A stretch of 64,000 nt of DNA from Promethearchaeota archaeon (GTDB lineage Archaea > Asgardarchaeota > Lokiarchaeia > Sigyniarchaeales > SOKP01), in contig JAHLWP010000003.1 of assembly GCA_019057865.1 (NCBI GenBank), forward strand, positions 96,001 to 160,000, read 5' to 3'. The notes beneath the pieces were generated by a model. It was given only the letters and a program-made list of their open reading frames with translations, made no database searches and was not told where the DNA came from. Position numbers and translations under genes: made by a program. Position 1 is the first letter of the stretch. Each line of letters opens with the position of its first letter. Below, piece after piece: positions 1 through 64,000 of the stretch.

Positions 1-647
1 GCTTTTTCTTTAACTGAAATAATAAAGAAAACTGCCATTACTGTTACTATAAGGCATAAGACTAAACCAGCTGTAACATACATAGATCGAATATCTGCAA
101 TTTCTGCTGGATCAGTAGAAACTGGAACCAATGGATCAATAATAATTGTTGGAACAAGCGAAGCTATTATTACAGCTAACATTGTAAAAATTTTCAAGAA
201 TGTATTAGTTGTTTTTCTCTCTTTATCAGTTCGGAACATCTCGGGAAATATGGCATTTGTATTAACTGAAAACATTGTGTAAAAGAACTCAAATGTAAAT
301 ATTATAAAGATAAAATAAAGGAACTTATTATTCATTGGAACTGTAAATAAAAATAACATAGTAAACCCTAATGGCACAAAAGAAATAATTAAAAAAAACT
401 TACGTTTTCCTAATTTCCCTTTATGTTTAGTTCTTTCACTTAATGCACCTAAAAGAGGGTCATTTATCATATTCCAAATACCCCATAAACTAAATCCAAG
501 CCACATTTCCGTCATAGAGAGTCCTATAACAGCAAAATAAAAAGTGAATACATAAATAGTGAAAGCTTGATAGGATACTTGGTCAGGGAAGGCATTTAGT
601 CCGAAAAGGAGTTTAGTTTTCGTACTTGTATTACGATCTTCACTCAT
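1..647 (-). CDS. MFS transporter, GPH/MelB-like sugar:cation symporter (3' end runs off the window)
   Basis: Not in the ORF track. Manual translation from ATG at 647 gives MSEDRNTSTKTKLLFGLNAFPDQVSYQ...WGIWNMINDPLLGALSERT...NAIFPEMFRTDKER, open to the window edge. NDPLxGxLSxR and PEMF..ER are GPH-family motifs. Confidence 0.85.
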   Translation of the reverse strand, partial: MSEDRNTSTKTKLLFGLNAFPDQVSYQAFTIYVFTFYFAVIGLSMTEMWLGFSLWGIWNMINDPLLGALSERTKHKGKLGKRKFFLIISFVPLGFTMLFLFTVPMNNKFLYFIFIIFTFEFFYTMFSVNTNAIFPEMFRTDKERKTTNTFLKIFTMLAVIIASLVPTIIIDPLVPVSTDPAEIADIRSMYVTAGLVLCLIVTVMAVFFIISVKEK

Positions 648-887
648 ATAATAATCCCTAAAAATTAATTTTTTTTTTTTAATGGTATTAGATTTTGTTT
701 TATTTAAAAGTATTGTTATAATATCCAAAATTCATATTCAACAAAATAGAATAAATTCGAAAAATTATATGAATTCTGCTATGATTTATAGAAGAGTTAA
801 AGAAAATAAGACTAAATTTAATTACTGATGATTAATAACCTAAATTCAGTAAATAATCAAATTTAATTATTAAAGAAGGAACAAAAT

Positions 888-1472
888 ATGGCAGATTTAA
901 ACATTGAAGTTACTTATTTTGAAAATCCTGGAAGAGAAAATACTGATAAAGCCTTAGAAATCGCCAAAAAATATGCTGATCAATTCAATATTAAGGATAT
1001 CATAATGGCGAGCACCACAGGTATGGTTGCGGATAAAGCAATTAAATTATTTAATCCAAATGATTATAATTTAGTCGTAATAACGCACTCATATTATTTT
1101 GTAGGAGTTGAAAAGAGACAAGAATTTCCAGATGAAAAGATTTCTGCTTTAAAGGAAAAAGGTGTTAAAATATTTATTGGAACCCATGCCTTAGCAGGTC
1201 CTGAAAGGAGTATTCGAAGATCTCTAAACCAATGGGGTCCAGTTGAATTAATGGCCAAATATTTAAGAGAACAATTTAGTCAAGGCACGAAAGTGTGTAT
1301 GGAAATTGCTACTATGGCTGTTGATGCAGGAATGATTGATGATCTTGAAAGAGATGTAATCTGTATAGGAGGTACTGGTCGTGGTGCAGATACAGTTTGT
1401 TTAATTAAGCCAGTACCTACTAGTTTATTTAATAAATTACGAGTTAAAGCAATACTATGTAAACCATTATAA
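888..1472 (+). CDS. Pyruvate kinase alpha/beta (PK_C-like) domain protein, archaeal COG1751-like
   Basis: YFENPGRENT, ASTTG, GTKVCMEIATMAVDAG and GGTGRGADT motifs. Confidence 0.8.
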   Translation: MADLNIEVTYFENPGRENTDKALEIAKKYADQFNIKDIIMASTTGMVADKAIKLFNPNDYNLVVITHSYYFVGVEKRQEFPDEKISALKEKGVKIFIGTHALAGPERSIRRSLNQWGPVELMAKYLREQFSQGTKVCMEIATMAVDAGMIDDLERDVICIGGTGRGADTVCLIKPVPTSLFNKLRVKAILCKPL

Positions 1473-1516
1473 TATAATAATCAATAGCCTTTTCTAAAAC
1501 GAATAAAAAAATAATT

Positions 1517-2704
1517 TTAAATTATTTTTAATTTTTTACCGATTTTTTCTATAGCGCTTAAAGCAGTATTTAAATCGTCTTTAGTTAATAACGCATTCAT
1601 TTGGACTCTAATTCTGGAAAGTTCTTTAGCAACCATAGGAAATACAATAGGTGTTCCATATATATTTTCTTCTTCAAATAAAACTCGTGCTAATTCTTGT
1701 GCTTTCCCAGGATCCCCTATAATTAAAGGAATTATTGGAGTTTCTGAATTTCCTGTATTATAACCCATATTTTGGACTTCTTTCTTAAAATAATTCGTAT
1801 GATCCCATACTCTTTTAACATGTTCAGGTTCAGTTTCAACTACTTCAATTGAAGCAATGCAAGCAGCAACTACTCCGGGAGGATGTGCTGTGCTAAGTAA
1901 ATAGGTTCGACTTTTATTTGCACAAAACTCTATTAAATCCTTAGATCCTGCAACTGTCCCTCCAAATACGCCAAAACCTTTGCTCATCGAGCCACCTTCT
2001 ATATGTACTTTACCTTGCAGATTGAAATGGGCTACAATTCCCCGTCCATTTCCCAAAACACCCTCTCCATGACAATCATCAACGAAAATCATTGCTCCAA
2101 ATTCCTCTGCAACTTTTGCGATGTCTCCTAATGGGGCAATATCTCCATCCATTGAAAAGACACCATCAGTTATAATACAAATTCTTCTTGCTCTTTCCTT
2201 CTCAGCTTCCTTTAATTGATTCTCTAAATCTGATGTATCTCTATGTTTATATATTATCCTTTTAGCGCCAGATAATCTAACACCATCAATAATAGATCCA
2301 TGGTTTAATTCATCTGAGACTACGATATCTGGTTTTCCAACTAACATAGGTATTAATCCTGAATTGACGGCATATCCTGTTTGACATAATAATGATGCTT
2401 CTACTTCTTTGAATTTAGCAAATTTCTCTTGAAATATTTTGGTTAAATCAAATGAGCCAGCAATAACGGGGACAGCTCCAGCTCCAGCACCATATTTTCT
2501 CGTTGCATCAATAGCGGCTTGTATTACTTTTGGATGCGATGCTAGTCCAAGGTAATTATTTGTATTTAACATTAATACTTTTTTTCCATCCACTACGGAA
2601 TGGGGTTTTGAACCCTCCTCAAGATATCTAATAATCCATTCAAGATTTTTATTTCTTAAGTCCTTCATCTCTTCTTTTAGAAATGCTACTGGATCTCTTT
2701 TCAT
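1517..2704 (-). CDS. kbl: Glycine C-acetyltransferase (2-amino-3-ketobutyrate CoA ligase), PLP-dependent
   Basis: NNYLGL, SDELNHGSIIDG, DGVFSMDGD, VDDCHG and SMSKG (PLP Lys) motifs, plus RIRVQ; divergent from tdh. Confidence 0.85.
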   Translation of the reverse strand: MKRDPVAFLKEEMKDLRNKNLEWIIRYLEEGSKPHSVVDGKKVLMLNTNNYLGLASHPKVIQAAIDATRKYGAGAGAVPVIAGSFDLTKIFQEKFAKFKEVEASLLCQTGYAVNSGLIPMLVGKPDIVVSDELNHGSIIDGVRLSGAKRIIYKHRDTSDLENQLKEAEKERARRICIITDGVFSMDGDIAPLGDIAKVAEEFGAMIFVDDCHGEGVLGNGRGIVAHFNLQGKVHIEGGSMSKGFGVFGGTVAGSKDLIEFCANKSRTYLLSTAHPPGVVAACIASIEVVETEPEHVKRVWDHTNYFKKEVQNMGYNTGNSETPIIPLIIGDPGKAQELARVLFEEENIYGTPIVFPMVAKELSRIRVQMNALLTKDDLNTALSAIEKIGKKLKII

Positions 2705-2891
2705 TTAATCACCATATTATAATTTGATATTATTTAAAATGTATTAATTAAACCGTTATAGTCTTATATATTTTTTATTAAATAAAGTTTTATCAATATC
2801 AAATTAAGAATGATTTCTATAAAAATAAAGTCATAAAACTTTTTTATTTGACTATACTATGAATAATACTAAATGCTTTTAAATTAAGAGA

Positions 2892-3845
2892 ATGATAAAA
2901 ATGAGAAGAATTCTTGTAATTGGTTCATGTGGTCAAATTGGCAGTGAATTAGTACCCGCACTTAGAGAGAAATATGGAAATGATAATATAATAGCTACGG
3001 GACGTCGCACACCTCCGCCAAAAGAACTCAAGGAAGGTGGACCATTTATCTATTTAGACGCATTAGAAATAGATGCCCTTAAAAGAGTTTTCTATGAATA
3101 TGAGATAGATACAATCTTTCATATGGCCTCAATTCTTTCAGCCACAGGAGAAAAAATACCTCAAACTGCTTGGGATATAAACATGAATGGATTAATTAAT
3201 ATTCTCGAAACAAGTAGAAATTATAAAATAAAAAATATAATTTGGCCAAGTTCAATTGCAGCATTTGGACCTACTACTCCAAGAGATAATACACCAAATA
3301 TTACTATATTACAGCCCACAACTATGTATGGGATAACTAAAGTTGCTGGGGAGCTCTTAGCAGAATATTATTACAAAAAATATGGGCTTGATACTCGTTC
3401 AATGAGGTTACCTGGTATAATTAGTAGTGAGACACTTCCCAGTGGAGGTACAACCGATTATGCTGTTGAGATTTTTTATGAAGCCATTAAGAAAAAGCAA
3501 TATAGTTGTTTTTTAAAAGAAGATACAGTCTTACCTATGATGTATATGCCAGACTGCCTTAAATGTATGATTGATCTCTTAGAAGCAGAAGCTTCAAAGT
3601 TAAAACGTCGAGTATATAATGTTACAGGGATGAGTTTCTCAGCAGGTGAATTAGCGTTTGAAATAAAAAGGCATATTCCTGAATTTAAAATAGAATATAA
3701 ACCTGATTTTAGACAAGAAATTGCGGATTCCTGGCCAAAATCAATTAATGATTCCCTAGCCCGTGAAGAATGGGGTTGGAATCCTAGTTTTAATCTTGCA
3801 TCAATGACGAAGGATATGATTGAGAAATTAAGTAGAAGAATGTAA
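2892..3845 (+). CDS. tdh: L-threonine 3-dehydrogenase, extended SDR type
   Basis: GSCGQIG, LSATGE, PSSIAAFG, YGITK, GGTTDYAV, LPMMYMPD and IADSWP motifs; adjacent to kbl. Confidence 0.85.
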   Translation: MIKMRRILVIGSCGQIGSELVPALREKYGNDNIIATGRRTPPPKELKEGGPFIYLDALEIDALKRVFYEYEIDTIFHMASILSATGEKIPQTAWDINMNGLINILETSRNYKIKNIIWPSSIAAFGPTTPRDNTPNITILQPTTMYGITKVAGELLAEYYYKKYGLDTRSMRLPGIISSETLPSGGTTDYAVEIFYEAIKKKQYSCFLKEDTVLPMMYMPDCLKCMIDLLEAEASKLKRRVYNVTGMSFSAGELAFEIKRHIPEFKIEYKPDFRQEIADSWPKSINDSLAREEWGWNPSFNLASMTKDMIEKLSRRM

Positions 3846-3864
3846 ATAAGAAATTCTTATTTTA

Positions 3865-4959
3865 TTATTTCTTTCTTAATTGTTGTTTCTTATTCATGAT
3901 TTGTGAATAGAGATCTTCCATTGTAGAAGGAGGTATCATTTCTTCCTCTTTCTTTTTGAGCTGAATTGCTCCTTCTGGACAAGTAGGAACACATGCTCCA
4001 CAACCAATGCATCGTTTTAAGATGACTTTTGCTAGATTATCAACAAGTTTTATAGCATTTGTCTGGCATCGTTCAACACAAGTTCCACACCCTGCACATA
4101 AATCAGGATTAATTTCAGATTGGAAATTGCTTGGAATGATCCTAGCCGGACGTGGAAGCATTTGTAGTTTTGTTAAAATTATACAACAACAGCCACAACA
4201 AGTACATATAAATTCTGGATTTTTGGTATTTCCTGATTGTAGAACTAAACCATCATTCACGGCTTTTTGTAATATTTCTAAAGCTTCTTCTTTATTTATA
4301 GAGCGTGCCCACTCTTCATTTATAAATAATTGCCCTATTGTTCCAAAATATAAACAACTCTCTCTTAGTGATGTTTTTTTGCATGGTTGACTCATAAGAT
4401 CTTTTGCTTGACGACAGAGACAATTTGCTACACCAATAGGTTCCTCAGAGTTCTCAATTACTTGCCTTATTTCATCATAATTTGCTATACGTTGTTCAGG
4501 CGCAATACTCTGCTCTATAGGTATAGTACGAAACTGTGATATTTTTGTACCTAATAATTCAGCACCAAATGTAGTTACCAAATACTCCTCAAAAGCTTCT
4601 AAGAATTCTAGTGTAACTTTATCTACTTGATATTCATAAATTCCAACTACAAGTGGAATATTAGCATAGAGTCTTTTACCATCCTCTTTTTTATATTTTA
4701 TTAAACCTTTTTTAATCATACTATCAAGAGTTTGCTCTAAATATTCAATTGATATTTCCCCATCATTAAAACGACTGTAAATATTCTCGAGTGTATCATA
4801 ATCCCAACTTAATTTTGTTGCTATGAATGCTTCTTTTTCTGTAAAAAGATGTTTCAACATTCTTAATTCAACACCAGACATTGATGCAGGAAATCCTATA
4901 GGGAATTGATCTAAGTGTTTTTGCAATTCTTGATATATATCCTGTTCTGTATCTGTCAT
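3865..4959 (-). CDS. 4Fe-4S ferredoxin-domain protein with N-terminal winged-helix-like region
   Basis: CLCR and ICTCCGCCC clusters plus two CxxCxxCxxxC motifs; paralog of 42713..43855. Confidence 0.8.
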   Translation of the reverse strand: MTDTEQDIYQELQKHLDQFPIGFPASMSGVELRMLKHLFTEKEAFIATKLSWDYDTLENIYSRFNDGEISIEYLEQTLDSMIKKGLIKYKKEDGKRLYANIPLVVGIYEYQVDKVTLEFLEAFEEYLVTTFGAELLGTKISQFRTIPIEQSIAPEQRIANYDEIRQVIENSEEPIGVANCLCRQAKDLMSQPCKKTSLRESCLYFGTIGQLFINEEWARSINKEEALEILQKAVNDGLVLQSGNTKNPEFICTCCGCCCIILTKLQMLPRPARIIPSNFQSEINPDLCAGCGTCVERCQTNAIKLVDNLAKVILKRCIGCGACVPTCPEGAIQLKKKEEEMIPPSTMEDLYSQIMNKKQQLRKK

Positions 4960-5112
4960 CTTTTTCTTTCGAAAATGCCATTCAAATTTAAAAAAATAGT
5001 TAAAATAATATTCTTCATATACTTTTTTAAATGTAATTATAAATCATGGTAATTTCTAATTTTTAATCATAATTGTCAATGTTATAAACTATTAATCAAG
5101 GAGGTATACAGA

Positions 5113-5883
5113 ATGAAAATTATATTCCATGAGAGATATTACAATTCAGAATATGCTTGGGATCCTGCTGCTTCTTCTGGACGTTTAGAGGGTATAATGG
5201 ATATTCTATCAAAAAATAAAGAATATGAAATAATAATGCCCAAACCCGCAACCGAGAAAGATATTTTGAGGGCTCATACTAATAGGCATGTCCAAGGTAT
5301 AAAAAAAGATGGATTATTATTTGAACTAGCTTCTCTTGCGGCAGGTGGAGCAATATTAGCGGCAAAAGAAGGATATAATGGGAATCCAACTTTTGCGGTT
5401 ATAAGACCCCCTGGTCACCATGCTTCAGCTGATTCATGCTGGGGTTTTTGTTATTTTAATAATATTAGTATAAGCTTATTAAAGCTCTATTCGGAGGGTA
5501 AAATAAAATCAGCATTTATTTTGGATTTCGACCTTCATACGGGGGACGGGAATATAAATATCTTGACAAACAGAGACGATGATTTCAGAGTTAAAATTCT
5601 TAATCCATATTCTAGTGGTAGAACTGGTTATTTAAAAGAAGTAAAAGCATATACGCAAGATTTGCATGATATTGATATTTTTGTAGCGAGTGCAGGATTC
5701 GATCAAGGAATAGAAGATTGGGGAAATCTTTTATACCCAGAAGATTACTTTGAATTAGGAAGTTTAATGAAGAAATACTCTGAAAAATTATGTGAAGGAA
5801 GACGGTATGCCTTATTAGAAGGTGGATATAATCATAGCGTACTGCCTAAAAATGTAGATTCATTTTGCCAAGGTTTCAAATAA
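5113..5883 (+). CDS. Histone deacetylase-family (Zn-dependent) amidohydrolase
   Basis: RPPGHHA, GFCYFNN, DFDLHTGDG, SAGFD and LEGGY motifs. Confidence 0.9.
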   Translation: MKIIFHERYYNSEYAWDPAASSGRLEGIMDILSKNKEYEIIMPKPATEKDILRAHTNRHVQGIKKDGLLFELASLAAGGAILAAKEGYNGNPTFAVIRPPGHHASADSCWGFCYFNNISISLLKLYSEGKIKSAFILDFDLHTGDGNINILTNRDDDFRVKILNPYSSGRTGYLKEVKAYTQDLHDIDIFVASAGFDQGIEDWGNLLYPEDYFELGSLMKKYSEKLCEGRRYALLEGGYNHSVLPKNVDSFCQGFK

Positions 5884-5928
5884 ATCATAAGAAGTAAAAT
5901 ATGAAAAGAATTATAAAATTAAAAATAA

Positions 5929-7053
5929 TTAGCCTTTGAAATAATTCAAGACTTTTTTCATACAACTAAATGAGCTTTTAATTTTCGACATATCAGCTAA
6001 ATACGTTGTATTATAAAATACGATATGTTTTAAGCCTACTTTAGCATATTCTTCAATTTTGCTTATTATTTCATCAGGAGTTCCATGCATTATATTATCA
6101 TCACACATTTTTTTTGGTATTTTATTAATTGCTTCTAAAACAGTTTCTCGATCGTATCGTGTTGGGATATAATCGAGCAATCCATAAAAATCTTCCCCAA
6201 AAGGATGTGTAATACCATATTCTTTAAAAACCGCGTTTGGGAAGGTTAATAAATTATTTTTTATAACAGGAGTCTCTATTAAATCATCACATAAATTATG
6301 ATCTTCATCAATAACTAAATAATTCCAAAGACCAGGAGTTATATCATCTGGGTTTCTCCCCGCTTTTTTTGCAGAATTTCGAATATGGTCCAATCTAAGC
6401 TTATAAGAAGGAGGATCAGAATATGCAGGTAACCATCCATCTCCTAATCTCCCCGTTATGTCAAGCATTTTTGGTCCATGAGCTGCAATCCATATAGGAG
6501 GGTATATTCCTTCCTTGTAAGGTTTTATTGTGAGAACAGCATCCTTTATTTTCCAAAACGCTCCATCATAACTCACTTTTTTATAATTTTCCCACAATAA
6601 CCTTATAATTTTAATAGCTTCTTCTAATCTACTAACGGGCTTATCCCATTTAATACCGTAAGGGATTACATTTTCTCCTTCTCCTGCTCCTATGCCTAAA
6701 ATTACTCTACCTTTAGAGATTCGATCTTGAGTTAATAATGTTTGAGCTAGAACTGCAGGATGTCTTCTAAAAGTTTCGGTAACGCTTGTGCCTAATATTA
6801 TCCTGTTAGTATTCCATGCTGCAACAGCCATTATAGAATATACTTCATGAAAAAAATGGGGATCTTCTTGAAAAGCTGCTGCTTTAATAAGATCTGGAGT
6901 CCAAATTGATTCAGGAGTCCAACCCATTATATGATCAGCCATCCAGATCGAATCATAACCAATTTCTTCAATCCTTTTTATGCCTTCAATTCCCTTATCA
7001 ATCGGTCCAACAAAACTGCCTTCCGTTCCTATTTTTATATCGCTAATGTCCAT
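5929..7053 (-). CDS. LLM-class (luciferase-like, probably F420-dependent) oxidoreductase
   Basis: GYDSIWMADH, RRHPAVLAQ, GRVILGIGAGE and PPIWIAAHGPKML...DGW motifs. Confidence 0.88.
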   Translation of the reverse strand: MDISDIKIGTEGSFVGPIDKGIEGIKRIEEIGYDSIWMADHIMGWTPESIWTPDLIKAAAFQEDPHFFHEVYSIMAVAAWNTNRIILGTSVTETFRRHPAVLAQTLLTQDRISKGRVILGIGAGEGENVIPYGIKWDKPVSRLEEAIKIIRLLWENYKKVSYDGAFWKIKDAVLTIKPYKEGIYPPIWIAAHGPKMLDITGRLGDGWLPAYSDPPSYKLRLDHIRNSAKKAGRNPDDITPGLWNYLVIDEDHNLCDDLIETPVIKNNLLTFPNAVFKEYGITHPFGEDFYGLLDYIPTRYDRETVLEAINKIPKKMCDDNIMHGTPDEIISKIEEYAKVGLKHIVFYNTTYLADMSKIKSSFSCMKKVLNYFKG

Positions 7054-7213
7054 ATAATCACAATTTATAACAATAGTTATCTCATTTAAAATCTATTTAT
7101 AACAATAATTAAATTAGGTCTAAAATTTTAATATAACTTTTGGTTTTCTTAAATATACAATTAAGGCAAACAGTTTAATTGAAGTTTATAAAATATTGTA
7201 AATTTAATAAATT

Positions 7214-8251
7214 ATGAGATTTAGTTTTCATATTCCTGTGCCAACTCCTCGTCTTGAATATATGTTCGAAGGAACAAAAAGGGCTGAGGAATGTGGTTTT
7301 TTTGGAATTTTTTATGCAGATCACACAGCAATGTTGCCTCCAGGACCAGGAACTTGTTATGATGCATATTGCTTTTTATCATCTTTAGCAATGATAACAA
7401 AAAAACTTAAATTATGTACTGGTGTTTCTGATTGTCATCGCTTTCACCCAGCATTAATGGCACATAAAGTAGCTACTTTAGATCAAATTTCTAATGGAAG
7501 AGGTATGATAGGGCTCGGAGCAGGTGAAGCAATGAATATTGATATGTATGGATTAAATAGAAAGAGATCTGTTTCAAAATTACGGGAATATATTATCTTA
7601 ATGAGAAAATTTTGGACTAAAAAAAGAATTAACAAAAAAAGTGAATTCTGGGGGGAAATAAAAAATGCTTATATTCAAATAAAACCAGTTCAGAAGAATC
7701 CACCGATTTATGTTGCTGCTAATGGTCCAAAAACTCGTCAATTAACTGGAGAATTAGCAGATGGATGGTATCCGCTTTACCAACCACCATGGCTCTATAA
7801 GAAAAATTACAGAGAAGTCTTTAATGCAGCAAAAAAGGCTGGTCGGGATCCCTCTGAAATTGATTATGTATATGATTGTTTTGTAGCAATAGATGACAAT
7901 GATCCTGATAATGCAATAAAAAGATGTGAATTCTTTAAAACTTCTTATTTGTTAAATTCTTGGATTACAAATGAAGCATATCCAAATTTAAATCTACCTG
8001 AAAATTTTAATGTTCATGATTATGATATGAGTAGTAATATCACATCAGATTATCTAAATAACTTAAATCGATTACCTGAAACTATTATCCAGGATTTTAA
8101 CTGTTTAGGTACAACAGACGATGTTATTTCAAATATAGAAAAATATAAAGAAGCTGGAGCCACACACATTAGTATAATGAATAGAGGACCTGACCCTAAC
8201 AAAGTTTACGAAATTTTTCGAGATAAAATTATCCCCTATTTTAAAGAATAA
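7214..8251 (+). CDS. LLM-class (luciferase-like, probably F420-dependent) oxidoreductase
   Basis: YADH, RFHPALMA, TLDQISNGR, GLGAGE and PPIYVAANGPKT...ADGW motifs; divergent paralog of the neighbour. Confidence 0.88.
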   Translation: MRFSFHIPVPTPRLEYMFEGTKRAEECGFFGIFYADHTAMLPPGPGTCYDAYCFLSSLAMITKKLKLCTGVSDCHRFHPALMAHKVATLDQISNGRGMIGLGAGEAMNIDMYGLNRKRSVSKLREYIILMRKFWTKKRINKKSEFWGEIKNAYIQIKPVQKNPPIYVAANGPKTRQLTGELADGWYPLYQPPWLYKKNYREVFNAAKKAGRDPSEIDYVYDCFVAIDDNDPDNAIKRCEFFKTSYLLNSWITNEAYPNLNLPENFNVHDYDMSSNITSDYLNNLNRLPETIIQDFNCLGTTDDVISNIEKYKEAGATHISIMNRGPDPNKVYEIFRDKIIPYFKE

Positions 8252-8268
8252 TAGAAATAATATTATTT

Positions 8269-8811
8269 TTAATTTTTTTTTTCTTTCCATTCTTCATTCA
8301 ATATACCCATAATGATTAGATCATGGTATTCTCCATTAATAAAATGTGCTTTTCTTTTTCGACCTTCTTCTATGAAACCTACTTTTTTATATAATTTTAT
8401 GGCAGGGATATTAAAATCATAAACACTTAACTGGAGCCTATTAAGATTTAGAGTATTAAAACCATAATTAATTAATAATTCCATCGCTTCTGTACCATAA
8501 CCTTTACTTTGTTCTGATTTTTCCCCGATCATTATACCGCATTCTCCCACTCTATTTTTCCAATCGATCTTGTGGATTCCGCAATTTCCTATGAGTTTTT
8601 CTGTTTTATCATTTAATGGAATGAGAATAGAGAAAAGAATGTCATTCTCTCTCTCTTTTAATGATTCAAACCATTCTTCTTCCATTTCTTTAGTCATAGG
8701 TCTAAATACTAGTAAGTATTGAGTTATTTCTGGATCATTTATCCATTTAAGAAAGGTATCTATGTATTCTCTTCTAGGTGGAGCAAGAATAACTTTTTTT
8801 CCTTTCAACAT
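8269..8811 (-). CDS. GNAT N-acetyltransferase, RimJ/RimL/SpeG-like
   Basis: GECGIMIGEK..QSKGYGTEAM, LNLNRLQLSV..FN..AIKLYKKVGF.EEG. Confidence 0.88.
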   Translation of the reverse strand: MLKGKKVILAPPRREYIDTFLKWINDPEITQYLLVFRPMTKEMEEEWFESLKERENDILFSILIPLNDKTEKLIGNCGIHKIDWKNRVGECGIMIGEKSEQSKGYGTEAMELLINYGFNTLNLNRLQLSVYDFNIPAIKLYKKVGFIEEGRKRKAHFINGEYHDLIIMGILNEEWKEKKN

Positions 8812-8887
8812 ACAAAATTCTAATACAACTATAGAAAAAAATTTTATGCAATTATTAAAGAATGCAATAAAAAAGAAGAAAAGAAAT

Positions 8888-11788
8888 TTAAAAGGAAATT
8901 TTATATTTGCGTGCTACATATTTTACAATCTCAAAAGTTATAATACATATTAGCGAAATCAAGAAACAAACCATCCAATCAAGAGCAGTTAAATACATAA
9001 ACATAAAATTAATTCCAGCTCTTGCTAATGCAACCTGCGCATTAGGGATGTACATTAACATAAGAAATACAGAAAATAAGAAGCCAATTATCAGGTACAT
9101 TCGCTTATTGCTATCTTCTTTTAAACTTCTAAAAAGTGATTTGTTTGGACGTCTTATCTGAAACACTAAAAATGACTCACAGAAAAATAAAGTCACCATT
9201 AACATGGTTAAAGTCTTGGCCATTGTTCTAATTTCATCTAGTGTATAATCAGAAAGCAATTCATCTGGAATCAATTCATTTGATGAATAAAGAAATAATT
9301 CACCTAACTCCCAATTTTCAGGAAAAACAGGCCAAGTTTCGCTTATTGTTATAAAATATACTATAACCATGCTTGTTACAAGTAAAATTCCAAATATAAA
9401 GAGTAGTATTAACACATTTTTAGATAGAATTTCTTCTGAATCACGTGGTTCTTCTTTCATAACATCTTCCGAGGTACTATCAAAAGCAAGTATTAATCCA
9501 GGAAACATATGAAGAGTAATTGATAAGAAAATCCATTGAAGGTAAAAAGCCTCATCTAAAAAATATGGTAAGTCTAAAATTATTGCTAAAATAAATTGAA
9601 CGATCCCTTCAAAAATATTAATACAAATATAAAAGAATACAAGTGCTCGAATCCTGGCAAAGATACCTCTACCTTGATGGATACCTGTGACAATCGAGTT
9701 AAATGAATCATCTGAAATCACCATATCGGAAGCTTCTTTAGCTACATCCGTTCCTGTTATACCCATAGCTACACCTGCATCTGCCATATTTAGGGCTAGA
9801 GCATCATTTACCCCATCACCCGTCATAGCAACTACTTTTTTTGCATCCTGATATCTTTCAATAATGTCTTCTTTATGTTCTGGTGATACTCTTGCAAATG
9901 CTTTAATCTTATTAAAATCAAAGAAAGTTTTTACATCTTTTATCTGGTTCCCTTCAAGGACGATTTCACTTTCTTCAATTATGATACCGATTTGTGAAGC
10001 TATAGCTCTTGCTGTTGGTGGTGAATCACCTGTAATCATTACAACATCTACTCCTGCTTCATGACAGAGTGTCACTGATTCTTTTACACCTTCCCTAGGA
10101 GGATCTAATATTGTCACAAATCCAATATAGATCATTTCTGATTCACATTGATCCCTGCTTCCTTCTCCTTCTGGAGGTAATTCCTCTAGCTTCTTATAAG
10201 CTAAGCTTAAAATTCGATATCCTTGATTTGCATAAAGATTTGCTATCTCCATTATTTTAGCTTTTATTTCATCAATAAATTTCACTTCATTGTTATTGTA
10301 TAAAATTGTAGAACATAAAGGGATTAATATCTCACTAGCACCTTTAGTAAATGAGTACAATTTGTCTTCTCTTTTGTAAATCTTCGTCATACGCTTTAAA
10401 GCAGAATCAAAGGGAAATTCTGTGACTGATTCAAAATCATCAAGAAGATAATCACCCATACCTTTTTGAAATAAAACCATTAAGGCTCCTTCTGTTGGAG
10501 ATCCCACCACATTCCAATTATAGACGATTTTCTTAGGAGTTTCAATTTCATTTTTTATGAGGGCAGAATTGTTATTTAAAAATCCAGAAATTAAAAGAAG
10601 TTTTAATTGAGGATAATCATCAATATGGCGTATGTAATCAGGATTTTTCGGATCATCCATTAAAATTATATCCCCATCTGGAGAATAACCACTTCCAGTT
10701 ACTCTATATAACGAACCATTTGTCCAAACATGTTGAATCGCCATTTGATTTTTGGTCAATGTACCAGTTTTATCTGAACACACAACACTAACACGACCTA
10801 AGCTGTCAACCGAAGCCAGATTTCTTATTATAACTCCATGTCTTGCCATTGCTAAAACACCCGTAATTAAAACAATAGTAACTAGTAATGGGATGTTCAA
10901 TGGCATCAAGTCAAGAGCAGAGTTCAAACTTTTAACTACTTCAGGATCTTCAGTAAATCTTGTGGCTGCCCATATGATCATCAATGAAATAAACCAGAAC
11001 ATAAATATGATTAGACCTAACCATTTGCCAAAGTGGTTCAATTTTTGACGAATAGGGATTTCTGACGTTCCAGCTTCCTCCAAACCGTGTGAAATTTTAC
11101 CAATTTCAGTATCTCCACCAGTTTTTACAGTAATTGCTGTACCATTTCCCATTGTTATATATGTCCCGAAAAAAACCATGTTTTTACGGTCACTTATAGG
11201 AATATCATTTTTGCCTAATGCATCTCCTTTCCTTAATTTTTTAACTGGTTCTGATTCACCTGTAAGTGATGCCTCATTAACTTCCAGATTAAAAGATTCT
11301 GCAATTCTAGCATCAGCAGGTATTTTATCTCCTTGGTTTAAGACTAGTAAATCTCCTATCACAATTTCTTTTGTAGGAATATCTTGTTTCTGACTGTCTC
11401 TAATAATAGTTGCGGTAGGAGCAGATAATTCTCTTAATGCTTTTAATTTTTTTGTGGCCCTATATTGCTGAATTATAGCAACCATACAATTAAGAAAAAC
11501 AATACCTAAAGTCAAAGCTATAAAAAGTAGGCTTCCTTCTTCTCCAAAAACACTTGCTAAAAATAATATAAGAGCTCCGATTAAGTAAATTACGATTAAC
11601 CAGTTAAATAGAGGTGCTAAGTATATTTTAATAAATCCTTTTGATACTTTTGGTATTTCATTAGGACCATATTTCTCTAGCCGCTTGTTAGCTTCAGTTG
11701 TTGTTAAACCTTTATTAGGATCAGTCTGAATTTTTTGATAAATTTGTTCTAGCGCAAGATTATAAAAATTTTCTTCTACTTTTTCCAT
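8888..11788 (-). CDS. P-type ATPase on a P2A/SERCA-like scaffold with non-canonical ion-binding site (copy A)
   Basis: LTGES, CSDKTGT, KGA, DPPR, TGD and GDGVND motifs with about 10 TM helices. TM4 reads DLMPLNIP instead of AIPEGLP. Confidence 0.92.
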   Translation of the reverse strand: MEKVEENFYNLALEQIYQKIQTDPNKGLTTTEANKRLEKYGPNEIPKVSKGFIKIYLAPLFNWLIVIYLIGALILFLASVFGEEGSLLFIALTLGIVFLNCMVAIIQQYRATKKLKALRELSAPTATIIRDSQKQDIPTKEIVIGDLLVLNQGDKIPADARIAESFNLEVNEASLTGESEPVKKLRKGDALGKNDIPISDRKNMVFFGTYITMGNGTAITVKTGGDTEIGKISHGLEEAGTSEIPIRQKLNHFGKWLGLIIFMFWFISLMIIWAATRFTEDPEVVKSLNSALDLMPLNIPLLVTIVLITGVLAMARHGVIIRNLASVDSLGRVSVVCSDKTGTLTKNQMAIQHVWTNGSLYRVTGSGYSPDGDIILMDDPKNPDYIRHIDDYPQLKLLLISGFLNNNSALIKNEIETPKKIVYNWNVVGSPTEGALMVLFQKGMGDYLLDDFESVTEFPFDSALKRMTKIYKREDKLYSFTKGASEILIPLCSTILYNNNEVKFIDEIKAKIMEIANLYANQGYRILSLAYKKLEELPPEGEGSRDQCESEMIYIGFVTILDPPREGVKESVTLCHEAGVDVVMITGDSPPTARAIASQIGIIIEESEIVLEGNQIKDVKTFFDFNKIKAFARVSPEHKEDIIERYQDAKKVVAMTGDGVNDALALNMADAGVAMGITGTDVAKEASDMVISDDSFNSIVTGIHQGRGIFARIRALVFFYICINIFEGIVQFILAIILDLPYFLDEAFYLQWIFLSITLHMFPGLILAFDSTSEDVMKEEPRDSEEILSKNVLILLFIFGILLVTSMVIVYFITISETWPVFPENWELGELFLYSSNELIPDELLSDYTLDEIRTMAKTLTMLMVTLFFCESFLVFQIRRPNKSLFRSLKEDSNKRMYLIIGFLFSVFLMLMYIPNAQVALARAGINFMFMYLTALDWMVCFLISLICIITFEIVKYVARKYKISF

Positions 11789-11955
11789 ATTAATTCTGCC
11801 ATACGTTTGAATAAGATTAAAAGAAATTTCTCTAAATTTTTCTTTTTAGATCTAATAAATAGACAATAACAATTATGATTTTTAATTTATTCCTTTTTTT
11901 ATAAAAATCAATTGGAGTATTATTTAAGAATTAATCTTGAGATATATGAATCAAA

Positions 11956-12762
11956 TTAATCGCTAGGTTTTTTTTTCCTTATTCTTTTTAAAATTTTTCC
12001 CCAGTCAACATATACTAATAAGAACATTATTATAATAGTAGTTGCCCAAACTAATGAACTTGTTAAAATATCTAAAGGAGTACTAGGGGGTATATTCCCA
12101 GATTGAGCTGCCTCAAGATCAATTCCAAATAAGTTGAATAAAAAATCACCTAATGGAGTATCTGCATACCAAATGGGAAGGGCACTACATAGAGAGCAGA
12201 GTACAAATTTACCGATAAAAGTATATATTAAAGTTTTAACAAGACTATATTCTACAATTCCTAATACGATTAAAAAAGCATCATCAGGTAGGGGGGTTGC
12301 AGCAAATATAAATATTATTAATGGAGCCCACCCTTTCTCAACATATCCTTTCATCCGTTCAATACTTTCAACATCCCCTATCATTTCTTGTGAACCACGC
12401 CCAATTAGCCATGCTGTAGTTTCTCCTATACCAGCTCCTAATCCTCCAATAAGACCCAATAATAAGGGATTTACTCCAGGGATTACGGCGGAAACTACAA
12501 TCAGGGCGATTACATATGGAACTGGAAAAATAATTGTGAAATTACCAAAAATACTTATAGCAAAGACCCCAATATAGATTCCAACATCTCCAAATTCCTC
12601 ATAAAACCACATAATTGTATCTGCGAGCCATTGACCAAAGTTAATATTAGCAAATGCTAAAACTATAAATAATAATATTATTCCACTGATAAAGAGGAGA
12701 CCCCCATATTTTCTAAGAAAAGATTTTTTCTCTTCTTGAATAATTGGAGATTTTTCAGCCAT
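11956..12762 (-). CDS. VTT/DedA-domain membrane protein (VMP1/TMEM41/Tvp38 superfamily), putative lipid scramblase
   Basis: FPVPY, GGLGAGIGETTAWLIGRG and FAATPLPDD...G...Y...GK motifs resemble the DedA/VMP1 re-entrant helix signatures. Confidence 0.8.
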   Translation of the reverse strand: MAEKSPIIQEEKKSFLRKYGGLLFISGIILLFIVLAFANINFGQWLADTIMWFYEEFGDVGIYIGVFAISIFGNFTIIFPVPYVIALIVVSAVIPGVNPLLLGLIGGLGAGIGETTAWLIGRGSQEMIGDVESIERMKGYVEKGWAPLIIFIFAATPLPDDAFLIVLGIVEYSLVKTLIYTFIGKFVLCSLCSALPIWYADTPLGDFLFNLFGIDLEAAQSGNIPPSTPLDILTSSLVWATTIIIMFLLVYVDWGKILKRIRKKKPSD

Positions 12763-12810
12763 AATATTCTCTTTTTAAATATTAATTATCAATTTAATGA
12801 AATAATTGTA

Positions 12811-15681
12811 TTAAAAATTTATATTCTTATTTCTAGCAAAATATTTCACTACTTCTATTCCAACTATTCCTGGAAGGGCAAATAACACACAAACTAACCA
12901 GTCTAAGCCACTTAAGAACATAAAGTTTATTTGAAAATTAAGGCCACTTACATCATTGATATAATAGTTTACTTGATAAGAAAAACAGATATGAAGAATA
13001 CGAAATCCTAAAGTGAATAAACAGACAATTAAAACAGCTATGCTTAATTCTTCTTTTAAAGTTTTAATAATTGATTTGTTCGGTCTCCTAAAAGACCATA
13101 TAAAGTTAATTTCTGCAATATATAAAGTTGTTATAAACATAGTTCTTGCTTTTTGAGCTAACCATTCTTCTGAATCAAGTGCTAAATAACTTAAATTAGA
13201 ATTTAAATTCCATTCATTTAATGGAATCAATCCATTGATCGTTAATTGAAGAACTAAGACTAAACCTATTCCCATTAGAAATGCTTGAATTAGCAACAGT
13301 TTCCACATATTTTTATTTAAAAGTTCTTCTTCATCTCTGGGTGGATCTTGCATAATATCTTTAGGATATGTATCGATAACTAATGCTAAAGATGGTAGTG
13401 CATGCACAATTCCAAAGATATAAATATGTTGCCATTCAGAACTAAAAAGTTCGAAAAATGGAATAAATTCATAGGTAAAGAAAATAAAAGCTTCCATAAT
13501 ATTTAGACAAATAAAGAAATAAATAATTGTCCGGATTTTAGCAAATAAACCACGTCCAATTTGTATACCCTTAACAATTGACGTAAAATTATCATCAGAA
13601 ATTACCATATCGGAGGCTTCTTTAGCTAAATCAGTTCCAGTTATACCCATTGCTATACCAGCTTGAGCTTTCTTCAATGCTGGTGAATCATTGATTCCAT
13701 CTCCTGTCATTGCTACTATTTTATTTTGTTTTTGGTAATTTTCTACGATTATTTCTTTATCAGTTGGTTCCACCCTCGCGAAAACAGATACTTTGTTGAA
13801 ATCTTCTAAACTTAGTTCTTCGATCTCCCAGCCCTTAATTACTATATCCCCTTCTTTATAAATACTCATTTGGGTAGCTATAGTTTTTGCAGTTGCGGGG
13901 TGATCTCCTGTTACCATAGCTACTTTTATCCTTCCTGATTGACATTGTTCAATTGATTCTTTAACTCCAACTCGAGGTGGATCTAATATGGATAAAAAGC
14001 TTAAGAAAATTAAATCTTTCTCAATAAAATCTCTTTCTTGATAATTATTATTTTGCAATTCTTTATATGCTATAGCTAAGGTTCTATAACCTTCAATTGC
14101 ACGTAATTCTATTTCATGTAAAATCTCATTTTTTAAATCATTATTAAAAGCTTGAATCTTACCATTAAATTCAATTTTGGAGCAGAGAGCAATTAATTTT
14201 TCAGGAGCACCTTTCGAAAAAGCATATAATGTGTTATTACTATGATTAGATTTACAAACTGTAGTCATTCTCTTTAAATCAGAGTCAAATGAAAATTCTT
14301 TTAAAACTTCATATTTCTTTTTAATATCATAGGTGTTATATCCTGCTACTTCAGCCAAAACCAATAAAGAAGCTTCTGTAGGAGACCCTAACGCTTTTCG
14401 AACTGCTACTTCTCTCAAGTTCTTAACTCGCACTTTAACATCCTCATATATTAAATTTGCATTATTATTAAGAACAATCGAATCAATAAACTTTTGAAAA
14501 GTTAAATTATCATTTAAATCAGTTTTAATCTCATCTTTTAAAATTTCCCCTTCAGCGTCATATCCTGAGCCTGTAACATCATATTCTATATTATTTAACC
14601 AAAATTTCTTAACTGTCATCTCATTTTTAGTGATAGTACCTGTTTTATCGGAACAAATTACAGATACGCGACCGAGAGATTCAATAGCAGATAAATTTTT
14701 TATGATTACTCCACTCTGAGCTATTTCAAGTACGCCAGTTATTAAAACTAACGTTGACAATAATGGTAAATTAAATGGTACTACATTAATAGATCTTAAT
14801 ATGGAACTTACTAGTGCTTCACCAATGTTATTTTCATTAAGATCTCTTTGTATAGCTAAAAAAGTGAATTTATATATTATCAATATAAATAAAATAAAAA
14901 TAGCAATAGATCCTAAGATATATCCCAATCTATTTAACTTTCTAGTTAGAGGGATATCTTCAATACTTCCCATTTCATTTAATTGAACTGAAATTTTACC
15001 TATTTCTGTATTAACACCAGCTCCTGTTACTAATGCTTTACATCTACCTGTATTAGCATACGTTCCCATAAAAACCATATTAATTTGTTCTTGGACAGGT
15101 AAATCTTTTTTTTGTAAGAAAGAGTTGATTTTTTCAACAGGCTCTGATTCTCCGGAGAGACTAGCTTCATTAACAGTAAAATTCATGAGTTCAACTATTC
15201 TCGCATCAGCAGGAACTTTATCACCTTGCTCTAATAAAATAATATCGCCAGGAACTAGTTCTCTGGTAGGAATTTCGAATTGCTTACCATCTCTTAGAAC
15301 CGTCGCCTTTAAAGCAGCAATTTTTTTTAAAGATTCTAATGCTTTCTGTGCTCTAAATTGCTGTATTACAATTGTTATAGAGTTGATAAAAACAACAATG
15401 AAAATTATTGAAGCAGAACCAGGAGATCCCAGAATAGAAATAAAAATTCCAGAAATTATTAAAATAACAATTAAGAAATTAAAAATTGGAGATAAATATA
15501 TTTTCCATAATGATTTTTTTATTTTTGGAAGTTCATTATATCCAAATTTAAAGTATCTCTCTTTTAATTCTATAGAATTTAAACCATAGTCAAGGTTTGT
15601 ATTAAATTTACTAATTAAATCCTTAATAGATTGATAATAATATTTTTTATCAGAAGAATTAGTAAATTTATCTTGGGACAT
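12811..15681 (-). CDS. P-type ATPase on a P2A/SERCA-like scaffold with non-canonical ion-binding site (copy B)
   Basis: LSGES, CSDKTGT, KGAPE, DPPR, TGD and GDGIND motifs. TM4 reads NVVPFNLP. Paralog of 8888..11788. Confidence 0.92.
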   Translation of the reverse strand: MSQDKFTNSSDKKYYYQSIKDLISKFNTNLDYGLNSIELKERYFKFGYNELPKIKKSLWKIYLSPIFNFLIVILIISGIFISILGSPGSASIIFIVVFINSITIVIQQFRAQKALESLKKIAALKATVLRDGKQFEIPTRELVPGDIILLEQGDKVPADARIVELMNFTVNEASLSGESEPVEKINSFLQKKDLPVQEQINMVFMGTYANTGRCKALVTGAGVNTEIGKISVQLNEMGSIEDIPLTRKLNRLGYILGSIAIFILFILIIYKFTFLAIQRDLNENNIGEALVSSILRSINVVPFNLPLLSTLVLITGVLEIAQSGVIIKNLSAIESLGRVSVICSDKTGTITKNEMTVKKFWLNNIEYDVTGSGYDAEGEILKDEIKTDLNDNLTFQKFIDSIVLNNNANLIYEDVKVRVKNLREVAVRKALGSPTEASLLVLAEVAGYNTYDIKKKYEVLKEFSFDSDLKRMTTVCKSNHSNNTLYAFSKGAPEKLIALCSKIEFNGKIQAFNNDLKNEILHEIELRAIEGYRTLAIAYKELQNNNYQERDFIEKDLIFLSFLSILDPPRVGVKESIEQCQSGRIKVAMVTGDHPATAKTIATQMSIYKEGDIVIKGWEIEELSLEDFNKVSVFARVEPTDKEIIVENYQKQNKIVAMTGDGINDSPALKKAQAGIAMGITGTDLAKEASDMVISDDNFTSIVKGIQIGRGLFAKIRTIIYFFICLNIMEAFIFFTYEFIPFFELFSSEWQHIYIFGIVHALPSLALVIDTYPKDIMQDPPRDEEELLNKNMWKLLLIQAFLMGIGLVLVLQLTINGLIPLNEWNLNSNLSYLALDSEEWLAQKARTMFITTLYIAEINFIWSFRRPNKSIIKTLKEELSIAVLIVCLFTLGFRILHICFSYQVNYYINDVSGLNFQINFMFLSGLDWLVCVLFALPGIVGIEVVKYFARNKNINF

Positions 15682-15817
15682 AAGGAATTTAATCAGATTA
15701 TTTAGGTTAAAATAATAATTATTCTAAGAGTGTATTTTTTTTAATAATTTATTATTTTAGAGTTATTTAATTTCTTAAAAATAAAGAGTTATGAAATTTA
15801 AGGTAATTATTCTAGTG

Positions 15818-16774
15818 TTATTTTCGAGGATCTCCTAAAATATCTACTAAAAGATGATATTTTTTTCTTATCGTTGTACTCGAAAATTTGGTTGTTTCTT
15901 CAATAAGACTTTGAGTAAAAATTTTCCGTTCTTTATCTAAAGTTTGACCAATATAATAAATCAATCCTGCAGTGAAGGCTTTATAATTTAAATTTTTTAA
16001 ATGATCATAAGAGATATTTATGAGATACTCATCTACCATTAGCATCATGTCTAGTTTTAATTTATTAAACTGTTCTTCTGTTTTGATTTGATCAGAAACT
16101 TTCTCAAAGGCAATTACATTTAAACCTTTTTGAAATACAATTTTTATTTTGTTTTTAATGTCTTTTTCGATATCTGAAACGTTCTTATACTTTTTATTTA
16201 ACATTTTCTCAGTTCGCTTCACTTTTAGCATAGCATTATTCAGCATTTTCTTATTTACCTTATGACCTAACTCCCTTGAAGCTTTAATAAATGATTCAAT
16301 TCGAATATTAGTTGTATCTTTAATTTCCATCCAAACAATAGCTAAAAAAATAATTACCATATTCTGATATGTATGTCTATGATATTTATTGTATTTCAGA
16401 TACCTATCCTTAACAGTTTGGTATTTAATTGAATCTATATTCAATCCAATTCCATAACTCTTAAGAAGATCAATTGTTTTTTTTTGTTCAGTAAAATCAG
16501 ATTCATAATCACGAAACCATTTCTCAAGTGTTTTTATTCGTTCATATTTTTCTTTGATGATGGGATCTTGGAGTGCCTTGGAATCACTAATTCTAATTCT
16601 CCTTTCATAATCTCTCTGTGAATCAGAATCACTAACATATAGATTATCTTCGAATATTACATTTTCATCTAAGATTAGACCACAATCTTGGCAAACATAA
16701 AATCCTGCATCTTTCTTAATGTTTTTATGTTGACAACTTGAGATTTCCGGATTATTTTCTTTCCTATTTTTCAA
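15818..16774 (-). CDS. Divergent TFB/TFIIB-like protein (Zn ribbon plus cyclin-fold repeats)
   Basis: N-terminal CQH...VCQDCGLIL zinc ribbon. C-terminal AGLIYYI...TQSLI..TTKFSSTTIRKKY matches the second TFB repeat and HTH. Confidence 0.7.
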   Translation of the reverse strand: MKNRKENNPEISSCQHKNIKKDAGFYVCQDCGLILDENVIFEDNLYVSDSDSQRDYERRIRISDSKALQDPIIKEKYERIKTLEKWFRDYESDFTEQKKTIDLLKSYGIGLNIDSIKYQTVKDRYLKYNKYHRHTYQNMVIIFLAIVWMEIKDTTNIRIESFIKASRELGHKVNKKMLNNAMLKVKRTEKMLNKKYKNVSDIEKDIKNKIKIVFQKGLNVIAFEKVSDQIKTEEQFNKLKLDMMLMVDEYLINISYDHLKNLNYKAFTAGLIYYIGQTLDKERKIFTQSLIEETTKFSSTTIRKKYHLLVDILGDPRK

Positions 16775-16933
16775 AAAAAACTCAATTAATGAATTTAATT
16801 AGTTTTAAATAGATTTTCTTTAAAAATAATAATATATAAAAATTTTTATAAACTTCAAAAACAATAATAAGTAAAAATATAATGAAATAAAAAATTTTTC
16901 TTACTTTTTTAAAAATTGAAGGTGAATTAAAAA

Positions 16934-17497
16934 ATGGAATACAAAGCTGTTGTAAAAGCTATTGAAATTATTAGTGCTTATTTAATTATTCTTTCAATAA
17001 TGGAACTTGTTTTTATTGTTTCATTACTTTTTACAGAAGTTAATGTTGTTCCAGAGATTCTCCTTTTACATGAATTAATCTTCTCTTCAGATTTTATATC
17101 AATTTCTGGATCGTTATTATGGGTATTTTTAATAATTTGTATGGTGTTTTTCCTAATTCTAGGAATTCATATGCTTAGATTTGCACTAAATAATAAGATT
17201 GAAAGTAAACCATTAGCAAAATATCTAGTAGTGCTGGGTATGGTAATGTTATTAGGGGCATTTGTTAAAATGGATTATCTAGTTTTGTTGGGAAAAACAA
17301 ATGTAGACACAGTTTTAGGTTCTATACCATTTCAAACTGCTCTTTATGATTCTACTATTACTCCTTTTATAGCTGGTGTTTTTTGGGTATTTTTTATATC
17401 CGTCATATGTTGTTTCTTAATTACAGGTGTAATAGTAACTACTGCTGGAATAAAATGGACATCATTAATTGAAAGAGAAAAACATTCAAATTCGTAA
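16934..17497 (+). CDS. Hypothetical membrane protein (about 4 TM)
   Basis: Four hydrophobic segments; GGTGA Shine-Dalgarno upstream. Confidence 0.7.
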   Translation: MEYKAVVKAIEIISAYLIILSIMELVFIVSLLFTEVNVVPEILLLHELIFSSDFISISGSLLWVFLIICMVFFLILGIHMLRFALNNKIESKPLAKYLVVLGMVMLLGAFVKMDYLVLLGKTNVDTVLGSIPFQTALYDSTITPFIAGVFWVFFISVICCFLITGVIVTTAGIKWTSLIEREKHSNS

Positions 17498-17569
17498 AAT
17501 AATTATAAATTAGAAAAAAATATTTATTCAAAGTAAATTAAATAAATGGCTCAGAATTATAATATCTAT

Positions 17570-18496
17570 TCAGATTAGCTTATTTTTTATTTGTTTCGCA
17601 CGGGAGCGCAACGTTACTTCGGTAATTTTTGCAATGTCCGCTACAAGAGATTGGGTTTTTCTAATCAAACCATCCTTTGCTGCGATATAGATACAAGCTG
17701 CTGCTAAACCTTTAGGATCCTTACCAGTTCTTTTTAATCCATTTCTAGAAGCCATTCTTAACATATTGATAGCTTTTTTTTGAATCTTTATAGGTAGTTC
17801 TAATTCGTTTCCAAATCGAAATACTAAACTTTCAGCAGTAATTGGCTGATATCTTAGCTTTAGCTCCGGTAAAACTTCACGAATTATCATTGCCAGACTT
17901 CTATGAACCGTTCTTCTTGGTGTTAATGACGCCTCACATACCTCATCTAGTAATCGTGGAAAATCATGCACTCTAATTGCCGCATATAAAGACCCTGCAA
18001 TAAATCCATTAATTGATCTTCCCATAGTTAATTTCTTTCTCGCTACAATACTATATATCTTCCATGCTGTTTCTGCGATATATTCAGGTATGTTAAGCTT
18101 TGAAGTAAGCATTTTTAATTTAGGTTTAGCTTCCCAAAAATTTCTTTCAATACTACTTATGAGTGAATTTTGGATTTTTGATAAACGAGAAAAAAGAGCT
18201 TGTTCTTTTGGTCCTATTGATTTACCTTTCGAATCTGTCTTAGTAGTAGGTAACATTGTCCTTGGACCAAAATCTCTCCATCTAGGCTCAGTTCTACGTC
18301 GATTTTGTATTTCTTCGATAGTATATGCTCTCCTTTCGTTCCCAACAAATGTTCTTTCAAAAATAATTCCGCAATTTAAGCAAACTTTATTTCCATCTCG
18401 GGCTTCAATGCTCGGATTATCACAACATTGAATCTGAGGTAAATTATCTTGATCAATATTTTTATTTCTTATTAAATGACGATAATTGGTATTCAT
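17570..18496 (-). CDS. tfb: Transcription initiation factor IIB (TFB)
   Basis: CC...VCLNCG zinc ribbon, ERN, GRS...AGSLYAAIR...PRLLDEV, GKDPKGLAAACIYIA and TQ..VA..A.ITEVTLR motifs. Confidence 0.92.
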   Translation of the reverse strand: MNTNYRHLIRNKNIDQDNLPQIQCCDNPSIEARDGNKVCLNCGIIFERTFVGNERRAYTIEEIQNRRRTEPRWRDFGPRTMLPTTKTDSKGKSIGPKEQALFSRLSKIQNSLISSIERNFWEAKPKLKMLTSKLNIPEYIAETAWKIYSIVARKKLTMGRSINGFIAGSLYAAIRVHDFPRLLDEVCEASLTPRRTVHRSLAMIIREVLPELKLRYQPITAESLVFRFGNELELPIKIQKKAINMLRMASRNGLKRTGKDPKGLAAACIYIAAKDGLIRKTQSLVADIAKITEVTLRSRAKQIKNKLI

Positions 18497-18788
18497 TTTA
18501 ATTCCTGGAGCATATTATATGGGTAATATTAGCTTTTCAAAATTTTATATTACAAAAATAGACCTTATTATACATTTAATAGAATATATTATTCCAGTTA
18601 CACTTTTAAATCTTTGCTTCAAATCTTTGCTTTTTAGTTTTTTTTTTATTTACCTTAAAAGAGAAAATCCTTGGAGCAATAATATTTTTCAAATTTAAAG
18701 CACATTTTTGTTATTTTGTTTAATATCTACAAAAAAAGCAGATGTAATAAGTAAAAAATAAATTGAATTCAATAATTATTGTTTTATT

Positions 18789-20507
18789 ATGAAAATTGCT
18801 AGAATTAATGTTAACACAGAATCAATTGAATTCGAAGAAATAACGAAAGATACAAAATTTTACTTATTGGGAGCAAGAGGATTAACTTCTCAAATTATTC
18901 ATGATGAAGTTCCACCTTTATGTGATCCCTTAAGTGAAAAAAATAAATTGATCATATCGAATGGTTTGCTCACTGGAAGCCCTTTTCCTAATTCTGGTCG
19001 TACATCTATAGGAGCAAAAAGTCCTCTTACTAATGGTATAAAAGAAGCAAATGTTGGAGGGCGTCCCTCAATGATGTTAGCCTCTCATGGAATTAGAGCT
19101 TTAGTTTTAGATGAAATATCCGCTAACTTAAAATTAATTTTAATAGATGATGATGGTATAAAATTCAAATCTGCTAATAAATATAAGGGATTAGGAAATT
19201 ATAAATTGCATTCTAAATTAAGAGAAAAATACGGAGAAAGAATTGGAATTTATTCTATTGGACCTGCTGGAGAACAAATGATGAGGGCTGCTAGTATTGC
19301 TGCAAATGATTTAGAAGGTTATCCAAGCCGACAAGCAGCGAGAGGTGGTTTAGGTGCGGTAATGGGATCTAAAAGAATTAAAGCCATTATTATTTTTCCA
19401 GCAAAAGGTTCAAAAGTTAAGATACACGATATTAAAAAATTCAGAGAAATATCAAAACCATTTGCTCAAAATTTAGCAGAATCGAGAAAAACTTTTTCGA
19501 TTTATGGTACTCCATTAATGACAAAAGCAATGAGTGTACATGGAGGTTTACCTACCAAGAATTTTCGAATGGGTTCATTTGATGGGGTAGATGATATATC
19601 TGGAGAAAGACTACATGAGTTAGTTATAGCCAGAAATGGGAAAAAAAGAGTTTCGTGTAGCCCAACGTGTGTAATTAAATGCTCAAACATCATTGTTGAT
19701 GAGAATGGAAATCATATTACATCTAGTTTAGAATATGAAACAATAGCTCTAAATGGTTCTAACTTGATGATAGACAATCTTGATCATTTAGCAAAAATTG
19801 ATCATTTATGTGATGACATTGGTATTGATACGATTGAGTTCGGTGTAACCATGGGGGTAGCAATGGATAATGACAAAGTTAATTGGGGAGACGCTGATAA
19901 AGTTTTTGAAATACTAGAAGAAATAAGAAAAGGTTCCGAAATTGGACAACTATATGGAAATGGAGTTGTAAATTTAGGAAATAAAATCAATGCCATTCGA
20001 GTTCCTCAGGTTAAAGGACAAGGCATTTCAGGTTATGATCCAAGAGTTTTCAAAGGAATGAGTGTAACTTATGCAACTTCTCCTATGGGAGCCGATCATA
20101 CTTCTGGAGCAGCAATTGCAGGAAGAGTTGCCAGTCAAGTTAAAGATTATGGTGAATTAACTGAGAATGAGGGAAAATTAGAATTATCTTATGAATTGCA
20201 AGTTTATACAACGGTTTTAGATTCAATGGGTTGTTGTTATTTCATTGGACCTAGTTATGAAAATATGAATATAGTAACAGGAGCTATTAATGCTATGTAT
20301 AGTTTGAATTTAAGTAGAGAAGATGTTATAGACATAGGGAAACAAATTTTAAGAACAGAGCTTGAGTTTAACAACAAGGCAGGTTTAACACAGGAAACAA
20401 ATGAACTTCCTTCATTTTTTAGGGAAGAACCCTCTGAGCCATTGCAATTAAAAGTATCGTTTCCAAAAGAGGAATTTAAAAATTTCTGGAAAAAATTAGA
20501 TGAATAA
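18789..20507 (+). CDS. aor: Tungsten-dependent aldehyde:ferredoxin oxidoreductase family protein
   Basis: KSPLTNGIKEANVGG, IGPAGE, RGGLGAVMGSK, CSPTCVIKC, EYET, CDDIGIDTIE, YDPR and GADH motifs. Confidence 0.9.
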   Translation: MKIARINVNTESIEFEEITKDTKFYLLGARGLTSQIIHDEVPPLCDPLSEKNKLIISNGLLTGSPFPNSGRTSIGAKSPLTNGIKEANVGGRPSMMLASHGIRALVLDEISANLKLILIDDDGIKFKSANKYKGLGNYKLHSKLREKYGERIGIYSIGPAGEQMMRAASIAANDLEGYPSRQAARGGLGAVMGSKRIKAIIIFPAKGSKVKIHDIKKFREISKPFAQNLAESRKTFSIYGTPLMTKAMSVHGGLPTKNFRMGSFDGVDDISGERLHELVIARNGKKRVSCSPTCVIKCSNIIVDENGNHITSSLEYETIALNGSNLMIDNLDHLAKIDHLCDDIGIDTIEFGVTMGVAMDNDKVNWGDADKVFEILEEIRKGSEIGQLYGNGVVNLGNKINAIRVPQVKGQGISGYDPRVFKGMSVTYATSPMGADHTSGAAIAGRVASQVKDYGELTENEGKLELSYELQVYTTVLDSMGCCYFIGPSYENMNIVTGAINAMYSLNLSREDVIDIGKQILRTELEFNNKAGLTQETNELPSFFREEPSEPLQLKVSFPKEEFKNFWKKLDE

Positions 20508-21056
20508 TTAAATATAGGTTAATAAACCCTTTTTTTTCATATTTAATTCTGAAATAATAATAAATACTATTCCTGTAGTTATAAAAATTAATGGGATTAG
20601 AGTATAATAATAAATAATTAATAATTTAATTCCATAAATTAGAGATAATAAAACATAACCAACTCCACTAAAAAAGAAAATCACTTTTTCTTTTTTATAA
20701 AGACTAAGACAGAAATGCCAGCATACAATAATGAGAAGATTTGAAATTACTTTAGAAATAAATGCAAAAAAAACAGAATTGGTAGAGCTAAGAAGGAATG
20801 CTATTATAATTAAAAATATAGAAAAGCATGATAAGACTAGAAATATCTGAAAAAAATGGTCTACAAAAAAGTTTTTTTCTAATTTTAAGAAAAACGAAAG
20901 GAAAAACCATGATATTTCAATTAAAATCAAAAGAATGCTTATTAAAGGGTCACCTACAACAAGAATATCTAAAAAAATGGAAATTGTAAAACCAATTAAA
21001 ATTAGCATCATACCAATTATCCGAAATAGGCTCTCTCTTTTTGCTTGAATACCCAT
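20508..21056 (-). CDS. Hypothetical membrane protein (about 6 TM)
   Basis: Multiple hydrophobic helices; convergent with and abutting aor. Confidence 0.65.
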   Translation of the reverse strand: MGIQAKRESLFRIIGMMLILIGFTISIFLDILVVGDPLISILLILIEISWFFLSFFLKLEKNFFVDHFFQIFLVLSCFSIFLIIIAFLLSSTNSVFFAFISKVISNLLIIVCWHFCLSLYKKEKVIFFFSGVGYVLLSLIYGIKLLIIYYYTLIPLIFITTGIVFIIISELNMKKKGLLTYI

Positions 21057-21235
21057 TTTTTTAAATAATTCTATTTTTTAAAATTTTTCTTTTAATTTTA
21101 TATAAAACGTTATTCGATGTAAATTAATTGATAGCTTTATTAATTTTGAAAGCTATTTTGAATTATTATTATAAATGATTCTTTTATGCTTTATCCTTAA
21201 AAGGCAATAAGGGATGAATATATTTTAAAGAGTAA

Positions 21236-22621
21236 ATGTTGGTACTTATGGATAAAGAAAAAGTTTTGAAGGATTTAGAAGATATTGTTGGCAAGGATTT
21301 TGTTTCAAATAAAGCTGAGGATCTTTATATATATTCTCAAGATCCTGGAGCTTCATTACCAAGACCAGTTGATTTTGTCGTAATATCAAGTACCGTAGAT
21401 GAAATCCAAAAACTAGTTCGATTAGCTAATGAACATAAAATTCCTTTAGTCCCTTTAGGAGGAGGATTAACTCTTAGCGGTTTAGTGATCCCTGTAAATG
21501 GTGGAATTGTAGTTGATATGAAAAGGATGAATAAAATCATAGAAATAAATGAATTAAGTAAATATGCCCTAATTGAAGCAGGAGTTACTTCAGGACAGTT
21601 GCTTTCACATCTAAATGAAAACTATCCAAATTTACAACCTCCCATTCCAGATGCGCCTCCCTCAGCCACTATTGCTGGAAATGTACTCATTCATGGTTCA
21701 GGATATTTATCTCAAAAGTATGGCGATCATGGAGCCATGATAAATGGTTTAGAAGTTGTTTTACCAGATGGTGAAGTCTGTAAACTTGGTTCCTGCGCAG
21801 TTTCTAAGTTTTGGTTTGCAAGAGGACCTATCCCAGATCTTATTGGTTTATTTATTAGTTCATTTGGTACTATGGGAATTATTACTAAACTCTCAATTCA
21901 ATTGTTTGATAAACCAAAATTTAGAGAAGTTGTTTTTGGTTTATTGAAAGATCCAAAAGATATCCCTAATATTCTCTTAAAAATTACTGAAACTGGCTTA
22001 GCTGAGGATGTTATACTTGGAATGCAAGACAAACCTGATTGGATGAAAGGTTATGTTTTTGTTATTGCTTATGTAACAGGTGAATCTCAAGAAGAGATAG
22101 ATTCTCATATCAAAAGCTTTAAACGTGTATATCGTAAAGCTAAAGCAAGATATATGAAGATTCCTGATAGAATTAGAACAGCTTATTTAGAAAAGCCAAT
22201 ATTTGCAGCAACAGCAGCAGATTATAGAAAAGGCGGTGGTTTTGAATACGTTGGAGCAAATATGCCTCTAGAAAATATTCCTGAAGCCTATAAGAGAGGT
22301 ACTGAAATCTCAAAAAAATATGGAATCATACCAACATTAGGATCAAGGCTGATTGGAGGAACTCACAATATTTTAATGTTTTTTTCTTATTCATTTAACC
22401 GTGCGGATCCTAAAGATATGGAAAATGCTAGAAATGCTTTACATGAAACTAATAAATTAGCTTTGGAGTTAGGAGGGATTCCTTGGAAAGCAGAATTAGC
22501 AGGACAACAATTAATTCTTGAAAAAATGGACCCTAACTATAAAAAATTGTTTAACACAATACGAAGCACTCTCGATCCAAATAGAATAATGAATCCAGGA
22601 AATTGGGAGGTGAATAAATAA
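21236..22621 (+). CDS. FAD-binding oxidoreductase, GlcD/D-lactate dehydrogenase-like (VAO/PCMH family)
   Basis: PLGGGLTLSG, DMKRMNKI, ATIAGN, GLEVVLPDG, GTMGIITK and LDPNRIMNPG motifs. Confidence 0.85.
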   Translation: MLVLMDKEKVLKDLEDIVGKDFVSNKAEDLYIYSQDPGASLPRPVDFVVISSTVDEIQKLVRLANEHKIPLVPLGGGLTLSGLVIPVNGGIVVDMKRMNKIIEINELSKYALIEAGVTSGQLLSHLNENYPNLQPPIPDAPPSATIAGNVLIHGSGYLSQKYGDHGAMINGLEVVLPDGEVCKLGSCAVSKFWFARGPIPDLIGLFISSFGTMGIITKLSIQLFDKPKFREVVFGLLKDPKDIPNILLKITETGLAEDVILGMQDKPDWMKGYVFVIAYVTGESQEEIDSHIKSFKRVYRKAKARYMKIPDRIRTAYLEKPIFAATAADYRKGGGFEYVGANMPLENIPEAYKRGTEISKKYGIIPTLGSRLIGGTHNILMFFSYSFNRADPKDMENARNALHETNKLALELGGIPWKAELAGQQLILEKMDPNYKKLFNTIRSTLDPNRIMNPGNWEVNK

Positions 22622-23793
22622 TTACAATAACAGAAAAACAAGATTGGAAAGACATTATTCATAGATGCTTTCGCTGTGGTTATTGTAAATTTACTCACGA
22701 TTATTCTGATTTTAATTGTCCAAGTTATAAAAAGTACAGGTTTGAAACTTATAGTACAGGAGGAAGATTGTGGCTTATTTATGGCATTATAAGTGGTGAG
22801 ATTCCTTGGAGTCAAGGACTCGCTAATGTGATTTATGCTTGTAGCACATGTGGCAATTGTATTGAGAATTGTAGATTCGAAAAATTTAATGATTTTCTAG
22901 TTGATATGATTGAGGCCGCTCGAGCTGAAGCAGTTAATAGTGGATTTTGTCCTGAGAGACAAAAAGCTCTATTAGAAAGAACTATAAATTCAGAAAAGTA
23001 TAATCCATATGATGAGCCTAATTCTGATAATGAACATCTAAAAAAAAAGTATAATTTACCTGATGAAGCAGAATGGGTTTATTTTATAGGATGTACCTCT
23101 AATTATCGTCAAAAAAATCTAAGGGATGCAACTCTAAGATTCCTTAAAAAAGCAAATATTAATTTCACATTGATCGATGAACATTGTTGTTGTAGTCCTA
23201 TAATACGAACAGGGCAAATAAGTCCCGTAAAAGATTTTATAAATTATAATATTGCTCAAATTAACAATACTGGAGCTAAAAAAGTAATTACTTCATGTGC
23301 TGGTTGTTATCGAACATTGAAAAAAGACTGGATAAAATTTGGAGCGGATTATGGTTTTGAAATATATCACACGGTTGAATTAGTTAAACAGTTATTAGAT
23401 GAAGAGAAATTAAAATTTAAATCTGAATATAAACAGACTCTTACTTATCATGATCCTTGTCATATAGGCAGACATATGGGATTATATGAGGTCCCTAGGG
23501 ATGTTTATAAACAAATTCCAGGAATTAACTTTGTTGAGATGAAAAGAAATAAAGAAAATGCATGGTGTTGTGGAGCGGGTGGTGGAGTCAAGATTGGATA
23601 TCCAGATTGGGCTCTTGAAATCTCAAAAGAAAGGCTTGAAGAAGCGAAAGAAACAGGAGCGACGGTAATATCATCAGTATGTCCCTTTTGTTCTACCAAT
23701 TTAAATGATTCCAATGATGAATTCAATATGGGTTTTGAAGTAATAGATTTAATAGAGATATTAGATAGGTTAGATTTTGAGATTATTGAGTAA
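22618..23793 (+). CDS. Fe-S oxidoreductase, GlcF/HdrD-like (two [4Fe-4S] motifs plus two CCG domains), probable non-canonical ATA/ATT start
   Basis: The frame of ORF 22768..23793 stays open upstream to 22618 and encodes CFRCGYC...NCP. Downstream are CSTCGNC, FIGC, EHCCC, SCAGC, YHDPCH, WCCGAGGG and CPFC. Confidence 0.85.
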   Translation: MITITEKQDWKDIIHRCFRCGYCKFTHDYSDFNCPSYKKYRFETYSTGGRLWLIYGIISGEIPWSQGLANVIYACSTCGNCIENCRFEKFNDFLVDMIEAARAEAVNSGFCPERQKALLERTINSEKYNPYDEPNSDNEHLKKKYNLPDEAEWVYFIGCTSNYRQKNLRDATLRFLKKANINFTLIDEHCCCSPIIRTGQISPVKDFINYNIAQINNTGAKKVITSCAGCYRTLKKDWIKFGADYGFEIYHTVELVKQLLDEEKLKFKSEYKQTLTYHDPCHIGRHMGLYEVPRDVYKQIPGINFVEMKRNKENAWCCGAGGGVKIGYPDWALEISKERLEEAKETGATVISSVCPFCSTNLNDSNDEFNMGFEVIDLIEILDRLDFEIIE

Positions 23794-23872
23794 TTATAGT
23801 AATTAAAATAGTTTTTTTTCTTAATTTTACCTATAATACAATCAATTTTTAATTTAATGATTATACTCTAAG

Positions 23873-24751
23873 GTGGTTTTTAAGTTGAGAATAGGAGCTC
23901 ATATGAGTGTTACAGGTGGCAAATATATGGCATTTGTAAGGGGTCAAGAACTCGGATGTGAGACAATTCAAGTTTTTGTTAGAAATGTTCGAGGTTGGGT
24001 CTCTAAACCTCTAGAACAAAATGATATTGATGATTTTGTCAAAAAAAAAGATGAATTAAAAAATGAGATTTGGCCAGTTATTTCACATAATAGTTATTTG
24101 ATAAATTTAGCAAGCATTGATGATGAGAAACTAGAAAAATCTTATATTGCTATGTTAGATGAACTTGTAAAAGTAAATCAATTAGGTATTGAATATGAAA
24201 ATATGCATCCTGGAGTTATTCCTATAAGTGATAAAAAAGAAATTTCTAAAAAGGAAGCATTAATTCAAATAGCTAATCAATTAAATAACTTAATAGATGA
24301 GACAAAAGATTCTAAAGTGAGAATTTTATTGGAAACGACTGCTGGCCAAGGTAAGGGATTAGGTAATAAATTTCATCACTTTAAAACTATCTTTGACAAT
24401 ATAAAGAATAAAGACAGAATAGGTATTTGCTTTGATACAGCACATTCATTTGCAGCTGGCTATGATTTCTCTTCTAAACAAAAATATAATGAAATGTGGG
24501 ATGAATTTGATGACATAATTGGATTGAAATACCTTTTTGCTTTTCACCTAAATGATACTGATAAAGAACTAGGCTCTAGAGTTGATCGGCATACGCATAT
24601 AGGACAAGGTAAAATTGGAAAAGAACCTTTTGGATTTTTTATCAATGATGATAGATTTGAAAATCATCCCGGAATTTTAGAAACTCCTAAAGGAAAAGAT
24701 ATGAAAGATGATATTATGAACCTAACGATTCTTAAATCTTTAAGAAAATAA
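23873..24751 (+). CDS. nfo: Endonuclease IV (AP endonuclease family 2)
   Basis: GAHMS, HNSYLINL, HPG, LLETTAGQG, CFDTAH, HLND, DRH and ILETP motifs. Confidence 0.93.
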   Translation: MVFKLRIGAHMSVTGGKYMAFVRGQELGCETIQVFVRNVRGWVSKPLEQNDIDDFVKKKDELKNEIWPVISHNSYLINLASIDDEKLEKSYIAMLDELVKVNQLGIEYENMHPGVIPISDKKEISKKEALIQIANQLNNLIDETKDSKVRILLETTAGQGKGLGNKFHHFKTIFDNIKNKDRIGICFDTAHSFAAGYDFSSKQKYNEMWDEFDDIIGLKYLFAFHLNDTDKELGSRVDRHTHIGQGKIGKEPFGFFINDDRFENHPGILETPKGKDMKDDIMNLTILKSLRK

Positions 24752-24754
24752 AAA

Positions 24755-25162
24755 TTATTCCTCAACATTAAACCAAACAGGGCTTTTATCATTAACAAGT
24801 CCATTATAATTCATTGTTAATTCTTCATCCTTAGAAATATCTCTTATTGTTATGAATTTTATAGAATCATTTTTATAATGATACTCATATCTAACATTAG
24901 GAGTATAAGAATGATTCATAAACTGACAGATACTCATAGCAAGAGCCATTTTGTATTTTGATTTATATTTTGGATTTTCCCATATAAAACAATAATTTGA
25001 AACGATAGTTTTATCAATTAGTTCATAATCTTTATTAGAAATTAAGATAACGTTAGCAACGTCAATAATAGTTTTTTTCTTAATTTGCTGTTTAGCAAAT
25101 AATCCTTTTCCTTTCTTAGTAGATATATATTTAACTTCTATTAAATTATTCATCGATTTCAA
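24755..25162 (-). CDS. SET-domain protein-lysine methyltransferase (minimal, no post-SET Cys)
   Basis: KGKGLFA, FMNHSYTPNV and RDISKDEELTMNY motifs. Confidence 0.88.
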   Translation of the reverse strand: MKSMNNLIEVKYISTKKGKGLFAKQQIKKKTIIDVANVILISNKDYELIDKTIVSNYCFIWENPKYKSKYKMALAMSICQFMNHSYTPNVRYEYHYKNDSIKFITIRDISKDEELTMNYNGLVNDKSPVWFNVEE

Positions 25163-25245
25163 CTAATTATTTAAATGTACAATTATATACTTAAGTTTTT
25201 ATTATTTAAATTGAAGATATAATACATATGAGTTTGACTTCGCAT

Positions 25246-25833
25246 TTATTCAATTGAAGCATGACGTTTATCAATATCATTTTCAGAAACGTTTAAAACA
25301 TTCATTAAAACACTTCCAATTGCATCTAAAACCGATAATGTAGAAATGTCAAATAAGCTTGTATAGGGAGCAAGAGATTCCTTAGTTATTGCTACATCTT
25401 TACTCTTTCCTATAACTTCTATAACTATATCACTTAATTTTCCAATTGAACTATCGGGTTTTGTAGTAAATAATATAATTTTTCCACCAATTTCATTAGC
25501 ATTTTTTGCTATTGCGACGGGGGATGCTGTCTCTCCGCTGCCACTAATTATAATAAGGAGATCTTTTTTAGTATAACGAGGTGTAACGGCATCAGAAATA
25601 AAGCAAGAATTAATATCTAAATGCATTAATCTTTGAGCAAAACAACGCCCTATAAAACCAGATCTCCCTGCCCCATAAACAAATACCTTATTATTTTCAG
25701 ATTTTATTGTAAAAATGAGATTAACTAATTTCAATATCTTATCAAAATCAATCGTATCGGAATTTATATTGATTTGATTGCCAATTTCAAGTAAGGTTTT
25801 TTTGAATCTATCATAGATCTTATTCTTTTCCAT
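25246..25833 (-). CDS. hxlB: 6-phospho-3-hexuloisomerase (SIS domain)
   Basis: VYGAGRSG, FAQRLMHL, ISGSGET, LAPYTSLFD and RHASIE motifs. Start moved to the ATG at 25833 to avoid overlap. Confidence 0.8.
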   Translation of the reverse strand: MEKNKIYDRFKKTLLEIGNQININSDTIDFDKILKLVNLIFTIKSENNKVFVYGAGRSGFIGRCFAQRLMHLDINSCFISDAVTPRYTKKDLLIIISGSGETASPVAIAKNANEIGGKIILFTTKPDSSIGKLSDIVIEVIGKSKDVAITKESLAPYTSLFDISTLSVLDAIGSVLMNVLNVSENDIDKRHASIE

Positions 25834-25852
25834 GTTCCATCTCATCGAAATT

Positions 25853-27097
25853 TTATTCCTCTTGAAATATTTCTGGATGTACACATCTTCTCCATTCTTC
25901 TACAGTCTCTTTAGGACCTAGACCAATAAGTAAATCACCTTTATGAAAAAAGAAATCCGGTTTAAAACTGTAAATCCATTTATTTTCTCTTTTTAAGGCT
26001 ATAATATGGAATCCTTTTTTATAGCGCTTATCTTGAAGTTCCTTATATGTTTTTCCTTTAAAGTAAGAATCTTCTGATAACGTTTCCCTTACTACTATTT
26101 CTGGTGTCTCCTTAATTGCCTTTTGGAGGATTATGTGAGGTTCAAATCCTTTTAATATATTTTCTGCTATATGAGCTGCAGCATCAGCTATTTGTTCACA
26201 TGAGAACACTATCCTCATTATGCCAGTGAGAGATCTTGGAGAATCGAGCGTATGGGCAAAATCTAGTAAATCTTTTTCAAAGGTAATGTTAAGACCATCC
26301 ATTAATTCTTCCATTTCTAAAACATCTTCTGCAACTTCATAACTCTTAAAAAAAAGAGCTGCTAAAGCCAGTTCAATCATAGTTTCAGAAATATCTGTTA
26401 TATAAATATAATCTTTTTTTAAATCTTGAAGAGTATTAAAAATTTCAGGATTTTGAAGATCAAATTCAGGTTCTTTTTCTTGATTATCTAAATTGAAAGA
26501 GAATTCTTCCTCATCTTTAGCTATTTTTTTAAGTTCTCTAATCGGCTCAAGTTCTCCTTTTACGATTAAAGTATCATCTCTTAAGACTTTTTCATTTCTA
26601 TTAAATAACCAATTGTTTTTTCTCCTGATTGCTATTAAATCAACTCCATGCTTAGACCTAAAATGAACTTCTCTACGATATTCATCAATAAATTCACAAC
26701 CCTGTCTTACTGTAATTTTTACTATGGGTTCTGGAACTTCGTCCCAAAATAACTGTGTAAATTCACTTATATCGCTGTTAATATATACAACTCTAGCAAT
26801 ATCTGCAAGAGCATCTGAAATTTTATCGATAGAATATCCCATCACCACAATTGGCTCTAATTTTTTAGCTTCTTTAAATCCTCCAGCTTGGGTTTGAATT
26901 ATTTGTAAGTTTAGAAGGAATATTAATTCATGGATATGTTTTTCTATTTTGGAAGCCTCATCAGCTATTTCTTTGCTACTGAACTTTATTGCGCTATAAG
27001 CTAAGTCTATCATTAAGTCTATGCTCTGTTTCATTTCTTTAAGAATATCTTTCAACGAAAGGGGCTTATACTTAAACTTTCTTTTTTTCTCTGGCAT
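25853..27097 (-). CDS. Tandem PhoU-like/TrkA-C (RCK_C) regulatory protein, COG3273-like, internally duplicated
   Basis: Two repeats of M(I)DLAYSA / MIELALAA ... (D/E)xI(S/A)DA..xIA ... IA(I/L)(R/K)R..(N/K)W. Confidence 0.8.
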   Translation of the reverse strand: MPEKKRKFKYKPLSLKDILKEMKQSIDLMIDLAYSAIKFSSKEIADEASKIEKHIHELIFLLNLQIIQTQAGGFKEAKKLEPIVVMGYSIDKISDALADIARVVYINSDISEFTQLFWDEVPEPIVKITVRQGCEFIDEYRREVHFRSKHGVDLIAIRRKNNWLFNRNEKVLRDDTLIVKGELEPIRELKKIAKDEEEFSFNLDNQEKEPEFDLQNPEIFNTLQDLKKDYIYITDISETMIELALAALFFKSYEVAEDVLEMEELMDGLNITFEKDLLDFAHTLDSPRSLTGIMRIVFSCEQIADAAAHIAENILKGFEPHIILQKAIKETPEIVVRETLSEDSYFKGKTYKELQDKRYKKGFHIIALKRENKWIYSFKPDFFFHKGDLLIGLGPKETVEEWRRCVHPEIFQEE

Positions 27098-27127
27098 TGG
27101 TTTACTTTTTTTACTCCTATCTTTATT

Positions 27128-27679
27128 TTAAATAAATATTTGGATAAATATAATAAGAAATAATGGTGTTAAAAAATCTGCGAGTGAAGTTACAAAAGGG
27201 ATTAAAAAATTGTTTGGATCTTTTCCTTGTTTAAAAATGAAAATTGCACTAATAAATAGAAAAATAAACATTGATACAAAAAGTAATAGAACTGTAATTA
27301 ATAAAATGATAATGATTAAAAAGGGATTAACAATTTCTATTCCAGTAGCTATTCCCATACTATATCCTAGAACAATTAATGCAATTAGACTTATTAAAAT
27401 TGTTATTAAGAGTCCATAAAAATCTTCTTTTAATCTATCAGATTTCTGAATTTTTGGTGGTATAGTTCCTATATATAGATGCGAAGTTAAGCGAGAACTT
27501 AGAACTGTGGAAATATCTCCAGTTAAGGAGTTTAAAGATGGTAAAATTAAAAGTATAATTGGAAAACTGTATAAAATTCTCTCATTACTAGATAATACTG
27601 TTCCAGAGATTAAACCCATAAATGAAGATAATATCACAATTATGATTGATTCTTTAAAGATTTTCTTGAAATATTCCAT
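27128..27679 (-). CDS. MgtE/SLC41-type divalent cation transporter, membrane half 2
   Basis: LP...G.ISTVLSSRLTSHLYIG and GKDPNNFLIPFVTSLAD motifs. Confidence 0.82.
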   Translation of the reverse strand: MEYFKKIFKESIIIVILSSFMGLISGTVLSSNERILYSFPIILLILPSLNSLTGDISTVLSSRLTSHLYIGTIPPKIQKSDRLKEDFYGLLITILISLIALIVLGYSMGIATGIEIVNPFLIIIILLITVLLLFVSMFIFLFISAIFIFKQGKDPNNFLIPFVTSLADFLTPLFLIIFIQIFI

Positions 27680-28234
27680 TTAGGGAACCCCCAACATTAT
27701 TAAAGATAAATAAAAACTAATAACTGTGAAAAAATCGTCAATCGCAGTCATTATAGGATTTACAACATTATTAGGATTTAATCTATATTTAAAAGCTAAA
27801 TAATTTAAGCTAGTCGAGCAAGGGATTGATACAGATATCGTAATTATTATAGATATAATTGGAATTTCAATAAGCATTAAATTTGATAGAATAGGGATTT
27901 TTATCAAAAATATATTTAAAACTATACTAAAAACACCAATAATGAAAGCTGTTACTATGGACAAAACATAAGTAGCGAGTATATTTTCAATCACCGATTT
28001 TCTATTAAACTCTCCAATAATTAGATCTCTTGAGGTTCTTGCTATATATGGTCCACTTATGTTTCCTCTTAATGATAATAATGCAGGAACTATTAATATT
28101 AAGATTAGAAAACTCTCAAATGGAACTATTAAAAGTGAAAGAACAATCCCCGCAAGGATATCTCCCACGATAGAAATGATTTCTGATGGGACTGTTTCTT
28201 TAACGATCTTTCCTTTACTATCTTGAGATTCCAT
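27680..28234 (-). CDS. MgtE/SLC41-type divalent cation transporter, membrane half 1
   Basis: VPALLSLRGNISG...RTS.DL..G and LNPNNVVNPIMTAIDD motifs. Confidence 0.8.
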   Translation of the reverse strand: MESQDSKGKIVKETVPSEIISIVGDILAGIVLSLLIVPFESFLILILIVPALLSLRGNISGPYIARTSRDLIIGEFNRKSVIENILATYVLSIVTAFIIGVFSIVLNIFLIKIPILSNLMLIEIPIISIIITISVSIPCSTSLNYLAFKYRLNPNNVVNPIMTAIDDFFTVISFYLSLIMLGVP

Positions 28235-28329
28235 ATGCCATCCTCATCAGAATCCATTGCCTTGACAATAATATTTCCATTCATAATTATTTAAATTTTC
28301 TAATTATTAAAAATATTAAAAGATTCCTA

Positions 28330-28363
28330 AAAAAGGTTAATTAGTTAATTATTTAACCTTTTT
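28330..28363. repeat. 11-bp perfect inverted repeat AAAAAGGTTAA-N12-TTAACCTTTTT upstream of the MgtE operon
   Basis: Read directly; could be an operator or terminator. Confidence 0.5.
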
Positions 28364-28503
28364 CTTAATCTAAATATTTATTTAGCACTAACATGACCAT
28401 AAATTTATTCAAAATCTAAATAAATAATTTTTCATAAGAAAATCTTTTAATACAATTAGTCATACCTAAGAAAAAGAAAAAAAATTAATTAAATTCTAAG
28501 GAC

Positions 28504-29004
28504 TTATTTACGTTTCCTCTTGATTATTAGTGCTGAAATTATAATTATTCCTATTATAAAGATTAATACGTTATATCCTGGAATGATAGGCTCTTCTTCC
28601 GCTCCTACTGATATATAAGATATTGCGGATATTACTCCCCAAGGCCAAGCGGGAGTTTCAATTGTAAATGAGTTTGTACTGTAATTATAAATGATAGTAA
28701 CATAAAAGTCAGGAGGAACTTCGTCCCATTCTAATGTTCCACTCATATTATAGGCATAAAATCGGAGTTCAATATTATTAAGATCGATAGATGATGGAAG
28801 TGTCATTGTCATCGTTATATTGCCATCAATTAATGCATAATGAGTAATAAGTTGATCAAAATAAGCTAGTGGTGTACCCTCAGGTAGAGATACATTAACA
28901 GGATTCATTGACAAGAAATTATAGATATATTCTGGTGTAGCTCCTCCGATAGATACATCAAGTTCAACAGTGACAGTCATATCTGTTATGAAATCACTAT
29001 TCAT
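28504..29004 (-). CDS. Loki-CTERM-type surface protein, apparently a C-terminal fragment
   Basis: C-terminus EEEPIIPGY, then a TM helix, then KRKRK. No signal peptide; the frame closes at a stop at 29056-29058. Confidence 0.7.
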   Translation of the reverse strand: MNSDFITDMTVTVELDVSIGGATPEYIYNFLSMNPVNVSLPEGTPLAYFDQLITHYALIDGNITMTMTLPSSIDLNNIELRFYAYNMSGTLEWDEVPPDFYVTIIYNYSTNSFTIETPAWPWGVISAISYISVGAEEEPIIPGYNVLIFIIGIIIISALIIKRKRK

Positions 29005-29129
29005 GGTAAAAGAATTAGTACCAAAAGATAGTGCTCTGTAAAATTTAGGATAATTTTAATTTCGAAAAATTAAATAATCTGACTATAGTAGAATAACTTT
29101 ATTTATTATTATATTATTTCTTAGTATTA

Positions 29130-29834
29130 ATGAAATCTCGTCAATATGAGTCTAGGTTTAAAGCAGGAGAATTTTTGGCAGAATTTGTTAAAAACGAGGC
29201 TAAAGTTTTAAATAACCTTATTAATCAAGATTCAAATCATTTTTTTTGTTTTGCCATTCCTAATGGGGGAATTTCTGTAACAGAGGGTTTTTGCTCTAAA
29301 TTTAATATCAAATATGATATTTTAATCGTACGAAAAATTAAGATTCCTTATAATACGGAAGCAGGTTTTGGATCTGTTACCACTGATGGAACTATTTTAA
29401 TTAATGAACCTCTACTAAATCAATTAGGGCTTTCTGAAAAAGCAGTAGAAGATTCAATTGATTTAACAAAACAAGAGATTCAAGATAGGCTGAAATTTTA
29501 CAATAAAGAAGTAAATTTAGAAGAACTTTATAAGAACAATATTCAAAATAAATGTATTTTCATACTTGATGATGGATTAGCTTCAGGTTTTACAATGTTA
29601 GCAGCAATAAAAATGATAAAAAAATATAACCCTATTAAAATTTTTATAGTTGTACCAACTGCTCCTTTAAGAACAGTTAAAAGAGTTGTTAAGGAGGTAG
29701 ATGAGATCTTTTGCCCTAATATTCGAGATGTTATGTGGTTTGCTGTTGCTGATGCATACAAAAATTGGTATGATGTTCCTGAGAATGAAGTTATAGAAAT
29801 ATTAAATAATTCCCAGTATTACTCAAATTTTTAG
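29130..29834 (+). CDS. Type I phosphoribosyltransferase, COG1926-like
   Basis: R..AG..LA, AIPNGG, VRKI..P.N.EAGFG and ILDDGLASGFTM (PRPP loop) motifs. Confidence 0.85.
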   Translation: MKSRQYESRFKAGEFLAEFVKNEAKVLNNLINQDSNHFFCFAIPNGGISVTEGFCSKFNIKYDILIVRKIKIPYNTEAGFGSVTTDGTILINEPLLNQLGLSEKAVEDSIDLTKQEIQDRLKFYNKEVNLEELYKNNIQNKCIFILDDGLASGFTMLAAIKMIKKYNPIKIFIVVPTAPLRTVKRVVKEVDEIFCPNIRDVMWFAVADAYKNWYDVPENEVIEILNNSQYYSNF

Positions 29835-29944
29835 CTCGTGATTAATTCAATATTAAAAATATTCCAGGCTATCTGACATTAATTTAAATTTGAAGTACTT
29901 AATTCGTATGATAGTAAAAGAAAAGTAAAAAAAAAAGAGAATCT

Positions 29945-30211
29945 TTATGAACTAATCAAATGGAACAAGATAGAGGCATGTGGGATATAAAATTCATCGC
30001 GCTTTTTAATCACAACAGTGTGAAAGTATTCAGCAAGTCCCAGAAACCCTCTGATTACAGATTCATCTTCTTCAAATCTGAAGATAACATTTGCGATTGC
30101 TGATGACGTACTAAAACCCACTTTGTCGTATACACGCTCATCAATTAATGGAATTTTTAGTTCATTAACAATCTCATACACCCTTTTAATGAAAAGTTCC
30201 TTTTTTGGCAA
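29945..30211 (-). CDS. Small hypothetical protein
   Basis: Coding-like ORF (FRFEEDESVIRGFLGLAEYFHTVVI). Probable TTG start at 30211 after GGTGG. Confidence 0.65.
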   Translation of the reverse strand: MPKKELFIKRVYEIVNELKIPLIDERVYDKVGFSTSSAIANVIFRFEEDESVIRGFLGLAEYFHTVVIKKRDEFYIPHASILFHLISS

Positions 30212-30503
30212 CTTTAACCCACCTAATATTAAAAACAATAAAGAATATCTTATTTTAAAAAATTTAATTAATTTTTAATTTTTAATAAATACAATGAAAT
30301 ATAGTATATAATATTATTAGATTTAGGATTTATAATAGTTAATGTTTTTTGTTTTGAATTTGGAAATACTAAAGGATTAAAATTTTATTTACGGATGGAA
30401 TAAAAATATAAATACATATTAATATAATAAAAATATAATCAATTAAAATAGTAATATAAATTATCATCTATTTTTCAAAAACAAGAGAGGAATTGAATAA
30501 AAC

Positions 30504-31205
30504 GTGGTTTCAAAAGAACAGAAAAAAATCGAACGCGTTATCAACTTTATGAAAAAAGGCTTAACATCTCTCGCTGATGATCTAGGAGAAACGGTAAAAG
30601 GAATAAATGATTTTATTAAATCTTTAGCAAAAGCTCAAAAAGATTTAAAGGAGATTTCTGTTATAGAAGAAGTTACTACTGTAAGTACCTCCTCTAAAAA
30701 AGTTCTTGCTCCAACTGGTACTACTGCGAAAACGAAAGCTGCAAGTACATTATTTAGTTTATTAAGTGGAAGTGGCCAAGTGGGTGCACCTATACCTGCA
30801 ACAGCTGCAGCTACTCCTAGTGCTCCCTCTGTTGCCGGTGGTCCTCCAAAACGCCCAGGTAAGAGAGGTCCTCCATCCGCACCAACTGGTGGAGCTCCTC
30901 CGACAGCGCCTAGTGGTGGTTCTCCTAAACGAGCTAATTTACCACCAGCTCCGAAATTACCGCCGGCACCAACTCCTGGAGCTACACCTCCAAAGGCACC
31001 AACTACTGGTGGTCCCCCTGCAAAACCACCTTCATTTGCTAAAAGACCCGGACCTCCTGCAACACCAACTGGGGCTCGTCCACCAACACCGCCTGGTGGA
31101 GCAACACCTGCAATAGCTCCTAAAGCGGGGGGAGGGTTAAGTTCTCTCCGTGATGAGATGTTAGACGAATTAAACCGATTAAAAAAGATAATGAGAGGAG
31201 AGTAA
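30504..31205 (+). CDS. Coiled-coil / proline-rich / C-terminal WH2-like protein, candidate actin regulator
   Basis: GAGG Shine-Dalgarno and GTG start. Heptad helix over aa ~5-55, a P/G/A/T-rich region with many PP and PxxP motifs, and a C-terminus SSLRDEMLDELNRLKKI. Confidence 0.75.
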   Translation: MVSKEQKKIERVINFMKKGLTSLADDLGETVKGINDFIKSLAKAQKDLKEISVIEEVTTVSTSSKKVLAPTGTTAKTKAASTLFSLLSGSGQVGAPIPATAAATPSAPSVAGGPPKRPGKRGPPSAPTGGAPPTAPSGGSPKRANLPPAPKLPPAPTPGATPPKAPTTGGPPAKPPSFAKRPGPPATPTGARPPTPPGGATPAIAPKAGGGLSSLRDEMLDELNRLKKIMRGE

Positions 31206-31304
31206 GAAACTCAAAGAAACTTATATTTCTTTTTCTACAATTGTAAATTGTCTCATTTTTAATATTTTATTACACAATTCTAAATTTATAGATTATTTCA
31301 TCAT

Positions 31305-31318
31305 ATGTCATGTGACAT
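31305..31318. promoter_or_regulatory. Operator-like inverted repeat ATGTCA-TG-TGACAT upstream of the actin-family gene
   Basis: Perfect 6-bp inverted repeat inside an otherwise AT-rich intergenic region. Confidence 0.35.
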
Positions 31319-31439
31319 CGAGTTCACCGAAATTTTATTAGTGTAAAAGTAATTAATATTTTAGACTTAATATAATATAATACTAGATATAGTTATTTAG
31401 GGTATTTATCTTAAAAATAAATTTAAACTATAATAAGGT

Positions 31440-32561
31440 ATGGGAAATCTTACTGTTGTTTTAGATATCGGTCAATTTTCTTCAAAAATTGGATTTGCAG
31501 GAGAGGACACACCATCTCAAGTGTTTTTGACTATAGTTGGAAAGCCAAAATATCAATCTTTAGATACTCAATATGGTTTGAAGGATTTAGAGGAAAAAGA
31601 ATTATATGTAGGCGATGAGATTCAATCAATTGGCTTATATAAAATATTTCAACCTATTGAAAAGGGGATAATTGTTGATTGGAAACATTTTCAAAATATT
31701 ATTGACTATATCTTTTATAACTTACGAGTAGATCCTAGTCTTGTTAATGTATTATTCGCTATACATCCATTATTTCCATATACTGATTTAGAAAGAATCT
31801 TTGAGCTCTTTTTAGAACGTTATCAGTGTATGGCGTTCTATCCAGTATTAGATTCCATGTTAACATTATATTCTGGAGGTTTTCAAACCGGTTTAATTAT
31901 TGAAATTGGTGATAGCAATACCAGAATAGTACCGATTTATCAAGGTTATAAAATAGAACATGCAGTAAAGATGTTAGATATTGGGGGGAGAGTATTAACT
32001 CGTTATATGGAAACAATTTTAGAATCTATTGGGTGGTCTGTAGACTCTTCTATCAGAAGAGAATTAGTCAGAGTGTTGAAGGAAAAAGCCTGTTTTGTCT
32101 CATTAGACTATAAGGAAGATTTAAATAGGAGTGAACAATATACAAAAGATTATTCTTTACCAGATGGTTCTACTATAACACTGAATCAGGAACGATTTAT
32201 GATTCCAGAACTATTATTCAATCCATCTTCAGAATTAGAAGAAGATTCATTACCATATGCAATCATGGAGGTGGTAGAAGCCTGTGATTTGGATATTCGC
32301 CCTGTTCTATTAAATAATATTTTTTTATCGGGGGGTTCGAGTATGTTTCCAAACCTTAAGTCACGTATCTACCAAGAATTAGAACTTGAATTGGCGAGGA
32401 GAAAGAAAAAAAATCAAGTTATTAGAATTATTGCACCAACTGAAAGAACTTATTCTGTTTGGATAGGTGGTTCAATACTTGCTATGATCCCTGAATTTTC
32501 AGAAAATTGGATAACGCGTGCTAAATATTTTAGTAAGGGGATCCCACCAAATCTTTTATAG
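31440..32561 (+). CDS. Actin-family protein (divergent Asgard actin-related protein)
   Basis: Collinear actin motifs: VVLDIG..SKIGFAGED.P, IVGKPK, YVGDE, PIEKG.I.DW, LRVDP, TG.IIE.GD....VPIY.GY, LKEK.C.V.LDY, LPDG, ERF.IPE.LF.P, LSGGSSMFP and AP.ER.YSVWIGGSILA. Confidence 0.95.
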   Translation: MGNLTVVLDIGQFSSKIGFAGEDTPSQVFLTIVGKPKYQSLDTQYGLKDLEEKELYVGDEIQSIGLYKIFQPIEKGIIVDWKHFQNIIDYIFYNLRVDPSLVNVLFAIHPLFPYTDLERIFELFLERYQCMAFYPVLDSMLTLYSGGFQTGLIIEIGDSNTRIVPIYQGYKIEHAVKMLDIGGRVLTRYMETILESIGWSVDSSIRRELVRVLKEKACFVSLDYKEDLNRSEQYTKDYSLPDGSTITLNQERFMIPELLFNPSSELEEDSLPYAIMEVVEACDLDIRPVLLNNIFLSGGSSMFPNLKSRIYQELELELARRKKKNQVIRIIAPTERTYSVWIGGSILAMIPEFSENWITRAKYFSKGIPPNLL

Positions 32562-32664
32562 GTCCTTTTTCTATTAAATGTGTTATGGTGATAATATATT
32601 TTGTTAAATAACTGAATATTTTATTCATTCTTAATATTACAACTCGTTTTATAGGTATTTAATA

Positions 32665-33003
32665 ATGGAAGATCTTAAAGAAGATGAGTTTTATAAACCA
32701 AATTATTCGAATTTATTCAATAAAATTAAGGATATAAAGATTCCTGTGAAAAATGAAATATTGATGGCTTTACTTGATGGTCAGTGGCATTCTGAACTTG
32801 ATTTAATAAGGATTACTAAGAAGAACCAAAATTATATGGGAGCAGTTGTGCTCGGTACTATGGTGAATTCTTTAAACCACTATATTAAAAATAATTATTT
32901 AGAGAGAAAAGTAATAAATGGTAAAATGTACTATAAAATTTCAGATAATTATGTCGGTTTAACAAGAGCAGCATATAGATTAAATCCAAAAAGTATATTC
33001 TGA
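32665..33003 (+). CDS. Small putative winged-helix DNA-binding protein
   Basis: EILMALLDGQWHSELDLIR...LERKVING..YYKIS fits a wHTH pattern. Confidence 0.55.
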   Translation: MEDLKEDEFYKPNYSNLFNKIKDIKIPVKNEILMALLDGQWHSELDLIRITKKNQNYMGAVVLGTMVNSLNHYIKNNYLERKVINGKMYYKISDNYVGLTRAAYRLNPKSIF

Positions 33004-33084
33004 AAAAGATAAAACAGTTTTAAAAGAATTAATAAATGCGAAAATTATAACACTTTTTTTAAATTCCTTGTTGGTTAAAATATT

Positions 33085-35256
33085 CTATTTTTTAACGCAT
33101 TGATTATTCAAAATCTTATACTCCTCACATTTGGAGCAGAACATATTCCCTGAGCCCTCTTTAAGGCTTTTATTCCAGCAATTAGGACAAATATAATAAC
33201 TCAATTCTTTATTATTTCTTCGATAATAAACTCTAAAAACATTAAATCCACATTTGAGACATTTTGAGTTTAAAATGGTTATCTTACCCTTTTGTGGTAA
33301 AGACAAATAACTTTTGCAATTATCATCAGAACAAGCAAGGAATCTCTTTCTTTTAGTCGTAGTTATTAATTTCATTGGATGCGCATTACAAAAAGGACAC
33401 ATAGAAGATGTAAGAGGCACTGATTTACTTTTACGTAAAGAGGTAACATCTTTAACTTTATAACTATTGATACGCTTAATAATTTCATTTTTATTTGAAA
33501 TAAATAAATCAAATAACTCTAAAAATTTCTTTTTGACAATATTAACTACATCCTCCATTTTTTTTCTATTTTCTTTAATTTCATTTAGTTGAACTTCCAC
33601 CTCTTTAGTAAAATTCGGTTCTAAAAAGGGTAACCAAATTTCTTTTAAGCATTCAATTAAAAAATCACCTAGTTCTGTAAGTATATATCTACCTTTATTA
33701 CGATAAATCAAATCACGCTTTTGTAATAATTGAATAATAGTAGGACGTGTCGATTTTGTTCCTAACTGATGCTTTTCCATTAACTTTAAAAGCGAAGTAT
33801 CTGTAAATCTTGCTGGTGGTTTAGTTTCTTTTTCATTCAAAAAGATTTCATCGACTGGAATTTTATTTTCTATGATTTTTATAAATATATCATAATTTTT
33901 TTTAAGGAAGGGAGCTATTGCTAAATATCCCTCGGATATTAGAACAAGGATTCTTGATTTAAATGGTTCATCTTTAATAGATAGTTTTAAAATTGTTTTT
34001 GATTCCATAGCATCAAATCCAAAGAGTGCTAAATAATGTCTGGCTAATACATCATAAACTCTTTTTTGAATATTATTTTTGAACCGAGAATCATTTAATT
34101 CCAAGCTTTCTAAAGGTGTTATTGGAGGATGATCTCCAGCATCTTTTTTTCCTTTTGTTGGTTTGACTCTATTATTTTTCAGCAGACTTTGAGTGTAATT
34201 CCAATATTGAGAATGAGTGATGAATTTCTTTAGATACTGAAGGTGATCAAAATTTGGTTTGTATATATCACTGTCAGTTCTTGGATATGATATTATTTTA
34301 TTAAGATATAAAGAATTCATTGTCTTTAAAGCAAGATTTGCATTAATCTTCAAAACTCTTGTAAGCAAAATAAGAGCTTTTGAAGTGTTAAGGGGTGTGG
34401 GCGGAGGATTTTTAACTAAATTTGTTGTATTTTTTATTACATATGCAAATTTTTCATCCTTAATTTTATTGAATATAGTCTTTGCTAATGTTTCATCTGC
34501 TTTTTTAAATGGATTCTTTTGATGGTATGCTTTAAATTTACCATCTTTATGATTCAAATTAGCTTGTATCGTAAAATAAGGTTCTGGTATAAAATTTTTA
34601 ATACGTTCTTCTAATAAATAGATTAAATATAACAATGAGGTCTGAACTCTACCAATTGATATAAATCTGGCATTAAGTTTATTCAAAAGTAGTCTAAAAG
34701 TATTAGTAGCTTCTTTTGTTGCAGAGAAACCTATTATAGCATCGATAATTGCCCTTGCCTCACCTGTTTTTGCCCAATTATACTTTGGTGGAATTGTTTG
34801 ATTAAATTTTTTTATTATTTCATGTTTTTGTAGTGAACTAAGCCACATTTGTGACAATCTGATGTTTGGATTTTCTTGAACAACAAAAGGTAATGCATCT
34901 ATAAGCCCAATATTGCATCCTTCAATATCTGCATCTGTTCCAATTATACAATAATTACAAATTTTAGCATATTCTTTTAATGCTTTAATATGAGCCCCTG
35001 TATATTTGATTGGTACCTTCTCAATTGATTTTGGATTAGTGATAATATCGCGAGGATTAATATTAGTCCAACTTTTAAACACACCAGTGTTTCTATATTC
35101 AAGTAGATGCCCCCTTAGGGGTAAAACATAAATATTTTTTGATGGTACATAATAAATGTTTAAATTTTTTGTTTTTTTTATCAATTTAACTGGTCCAAGA
35201 GCTTCTGCTATAGCTTCTGCAGCTTTTTTTTTCTCAGCTATTATTAGAATTGCCAT
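33085..35256 (-). CDS. topA: Type IA DNA topoisomerase (archaeal TopA/Topo III-like) with C-terminal Zn ribbons
   Basis: IIAEK (TOPRIM), GHL, TDADIEG, SIGRVQT, ISYPRT (catalytic Tyr), HPPITP, LGTKSTR and several CxxC pairs. Start set at MAILIIAEK. Confidence 0.92.
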   Translation of the reverse strand: MAILIIAEKKKAAEAIAEALGPVKLIKKTKNLNIYYVPSKNIYVLPLRGHLLEYRNTGVFKSWTNINPRDIITNPKSIEKVPIKYTGAHIKALKEYAKICNYCIIGTDADIEGCNIGLIDALPFVVQENPNIRLSQMWLSSLQKHEIIKKFNQTIPPKYNWAKTGEARAIIDAIIGFSATKEATNTFRLLLNKLNARFISIGRVQTSLLYLIYLLEERIKNFIPEPYFTIQANLNHKDGKFKAYHQKNPFKKADETLAKTIFNKIKDEKFAYVIKNTTNLVKNPPPTPLNTSKALILLTRVLKINANLALKTMNSLYLNKIISYPRTDSDIYKPNFDHLQYLKKFITHSQYWNYTQSLLKNNRVKPTKGKKDAGDHPPITPLESLELNDSRFKNNIQKRVYDVLARHYLALFGFDAMESKTILKLSIKDEPFKSRILVLISEGYLAIAPFLKKNYDIFIKIIENKIPVDEIFLNEKETKPPARFTDTSLLKLMEKHQLGTKSTRPTIIQLLQKRDLIYRNKGRYILTELGDFLIECLKEIWLPFLEPNFTKEVEVQLNEIKENRKKMEDVVNIVKKKFLELFDLFISNKNEIIKRINSYKVKDVTSLRKSKSVPLTSSMCPFCNAHPMKLITTTKRKRFLACSDDNCKSYLSLPQKGKITILNSKCLKCGFNVFRVYYRRNNKELSYYICPNCWNKSLKEGSGNMFCSKCEEYKILNNQCVKK

Positions 35257-35383
35257 CTTAGTTATATTATTTAAAAAAATTTTCCTTTCTAATTTATTTA
35301 TCAAATATTCAATAAAAAAAATATAACTGAATAATGGATTACTAATAACTATTTAAAAAGAAAAATTATCATTGAATATCAAA

Positions 35384-38300
35384 TTACGAAGGAAGAGAAA
35401 ATGAAAATGTTGTACCTTCATTTAATCCTTCGGATTTAGCCCAGATTTCACCACCATGGGCTTCAACTATTCCCTTTGAAATATATAGACCAAGTCCCGT
35501 TCCTGTATCTTTGCTCCCAATTGGATGTTTTATACTTTCAAACTTTTTGAATAATCTACCTATTTCATCTTTAGTTAAACCAATTCCGTTGTCTTTAATT
35601 TCAAAAAAATATTTCTCATTTTCTTTTTTAGCCGAAATTTTAATCCAACCATAGTCAGGTGTAAATTTAATAGCATTTGAAATTAAATTAGTGAAAACAA
35701 GAAAGATTCGTGTAGGATCTACATTTATTATTATCTCATAATCAATATTAAGGATTATCTCAAGATTTTTTTCATTAATTAGATAGCTTAATTCGTCCAA
35801 GCAATTATTAATTATTTTACTTACATTTGTTTTTTCAATTTGTAATTGTAATCTACCTTCATCAATTTTCATAACTTCTAATAGTTGATCCATTAAAATT
35901 TCTAGGCGTTTGACATTTCTCTGAACTGTTTTCAAATCTTCAAATATTTCCGGAATTAAGGCGTTTTTATGCTTGAGAAGAATATAATCTGTATAACCAG
36001 AAATAGAAATTAAAGGTGTTTTTAGCTCATGAGCTGCCATAGTAATAAAATCATTTTTAATCTGGTCTAATTTTTTTAACTCAATGTTTTGGGCTCTTAA
36101 TTTTCTTTCAGATTCAATTAATTTTTGTTCTATTTTCTTTCTTTCTGTTATGTCACGTATAATGGTGATTACCTGAGCGACTTTACCCTCTGTAACAATT
36201 GGGAACTTTCGAGTTTCAGTAATTACATCAATCTCTGGCAAAATAGTGGTTTCTGTGGTGATAAGATGTATACCAGTGTCAAATACTTGTTGATATTCTT
36301 CATAAATAATGCTTGGCAAAAATGGGAAAGCTTCAGAAATTTTGCTACTAATAATATCTGTTTTAATATTGAGCTTTTTGAGCCATTTCTTAAGTGCTTG
36401 ATTCATCAAAATAATTCTCAAATCTCTATCAATAACATGCAGAGAATCACCTAAAGAATCAATAGTAGTACGGTATTGTTGCTCTGATTTTCTCAATTCA
36501 AGAGTCCTTTCTAATACTTTTTGCTCTAATAATCTATTCAATATTCTTAATTCTTCTTGAGATTTTTTTAGGTTTTGTTCAGCCTTTTTTTTTTCAGTTG
36601 TATCATGAATAATTGCCTGGATTAGAGTCTTATCACCAACATTTACTAGAGTGCTTTGGATGTCTAACCATAACTTCTTCTCATCGACTCTAGTAATCTG
36701 AAATTCTAAGGGCTCTAATTTATCTCCTTTGACAAATTTTACCCATCGCTCCTTTAATATGTCTATAAGAAATCCAGGTCTTTTAATTATCGATAATACT
36801 TCAGAAAACTTTTTTCCTATTAGATCTTTTCTTTCATAAGCAGAAAGTAAATTATTCATTGTAGAATTACAATCTAGAATTGTTCCATCTAATTCCAGTA
36901 ACCAAATAGCATATGGAGAGCTCTCAAATAAATGTCTGTATTTCTCTTCTGATTCTTTTAACTTTTTTTCTGCTATTTTTTTGTTAGTAACATCCCTTAA
37001 TAGAGTAACAAAACCAATTAAATTCCCATCATCATCATAGTAATTTTTTGAAGAACTTGACAACCAAATATAATGCCCATCTTGATGAATTGTACGATAT
37101 TCAACTTCTTTGGTCGTTAATACACTTTTTTCATTAACAGCCTTTGAGAATAATTTTTTTAAACGTTGAATATCATCGGGATGAATATCTTGAAATAATT
37201 TGGTTTCTAGATTAATTTCTTTACCTAGTAGCTCAGAAAATTGAGGAGAAACAAAACGAAATTTTCCATCAAGTCCAGTAATGACAATCACATCTTTAGT
37301 ATTTTCAATGATGTTTCTATACTTCTTTTCAGATTCTTTTATTTTTTGCTCTAAGCGAAATTTATCTGTAATATCTCGTGCTAAGCCACTAAATCCTATT
37401 TTATTTCGATTTGAATCATATCTTAAATAGATTGAAGATTCACATATCACTTGTTCTCCATTTCTTTTCAAAAATTGAAATTGAAAATCACTTTTAGGAA
37501 TTTCAGTTTCATAAACATTTTTATATACTTGGAAAATTTTATTCCTATTTTCTTCATCTACTAAATTCTTAAAATTTAAGCCTAATAATTCATTCCTTGG
37601 GATTCCTTGAAGATCACATAAAGCATCATTAAAAAAAGTAAAATTTCCTTTTAAATCAACTTCGAAATAGCTTTCTTTAATGTTTTCAAGGATACCGCGA
37701 TATTTTACTTCAGACTCTCTTAATTTTTGTTCTGCTACTCTTCGAATTGTGATATCTCTATAAGTGGAAAGAATTCCTACAACCTCCCCATCTAAATTAT
37801 GGAGTGGAATTCTATTTACTTCAAACCAAATTTGGTTACCATTAAGTAAAACTAAAAATTCTATAGTGTGATATTCAGCTTTATTATTTGCCATTACTCT
37901 TCTTTCATTCTCTTGAATTTTTGTTAGATCTTCCTTAATCCATAGTAAATCATCATCATTTTTACCTACTATGTTTATTGGGTTTTTAATTCCGGTTAAA
38001 GCAGCAAAATTTTGATTACATCCTAAATAATTCAAATTTCTATCTTTCCAATGGATTAACTGAGGGATATTATCAATCACTAACTCTAACATTTCTCTAG
38101 TTTTTTGATATGCAGCAATACCTTTCTTAGATTGAAGAAATTTCCAATATCTAATTTCAGGTAAAGTTTCTGTTAATTCATTGAATCTTGCTTGACGAAC
38201 CTTTATTTCTTGTTCCATTTTTTTAAACTTTGTTATTTCTCTAGAGAATAAAATAATTTTATTTTCTTTAGATGTATCAACAAATCGTTTACTTTTTATC

Positions 38301-38584
38301 TCGTACCAATTGAAAATTATATCTCCATATTTAATTCTAATCTCGGCAGTTCCATATCCTAATTTAAAGGTTCTTTCCAATAAGTCAATCATTGAAACTA
38401 TATCATGTGGATGAATAAAGTGATTTAATTTTTTATTTTCAATTGAAATATATAATTCTTCTAAGTCTGCTTTTAAATTCGTATACTCACATTTATAGTT
38501 CCTATTAAAGATAAAAATCAGATCTTCAATATTCTCAGATATTATTTGACCTATATTATAAGTGTTTTTAGATGAACTTGACAT
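35384..38584 (-). CDS. Soluble multi-PAS (about 6 PAS/PAC) sensor histidine kinase
   Basis: Repeated SE.KYR..E / RDIT..K PAS boundaries. H-box AHELKTPL, N-box NLISNAIKFT, DNGIG and GTGLGL. No TM segments. Confidence 0.93.
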   Translation of the reverse strand: MSSSSKNTYNIGQIISENIEDLIFIFNRNYKCEYTNLKADLEELYISIENKKLNHFIHPHDIVSMIDLLERTFKLGYGTAEIRIKYGDIIFNWYEIKSKRFVDTSKENKIILFSREITKFKKMEQEIKVRQARFNELTETLPEIRYWKFLQSKKGIAAYQKTREMLELVIDNIPQLIHWKDRNLNYLGCNQNFAALTGIKNPINIVGKNDDDLLWIKEDLTKIQENERRVMANNKAEYHTIEFLVLLNGNQIWFEVNRIPLHNLDGEVVGILSTYRDITIRRVAEQKLRESEVKYRGILENIKESYFEVDLKGNFTFFNDALCDLQGIPRNELLGLNFKNLVDEENRNKIFQVYKNVYETEIPKSDFQFQFLKRNGEQVICESSIYLRYDSNRNKIGFSGLARDITDKFRLEQKIKESEKKYRNIIENTKDVIVITGLDGKFRFVSPQFSELLGKEINLETKLFQDIHPDDIQRLKKLFSKAVNEKSVLTTKEVEYRTIHQDGHYIWLSSSSKNYYDDDGNLIGFVTLLRDVTNKKIAEKKLKESEEKYRHLFESSPYAIWLLELDGTILDCNSTMNNLLSAYERKDLIGKKFSEVLSIIKRPGFLIDILKERWVKFVKGDKLEPLEFQITRVDEKKLWLDIQSTLVNVGDKTLIQAIIHDTTEKKKAEQNLKKSQEELRILNRLLEQKVLERTLELRKSEQQYRTTIDSLGDSLHVIDRDLRIILMNQALKKWLKKLNIKTDIISSKISEAFPFLPSIIYEEYQQVFDTGIHLITTETTILPEIDVITETRKFPIVTEGKVAQVITIIRDITERKKIEQKLIESERKLRAQNIELKKLDQIKNDFITMAAHELKTPLISISGYTDYILLKHKNALIPEIFEDLKTVQRNVKRLEILMDQLLEVMKIDEGRLQLQIEKTNVSKIINNCLDELSYLINEKNLEIILNIDYEIIINVDPTRIFLVFTNLISNAIKFTPDYGWIKISAKKENEKYFFEIKDNGIGLTKDEIGRLFKKFESIKHPIGSKDTGTGLGLYISKGIVEAHGGEIWAKSEGLNEGTTFSFSLPS

Positions 38585-38733
38585 TTTCGAAAACTCCCTA
38601 CACTTAATTTTTTAAAATTTGGTATAACCAAAGATAATTTTATAGTATTATACTATAATAATTATTAAAGCAAACAAGAATTTATTTCTTAAATAAAATT
38701 AAATAAAATAACTTATCTTTATGTTAAATACTA

Positions 38734-39360
38734 ATGCCTTTTATAGAGCCTCATTTTGAAATAGATGATAAAGGAAGGGTTATTTGCCAACAACACCCAA
38801 ATTATCCGTTTTTCATAATGCCAAATAAAAGTCATTTTGAAGAGAGAAAATTAGAACTTTTATTAACATGTAAAACCTGTTCTCATTATCAAAATAATGA
38901 TTGCTATTTTTCAAATTCTAGAATTAATAATATTGAGCAGAAGAGACTAAAAAAATCAGATTATTTATGCAAATTGTGTGGAAATCGCATTGATAGAATG
39001 TTTACTATTATTCATAAAATATATTTTAAGGAAAGTTATAATATTGATATCCCATTAATCTGTTGTAATTGCTATGAAAGTTTAAAAAGAAATGAGTTTG
39101 TTTCAAGATCTAAATGGAAAATTTATCTTATTTTAATTAGTCTATTTTCTACAGTCTTTTTCCTTATTTATTTTTTAACATTTGGGTTAATTTTTGGCTC
39201 GCCTCTAAGCTCGTCTTTTACTTTTTTGCTAATAGGGATTATATTATGGGCAATTATTGTATTTAGAGATTTGAGGAAATTGAAACAGATAATCTCAGGA
39301 AGAAAATTTTATAAAAAATATTTTATAAATAAACAATCTATTAGTGGGGGCAAAAGATAA
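38734..39360 (+). CDS. Cys-rich (putative Zn-binding) protein with two C-terminal TM helices
   Basis: CQQH, CKTCSH..C, CKLC and CCNC followed by two hydrophobic helices. Confidence 0.7.
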   Translation: MPFIEPHFEIDDKGRVICQQHPNYPFFIMPNKSHFEERKLELLLTCKTCSHYQNNDCYFSNSRINNIEQKRLKKSDYLCKLCGNRIDRMFTIIHKIYFKESYNIDIPLICCNCYESLKRNEFVSRSKWKIYLILISLFSTVFFLIYFLTFGLIFGSPLSSSFTFLLIGIILWAIIVFRDLRKLKQIISGRKFYKKYFINKQSISGGKR

Positions 39361-39363
39361 AAA

Positions 39364-40467
39364 TTACCCTAAGGAACCTGCCCTCCCTCTCACATTTTTT
39401 CGCATTTGCTCTTGCCTTGAAACTATTTCACTAAATTGATCTTTTGATTTATTAGTTAAATTAACAATTTCAGGGACAAAATTATATTGAATAAAATATT
39501 TTTTACATTCTTCTGAGATTAATCCATTAGAGATATTTTTAGGATCCTTTTTAAAATAATTAAAATTAGACTCCCATTCATCTAAAAACATATGCAGATT
39601 TTTCCTTAATTGAAAAATAGGTAGAACTCCCATACTATTTGGAGTATTAATTGCTATGTTTGCATATTTGACAGAAAATCTATTTCCATTAAATGAAATT
39701 GCTACACCACCTTCAACATTTACTCTCTGGAGCATATTAATATCTGTTATCGAGTCCCCTAATGCAATCATTTTAGAAATAGGTATACCTGTTCTTTTTG
39801 AAATTTCTTCCACAGCTAATTCCTTCCTTTTTCCACCTCTAACTTTTACTTGATTCATGACCTTAATATAAGCAGAGTTGTTATTTTTCCAAAAGAAATC
39901 ATTTAAATCTTCTATGACACTATTAAGATCCTTATTATTATCTATATAATTTTGAAAAATTTCTCTTACTAAAACATTTAGTTCATAATTTATGTTTGAT
40001 AGCCCTTCCTTTAAGTCATGAATGTTTAGTTCAGTACAATAGACATGATCTCTCGGTATTTTTAATGCTGATGAAACATTATGTGCAAATTGAGCATAGC
40101 TTGTAGAAATAACAAATATCTCCCATGTTTTTTGAAGAATTTGCATTAATTCTTGACATCCAGGTAACAATCCAAGATTCTGTTTTGCTAAATTAATTAA
40201 ATCTTTTTCAGAAAAACAAGCAACGTAGATGGGTGCCATTAAACTTAAAGTATCGCCTGGTTGATACTCAGGTATTTTTAACTTTTTCTTAACTCCTGGG
40301 GCATCTATTATATAATCATCATAAGTAGAAATCATGAAGAAGAATTCTCCCATATCATATTTATGAAGATTTAGATCTTTTTTTTTACTTAATAACCGCC
40401 CCATTTCTAAAGCAAAATCCAAAACACTAATTGGTCCCTCCAAATCCCAGCAGCAAACATTATCCAT
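39364..40467 (-). CDS. HAD-superfamily hydrolase, EhaR/COG4030-like
   Basis: WDLEGP (motif I), YDD, YQPGDTL, ISTSY, GG..K, GDSITD and FNGN motifs. Confidence 0.8.
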   Translation of the reverse strand: MDNVCCWDLEGPISVLDFALEMGRLLSKKKDLNLHKYDMGEFFFMISTYDDYIIDAPGVKKKLKIPEYQPGDTLSLMAPIYVACFSEKDLINLAKQNLGLLPGCQELMQILQKTWEIFVISTSYAQFAHNVSSALKIPRDHVYCTELNIHDLKEGLSNINYELNVLVREIFQNYIDNNKDLNSVIEDLNDFFWKNNNSAYIKVMNQVKVRGGKRKELAVEEISKRTGIPISKMIALGDSITDINMLQRVNVEGGVAISFNGNRFSVKYANIAINTPNSMGVLPIFQLRKNLHMFLDEWESNFNYFKKDPKNISNGLISEECKKYFIQYNFVPEIVNLTNKSKDQFSEIVSRQEQMRKNVRGRAGSLG

Positions 40468-40598
40468 TTTTTATCGTTTTCGAATATCATTTACTTTGCT
40501 TTAAATAAAAAGAATTTAAATTTCTTAAAAAATCTCTTATTACGAGCTTGTTATAACTACTGAGTAAAGTCTATTAATAGCGAAACAAATCTTCATGA

Positions 40599-41084
40599 TC
40601 AAAGTTTTACTTTAAATATTTCCTCAATAGATTTCTCCCTCTTTGCTTTCTTAATTATTTCCCGCCAATTGGGTTCTATTGCATCAAAACTACCCTCAGC
40701 AAGCTCCCTTAATTCTACATCTATAGAATTTAGAAATGATCCAATATAAGGTAAAGCCCTTTTATCTTTAAGCCTTGTTAGACTTTCTAAGATGCAAATA
40801 ATCCTAAATTTGTCTATTTCTTGTCTTTTTAATTCTTCTCTTAGAATATTAATTATGCTTAAAGTAACTTTTGCATCTCCTATTCTTCCCATTGCTTCGA
40901 TTATCCTATTAACTACCATATATTCTTTTTCTGATTTAATAGCCCTCCACAGTAAATTTGATGCGCGAGGATCTTTTAAAAGCCCTAACTTTCTGGCAGC
41001 TTCGGCTCTTTTTTGCCAGTCATTACTATTAAATAATAGACGAATTAGTTCATTGAAATTAGCATTTTTAGAATAAGCAGACAT
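40599..41084 (-). CDS. HEAT-repeat (PBS lyase-like) protein
   Basis: R.EAA..LG.L.D.RA, EA.GRIGD and L..LKDKRALP repeats. Confidence 0.8.
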   Translation of the reverse strand: MSAYSKNANFNELIRLLFNSNDWQKRAEAARKLGLLKDPRASNLLWRAIKSEKEYMVVNRIIEAMGRIGDAKVTLSIINILREELKRQEIDKFRIICILESLTRLKDKRALPYIGSFLNSIDVELRELAEGSFDAIEPNWREIIKKAKREKSIEEIFKVKL

Positions 41085-41156
41085 ATTTCAAGTTAAAATA
41101 AAATTGGATATTATTATAATATGGTGATTATAAAATATTAAAATTTTCTTATTGGT

Positions 41157-42476
41157 TTATTTGTTCAAGAGTGAATTCATATGATCAATTCTTTTCTGGA
41201 GCAAGTCTAATGTTCCCACGTCTTTTCTATGAAATAATTTGCCTTCAATACAACTAACACCGCGTTCGGCAATTTTTTCTGCTTCTTCAAGTGTGTTAGC
41301 AATCCCTAGGACTCCCATTGCTCTTGATGTCGTCGTATAAATATTATTTCCTTCCCGATATACAGAAGCATAATAATATTTCGCGCCAATATCATTTAGT
41401 TTTTCCTTGTTAATTTTTACAATTTGATCTTTTTTTGGAGATACTGGATATCCTTCAGGTGCTAGATATTTACACACAGTGGCATTTTTTTCATAACTAA
41501 TATTTCCTGATAAATTTCCATCAATAATCTTCCAACATATATCCACAAAATTAGCTTCAAGCAACGGTAGGACATTCATTGCCTCAGGATCACCCCATCT
41601 TGCATTATATTCAATCATTTTCAGCCCCTTTGCTGTTTTCATGAATTGTCCATAAAGAAATCCTTTATATTCCACACCTGTTTCAGCTTTCACAGCTGCT
41701 ACAGTTTTTTTCATATCATCTAATGCCATTTTAACATCTTCTTGAGTAATAAATGGTAATAGATGATCTTCCATACTATATGAGCCCATACCTCCTGTAT
41801 TTGGGCCCTTATCACCATCATATGCCCTCTTATGGTCTTGAACTAAAGGTGAACCTACTACATTTTTACCATCTACAAAAGTTTGTAATGTAAACTCCTC
41901 TCCATCACATTTCTCTTCTAAAAGAAATCTACTTTTCTTATTTATTAATTCTTGGCAATACTCTAAAATTTCTTTTTTCGAAAAGAGGTGATCTCCATAA
42001 ACCCTTACTCCTTTTCCCCCTGTTAAACCTTCTGGTTTTATAACAATATGTTCCTCTCCTATATCTTTGATGTAATTTTCTACACCATTCATTGAGTCAA
42101 ACATCTTACTTTTTACATTAGATGGAATTTTATATTTTTCAAGTAAAAATCGTGTAAATACTTTTGATCCTTCTAATTGTGCAGCTTCAATTCCTGGACC
42201 AACACATGGAATACCATTTTTTTCTATAGCATTGACAATCCCAACACATAAAGGAGCTTCTGGGCCTATAACAACAAAATCAATTTTTTTATTTTTGCAG
42301 AACTCAACAATTTCTTTGAAATCTGTTTCAGAATGAATTTTTATATCTTTACTTAAATCTTCTAATCCTGCATTTTTAAAACTCATAAAAGAATATAAAG
42401 TCGCACCTCCACGTACTAAAGATTCCCCAATTACATGCTCTCTAGCACCATGACCAATAATTAAACAATTAACCAT
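41157..42476 (-). CDS. purD: Phosphoribosylamine--glycine ligase
   Basis: GHGAREH, IGPEAPL, AAQLEGSK, GLTGGKGV, QDHKRAYDGDKGPNTGGMG, EYNARWGDPE and GYP motifs. Confidence 0.96.
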   Translation of the reverse strand: MVNCLIIGHGAREHVIGESLVRGGATLYSFMSFKNAGLEDLSKDIKIHSETDFKEIVEFCKNKKIDFVVIGPEAPLCVGIVNAIEKNGIPCVGPGIEAAQLEGSKVFTRFLLEKYKIPSNVKSKMFDSMNGVENYIKDIGEEHIVIKPEGLTGGKGVRVYGDHLFSKKEILEYCQELINKKSRFLLEEKCDGEEFTLQTFVDGKNVVGSPLVQDHKRAYDGDKGPNTGGMGSYSMEDHLLPFITQEDVKMALDDMKKTVAAVKAETGVEYKGFLYGQFMKTAKGLKMIEYNARWGDPEAMNVLPLLEANFVDICWKIIDGNLSGNISYEKNATVCKYLAPEGYPVSPKKDQIVKINKEKLNDIGAKYYYASVYREGNNIYTTTSRAMGVLGIANTLEEAEKIAERGVSCIEGKLFHRKDVGTLDLLQKRIDHMNSLLNK

Positions 42477-42712
42477 AAATCTTCAACACATTTAAGAAAT
42501 CTATTTATATATTAATTTATTTATCAGTTTGATATATTTAGATTACCAAATAATTTTAATTTTAATTATTAACCAATGATTATTATCAATTTTTATAAGT
42601 AATTATTAATTGGTGAAAAAATCCGAAAACTTAATCGAAAGACTATTAAGATCATAATTCACTCTATTTTTCAATTAATATAATATTGATTAATTATTTT
42701 TAGGGGATAAAA

Positions 42713-43855
42713 ATGTTAGATGACAAATATAGAAAAGCTGCACGAACTATTGTTAAAGCTGGTTTGATTCCATTTCCCATAAATGATACTATGATTGAAT
42801 TATTGAAGCTATTAATTGATGAAGAACAATTACCTTTTATAATGGCATTCAGAAAAAAGGCTTCTCAAACTATGGAGCAATTAAAATTAAGTAGTAAAAT
42901 GTCAGAAAACGAGATAGAAATGCATGTGAAAAAATTAACTAAGAATGGTTTTATATTCAATCAACCCAGTTCAAAAGGAGTAATGGTATATAGATTAATG
43001 CCAATATTTATGATTGGAGCTTTTGAATATATTTTTATGAAAAAACTCGAAATTTCTAAAGAAAATGAAAAATTAGCCCTACTATTTGCTAAATTATTCG
43101 ATGAATTAAGGAATTTTGTACAAAAAAATTATGATAATATAGTCCCAATATATCAAAATTTCCCTCCAATTGATAGAACTGTACCCATATTAGATAAAAC
43201 AATGGAAGGTGAAGAAATTAAGATTTTAATTAATGAAGAGATAAGTATATCAGAAGAACAGATATTACCAACACAGAAAGTTGAAGAAATTATAAAAAAA
43301 TTCGAGGATATTGCGGTGGGTCATTGTTTTTGTCGGCACCATAAAGATTTATTAGGAAATCCTTGTAAAACTACAAATATAAGAGAAAATTGCTTTACTT
43401 TTGGCAAATCTGCGCGCTATACAAGTGAACATGGATTTGCCATAATGATATCTAAAGATGAAGCACTTAAAATTTTAAAAGAGTCTGAAAAAGCTGGTTT
43501 AGTTCATAAAGCTTTTCATCCTCATGAAGACATTGAAAGGGATGAAACAAGTATATGTAATTGTTGTGAATGTTGTTGTGCAACTTTTGAGATGTGGAGA
43601 AAAGGAGCCATATCTATGATAAATTCAACTAATTATTTATCATATATAGATGAAAAATTATGCACTGGATGTAGTATTTGTATAAATAAATGTCCTGTTA
43701 ATGCAATTGAATTAAATGATGATAATAAAGCTGAGAGAAATGCAGAATGGTGTATAGGATGTGGAGTTTGTGCTCATTTCTGCCCTGAAAATGCCATATC
43801 TTTATTGGAAGGAATGCGTAAAGTCTATGTCCCTCCTCCTAAATTGCGAAATTAA
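42713..43855 (+). CDS. 4Fe-4S ferredoxin-domain protein with N-terminal winged-helix-like region
   Basis: CFCR, ICNCCECCC, CTGCSICINKCP and CIGCGVCAHFCP; paralog of 3865..4959. Confidence 0.8.
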   Translation: MLDDKYRKAARTIVKAGLIPFPINDTMIELLKLLIDEEQLPFIMAFRKKASQTMEQLKLSSKMSENEIEMHVKKLTKNGFIFNQPSSKGVMVYRLMPIFMIGAFEYIFMKKLEISKENEKLALLFAKLFDELRNFVQKNYDNIVPIYQNFPPIDRTVPILDKTMEGEEIKILINEEISISEEQILPTQKVEEIIKKFEDIAVGHCFCRHHKDLLGNPCKTTNIRENCFTFGKSARYTSEHGFAIMISKDEALKILKESEKAGLVHKAFHPHEDIERDETSICNCCECCCATFEMWRKGAISMINSTNYLSYIDEKLCTGCSICINKCPVNAIELNDDNKAERNAEWCIGCGVCAHFCPENAISLLEGMRKVYVPPPKLRN

Positions 43856-43890
43856 CATATTATTTCATCTTTCTTCATTATTTGATTCAC

Positions 43891-44451
43891 TTAAGAACCT
43901 TGAAGTTTTTGCTTGAAAACTTCAATAGTGTTAGAAATCTCTTCAATTTGTAAATTAAATTCTTTAGGATGAACCTTTTTCAAATTTTCAAAATTCAAAA
44001 TTATTTGTTTTAATTCATCAATCCATAATTTCATTAATATTTCATCTTCTTTACCAGTAATTACATTTTTTAACTCTCCCCTTATCATAGTTCTTAGTTT
44101 CTCTAAAAGTTGATTTTCGTTTACAGTGAACGAGATTTTCATTACATCAAATTGAGTTTTAACTGCTTCTAAGTCAGATATGATTTTGTTTTTTTCTAAT
44201 AAAAATTGGTCATTAAATTTATGTACCATACTGATAATGATATCTTCTTGAGTTCTTATCGTTTCTTCAGTTTGTTCTTTATATATTGTACTCTCCTCTT
44301 TTATTATTCTAATATTTTCATTAATTAATTCAACATTTTCTTTAAGTTCTTTATTGATTAATTCAATATTCTCTTCAAGTTTATTTACTTGGTCTACTAA
44401 TTTCTGAATTAACTTTGGAGTTACTTCCTTAATAACTTCTTTTTTAGACAA
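43891..44451 (-). CDS. Coiled-coil hypothetical protein, likely co-transcribed with the upstream GTPase
   Basis: GGTGA Shine-Dalgarno and TTG start, heptad-rich, 36 bp from the GTPase stop. Confidence 0.7.
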   Translation of the reverse strand: MSKKEVIKEVTPKLIQKLVDQVNKLEENIELINKELKENVELINENIRIIKEESTIYKEQTEETIRTQEDIIISMVHKFNDQFLLEKNKIISDLEAVKTQFDVMKISFTVNENQLLEKLRTMIRGELKNVITGKEDEILMKLWIDELKQIILNFENLKKVHPKEFNLQIEEISNTIEVFKQKLQGS

Positions 44452-44487
44452 TCTTATTCACCATTTCTCTTTTTTTATTTAATCTTT

Positions 44488-45462
44488 TTATTGTGTTTTG
44501 TTTTTTTCCTCTTTTTCTAGTTTTAATATTGATTGCAGCTTTAACTCAAAATCCTCTTTGAAATAATTTAAATCTTTGGATGTTTTATCAATTATCTCGT
44601 TGAGTAAAGCTATTGGAGTTTTCTTTAAATTTATAATTATATCTTTAATTGCTGTTAAATTATTGCTATAAGCATTTATAATATTCTCTTTAATTTCATC
44701 TAATTTGGGAATTTGATATTGAATATCTTTAAGTTCCTCAGGTTTTTCAGTTAATTCAATTTCACTTTCTGATGAAATTGAGACTTTTTTTGTGATCATT
44801 GTAGTCGATTTCTTTTTAAGAGCATATAAATCTATATTTGTTAAATTTGTAAATAAATCATTTAGATCATTCTCACTTTTTTTGATAAATCCTAAAAATT
44901 CTTCTGAAAGTCTACTAGCAGTATCTTCAATTTGATTATCCCAATCTTGCAAAAAATTAAAAACTGATAATTCAAAAAGATCTTGGACTTTATATTGCGT
45001 TTTAGCAGAAATAAGAATTAATGGGATTTCTTTAATACTAAATCGATCAGAAATTTCCTTTAAATCATCTTCCGTTGATATTAAATCTAATTTATTTCCA
45101 ATTAAATAAGTTAAGCAATCTTCAGAAGACTCTGTTAATTTCTTTAAATATGTTTTTTGCAGGTCTAAAAGTGTTTCTTTTGTTTTAGATAAATCAAAAA
45201 CTAATAGGGCTACATCAACATTGTTAAAATGTACTGGGTTTAGCGGATTAAAAGATTTTTGGCCACCAGTGTCCCAGATATTCAAAATTAATGAATGTTC
45301 TTTCAATTTAAACCCTTTCCTAGAAATATTACTTCCTATTGTAGGAATATATCTTTCTGGGAAGCCTTTATCTAAATAAGAGTTTATAATAGAAGTTTTA
45401 CCAACACCAGCATCTCCGAAAATGACTAATTTTATATTAATTTCATTAATGAACATTATCAT
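44488..45462 (-). CDS. Rab/Ras-like small GTPase with C-terminal helical extension
   Basis: G1 GDAGVGKT, G2 PTIG, G3 WDTGGQ, G4 NKLD, G5 SAK; about 150 extra C-terminal residues. Confidence 0.92.
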   Translation of the reverse strand: MIMFINEINIKLVIFGDAGVGKTSIINSYLDKGFPERYIPTIGSNISRKGFKLKEHSLILNIWDTGGQKSFNPLNPVHFNNVDVALLVFDLSKTKETLLDLQKTYLKKLTESSEDCLTYLIGNKLDLISTEDDLKEISDRFSIKEIPLILISAKTQYKVQDLFELSVFNFLQDWDNQIEDTASRLSEEFLGFIKKSENDLNDLFTNLTNIDLYALKKKSTTMITKKVSISSESEIELTEKPEELKDIQYQIPKLDEIKENIINAYSNNLTAIKDIIINLKKTPIALLNEIIDKTSKDLNYFKEDFELKLQSILKLEKEEKNKTQ

Positions 45463-45703
45463 ATCCCAGTTTGTATAAGAAATCTAATTGAATAAATTAT
45501 GACAGATTTTATATATAAATTTGTTCTGAGTATTTATTTCAAAATTTATTTAATTGTTTTTTTTAGATAAAAAAGCTTTAAATGTTAAAGTTCTAAATCA
45601 TAAATGTAAAAATAGTTTTAGCATTATAAATTTAAAAATTCAGAGAAGTTAAAATCAATTAATATTTAATTTAAATAGAATTAATATTATAATTATTAGA
45701 TAA

Positions 45704-46651
45704 ATGAGTCAAAATAGTTGTATTGAATTACATAATGTTTCTAAAAGTTATAAAGATCTTCTTGCTTTAAATAATATTTCTTTTACAATAGAAAAAGGAG
45801 ATGTTTTTGGATATATTGGTCCAAATGGAGCTGGTAAGACAACAACAATAAAAATATTAGTAGGATTAATTCCAAATTTCAAGGGAGAAGTCTATGTCAA
45901 TGAAAAACATTTATCAAAATATAAAGATCTCCACAAGATTATTGGTTATCATCCTCAGGAAGTAGGGTTTCAAGATTGGAGAACCGTAGATCATGCTCTT
46001 AAAACTTTTGGTCGCTTATCTGGATTGAATAAAAACCTACTAGAAAATCGAATTCAAGAAATTTTAAAATTTGTAAATCTTGAAGATGTGAGGTATAAAA
46101 AGATCAAGAATTTATCAGGGGGGATGATCCAGAAGTTAAGATTGTCTCAAGCTCTTTTACATGAACCAGAAATACTTGTTTTAGATGAGCCATTATCTGG
46201 TTTAGATCCTTCCATGAGATATCAAATAAAAGATTTAATCAAAGATCTCGCTAAAAGTGGTATAACTATCTTATTTTCATCTCATATTTTGAGTGATGTT
46301 CAAGATATAGCAAATATCATTGGAATTTTACATAAAGGTGAACTTCTTAAAATAGGAACTCCTGATGATCTACAGAGTGATTTTCAAGTAGGAAATATAA
46401 TAAAAATTGAAGTTGCTAAAGATTCTCCATTATGTCAAGGTTTAGAAAATATTCCTGAGATTGAAAAAGTGGAACAACTAGCTTCAAATCTTCAGTTTGT
46501 ACACTTAAAATCTGAAATTAATTTAGATCTTATAATTAATCAAATTCTTAAATCATTGATAGAAAGTAAGTGTAATATACGAAATTTTAGTGTGGTTAAA
46601 CCAAGTTTAGAAGAAGTATATTTAAAGTATGTTGGAGGTGAAGTAAAGTGA
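45704..46651 (+). CDS. ABC-2 type transporter ATP-binding protein
   Basis: GPNGAGKTT, LSGGM, LDEPLSGLDP, SSH and C-terminal SLEEVYL. Confidence 0.93.
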   Translation: MSQNSCIELHNVSKSYKDLLALNNISFTIEKGDVFGYIGPNGAGKTTTIKILVGLIPNFKGEVYVNEKHLSKYKDLHKIIGYHPQEVGFQDWRTVDHALKTFGRLSGLNKNLLENRIQEILKFVNLEDVRYKKIKNLSGGMIQKLRLSQALLHEPEILVLDEPLSGLDPSMRYQIKDLIKDLAKSGITILFSSHILSDVQDIANIIGILHKGELLKIGTPDDLQSDFQVGNIIKIEVAKDSPLCQGLENIPEIEKVEQLASNLQFVHLKSEINLDLIINQILKSLIESKCNIRNFSVVKPSLEEVYLKYVGGEVK

Positions 46652-47307
46652 GTTTATTATTACTTTTTTTAGATGAATTGAAAGGATTTGCTAAGTCTAA
46701 AATTATGATTATTTTGTGGTTTGGATTACCAGCACTAGCTATATTAATTCATTTTATACAGCCTGAAACCGAGGATTTTCCAATAACATCTTTAGTGACA
46801 ATTGTTGTCTCAAGTATCGGTAGTACCCTATCCTCCATTATGCTTAGTACCTCAATTGTTAATGAAAAAAATAACCATGTTTATGAATTATTTCTTGTTA
46901 GACCTGTCAAACGTTATTCTTTGCTCATATCAAAATTTCTAGCAGTTTATTTGTGCTTAATTATTGCAGTAGGTTTATCTCTTCTAGTAGGGCTAGTTAT
47001 AGATGGCATTACGGTTGGAATTCCTGAAGATTTCTTAGATTTAATATTTGATTCGCTATCAATAAGTTTATCATCAATGGCAATAACATGTTCAATTGGT
47101 ATTTTTTTTGGAGTATTAGTGTCTTCTGTAGCTGCAGCTGCTATTTTATCTGTATATTTAGGTAGTCAATTATCTTCCATTATACTTTTACCAACATTCT
47201 TTTCAGAAACTTTAGATCCTGTATTATTGGCATTAACAATAGGTATATCAGCTACTATAACTATAATGATTATCAATATTTTTATATTTAGTCGAAAACA
47301 ATTTTAA
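46648..47307 (+). CDS. ABC-2 type transporter permease
   Basis: Six TM helices and EK...ELFLVRPV.R..LLISKF. GTGA overlap with the ATPase and GGAGGTGA Shine-Dalgarno. Confidence 0.88.
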   Translation: MSLLLLFLDELKGFAKSKIMIILWFGLPALAILIHFIQPETEDFPITSLVTIVVSSIGSTLSSIMLSTSIVNEKNNHVYELFLVRPVKRYSLLISKFLAVYLCLIIAVGLSLLVGLVIDGITVGIPEDFLDLIFDSLSISLSSMAITCSIGIFFGVLVSSVAAAAILSVYLGSQLSSIILLPTFFSETLDPVLLALTIGISATITIMIINIFIFSRKQF

Positions 47308-47904
47308 CTAAATTTCATCTAGATTTTTATTTTTAGTTGAAAATTTTCTATGGGCATAAATGATTCTGTGTAAAGCAGTAATATTAGTCCCAATTGCCAG
47401 AATTATCATTGTCCAACAAATAGCGTTAGGAAACCAAATCTGTATTATAGATCCAATTAGTAGAATAGGTACGCGATCTGTTCTTTCAAGTATTCCAACT
47501 CCATACATACTTTTTACTCCAAGTGCTTCAATTTTAGCTCGAGTATAAGAAGTTAAAAACGCACCAAATAGTACAATTAGACCTATTTCAATCGAGGTAT
47601 ATCCACCAAGGATCACTCCAAAAAATAGAAAAAAATCTCCGATTCGATCTAACGTAGAATCTAGAAAGGCTCCCATCTTTGTTGGTCCTTGAAGACGGGC
47701 AACTACACCATCTAATTGATCAAAAAATTCTGTAATAAATAAGAAAGCAATAATTAAAGGGAGATTTTGAAAATAGAAACCTAAAAATGTTATAATGGCA
47801 GAGATCATACCAAATAAAGTAAAATAATTTGCTGGTATTTTTGTTAACTTTCTTCCTAATGGAAGCAACAGTTTTTCTGAAAATTTTTTTACTTGTAATA
47901 GCAT
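47308..47904 (-). CDS. CDP-alcohol phosphatidyltransferase, archaetidylinositol phosphate synthase-like
   Basis: DQLDGVVAR...G..GAFLDSTLDR signature, SYTRAKIE and GILERTDR. Confidence 0.9.
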   Translation of the reverse strand: MLLQVKKFSEKLLLPLGRKLTKIPANYFTLFGMISAIITFLGFYFQNLPLIIAFLFITEFFDQLDGVVARLQGPTKMGAFLDSTLDRIGDFFLFFGVILGGYTSIEIGLIVLFGAFLTSYTRAKIEALGVKSMYGVGILERTDRVPILLIGSIIQIWFPNAICWTMIILAIGTNITALHRIIYAHRKFSTKNKNLDEI

Positions 47905-48016
47905 AGAATTGTCTTTCCTAATTTTTTATTATTAGTCTTTTTTTAAAATTAAGATCATATAAAAATAAAGTTTTACCTACTATTTTATATAAAAAAAATT
48001 TGATAATAGAAAAAAT

Positions 48017-49513
48017 CTAAATTCCATAAATTGGATAAAATTTCTTTTCAAGATATTTCATAAAGTAATCTGAGTTCAAGGGTTCCCCTGTAATTCTTTT
48101 TATTAAATCATCTGCTCTATAAATCATTCCATGTTGATGCACATTTTCTCTTAAATAATTCAATAAATTAGAAAATTCGCCTTTTCTATAATCTTCTGGT
48201 AGGTGCGGAAGTTTTTTGAGAGCATCCTGATATATCTGCGCTCCATAAAGATTTCCAAGAAAATATGTAGGGAAATATCCTATACTGCCCATACTCCAGT
48301 GTATATCTTGTAATACCCCTTGAGCGTCATTTGGGGGAATAATTCCTAATAATTCTTCAAATTTAGAATTCCATAATTCGGGTAATTCTTTTACTTGAAT
48401 TTTACCATCTATAAGTTCTTTTTCTAATTCAAATCTCAAAATAATATGTAAACCATATGTTACCTCATCTGCATTTACTCTTATAAATGATGGCTGAACA
48501 GTATTAACAGCCCTATAAAAGTCTTGCATTGGATAGTCTTTTAAATTTTCAGGGAAATACTTTTGAAAAGTTGGATACCAATACATCCAAAATTCCTTAC
48601 TACGGCCTACAAAATTCTCCCACATTCTTGATTGAGATTCATGAATTCCCATTGAAGTGCCGTTACATAAAATTGTATCATGAAGCTCCTTCTTAATACC
48701 CATTTCATAAAGTGCATGACCACATTCGTGTATTGTTCCTAAGATACATTCATTAAGGTAATCTTCTGATGTCCTTGTAGTGATTCGCGTATCCATAGAA
48801 GCAAGTGATGATGTAAATGGGTGGGTTGATCTATCCTGACGACCATACCCAAGATCATAATTAAGTTTTTTAATTATCTCAAAACTAAGTTCAAACTGTT
48901 TATCTGGATCATAATTCTTCCTTAGTATTGAATCATCAGGCTTATCTGAAGAAGAATTTAACTTTTTAACAAAATCTATTAGTTTTGGTTTTATTGGATT
49001 AAAGACATTAGAAATCCAATCATATGTAGCATCAGGTTCATATAAATCAATTAAAGTTGAATACATATCTGGATGAGTCTCAAGCCTTCTTGCTTTTTCT
49101 TTTTGTAATTCAACACTCTTCTCAAGGATATTTTGGAAAATTGAAAAATCACTTTTAGCTCTAGCCTCTCTCCAATCTTTGGCTGCTAATATACTAGTTT
49201 CAGCAATTTCTGTTACTAATTTTTCAGGTAATTTTGTTGCAAGATTATATTCTCTAGTAATTTCACGTAGCATAGCACTTTCAATTTCATTAAGATCAGT
49301 AAGTTCTTCTGCTTCCTTTATTAATTTACCGACCATTTCTGAAGTTACTCTTTTATGAATTAATTTTTCTAGTAAAGATACTTGCTTAGATCTACCTTCT
49401 AATGACTTATAATTTTGCATATTTACCTCTTGATCCCATCCCAATGTCACTTGTATATAGTGTAGTCTCATTATTTCAGCAAAACATTCCTTAAGTTCTT
49501 CTATAGCATTCAT
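48017..49513 (-). CDS. Carboxypeptidase, M32 (Taq) family
   Basis: HPF, DTRITTR, HECGHALYE, HESQSR, IRVNADE, GVLQDIHW and GYFPTY motifs. Confidence 0.95.
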   Translation of the reverse strand: MNAIEELKECFAEIMRLHYIQVTLGWDQEVNMQNYKSLEGRSKQVSLLEKLIHKRVTSEMVGKLIKEAEELTDLNEIESAMLREITREYNLATKLPEKLVTEIAETSILAAKDWREARAKSDFSIFQNILEKSVELQKEKARRLETHPDMYSTLIDLYEPDATYDWISNVFNPIKPKLIDFVKKLNSSSDKPDDSILRKNYDPDKQFELSFEIIKKLNYDLGYGRQDRSTHPFTSSLASMDTRITTRTSEDYLNECILGTIHECGHALYEMGIKKELHDTILCNGTSMGIHESQSRMWENFVGRSKEFWMYWYPTFQKYFPENLKDYPMQDFYRAVNTVQPSFIRVNADEVTYGLHIILRFELEKELIDGKIQVKELPELWNSKFEELLGIIPPNDAQGVLQDIHWSMGSIGYFPTYFLGNLYGAQIYQDALKKLPHLPEDYRKGEFSNLLNYLRENVHQHGMIYRADDLIKRITGEPLNSDYFMKYLEKKFYPIYGI

Positions 49514-49703
49514 TTTAAAAACTTTATATTGTAGTGATAAAAATTTTTAAAAAAGATAATTAAGGATATACAAATAAATTTTAGTTTTATTTTTCCTAAA
49601 TGTAATATTTTTTAATTAATTATCAATCTAAAGAGAATAAAGCACAATAAAAACAAATTACAGATTAGATAGAAGTATATTTTAAAAATTTTTAAAAAAA
49701 TCA

Positions 49704-51263
49704 TTACATTTGTTCTTGTTTAACAAAAAAATCTGCTGCTAGATTAATATCCTCCTTAGTCAATGTTCTTCCTAAGGAATTATGTAATTCTGTTACCAAT
49801 TGTTCGCATAATTTTAAACTCAAGGAACTTCCTTTCTCAGTTATCATTTTTTGTAACTCGCTAGCGAAGTCACCTAATTTAGCTTTTGATTCATCCAATT
49901 TTGGAAATAAATCAGTAGGCAATTTAGTTTCTTTAATTTTCACTTCTTTTTCGGTGGGTATTACGATCTTTAACTCTTTTGGAGTTAATGTAAGTTTTTT
50001 AGATTTGGGAGATACTTCCTCAGTTTTGAAAATTTTTAATTCTTTTGGCTTCTTTTCTAGTTGTTTAAATGACACCATTTTTTCTGTTGGTTTAGTAGAA
50101 GTTTCAGATTCTTTTATTTGAATAGCTTTTTCTGAAATCTCAGATATAGGTTTTGTACCAGGAAGCGGTTGTACTTTTATTTTTTTTGAAAATTTTAATT
50201 TAGCTGGGATTGCAAATTCTTTCTTTCTAATCATTTCTTTTCTAATCTTTACTTTTTCGTCAATTAATTTTCTAAGATTATCTACTTTTGTTTGAAGACT
50301 TGGTAAATACATAAAATCTTGATATAAATTACATACATTGATTAATTCATTATATTTCGCTAATGCTTGGACATTATTTCCAACAGCAACTAATTCATCA
50401 GCTACTTTTATTAATTCATTAAAATTTGATGGTAATTTTTCCTTTAAACCTACAGACTTTTTTACTAATTCCTCAATATTTTGCTTAGTTTCAGAATCAT
50501 TTAGAGAAAGTTCAATAAAATCATATATATCTAATTCGTTCTTAATTCTTTTTATATCGTCATTATCAACTAAATCTCGTTTGTTAGCAACCATTAGTAA
50601 TCTGGAAAAATTACTTTCAAGCTTATGTAAGTTTATAAAATGATTAACTACCTTCAAATGATAGTTTGATAAATCAAATAATAGAATAATTAAATCAGAT
50701 CCACTGATAAACTTAGACCACAAAGGAGAAAAATTATCTTTTATTTGAAAATCCCATAAATCAAAATTTAAACCATCCATCTCAAAAATTGATGATTTAG
50801 CAAAATTCATTATCGATCTTTCTCCACCACTGCGCAGCATGTTATAGAGTGTTGTTTTTCCAGAACCAGTTGGTCCAATAATTGCTATCTTTGAGTGAAG
50901 ATCTTTTTGGATCAAATCTAAGAAGCGCATAAACTCATATTTAGAAGGACTTGATTCTTTAATCTTAGAGGGGTCAGGAAATAATTCTTTAAACTTTTTC
51001 ATCGTACTTTTTATAATATCATTTAATATATCAAGTGAATCAACTAAATCAGCTATAAATAAAAAATACAATTCTCCAGCTCCCCTATGAAATATCTGAA
51101 AATTTGAAACCGGACGACTAAAAGTTTTGCCAGTCATTGGCATATCGATATATTCTTGAATAATTTCTTTAACGTTGTTTAATTCCTCGGCACTTAATGC
51201 CATCGCATAATCCTTACAAAATAAATGTTCAGCTTTAAGAAAAATGTGAATTTGTCTTAACAT
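49704..51263 (-). CDS. Longin-like domain fused to a degenerate Ras-superfamily GTPase with helical C-terminal region
   Basis: N-terminal MLRQIHIF...FQIFHR...LYFLFIAD..D...F longin pattern. G1 GPTGSGKTT, G3 WDFQ (no Gly), G4 NKRD. Confidence 0.75.
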   Translation of the reverse strand: MLRQIHIFLKAEHLFCKDYAMALSAEELNNVKEIIQEYIDMPMTGKTFSRPVSNFQIFHRGAGELYFLFIADLVDSLDILNDIIKSTMKKFKELFPDPSKIKESSPSKYEFMRFLDLIQKDLHSKIAIIGPTGSGKTTLYNMLRSGGERSIMNFAKSSIFEMDGLNFDLWDFQIKDNFSPLWSKFISGSDLIILLFDLSNYHLKVVNHFINLHKLESNFSRLLMVANKRDLVDNDDIKRIKNELDIYDFIELSLNDSETKQNIEELVKKSVGLKEKLPSNFNELIKVADELVAVGNNVQALAKYNELINVCNLYQDFMYLPSLQTKVDNLRKLIDEKVKIRKEMIRKKEFAIPAKLKFSKKIKVQPLPGTKPISEISEKAIQIKESETSTKPTEKMVSFKQLEKKPKELKIFKTEEVSPKSKKLTLTPKELKIVIPTEKEVKIKETKLPTDLFPKLDESKAKLGDFASELQKMITEKGSSLSLKLCEQLVTELHNSLGRTLTKEDINLAADFFVKQEQM

Positions 51264-51460
51264 ATTCTACTTATCCTAACACATTCTATTCTATCCTACA
51301 AAGAAAGAAGTAATGCTTCTTAATAATTTTTTATAATTCCTTTCTAATAAAAGTTTAAGTATTTCTATAGAATAATAGAAAATTGATAAAAAATATTAGA
51401 CTTGAAAGTTAATTTCATTATAAGATCTATAATAAAATTTTGACATTCTAAAACAAAAAG

Positions 51461-52417
51461 ATGCCTTTACAACCAGAACATATATTAAATTATTTGGCAA
51501 ATGAATCAGAAACAAAATATAAATCAGATTTGATTGATTTATTGATGAATAGAATTGATAAATTATGTTTTGAAGAATGTCAGATTGATAGAATTCAATG
51601 TACATTAACACCATTATGTGCCAGACGCTTTTTATTGAAATTAAGAATAAAAAATGGCTTAGCATTAGAGGATCTACCAAAATTTTGTTATAGCGTTCAT
51701 AAAGGGGTCATCGAAAGGGATTTTAGGAATAAAACTGTTGTATATAGACCTTATGATGCTTATTTATATCAAGTAGACTTTTTAGATATATTTTTTCATG
51801 GAGATTATCGTAAATTAAATAAGTTTATTTCTTTCCAAAAATGGAAAGATGCTTTAAAGATATTCGATGATAGGATTCAAAATCGAAATGAGAATTTTAA
51901 ATACATATTAATGAATAATTATATGATTTTCAAATATGATGATCGTATACATGTTATCTATATTAATGAAAAATATGTCCTTTGTAATGCTAATCGCGAA
52001 AACATTGTTAGTCTTGAATTATTATTGGGTTTAATCATACTATTTGCTCAAATCTATTTTCCTGAGGTAAGTATGAAATTAATTCCATCAGAATATGTAT
52101 CAGTTTCAACATTGATACCTCATGATGTGCTAATAAAAATTAAAGATAAACCTCCAGAAGATAATGATTCAAAAGCAGATAATTATTTTTGGAATGTTTT
52201 TGCAGAAGATTTAGATGCCCTAACGCAATATTGTGAAGAAATACATTTACAAATGGATGACAATGAAAATTTAGAAATAATAATAAATATTAGTGTGGAA
52301 TCTAATAATTATGTTGAGCATAATAAGAGATTGCCTTTAAGGTTTAGAGATTTGCGATTAATTTTTAATTTTATAACACGAATTTATAATGATTATTATA
52401 TTATTTGGGTAGATTAA
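51461..52417 (+). CDS. Hypothetical protein with N-terminal Cys cluster
   Basis: 318-aa ORF containing CFEEC...C.....C...FC. Confidence 0.7.
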   Translation: MPLQPEHILNYLANESETKYKSDLIDLLMNRIDKLCFEECQIDRIQCTLTPLCARRFLLKLRIKNGLALEDLPKFCYSVHKGVIERDFRNKTVVYRPYDAYLYQVDFLDIFFHGDYRKLNKFISFQKWKDALKIFDDRIQNRNENFKYILMNNYMIFKYDDRIHVIYINEKYVLCNANRENIVSLELLLGLIILFAQIYFPEVSMKLIPSEYVSVSTLIPHDVLIKIKDKPPEDNDSKADNYFWNVFAEDLDALTQYCEEIHLQMDDNENLEIIINISVESNNYVEHNKRLPLRFRDLRLIFNFITRIYNDYYIIWVD

Positions 52418-52442
52418 ATAAGAAGAGAAGAGGTTAATAATA

Positions 52443-53687
52443 ATGAATGAGGTTAATAAAAATGATCAGGAAATTCAAATCGTTAAAGATTTTGTAAAAG
52501 ATGGGAGAATTGATGATGCTGTAAAAACAATCGCCAGTTATTTGGGTAATCCAACAGAAGAAAAATATATAGAAAGATTAGAAAATATTATAGAAACGTT
52601 ACTACCTCTTCATGGAGGTAGAACAGTATTGAGATTTTTAATTGAAAACTTAATTATTGATATACCTACTTTATTAAAAAACCTTTCAAAAAAAGACTCG
52701 TTATTGAGATATACCTTTTTACTATTACTGAAAACAATGTGTGAAAACGAATGTGATTTATTCCTCCCTCATAGTGAAGATTTATTAAATTCTAATGATC
52801 CTAATGTCCGAGAAGCGGCTTTACAATTATTAATATACATGGCAGGTGGAGAAACTGATATTGATGATGAGGCTCTTATAAAAACAATTATATTAAAATT
52901 ACCAGATGATAAAGATTTTGTAGTTGAAAAAGCTATTCAAACTCTAAAAGCGATAGGTAGGAATAACCCAACCGTAATAACTAGAATCTTATCTGATTAT
53001 GCAAAAGAAATACTAAATATTCCCGAGAATGAAGATTTAAAAAAATCCATAGATTCAATATTAAAATCCATAGTTTCCATTGATAAAATAGGAGAAATTG
53101 TAGAAGAAGAAAAGATGGAAAGACATTTGGAAAAGGAAGAATCAGAACTTTTAGATAAAGAATTGGAACTAAAAAAGAAAGAATTAGAGATTAAAAAGAA
53201 AAAATTGGAATTAGAAGAAAAAGAGAGAGAAATTGAAGAAAAGGCAATGCAAACGAAAGAGGAGGCATTAAGACTAAAAGAGGAAAGAATAACGAAAGAA
53301 CAAGAATTAGGTGAAGAGAAAGAAATTAAAGAAAAACCTGCAAAAGTAAAAATACCAAAAAAGCTAAAGAAGGAAGAATCGGAAATTATTGACAAAGAAT
53401 TGGAACTAAAAAAGAAAGAAATAGAGATTAAGAAGAAAAAATTGGCATTAGAAGAAAAAGAGAAGGCATTAGAAGAAAAAGAAATCTTAGAGAAGGAAAA
53501 GGTATTAAAATTAAAAGAAGAATTAATTGAAAAGGAAAAGGAACTATCTCAAGTAGAGTTAGAACTAAAGCAAAAAGCAATTGAACAAAAAGAACAGAAA
53601 CTTAAAGAAGAAGAAATCAAAAGGATTAAAGAAGAGCTTAAAAAAATAGAACATAACAAAGAAGAAAATGAAGAATCTCTGAAATAA
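52443..53687 (+). CDS. HEAT/ARM-repeat protein with long K/E-rich coiled-coil tail
   Basis: LLNSNDPNVREAALQLL and DDKDFVVEKAIQTL HEAT repeats; the C-terminal half is almost all K, E, L and I. Confidence 0.78.
   Translation: MNEVNKNDQEIQIVKDFVKDGRIDDAVKTIASYLGNPTEEKYIERLENIIETLLPLHGGRTVLRFLIENLIIDIPTLLKNLSKKDSLLRYTFLLLLKTMCENECDLFLPHSEDLLNSNDPNVREAALQLLIYMAGGETDIDDEALIKTIILKLPDDKDFVVEKAIQTLKAIGRNNPTVITRILSDYAKEILNIPENEDLKKSIDSILKSIVSIDKIGEIVEEEKMERHLEKEESELLDKELELKKKELEIKKKKLELEEKEREIEEKAMQTKEEALRLKEERITKEQELGEEKEIKEKPAKVKIPKKLKKEESEIIDKELELKKKEIEIKKKKLALEEKEKALEEKEILEKEKVLKLKEELIEKEKELSQVELELKQKAIEQKEQKLKEEEIKRIKEELKKIEHNKEENEESLK
53133..53480 (+). repeat. Imperfect direct repeat of about 110 bp inside the coiled-coil region (53133-53243 and 53370-53480)
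   Basis: aaggaagaatc...aaagaattggaactaaaaaagaaagaa...ttagaagaaaaagag occurs twice, encoding KEESE..DKELELKKKE.EIKKKKL.LEEKE. Confidence 0.85.
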
Positions 53688-53690
53688 GTT

Positions 53691-54716
53691 TCATTCCTCA
53701 TCAAAATCAATACTAGATTGGGGTTTATTCTCAGTAATAGGAGTTTTATGTAATCTTCTCACTAATTTTCGAACTTCTTCTATTTTCATACTTTCTGGGG
53801 CTAAACTCAATTGAATTTTTTTTGCTAGATCATATGCTAGCTCAATATAATTTAGATCTTCGAGAAATTCTACAATTTGAATTTTACAATCTATATCTTC
53901 TATTCCTTCTCCATATTCTAATAATTTTTCTTTGAGTAAAATATCTATCTTATCAGATCTCTCAACATATTTTACCTTTCTGACTAATTGCTTAAAACTG
54001 TTCATTAAATTATATATTTCAGAATCAGCATAGCTATCAATATTTTTCAACACATGGAAAATATAAATTTCCGCCTTTTCCCATCTTTTAAATTTTAAAC
54101 TCGATTCGATTAATTCTAAAAGAGCTAACTCATAGAGAAATTTACTTTCAATACTAGGTATAATTTTTTCAAAAATCCAATCTAATAAATTAGGTAAATC
54201 AAATTTCTCAATAATATCTAGTAAGAATTTCTCTACAGTAAAATATAACTTTGCATTTTCTGTTTTTGTAGAAGTTAGGAAAGAAACTAAAGCATACTTA
54301 ACTCTACCCATAGCATCTTCAAGATTTAAAGGTTTTTCTGCAAATTTGTAAAATGCTGATTCTAAAATCGGTTGAATCTTATCTTTAGCGTCGAAATCAT
54401 AAACAAAATATTCTCCCCAACTTGGCGTAGGTCCGATGCTTTTTCTGGATTTTGTAGATTGTTTCTGCTTGGTTTTTTGAGGTAATTTAGGTTGTTTAGC
54501 CTTTAATTCATCAGATAGTTGTTTTGCTTGTTCTTCAGATATAAATCTAAGAATTATTTTATCTTTTTCTTTTGGAACAGTTAATCTGAAAAATACATCT
54601 TCTTCTTCATCTTCAAATAATACATCTCTTAAATTCTTTGGAAAGGTAATTCCAGTTTTAGTTTTTTTAATTATTTCCTCAAATAAAGGAGTATCTTTGG
54701 AATTCTCTTCTGCCAT
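53691..54716 (-). CDS. AbrB/SpoVT-like N-terminal domain plus alpha-helical (TPR-like) domain protein
   Basis: GITFPKNLRDVL resembles the AbrB motif ITIPxxxR; followed by a linker and helical repeats. Confidence 0.55.
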   Translation of the reverse strand: MAEENSKDTPLFEEIIKKTKTGITFPKNLRDVLFEDEEEDVFFRLTVPKEKDKIILRFISEEQAKQLSDELKAKQPKLPQKTKQKQSTKSRKSIGPTPSWGEYFVYDFDAKDKIQPILESAFYKFAEKPLNLEDAMGRVKYALVSFLTSTKTENAKLYFTVEKFLLDIIEKFDLPNLLDWIFEKIIPSIESKFLYELALLELIESSLKFKRWEKAEIYIFHVLKNIDSYADSEIYNLMNSFKQLVRKVKYVERSDKIDILLKEKLLEYGEGIEDIDCKIQIVEFLEDLNYIELAYDLAKKIQLSLAPESMKIEEVRKLVRRLHKTPITENKPQSSIDFDEE

Positions 54717-54785
54717 AATTATTAAATTGTTTAGTTATTTTATAACTTTAATATTATATTATTAATTTTATTAATTTCTTTATTA

Positions 54786-55388
54786 TTACCCTGTAATATT
54801 AACTAATTCTACTCCACGTACATCAAAATTTTGATCAATAAAGCATAAAATAGCGTGCCCCTCATGAACATATACTATTGGAACAGGATAAGATTCAGCA
54901 TTTTCAATAAAATTTTTTTTAACAAATAAAGTTAGAACTTTATTACATACTCTACATTCAACATTTATACTTTTTATTAAGCCTAAATCTGCAAACCTTT
55001 CTATAATATCTTCAATTTCATTTTTAAAAGCATTAAAAATATTAATAGAAAAATTTCCATAGGACAAAATTACCTCCACATCATATATATCATGAAATTT
55101 AAAACTTACATGATCCAATAAAGCTTCCAATAATTGAAATTGTACTTCATTTCTCGAACCAACAGTATATATTAAATTATCTCTTCTGATATGTACAATT
55201 TTCATATTTCCCTTGGTTAAATGAAAGAAAATATCATTAACTGGATTTTGTTTGACAATATTTAAATCTAAATCATATCTTTTAAATGATCTAACAGGTT
55301 TCCACTCAAACAATGTGAAATTTTCATTACTTATATTGATAAATTCAAGATACTCTCCGATATTTTTATATACTGGCATTTGACTCAC
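54786..55388 (-). CDS. Longin-like domain plus C-terminal CxxC...HxxH putative Zn-binding domain
   Basis: LEFINISN..FTLFEW...KIVHIRRDNLIYTVGS...LLEALL......F...Y, then CRVC...HEGH...FIDQNFDVRG. Confidence 0.55.
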   Translation of the reverse strand: MSQMPVYKNIGEYLEFINISNENFTLFEWKPVRSFKRYDLDLNIVKQNPVNDIFFHLTKGNMKIVHIRRDNLIYTVGSRNEVQFQLLEALLDHVSFKFHDIYDVEVILSYGNFSINIFNAFKNEIEDIIERFADLGLIKSINVECRVCNKVLTLFVKKNFIENAESYPVPIVYVHEGHAILCFIDQNFDVRGVELVNITG

Positions 55389-55606
55389 ATTAAATACTTA
55401 AATATTAATACTTTTAAAGTGATAATTATTCAAAATTACTATTATAACTAATTAATGGTAATTTCAATATAAATATCTTTCATGAACGATATCAATTTTT
55501 TTGAATCGGTTCTTAATTAATAATATAAATTATAAAGGAAGATTTTTAATTTTTAATAACTCTCCTTGATAAAAAGTTTAAAAATTCCAATAATGAGTGA
55601 GCAAAA

Positions 55607-56449
55607 TTGGATAAAAAGAAAATTAAAAGAGAAATTGACACTTTTCAAGAAACACATATAATAAAAGAGTATGAAACTTTATCTTTTTCTGTAGTATTGG
55701 TTAAACCTGAGCATGCAGGGAATATTGGTTCTATAGCACGTCTAATGGAAAATTTCAACTTTAAAAAGCTTGTTATTTTTAATCCAATTGAAGAAATTGA
55801 AAAAATATTCAGTTATGAAACCCAAGGATTTGCTATGCATGGAAAAGATATTCTTTTTAATGCTGAAGTAATAATTATTCAAGACCAAGAAGATCATCTA
55901 TCTAAATTTAAAAAATATTTAGAAGGATTTGATTTAGTTATTGCTACAACTGCCAAAGGCGAAAGTTACTCAAATATTAGAAGATTAGCGATTTTCCCTG
56001 AAGACTTAATATTTCCAAAATCCGAAACTCAATTAAAAATTGCTATACTTTTTGGTAAGGAGTCTCGAGGTTTAACTAATGAAGAAATCAACTTTGTAGA
56101 TATATTATTAAGAATCCCTACAGGATTTAATTACCCTACTTTAAATATTTCACACGCTTGTGGAATAGTATTATATGAAATATTTAAAAAAATAAGCGTA
56201 TTAACAATTGGACGAGGTAAAAAACCTGTTCTTTATGCAAATAAAGAAGACCGTCTTACTCTTTATAAATTTATAGATCATCTTATTGAAAAGTTGAAAA
56301 TAAGATCTCATAAAAAAGAAAATGTATTTTTTGCGTTTAAAAATGTTTTTGAACGTGCTTTTATGTCAAAAAAAGAATTGAGTTTAATAACAGGATTATT
56401 TTCCAAAGTAGATTCAATTTTAAGTAATATAAGCTTATATGAGAGTTGA
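55607..56449 (+). CDS. SPOUT RNA methyltransferase, TrmJ/TrmH family
   Basis: VVLVKPEHAGNIGSIARLM.NF, ATTA, LFGKESRGLTNEE and IPT...YPTLNISHA motifs. Confidence 0.9.
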   Translation: MDKKKIKREIDTFQETHIIKEYETLSFSVVLVKPEHAGNIGSIARLMENFNFKKLVIFNPIEEIEKIFSYETQGFAMHGKDILFNAEVIIIQDQEDHLSKFKKYLEGFDLVIATTAKGESYSNIRRLAIFPEDLIFPKSETQLKIAILFGKESRGLTNEEINFVDILLRIPTGFNYPTLNISHACGIVLYEIFKKISVLTIGRGKKPVLYANKEDRLTLYKFIDHLIEKLKIRSHKKENVFFAFKNVFERAFMSKKELSLITGLFSKVDSILSNISLYES

Positions 56450-56483
56450 TTTAAGGAAATTAAAAAAATTTAAATTAAAAAAA

Positions 56484-57134
56484 TTAAATAAGATATTTTT
56501 GCTGTAATTCAACATAATCATAATAATCTTGAAATTTTTCTTCTACAAATTCGAAAGTTATCTCGTAAAATTGTCGAAAGAGTTCTTCTGGAAAGATATT
56601 CTCCTCAAAAATTATTTTTGAAACTAATTGTTCAGTTAAGATTTGTGAATTGATTGGCTTATTATATAGTAAAAACTTCATCATAGATTTTTCAACAGTA
56701 GTTTTAACTATACTTTTCACAAACTTTAAACCTAAATCAGAATCAGGGTCAAGAAAATATGGATAATTCATATCATCCAAGATTTTTATCAAGTTTAATT
56801 TGTTTGAGATCTTATCTACACTGTATTCTAATGAGCTAGGCTGAAGTCCAAACTTCTCACAAAAATCTTGTTTTGATTCATGAAGAGGAAATGCTAAAGG
56901 GTGTCTTGAGATAATGTAATATGCAGAAATCAGGAATTTAAACAAGTTATGAGGGATTTTATCACATTTCCTCAAATATCGATAGATTAATGTAATCGTA
57001 TCTAGTAATAAATCAAAATTAATGTCGAGTTGCTCCAAAAATTCTTGGCTTTCTTTTAATAAATCAACCGTTATCCTTTCTTTTGTATTAAGTATTTCAT
57101 AATTAGGTGTATAAAGTTCTAACATTTCACACAC
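56484..57134 (-). CDS. Hypothetical protein with a probable single cyclin/TFIIB-type helical repeat
   Basis: ISAYYIISRH...SKQDFCEKFGLQPSSLEYSVDKISNKL parallels TFB AACIYIAAK...TQSLVADIAKITEVTLRSRAKQIKNKL. Confidence 0.5.
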   Translation of the reverse strand: MCEMLELYTPNYEILNTKERITVDLLKESQEFLEQLDINFDLLLDTITLIYRYLRKCDKIPHNLFKFLISAYYIISRHPLAFPLHESKQDFCEKFGLQPSSLEYSVDKISNKLNLIKILDDMNYPYFLDPDSDLGLKFVKSIVKTTVEKSMMKFLLYNKPINSQILTEQLVSKIIFEENIFPEELFRQFYEITFEFVEEKFQDYYDYVELQQKYLI

Positions 57135-57218
57135 AAATCCTTTACTTATTTATTTTTTATTGTAATATTGATATGATATTTCGATATTATACATATAGTA
57201 CTTTTTATATTTAAATGT

Positions 57219-57255
57219 TGCATCACAATTGATGCATTTTAGGATCAAAAATGCA
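57219..57255. promoter_or_regulatory. Overlapping inverted repeats TGCATCA-N4-TGATGCA and TGCATTTT-N7-AAAATGCA in a divergent promoter
   Basis: Read directly at 57219-57236 and 57233-57255, upstream of a ribbon-helix-helix gene. Confidence 0.5.
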
Positions 57256-57314
57256 AACATTTATATATTTATAAATTCATTTTTATATCAGTGTTTTTGT
57301 CGGAGTAAATTAAA

Positions 57315-57782
57315 ATGCCACCTGAATCTAAATCTCAAGATGATTCTGAAGAAAGAAAAAAAAGAATTACTGTTAAACTAGATGGATTCGATCGTAAAGT
57401 CATTAATAAGATGGCAACAAATAGAAATATCTCTCTATCCCAGGCTATAAGAAATATAGTACACCAATGGATTGAAAGTAATCCCGATTTATTGAAAAAA
57501 AATTACGGAATTAGTGTTGAAGAAATTTCTGAGGAAATTGCTTTAGAAACAGCAAGTATAACATTAGATAAAACTTTGCAACCATATGAGAAAGATATAA
57601 TAAAAGAACTACCTAATTTTTTTGAAATGGTTGATGATGTTAGTTTAGAAGATTTAGCAGAATATTTTGATATTAGTATAAAAGCTATTAAAAATCTAAT
57701 CTTTACACATAGCGTAAAAATAAAAGAATTAGGATTGCGTTTAATGTATAGAGGAGACAGAATATATAAATACATAGAATAA
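57315..57782 (+). CDS. Ribbon-helix-helix (CopG-like) protein with C-terminal winged-helix-like domain
   Basis: KRITVKLD...I.KMA..RNISLSQAIRNIV is an RHH pattern; VSLEDLAEYFDIS.KAIK is HTH-like. Confidence 0.72.
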   Translation: MPPESKSQDDSEERKKRITVKLDGFDRKVINKMATNRNISLSQAIRNIVHQWIESNPDLLKKNYGISVEEISEEIALETASITLDKTLQPYEKDIIKELPNFFEMVDDVSLEDLAEYFDISIKAIKNLIFTHSVKIKELGLRLMYRGDRIYKYIE

Positions 57783-57804
57783 AAATTAAATTAGTAGACT
57801 AAAA

Positions 57805-58065
57805 ATGAGTTCTGGAAAAATAGAAAAGTTTTACAATGATGTTTTAAAGAGCAGATTTAATAATTCAGTCGATCATTATTTTTCTCTTTCTAGTTGCGTA
57901 ATCCCTTTTTCATCTTTATCTAAAAATAAACAATCTTCTTGTATTTATTTTGGTAATGAAAAGATACCATTTAAAGAGAGACATCCAGAATTTAGGATGA
58001 TATTAAGAAATGAATTTTCTAATGTTATAAAGGAATTCAGTAGAAATCTTAATAATAATAAATAA
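57805..58065 (+). CDS. Small hypothetical protein, paralog of 60931..61191
   Basis: Shared S..VIPFS......S.IY.GNE.IPF....PEF..IL..EF.N...EF. Confidence 0.7.
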   Translation: MSSGKIEKFYNDVLKSRFNNSVDHYFSLSSCVIPFSSLSKNKQSSCIYFGNEKIPFKERHPEFRMILRNEFSNVIKEFSRNLNNNK

Positions 58066-58103
58066 AGATTTTTTCAACTTAACAGAATAAAGAGTAAAAT
58101 AGC

Positions 58104-58454
58104 TTATTCATAAAGAACGCAAGCTATCAAGATAAATTTCCATGGAACTTCATTTCCATCGTATACTAAAGATTTAACATCATCAAAAGGCTCTTTACCG
58201 GAAAAAGTTTAAAAACTTTCCAAGCCCTTTCCTATAGCTTTTTCATCTTCTAATATTTCTAAAAATCGTTCTTTAATCCCTGCCCAATAAATTTGTTTCA
58301 AATCTATTATCTTTTTTAGTTCAGGCAAATCAATTAAACCTTCCGTGACTAAATTCTCACTAACCAGATGGAAGTATTTACTAAATTTTCTAGAAACTTC
58401 TTCTGGATTACCTTCTATTCGATTGTACAAAAAAACCAATCCAATTGCATTCAT
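58104..58454 (-). pseudogene. Hypothetical gene interrupted by an internal TAA (pseudogene or sequencing error)
   Basis: After the TAA at 58211-58209 the same frame continues TFSGKEPFDDVKSLVYDGNEVPWKFILIACVLYE to a stop at 58106-58104. Confidence 0.6.
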
Positions 58455-58605
58455 TTTCAATTAAGTCTTTTAATGATATGTTTTGAAAAATTATTCTTCT
58501 TTTTAATAAATTGATATTATTAACCATAAAGCTTATTATTCTTTTTATTAAATATCAGAATTGATAAGTTTTTTATTCTTATATCATATAAGAAGGAATT
58601 TAAGC

Positions 58606-58803
58606 ATGCCAAAAGTATGTAAATGGTATTTTTGCTGTCCCATAAAATATTATGTGGAAAGTGGTAAACTTGAGAGAAAATGGATTGAAGAATATTGCTT
58701 GATAAGTAATATTGATTGTGTAAGATACGAAATGGAAGAAAATGGTATAGAACACCCTGATAATATGCTTCCTAACGGAGAAATCAGAGAAGGATTAAGA
58801 TAA
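58606..58803 (+). CDS. Small Cys-rich hypothetical protein
   Basis: MPKVCKWYFCCP...YC....CVRY.MEE.G..HPDNMLPNG; ATG at 58606 follows AAGGA. Confidence 0.7.
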   Translation: MPKVCKWYFCCPIKYYVESGKLERKWIEEYCLISNIDCVRYEMEENGIEHPDNMLPNGEIREGLR

Positions 58804-58883
58804 AAAGTGAAAAATGCTCTAATAAATTTTATAATTCATATTGAATTAAAATTCAATAATTCTAAATAGTAAGAGAGAATAAA

Positions 58884-60077
58884 TTGGAGATTCGAAAACT
58901 TACGGAAAAAGACAGATTGTCTTATAGAAAGATCTGTCGTTACGCATTCTCAGCTTCAGAAAACAATTATGAGAAGTTAGATTGGCCACCTGATGATATG
59001 CCAATTAATCGATTTTATGGCGCTTTTGATAATGATGTACTAATAGCCGGAAGTGGAATAATTCCATTTGAAATAAAAGTACGCTCCAAAACATTTAAAA
59101 TGGGAGGAGTTGATGGAGTAGCAACAAAACCTGAATTCCGTAATCGTGGGGTAATACGAGAAATTTTTAAGCAAATTTATCAAGATTTGTACAAAAATAA
59201 AATTCCAATCTCAGTGCTATATCCTTTTAAAATTTCTTACTATGAAAAGTTGAGTTATGCTGTTGTTAATGAAGAAATTTTGTATCATTTTGAAATTTCA
59301 AGTATCATTGATAGAAAAACAAATTACTTCATGAAAGAAGTTGAGGAAATAAATGAAGATATTAAACACGTGTATGATCAAATAATAAACAAGTATGATT
59401 ATATCGCTAAACGATCAGAAATACAATGGAAAGACTTAAAAAAATCAAACTATAAGTTTATATGCTATGATAAAGATCGACCAGTTGGTTATATTTTTCT
59501 TCACTTTCCGAAAAAGGATACACCGTGGTGGGAACAACTGGACCATATTCAAAATACTATTTACATCCGAGAAACTTTTTGGCTTAATCAATCTGCTAAA
59601 CAAACAATTTTCAACTTTCTATGGAGTCACCGAGATCAACGAAAATATATTGCAGGAGCTTTTCCAGTAAATGAAAATATTATAGGGTTGCTAAATAATC
59701 CACGAATTTTAGCGCGTGAAATACATCCAAATTCTATGCTAAGAATAATTGATGTAAAAACCATATTAGAGTCCTTGAATTATTCGATTAGTGATTTTAG
59801 CATTTCAATTCGCGTCCATGATAAAGATTGCCCATGGAATAATAGCAATTTTCTCTTAACATCAGATAATAAAATAATAAACGTTAAGTTTGAAGAAAAT
59901 AAAGAAGAACCTATTGATTTAGAAATAGATATAAGTCATTTTGCTCAGTTGCTCGTAGGATTTAGAACAATTGATGATTTATTGGAATATGATTTTGTTA
60001 CAATTAATGAAAAGAAATTAGAATTGATAAAAAAACTTTTCCCCCTTGCAAGTAGTAATTTCTCTGATTTTTTTTAA
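58884..60077 (+). CDS. Eis-like GNAT acetyltransferase with C-terminal SCP2-like domain
   Basis: GGVDGVATKPEFRNRG, SVLYPF..YYEKL.Y, MLRIIDV...L and D..CPWN motifs. Confidence 0.88.
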   Translation: MEIRKLTEKDRLSYRKICRYAFSASENNYEKLDWPPDDMPINRFYGAFDNDVLIAGSGIIPFEIKVRSKTFKMGGVDGVATKPEFRNRGVIREIFKQIYQDLYKNKIPISVLYPFKISYYEKLSYAVVNEEILYHFEISSIIDRKTNYFMKEVEEINEDIKHVYDQIINKYDYIAKRSEIQWKDLKKSNYKFICYDKDRPVGYIFLHFPKKDTPWWEQLDHIQNTIYIRETFWLNQSAKQTIFNFLWSHRDQRKYIAGAFPVNENIIGLLNNPRILAREIHPNSMLRIIDVKTILESLNYSISDFSISIRVHDKDCPWNNSNFLLTSDNKIINVKFEENKEEPIDLEIDISHFAQLLVGFRTIDDLLEYDFVTINEKKLELIKKLFPLASSNFSDFF

Positions 60078-60225
60078 TTAATAGATTATTATTAGATGAT
60101 ATCTCTATTTTTTAGATTAATTACAAAATTATTAATTTAAAAACTTTTAAAGAACAAAAAATATCTCACTTTTTATATTTTCGTAAAGAATTACCTTTAA
60201 ACTAATATTCTGACTTGGATAAAAA

Positions 60226-60546
60226 GTGAATTCGCAATTATTAGAAAAGAAAGTTGAGGATCTTCTAGAAAAAATTCTAAAACCAGAGGAATCACAAAAT
60301 AAAAGGAGAATTCAAAGAATAAAATTTCGACTATTATCTAAACTTGTAGCTGATTTATTCAACAACAAGGATTCAAAAGAATGTTTTCATAATATCTCAA
60401 ATCTAATAATTTTGATGCTTAATTTGTATAAAGATACTTTTCCTGTTGATAATTTTCCAAATAAAGAAAAAGATAGAGCAGTAAAGTCGACGACTAAACA
60501 TAAACATATATTGAAGCAAGAATTCCTAATGAAAGAGAAACTTTAG
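60226..60546 (+). CDS. Small hypothetical protein
   Basis: 106-aa ORF; C-terminus PVDNF...HILKQEF weakly resembles the 57805/60931 family. Confidence 0.6.
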   Translation: MNSQLLEKKVEDLLEKILKPEESQNKRRIQRIKFRLLSKLVADLFNNKDSKECFHNISNLIILMLNLYKDTFPVDNFPNKEKDRAVKSTTKHKHILKQEFLMKEKL

Positions 60547-60556
60547 GAGGTAAAAG

Positions 60557-60841
60557 ATGGGTTTAAATGTTGGAAAGATAAAACAATCATATCTAATCCA
60601 TCAAAAACCAGATTTTAAAAGGTCATCTGTAATCGAGAATGAAAATGATAAGATTAATTGTATTATTACAAGAGATTCGATAATTATTACTAATGAGAAT
60701 TTAGCAATAATAAAAATTCTACATTCTCTTTTATTAACTAATTCAAATCTAACTAATAAACAAAAGCTGGACTATTGTAAAAGTGAAAGATTCTTCATGA
60801 AATTATATTTGAGGGAGATAATAAAAAATCTTAAGAGATAA
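60557..60841 (+). CDS. Small hypothetical protein
   Basis: GGAGGT Shine-Dalgarno 10 bp after the previous stop; 94 aa. Confidence 0.6.
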   Translation: MGLNVGKIKQSYLIHQKPDFKRSSVIENENDKINCIITRDSIIITNENLAIIKILHSLLLTNSNLTNKQKLDYCKSERFFMKLYLREIIKNLKR

Positions 60842-60930
60842 TTAATATTCGATTTTAGTTTTATTACTAAATTTGTCGAGAGTTTTCTTTTAAATACGAC
60901 TGATATTATAATATGGTTAAATAAATTAAT

Positions 60931-61191
60931 GTGAGATTGAAATTGAGTTTAGAATTAATAAGTAAAGGAATCAATAATATAGAGAAAAGAAAACAAGTTA
61001 ATACTCCTGAAGAGTTTATTGACATATCAACTTTAGTAATTCCTTTTTCTACCATTTTTGAAAAATTAACTCCTTCAGATATTTATACCGGAAATGAGAT
61101 TATTCCTTTTGAAAAAAAAGACCCAGAATTCAAACTTATATTAATTTATGAGTTTGAAAATGCGTTAGAAGAATTTAAACATTCTGTTTAA
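60931..61191 (+). CDS. Small hypothetical protein, paralog of 57805..58065
   Basis: ISTLVIPFSTIFEKLTPSDIYTGNEIIPFEKKDPEFKLILIYEFENALEEF. Confidence 0.7.
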   Translation: MRLKLSLELISKGINNIEKRKQVNTPEEFIDISTLVIPFSTIFEKLTPSDIYTGNEIIPFEKKDPEFKLILIYEFENALEEFKHSV

Positions 61192-61834
61192 GTTCTAAAT
61201 CATCACCAATTAATGCATATCTGCAAAAAACTTGATTCTGAGGCATGAACTTCTTGAATTGTTACTAAAAGAAAAAATTTAAATTAATATTTATTATTCA
61301 ACTTTTTTCTTATTGTTGCTCTTTATACAATTTTTTAATATATGCCCGTAATCTCTCAAAACTTTCTTCTTCTCCTTGGTTAGCAGAACAACAAAAAATT
61401 TAATAAAAGACTAAAGATACTTAACTTTTTAAATATAAATTTCCTATATCTAAACATGTTAAAGGCAACTAATTTTAAAAATGCAATTTTATTCTCTTTA
61501 TTACTAACTATTTCCATATATCTTGGAACCTTTATCCCCGTGTTAAGTTTCTTTTTCTTACAACGATTTTCCAAAACCAATCCCGACAATAGTGATTTGG
61601 TCTCAAAAAGTCTTAGCGCAATGAATGATTTTGCTATTCCCTCTTTCGAATTCTAATAATTATTATTTTTTTTCTATATTATTTTTAAATGTTATAAATT
61701 AAAGGTGAAAGTAAAATTTTCTCATTAACTTCCCTACAGGAAGTTTTTCAAAAACATTTAATTGAAATAATTATAAATATGACCTAAATTCTATATAGTT
61801 TTAATAAAAACTATATGTTAAAAATAAAAATAAG

Positions 61835-62479
61835 TTGTTAACGATGGAAAAACTAAATAAAATCTATGAAAAAATTCATGCAAGTTATTTTACTATCATA
61901 GGAGTCATAATATTCATGATTGGGCTTATACCCGCGATTTTAGTACACCCTGATTTTAGCTTTTTGTCTACATTTATCAGTAATTTAGGAGAACCCTCAT
62001 CAAATGACTTATGGATATATTTTAATGTTCTATGGTTTATCACAGGAATATTCATGATCCTCTTTATATTTGGTTTTACTCAATACTTGCAACAAAAAGG
62101 AGCTTATATATTGGGAACTTGGATAATGCTTATTTTTAGTGTACTTTCAGCAGGAGGAATTCTAGGTTTAGCAATATTTAATGCAGAAGATGCGTACAAA
62201 ATGCACTACATTTCAGAATTGATTTTCTTCTTTACAGGAATACTATACCTTTTTGGTTATGCAGCTCTAGAAAATAAGATATCAGATTTCCCTAAATGGC
62301 AAGCTATATTTAATATAATAGTTGCGTTTTTCTTTATAATATATTTGATTTTATTAATAGTTAATAGGATAAATGAAGATGTTGCAGTGGAAGCTCGAAC
62401 TCTTGCTGAGTGGTTATTTCTCTTCGCAAACCTAACTTGGTTTTTTGAAAATGGAGTTTTTGTACTAAAAATAAAATAA
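61835..62479 (+). CDS. DUF998/Frag1-like membrane protein
   Basis: FISNLG, about 5-6 TM helices, MH...IFF and EW motifs. Confidence 0.7.
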   Translation: MLTMEKLNKIYEKIHASYFTIIGVIIFMIGLIPAILVHPDFSFLSTFISNLGEPSSNDLWIYFNVLWFITGIFMILFIFGFTQYLQQKGAYILGTWIMLIFSVLSAGGILGLAIFNAEDAYKMHYISELIFFFTGILYLFGYAALENKISDFPKWQAIFNIIVAFFFIIYLILLIVNRINEDVAVEARTLAEWLFLFANLTWFFENGVFVLKIK

Positions 62480-62498
62480 TTTTTATCTAATCTTTTTT

Positions 62499-62819
62499 TT
62501 ATAATTCCTTATTTAATTGAATAAGATTTGGATTTAAAAATACATTTTGGCACATAGGACATGCATTATATTTTATCAACCAAGATGATACGCAATAATC
62601 ATGATATTTACTACCACAATAGGAGCAAGTTATAGTTTTAGCTTCATTATAATTTATATATTTGTGGCAAATTATACATTGAATTCTTTGATTTGATACC
62701 TTAATCTTTTCAATTCTTAATTGTTTTCCACAATAACAACAAAAATTCGCTTTATTCTTATTATGATCAGGTAGCTTATTACCACAATAGGTACAATAAT
62801 TATAACTATATTTAGACAA
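62499..62819 (-). CDS. Double zinc-ribbon plus C4HC3 RING finger protein, putative ubiquitin E3 ligase
   Basis: YCTYCG...FCCYCG ribbon, then CIIC-x13-CSYC-x4-HDYC...W.....CPMC. Likely TTG start at 62819; the ORF-track extension is low-complexity. Confidence 0.8.
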   Translation of the reverse strand: MSKYSYNYCTYCGNKLPDHNKNKANFCCYCGKQLRIEKIKVSNQRIQCIICHKYINYNEAKTITCSYCGSKYHDYCVSSWLIKYNACPMCQNVFLNPNLIQLNKEL

Positions 62820-62958
62820 GATACTTTTCACTATTATCTGTTTTTTTAGATCACTCTTTAACTTAATATCAAATATCAATAAAAGTAATAAAATGATCTT
62901 TAGTCCAATTTTTAGAAGAAAAAAAGATTTTATTAGAAGCAAAGATAAAAAGAGTTGG

Positions 62959-63747
62959 TTATTTGTATTTAGAGATAAATTCCTTCAAGGGAGTAATATA
63001 TTCATTTTTAAAAGAGAAGATATTATTATGACCAGCTCCCTCTATTAATATTAAATTTTTTTCAACGATCTCAGGGAGAATTTTATATATAAGTATTCCT
63101 TCTTCAGTTGGAATAATCCAATCTGCTGTTCCATGAATAACTAGAACAGGCTTTTTAAATTTCTTTATTCTTGTATCATTGGAGTACTCATTTAAGGATT
63201 CTGGAGTGATTTCAGGACTATTAACTCTAAATAACCGTGTCATCATATTATAAGCACTAGCAAATCCGCTTTCAAAAATAATTCCACGTAAACCATCGGG
63301 ATTATGGGCCCCAATTTCAGAAGCACAAACACTTCCAATTGAACGACCTAGGATAAATAGAGAATCGTTTAAATTATTATTATGCATCCACTTATAAAAT
63401 TCATTATAAATTGGCATTGCATCTGTTATTAGACTACTATAAATTGGTTCACCGGAGCTAAATCCATAGCCGCGAAAATCAACAACCGCTAAGTTAACAT
63501 CACATTCAAAAAAAAAGTCTAAAAAGTATCGATATTCTAATGCAATCTCTCCATTTCCATGGAAGAGTAGAATTGTTGGCAATTCTTTATTGTTTAAGTA
63601 GAAAAATCCACCAATTATTATGTATTTACTAATTTGAAATTGTAAAACTTCAATATTGGCTTCTAACTTTTGTGGAATTGGTGTTTTTCGAGGATAAAAT
63701 ACAACATTGGAAATAGCAGGATTATCAATGAATGATTTTTTTACCAT
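62959..63747 (-). CDS. Alpha/beta hydrolase, ABHD13/ABHD17/BEM46-like
   Basis: FHGNGE, DFRGYG.S.G.P, GRSIG nucleophile elbow, HGTAD and GAGHN motifs. Confidence 0.88.
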   Translation of the reverse strand: MVKKSFIDNPAISNVVFYPRKTPIPQKLEANIEVLQFQISKYIIIGGFFYLNNKELPTILLFHGNGEIALEYRYFLDFFFECDVNLAVVDFRGYGFSSGEPIYSSLITDAMPIYNEFYKWMHNNNLNDSLFILGRSIGSVCASEIGAHNPDGLRGIIFESGFASAYNMMTRLFRVNSPEITPESLNEYSNDTRIKKFKKPVLVIHGTADWIIPTEEGILIYKILPEIVEKNLILIEGAGHNNIFSFKNEYITPLKEFISKYK

Positions 63748-63910
63748 ATTAGAATATCTTCTCTTATTGCATTTTTATAAAATTGCTCAAATGCTTATAT
63801 TTTTTTTTAAAATTTTTGTACAAAATGCATAACTTTTAAATAAAATTGAGATAAGTATTTACCTGCATTTGTATCCAATTATAAAAAAATAAAAGAGGTT
63901 TTGATTAATT

Positions 63911-64000
63911 ATGGGAATTATAATGGTAACTGTATGGTATCCAATGCATAAAAATGCTGATATAGCAAAAATATATCTAAAACGGCCCAGAGAGATACCT
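63911..64000 (+). CDS. Hypothetical protein, 5' part only
   Basis: ATG at 63911 after GAGGT: MGIIMVTVWYPMHKNADIAKIYLKRPREIP, open to the window edge. Confidence 0.55.
   Translation, partial: MGIIMVTVWYPMHKNADIAKIYLKRPREIP

What the first reader, a model, noticed from the sequence alone, without database searches (positions are those of the whole stretch)
8888..15681. Two non-canonical P-type ATPases flanking a VMP1/DedA scramblase-like gene: candidate lipid flippase/scramblase module
Seen: co-oriented order is ATPase B, VTT-domain protein (48 bp gap), ATPase A (167 bp gap). Both pumps keep all cytoplasmic catalytic motifs but lack the TM4 PEGL glutamate (DLMPLNIP at ~10889-10912; NVVPFNLP at ~14764-14787). 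Known: P4 lipid flippases have a hydrophobic residue at this position and an Asn three residues before the Pro (NxIPISL). VMP1, TMEM41B and DedA proteins are lipid scramblases or flippases. Inference: a lipid-translocation system, possibly an intermediate between P2 ion pumps and eukaryotic P4 flippases. Caveats: the A-domain is TGES/SGES rather than the P4 motif DGET, and no CDC50-like subunit is seen.
Basis: partly seen in the sequence, partly recalled or inferred. Interest (0 to 1): 0.85.

Follow-up and report, generated by a model that had tools for sequence, protein, structure and literature searches.

The report
Asgard P-type pump pair with DedA
Two intact ATP-driven membrane pumps from an undescribed, mostly Asgard-archaeal branch of the calcium-pump family have lost their calcium site and repeatedly end up beside DedA-type lipid-transport genes; they most likely move a small ion other than calcium, lipid flipping remains a real alternative, and they are not eukaryotic P4 flippases.

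Summary
Observation confirmed exactly (B 12811-15681, 48 bp, VTT 11956-12762, 167 bp, A 8888-11788; all minus strand; Lokiarchaeia). A and B (42% identical) are old paralogues of one P2-derived clade found in most Asgard families sampled and in Thermoplasmatota. Glu309 is hydrophobic, Asn796 is lost and Asp800 is His (146/146), while the TM5 and TM8 glutamates are kept. P4 shows the opposite pattern in TM5, TM6 and TM8, so P4 membership fails. P4 ancestry is unsupported but not excluded (AU p=0.24). The conserved unit is B-A (34/34 loci); VTT fills the gap in only 11/34, so this is not an obligate module. However, a basal Thermoplasmatota branch sits independently in a glycosyltransferase-ATPase-PF06695 (DedA superfamily)-epimerase cluster (PF06695 in 5/8 loci), and a second Lokiarchaeia genus has a different VTT beside a basal member. 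Best reading: small non-calcium cation or proton pump serving the envelope (0.45). Rival: convergent lipid or glycolipid translocase (0.33).

The parts
12811..15681 (-). P-type ATPase B, 956 aa, P2 scaffold with rebuilt transport site
   Evidence: phospho-Asp345 at 14647-14649
11956..12762 (-). DedA/VTT-superfamily membrane protein, 268 aa; variable occupant of the B-A gap
8888..11788 (-). P-type ATPase A, 966 aa, P2 scaffold with rebuilt transport site
   Evidence: phospho-Asp339 at 10772-10774
10889..10912 (-). A TM4 kink: Leu297 at the SERCA Glu309 position, family-typical Asn298, Asp293 at P-3
14764..14787 (-). B TM4 kink: Phe303 at the Glu309 position, Asn304, Asn299 at P-3
9509..9511 (-). 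A His760, replaces SERCA Asp800 (TM6)
13402..13404 (-). B His760, replaces SERCA Asp800 (TM6)
9608..9619 (-). A TM5 Asn724 and Glu727 (SERCA Asn768, Glu771), retained
13492..13503 (-). B TM5 Asn727 and Glu730, retained
9176..9178 (-). A TM8 Glu871 (SERCA Glu908), retained
13111..13113 (-). B TM8 Glu857, retained
15818..16774 (-). Context: co-oriented TFIIB-zinc-ribbon protein upstream of B; a more constant neighbour than VTT
8269..8811 (-). Context: co-oriented GNAT acetyltransferase downstream of A, present in many but not all relatives

Best explanation
A and B are active P-type pumps of an undescribed archaeal clade derived from two-site P2 Ca2+ pumps. Shown: the ATP-binding, phosphorylation and dephosphorylation motifs are intact; Ca2+ site II has lost all three side-chain ligands; the acidic residues at the cytoplasmic entry are neutralised (Asp59 to Asn, Glu109 to Gln, SERCA numbering); and site I is rebuilt around Asn768, Glu771, His800 and Glu908. 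Inferred: the E1/E2 cycle moves a small non-Ca2+ cation through that Glu-His-Glu site, either a proton (His at the position of the P3A proton-accepting Asp) or a softer divalent metal such as Mn2+. Also inferred: the pump supports cell-envelope lipid or glycan work, which would explain why DedA genes and a glycosyltransferase are repeatedly found beside it. The VTT gene is a loosely linked envelope gene, not a subunit. A and B are two old paralogues brought together in one Lokiarchaeia family and may differ in substrate or regulation.
For: Catalytic residues are invariant over 42 diverse rows. His is in 146/146, Glu771 in 146/146 and Glu908 in 144/146 family members, against Asp in 56/56 other P2 pumps; the contrast holds after redundancy filtering. 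Profile scores: P2A 422-469 bits, P4 103-125. Sequence and fold are closest to LMCA1, SPCA1 and SERCA. For TM5-10 alone, Z is 17-19 for P2 and 13.7-15.5 for P4. The Asn796 position is usually Tyr or Phe, which would fill the cavity that P4 uses for the headgroup, and the Glu309 position is Phe in B and Trp in Thermoplasmatota, while bulky residues there cripple P4 flipping (10.1101/666321). A canonical PEGL pump coexists in the same genome (G000:C66), so Ca2+ export is covered. Precedents for cation transport without the TM4 Glu: P3A (PMC4937031, PMC10654040) and ERMA (PMC13322241). VTT is dispensable for the pair: the gap holds VTT in 11, a C_GCAxxG protein in 5, a GTPase in 1 and nothing in 17 of 34 loci.
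Against: No transport data exist. Up to seven paralogues per genome, with a P-3 residue that switches between N, D, K, Q, A, S and T by subclade, fit headgroup- or solute-specific pockets better than one small ion. DedA-superfamily neighbours recur in three lineages, and a GT4 glycosyltransferase with an NDP-sugar epimerase flanks the Thermoplasmatota member. Neutralised entry residues do not obviously suit a divalent cation. A few members lack Glu908 or His (L193, L196, P0172).
Confidence: 0.45

Rival explanations
1. The clade is a convergent archaeal lipid translocase. ATP drives movement of a glycolipid, phospholipid or polyprenyl-linked sugar past a hydrophobic TM4 gate, the Glu-His-Glu cluster acts as a built-in or proton counter-charge, and DedA proteins scramble or recycle the carrier in the same pathway. 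The link is functional, not a fixed complex.
For: Ile at the gate position in 112/146, an invariant polar Asn next to it, and P-3 Asn in the B clade. Thermoplasmatota branch: PF06695 directly downstream in 5 of 8 loci, GT4 directly upstream in 6 of 8, epimerase downstream in 7 of 8. PF06695 is a DedA-superfamily member (10.1101/2020.12.18.423352), and DedA proteins flip polyprenyl phosphates in bacteria (10.1101/2022.02.03.479048). A 26%-identical VTT lies beside a basal member in another Lokiarchaeia genus, next to a sugar nucleotidyltransferase (L131). Expected chance adjacency is 0.03-0.18 against 2 seen, P about 0.0004-0.014 (post hoc, ignores clustering of membrane genes). VTT stays at the locus after a change of order in a third genus.
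Against: The P4 phosphate ligand at TM6 (Asn) and the TM5 Lys are absent, and two membrane glutamates are strictly kept, which P4 lost. About 26 of some 29 distinct neighbourhoods outside the window's family show no DedA gene with my profiles. The Thermoplasmatota loci are one event, and 3 of 8 lack PF06695. The neighbouring epimerases are not orthologous between lineages (24% identity). DedA mutants also have pH phenotypes, so the link does not single out lipids.
Confidence: 0.33
2. The pumps move an organic solute or an anion (His as the positive charge), or act as substrate-triggered switches without net transport.
For: Entry-path acids are neutralised and site II is erased; subclade-specific polar residues line the outer half of TM4; P5 pumps show that the fold can take organic cargo (PMC10654040).
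Against: No solute-binding protein or catabolic gene recurs in the neighbourhoods; two conserved glutamates disfavour an anion.
Confidence: 0.17
3. They are still Ca2+ pumps that use a single remodelled site I.
For: Asn768, Glu771 and Glu908 are kept; databases name them Ca2+-transporting ATPases.
Against: Glu309, Asn796, Thr799 and Asp800 are all lost; known one-site Ca2+ pumps keep site II, not site I (established knowledge); canonical pumps coexist; no NCBIfam Ca2+-pump cut-off is reached.
Confidence: 0.05

Closest known systems
P2A Ca2+-ATPases (SERCA, SPCA1/PMR1, Listeria LMCA1)
   Same: Domain layout, TGES, ten-helix fold, best sequence and structure matches; TM5 Asn/Glu, TM8 Glu and the second TM4 Pro retained; basal family members keep the AVAAIP lead-in.
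   Different: Glu309 hydrophobic, Gly310 to Asn, Asn796 and Thr799 lost, Asp800 to His, Asp59 to Asn, Glu109 to Gln; scores far below the curated cut-offs.
P4 lipid flippases (ATP8A1/2, Drs2, Neo1)
   Same: Hydrophobic residue, usually Ile, after the TM4 Pro; Asn at P-3 in the B clade only.
   Different: No DGET, no TM5 Lys, no TM6 Asn; site I glutamates kept; second TM4 Pro kept; no CDC50 found; about 17% identity; P4 sits on a very long branch elsewhere in the best trees.
P3A proton pumps (AHA2, Pma1)
   Same: Hydrophobic residue at the Glu309 position; a titratable residue at the TM6 Asp800 position; invariant TM2 Asn (Asn100, 146/146), which I take from memory to match the AHA2 gate Asn106.
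   Different: TM6 residue is His, not Asp; no TM5 Arg; extra glutamates in TM5 and TM8; lower profile score (348 vs 469 bits).
ERMA/TMEM94 (ER Mg2+ pump, PMC13322241)
   Same: P-type fold whose TM4 kink has no acidic residue; ion reported bound by backbone carbonyls and a TM5 amide.
   Different: ERMA has degenerate catalytic motifs; these pumps have canonical ones. 14-15% identity, Z 15 for TM5-10. Descent not tested.
DedA superfamily (VMP1, TMEM41B, UptA, PF06695)
   Same: The middle gene carries a VTT domain with conserved Pro and Gly motifs.
   Different: Subfamily not established; no activity known; Asgard DedA proteins are already on record (10.1101/2020.12.18.423352, PMC7997004).

Membership tests
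P-type ATPase superfamily | DKTGT phospho-Asp, TGES, GDGxND, nucleotide-binding residues, ten-helix fold | tested here: met
P2A Ca2+-ATPase | TM4 PEGL glutamate (Glu309) | tested here: not met
   Leu297 in A, Phe303 in B; no Glu in 146 members
P2A Ca2+-ATPase | TM6 Asn796, Thr799, Asp800 | tested here: not met
   Ser/Phe, Leu/Val, His
P2A Ca2+-ATPase | TM5 Asn768/Glu771 and TM8 Glu908 | tested here: met
   129, 146 and 144 of 146
P2A Ca2+-ATPase | Curated profile cut-off (TIGR01116, TIGR01522) | tested here: not met
   422-469 bits against 703 and 798
P2 group (descent) | Branches among P2 pumps | tested here: met
   family one clade (97-100), inside P2 at 96 and 92 in the two rooted trees; exact sister unresolved; quick trees only
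P4 flippase | A-domain DGET | tested here: not met
   TGES/SGES
P4 flippase | TM4 PISL with Asn at P-3 | tested here: inconclusive
   hydrophobic gate residue present; third position Asn not Ser; P-3 Asn in B only
P4 flippase | TM5 Lys (ATP8A2 K873) and TM6 Asn (N905; ATP8A1 N882) | tested here: not met
   aligned against 8-16 eukaryotic P4 sequences
P4 flippase | Loss of the acidic ion ligands in TM5, TM6, TM8 | tested here: not met
   Glu727 and Glu871 retained
P4 flippase | TIGR01652 cut-off 431 bits | tested here: not met
   103 and 125 bits; 0 of 61 Asgard genomes over the cut-off
P4 flippase | CDC50 subunit (P4A and P4C only) | tested here: inconclusive
   not found in 61 genomes, but no positive control rang
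P4 flippase | Clade with P4 | tested here: inconclusive
   sister at support 81 in one unrooted tree, apart in two rooted trees; AU p=0.244; 22 of 72 placements not rejected; nesting in the core that holds A and B rejected on membrane columns, p=0.008
P4 flippase | Lipid-stimulated dephosphorylation and flipping | not testable with these tools
   needs purified protein
P3A proton pump | TM6 Asp acceptor and TM5 Arg | tested here: not met
   His at TM6, no TM5 Arg; 331-348 bits against 616
P5 ATPase | PPxLP in TM4, extra N-terminal helices, clade with P5 | tested here: not met
   motif absent; P5A as sister rejected marginally, p=0.045; only P5A sampled
DedA superfamily (middle gene) | VTT/DedA domain | tested here: met
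   PF09335 36.2 bits over cut-off 33.9; atlas neighbours are VTT clusters
VMP1 family (middle gene) | Groups with eukaryotic VMP1 | not tested
   no VMP1 sequence was retrieved
Obligate ATPase-VTT-ATPase module | Conserved three-gene order wherever the pair occurs | tested here: not met
   11 of 34 loci; orthologue in 31 of 135 genomes, about 20 of them adjacent to A or B

The most novel reading that the evidence does not exclude
Archaea evolved their own ATP-driven lipid translocase from a P2 Ca2+ pump, independently of eukaryotic P4 or as a sister of its stem. It works in one pathway with DedA-superfamily scramblases and glycosyltransferases and is expanded across Asgard lineages. This would be the first prokaryotic P-type lipid flippase. 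The narrower claim that it is the ancestor or sister of P4 I put at about 0.07.
Probability: 0.3. Interest if true: 0.9.

Novelty: new variant of a known kind. Interest (0 to 1): 0.62.

Why it matters
Reviews treat P4 and P5 pumps as unique to eukaryotes and their origin as open (PMC10654040), and an Asgard transporter survey lists these genomes' pumps simply as putative Ca2+ ATPases (PMC7997004). Here is a widespread Asgard clade with an intact engine and a transport site unlike any solved pump, with basal members that show the steps from PEGL onward. Whatever its cargo, it extends P-type chemistry (His at the central TM6 position). If the cargo is lipid, it gives a testable model of how an ion pump becomes a flippase and suggests active lipid asymmetry in the closest relatives of eukaryotes. 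I found no paper describing the clade in the library searched, which omits most subscription journals.

Tried and rejected
Complex prediction of A (TM5-10) with the VTT protein gave 'no answer'; it is not used as evidence. No RNA holder was listed for the locus; this says nothing on expression or co-transcription. The promoter/terminator scan was at chance level and is a bacterial model. Literature searches for the clade, for P4 origin in Asgard, and for DedA beside P-type ATPases found no description. Viral-contig scans for P4 and P5 motifs were empty. No P3A, P5B, eukaryotic P2B, KdpB or TMEM94 sequence was in the trees. Rejected: pseudogene or decay (catalytic residues invariant). Rejected: recent tandem duplication (A and B fall in different old subclades). 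Rejected: a general sugar-epimerase association, because the epimerases are not orthologous and the one near the family-f18 members matches the window's gene 2892-3845, which lies beside a glycine C-acetyltransferase-like gene and is probably a threonine dehydrogenase (own knowledge). No solved structure matched the VTT profile. PF06695 was found in only 3 of 61 Asgard genomes, and where checked (G071, G082) far from the pump. Searches were script or input errors.
Full report
Observation. The window lies on a 4.26 Mb, 99.7% complete assembly; close relatives of its genes are mostly labelled Promethearchaeota, i.e. Lokiarchaeia. On the minus strand are ATPase B (12811-15681, 956 aa), a 48 bp gap, a VTT-domain protein (11956-12762, 268 aa), a 167 bp gap and ATPase A (8888-11788, 966 aa). 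A and B are 42% identical. The same genome has a canonical PEGL pump on contig C66 and several P1B pumps.

What the pumps are. Profiles, sequence search and fold search all give a P2 scaffold: P2A models score 422-469 bits and the P4 model 103-125; the best solved relatives are LMCA1, SPCA1 and SERCA. The models are confident (pLDDT 85 and 91), and TM5-10 alone align better with P2 (Z 17-19, rmsd 2.2-3.8) than with P4 (Z 13.7-15.5, rmsd 3.1-3.4). I collected 146 full-length family members and 56 other P2 pumps from Asgard genomes. In the family the Glu309 position is I/L/F/V, the next residue is Asn (144/146), Asn796 and Thr799 are lost, Asp800 is His (146/146), and Glu771 (146/146), Glu908 (144/146) and Asn768 (129/146) remain. 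Asp59 becomes Asn and Glu109 becomes Gln at the cytoplasmic entry. SERCA numbering rests on alignment with SERCA-type sequences retrieved here and on established numbering. So site II is erased and site I is rebuilt around Glu-His-Glu.

Range and history. A profile of TM5-10 gives strong matches (E about 1e-57 to 1e-101) in most Asgard families sampled, with up to seven matches per genome, and only canonical-level or no matches in several others. Members from ten other families were checked residue by residue. Among 1.84 billion representatives, 78 clusters score E<=1e-30, nearly all with the His where that region is present. Named members are Asgard apart from one labelled Korarchaeota and a basal branch in Thermoplasmatota. 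The family is one clade (support 97-100). Its earliest branches keep the P2A-like AVAAIP lead-in but already have the His, and A and B belong to different old subclades. The tandem is therefore a juxtaposition of old paralogues.

Relation to P4. Against eukaryotic P4 sequences pulled from metagenomes, the likeness is confined to TM4. P4 has DGET, a TM5 Lys and a TM6 Asn, and has lost the site I acids; the family has the reverse. In ATP8A1 the lipid phosphate is held by the TM4 backbone amides, the P-3 Asn and the TM6 Asn, and bulky residues at the gate Ile cripple transport (10.1101/666321). B has Phe there, the Thermoplasmatota branch has Trp, and the TM6 Asn is missing throughout. Trees with a P1B outgroup place the family inside P2 and P4 outside, with P5 when present. 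One tree without outgroup joined P4 to the family stem at support 81, and the AU test does not reject that (p=0.244). The test has little power: P4 fits 22 of 72 positions, P2C best and the family stem second; cytoplasmic columns alone rank the stem 15th; nesting P4 in the core that holds A and B is rejected on membrane columns. P4 membership fails. P4 ancestry is unsupported but open.

The VTT gene. B lies upstream of A in all 34 informative loci. The gap holds VTT in 11, a C_GCAxxG_C_C protein in 5, a Rag-like GTPase in 1 and nothing in 17. On the tree of A, VTT needs three changes, for example one gain and repeated loss. The orthologue is in 31 of 135 genomes of the family; about 20 copies adjoin A or B and 9-11 lie elsewhere. 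In a third genus the order is VTT-B-A or VTT-A. Within the genus, genomes with this gene mostly lack a 240-aa VTT paralogue that the others have (1/6 against 24/31; nominal p=0.009, kin not independent), which suggests an interchangeable housekeeping role. The upstream zinc-ribbon gene is a steadier neighbour than VTT. An obligate three-gene module is refuted.

Independent DedA links. The Thermoplasmatota branch lies in a co-oriented cluster: GT4 glycosyltransferase, ATPase, PF06695 protein, NDP-sugar epimerase. Of eight loci, PF06695 follows the pump directly in five, GT4 precedes it in six and the epimerase follows in seven (domain confirmed). PF06695 belongs to the DedA superfamily (10.1101/2020.12.18.423352) and is barely similar to the window's VTT, so this is a separate event. 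In another Lokiarchaeia genus, a VTT only 26% identical to the window's abuts a basal family member tail to tail in one genome and lies four to six genes away in two others, beside a sugar nucleotidyltransferase. With about 30 distinct neighbourhoods, chance gives 0.03-0.18 adjacent DedA genes against two seen outside the window's family. The estimate is post hoc and ignores clustering of membrane genes. Most neighbourhoods have no such gene, and one canonical pump has a VTT 9 kb away (L157).

Mechanism. The engine is shown to be intact by sequence; the cargo is inferred. Strict retention of two buried glutamates and a His where P3A pumps have their proton acceptor (PMC10654040) is most simply read as a small-cation site, for H+ or a soft metal such as Mn2+. 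A TM4 kink without Glu is compatible with cation transport in P3A (PMC4937031) and in ERMA (PMC13322241). I give this 0.45. The paralogue expansion, the subclade-specific P-3 residue (a headgroup determinant in P4) and the repeated DedA and glycosyltransferase context support a convergent lipid or glycolipid translocase, 0.33. Organic or anionic cargo or a switch role gets 0.17, and residual Ca2+ pumping 0.05.

Novelty. I found no published description of the clade. This scan has noted the pump family many times on other DNA, with follow-ups that favoured a small ion; those notes agree with tests I had already run and are not counted as support. Verdict: a new variant of a known kind with substrate unresolved. 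The specific module is looser than proposed, but the lipid idea is better supported than the motif comparison alone would allow. Interest 0.62.

Noticed in passing
L477:4790-11526, L478:4660-11438, L479:6001-11049, L481:3694-10165: Thermoplasmatota cluster GT4 - His-type ATPase - PF06695 - NDP-sugar epimerase (GT4 not called in L479). The PF06695 proteins are 411-433 aa, with a long, non-membrane, repetitive-looking C-terminal tail that no Pfam family covers.
   Followed up: partly
window:15818-16774 and 17570-18496: Two TFIIB-related genes upstream of B: one with a weak zinc-ribbon match and no TFIIB repeat match, one with TFIIB repeats. Both are conserved at this locus across the family; the first may regulate the pump pair.
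   Followed up: partly
L147:9106-11949, L151:1754-4597: A different non-canonical P2 pump with Ser at the Glu309 position (PSGL) but TM6 Asn/Asp intact, next to a canonical pump.
   Followed up: no
P0172, P0153, L193, L196: Family members with further site changes: His to Gln with TM8 Glu to Gln (P0172), TM4 Asn to Met (P0153), TM8 Glu lost (L193, L196).
   Followed up: no
L039:8678-9643; L130:9333-10706: A Rag/Gtr1-like GTPase occupies the B-A gap in one genome; a presenilin-domain protein lies next to or near an A-type pump in two others (L130, L135).
   Followed up: no
L105-L110: A subclade with Lys at P-3 and Asp at P-7 lies downstream of an NDP-sugar dehydratase/epimerase and a cytidylyltransferase-like gene in several genera.
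   Followed up: partly
window:25853-28234: Two adjacent half-size MgtE-domain genes followed by a PhoU/TrkA-C protein: a split MgtE-type divalent cation transporter about 10 kb from the pumps.
   Followed up: no
window:24755-25162: Stand-alone SET-domain protein.
   Followed up: no
L109, L120, L140 (G050); L105, L126, L127 (G055): Two single-contig genomes of 4.32 and 6.04 Mb, sizes that from memory match the cultured Lokiarchaeia (not verified), each carry three family members plus canonical pumps; useful starting points for experiments.
   Followed up: no
L001, L002, L006, L013, L016, L020, L035: Contigs labelled Hodarchaeota, Hermodarchaeota or Thorarchaeota carry the same synteny at 68-90% identity and nest among Promethearchaeota loci; probably mislabelled assemblies.
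   Followed up: partly
L022:10001-13057, L030:9971-13042: ATPase A is about 55 aa longer in two assemblies, apparently by an internal repeat; may be an assembly artefact.
   Followed up: no
G017, G036, G156, G161: Genomes of the same family at 94-99% completeness in which neither A nor B was found, so the pair may be dispensable in some lineages.
   Followed up: no
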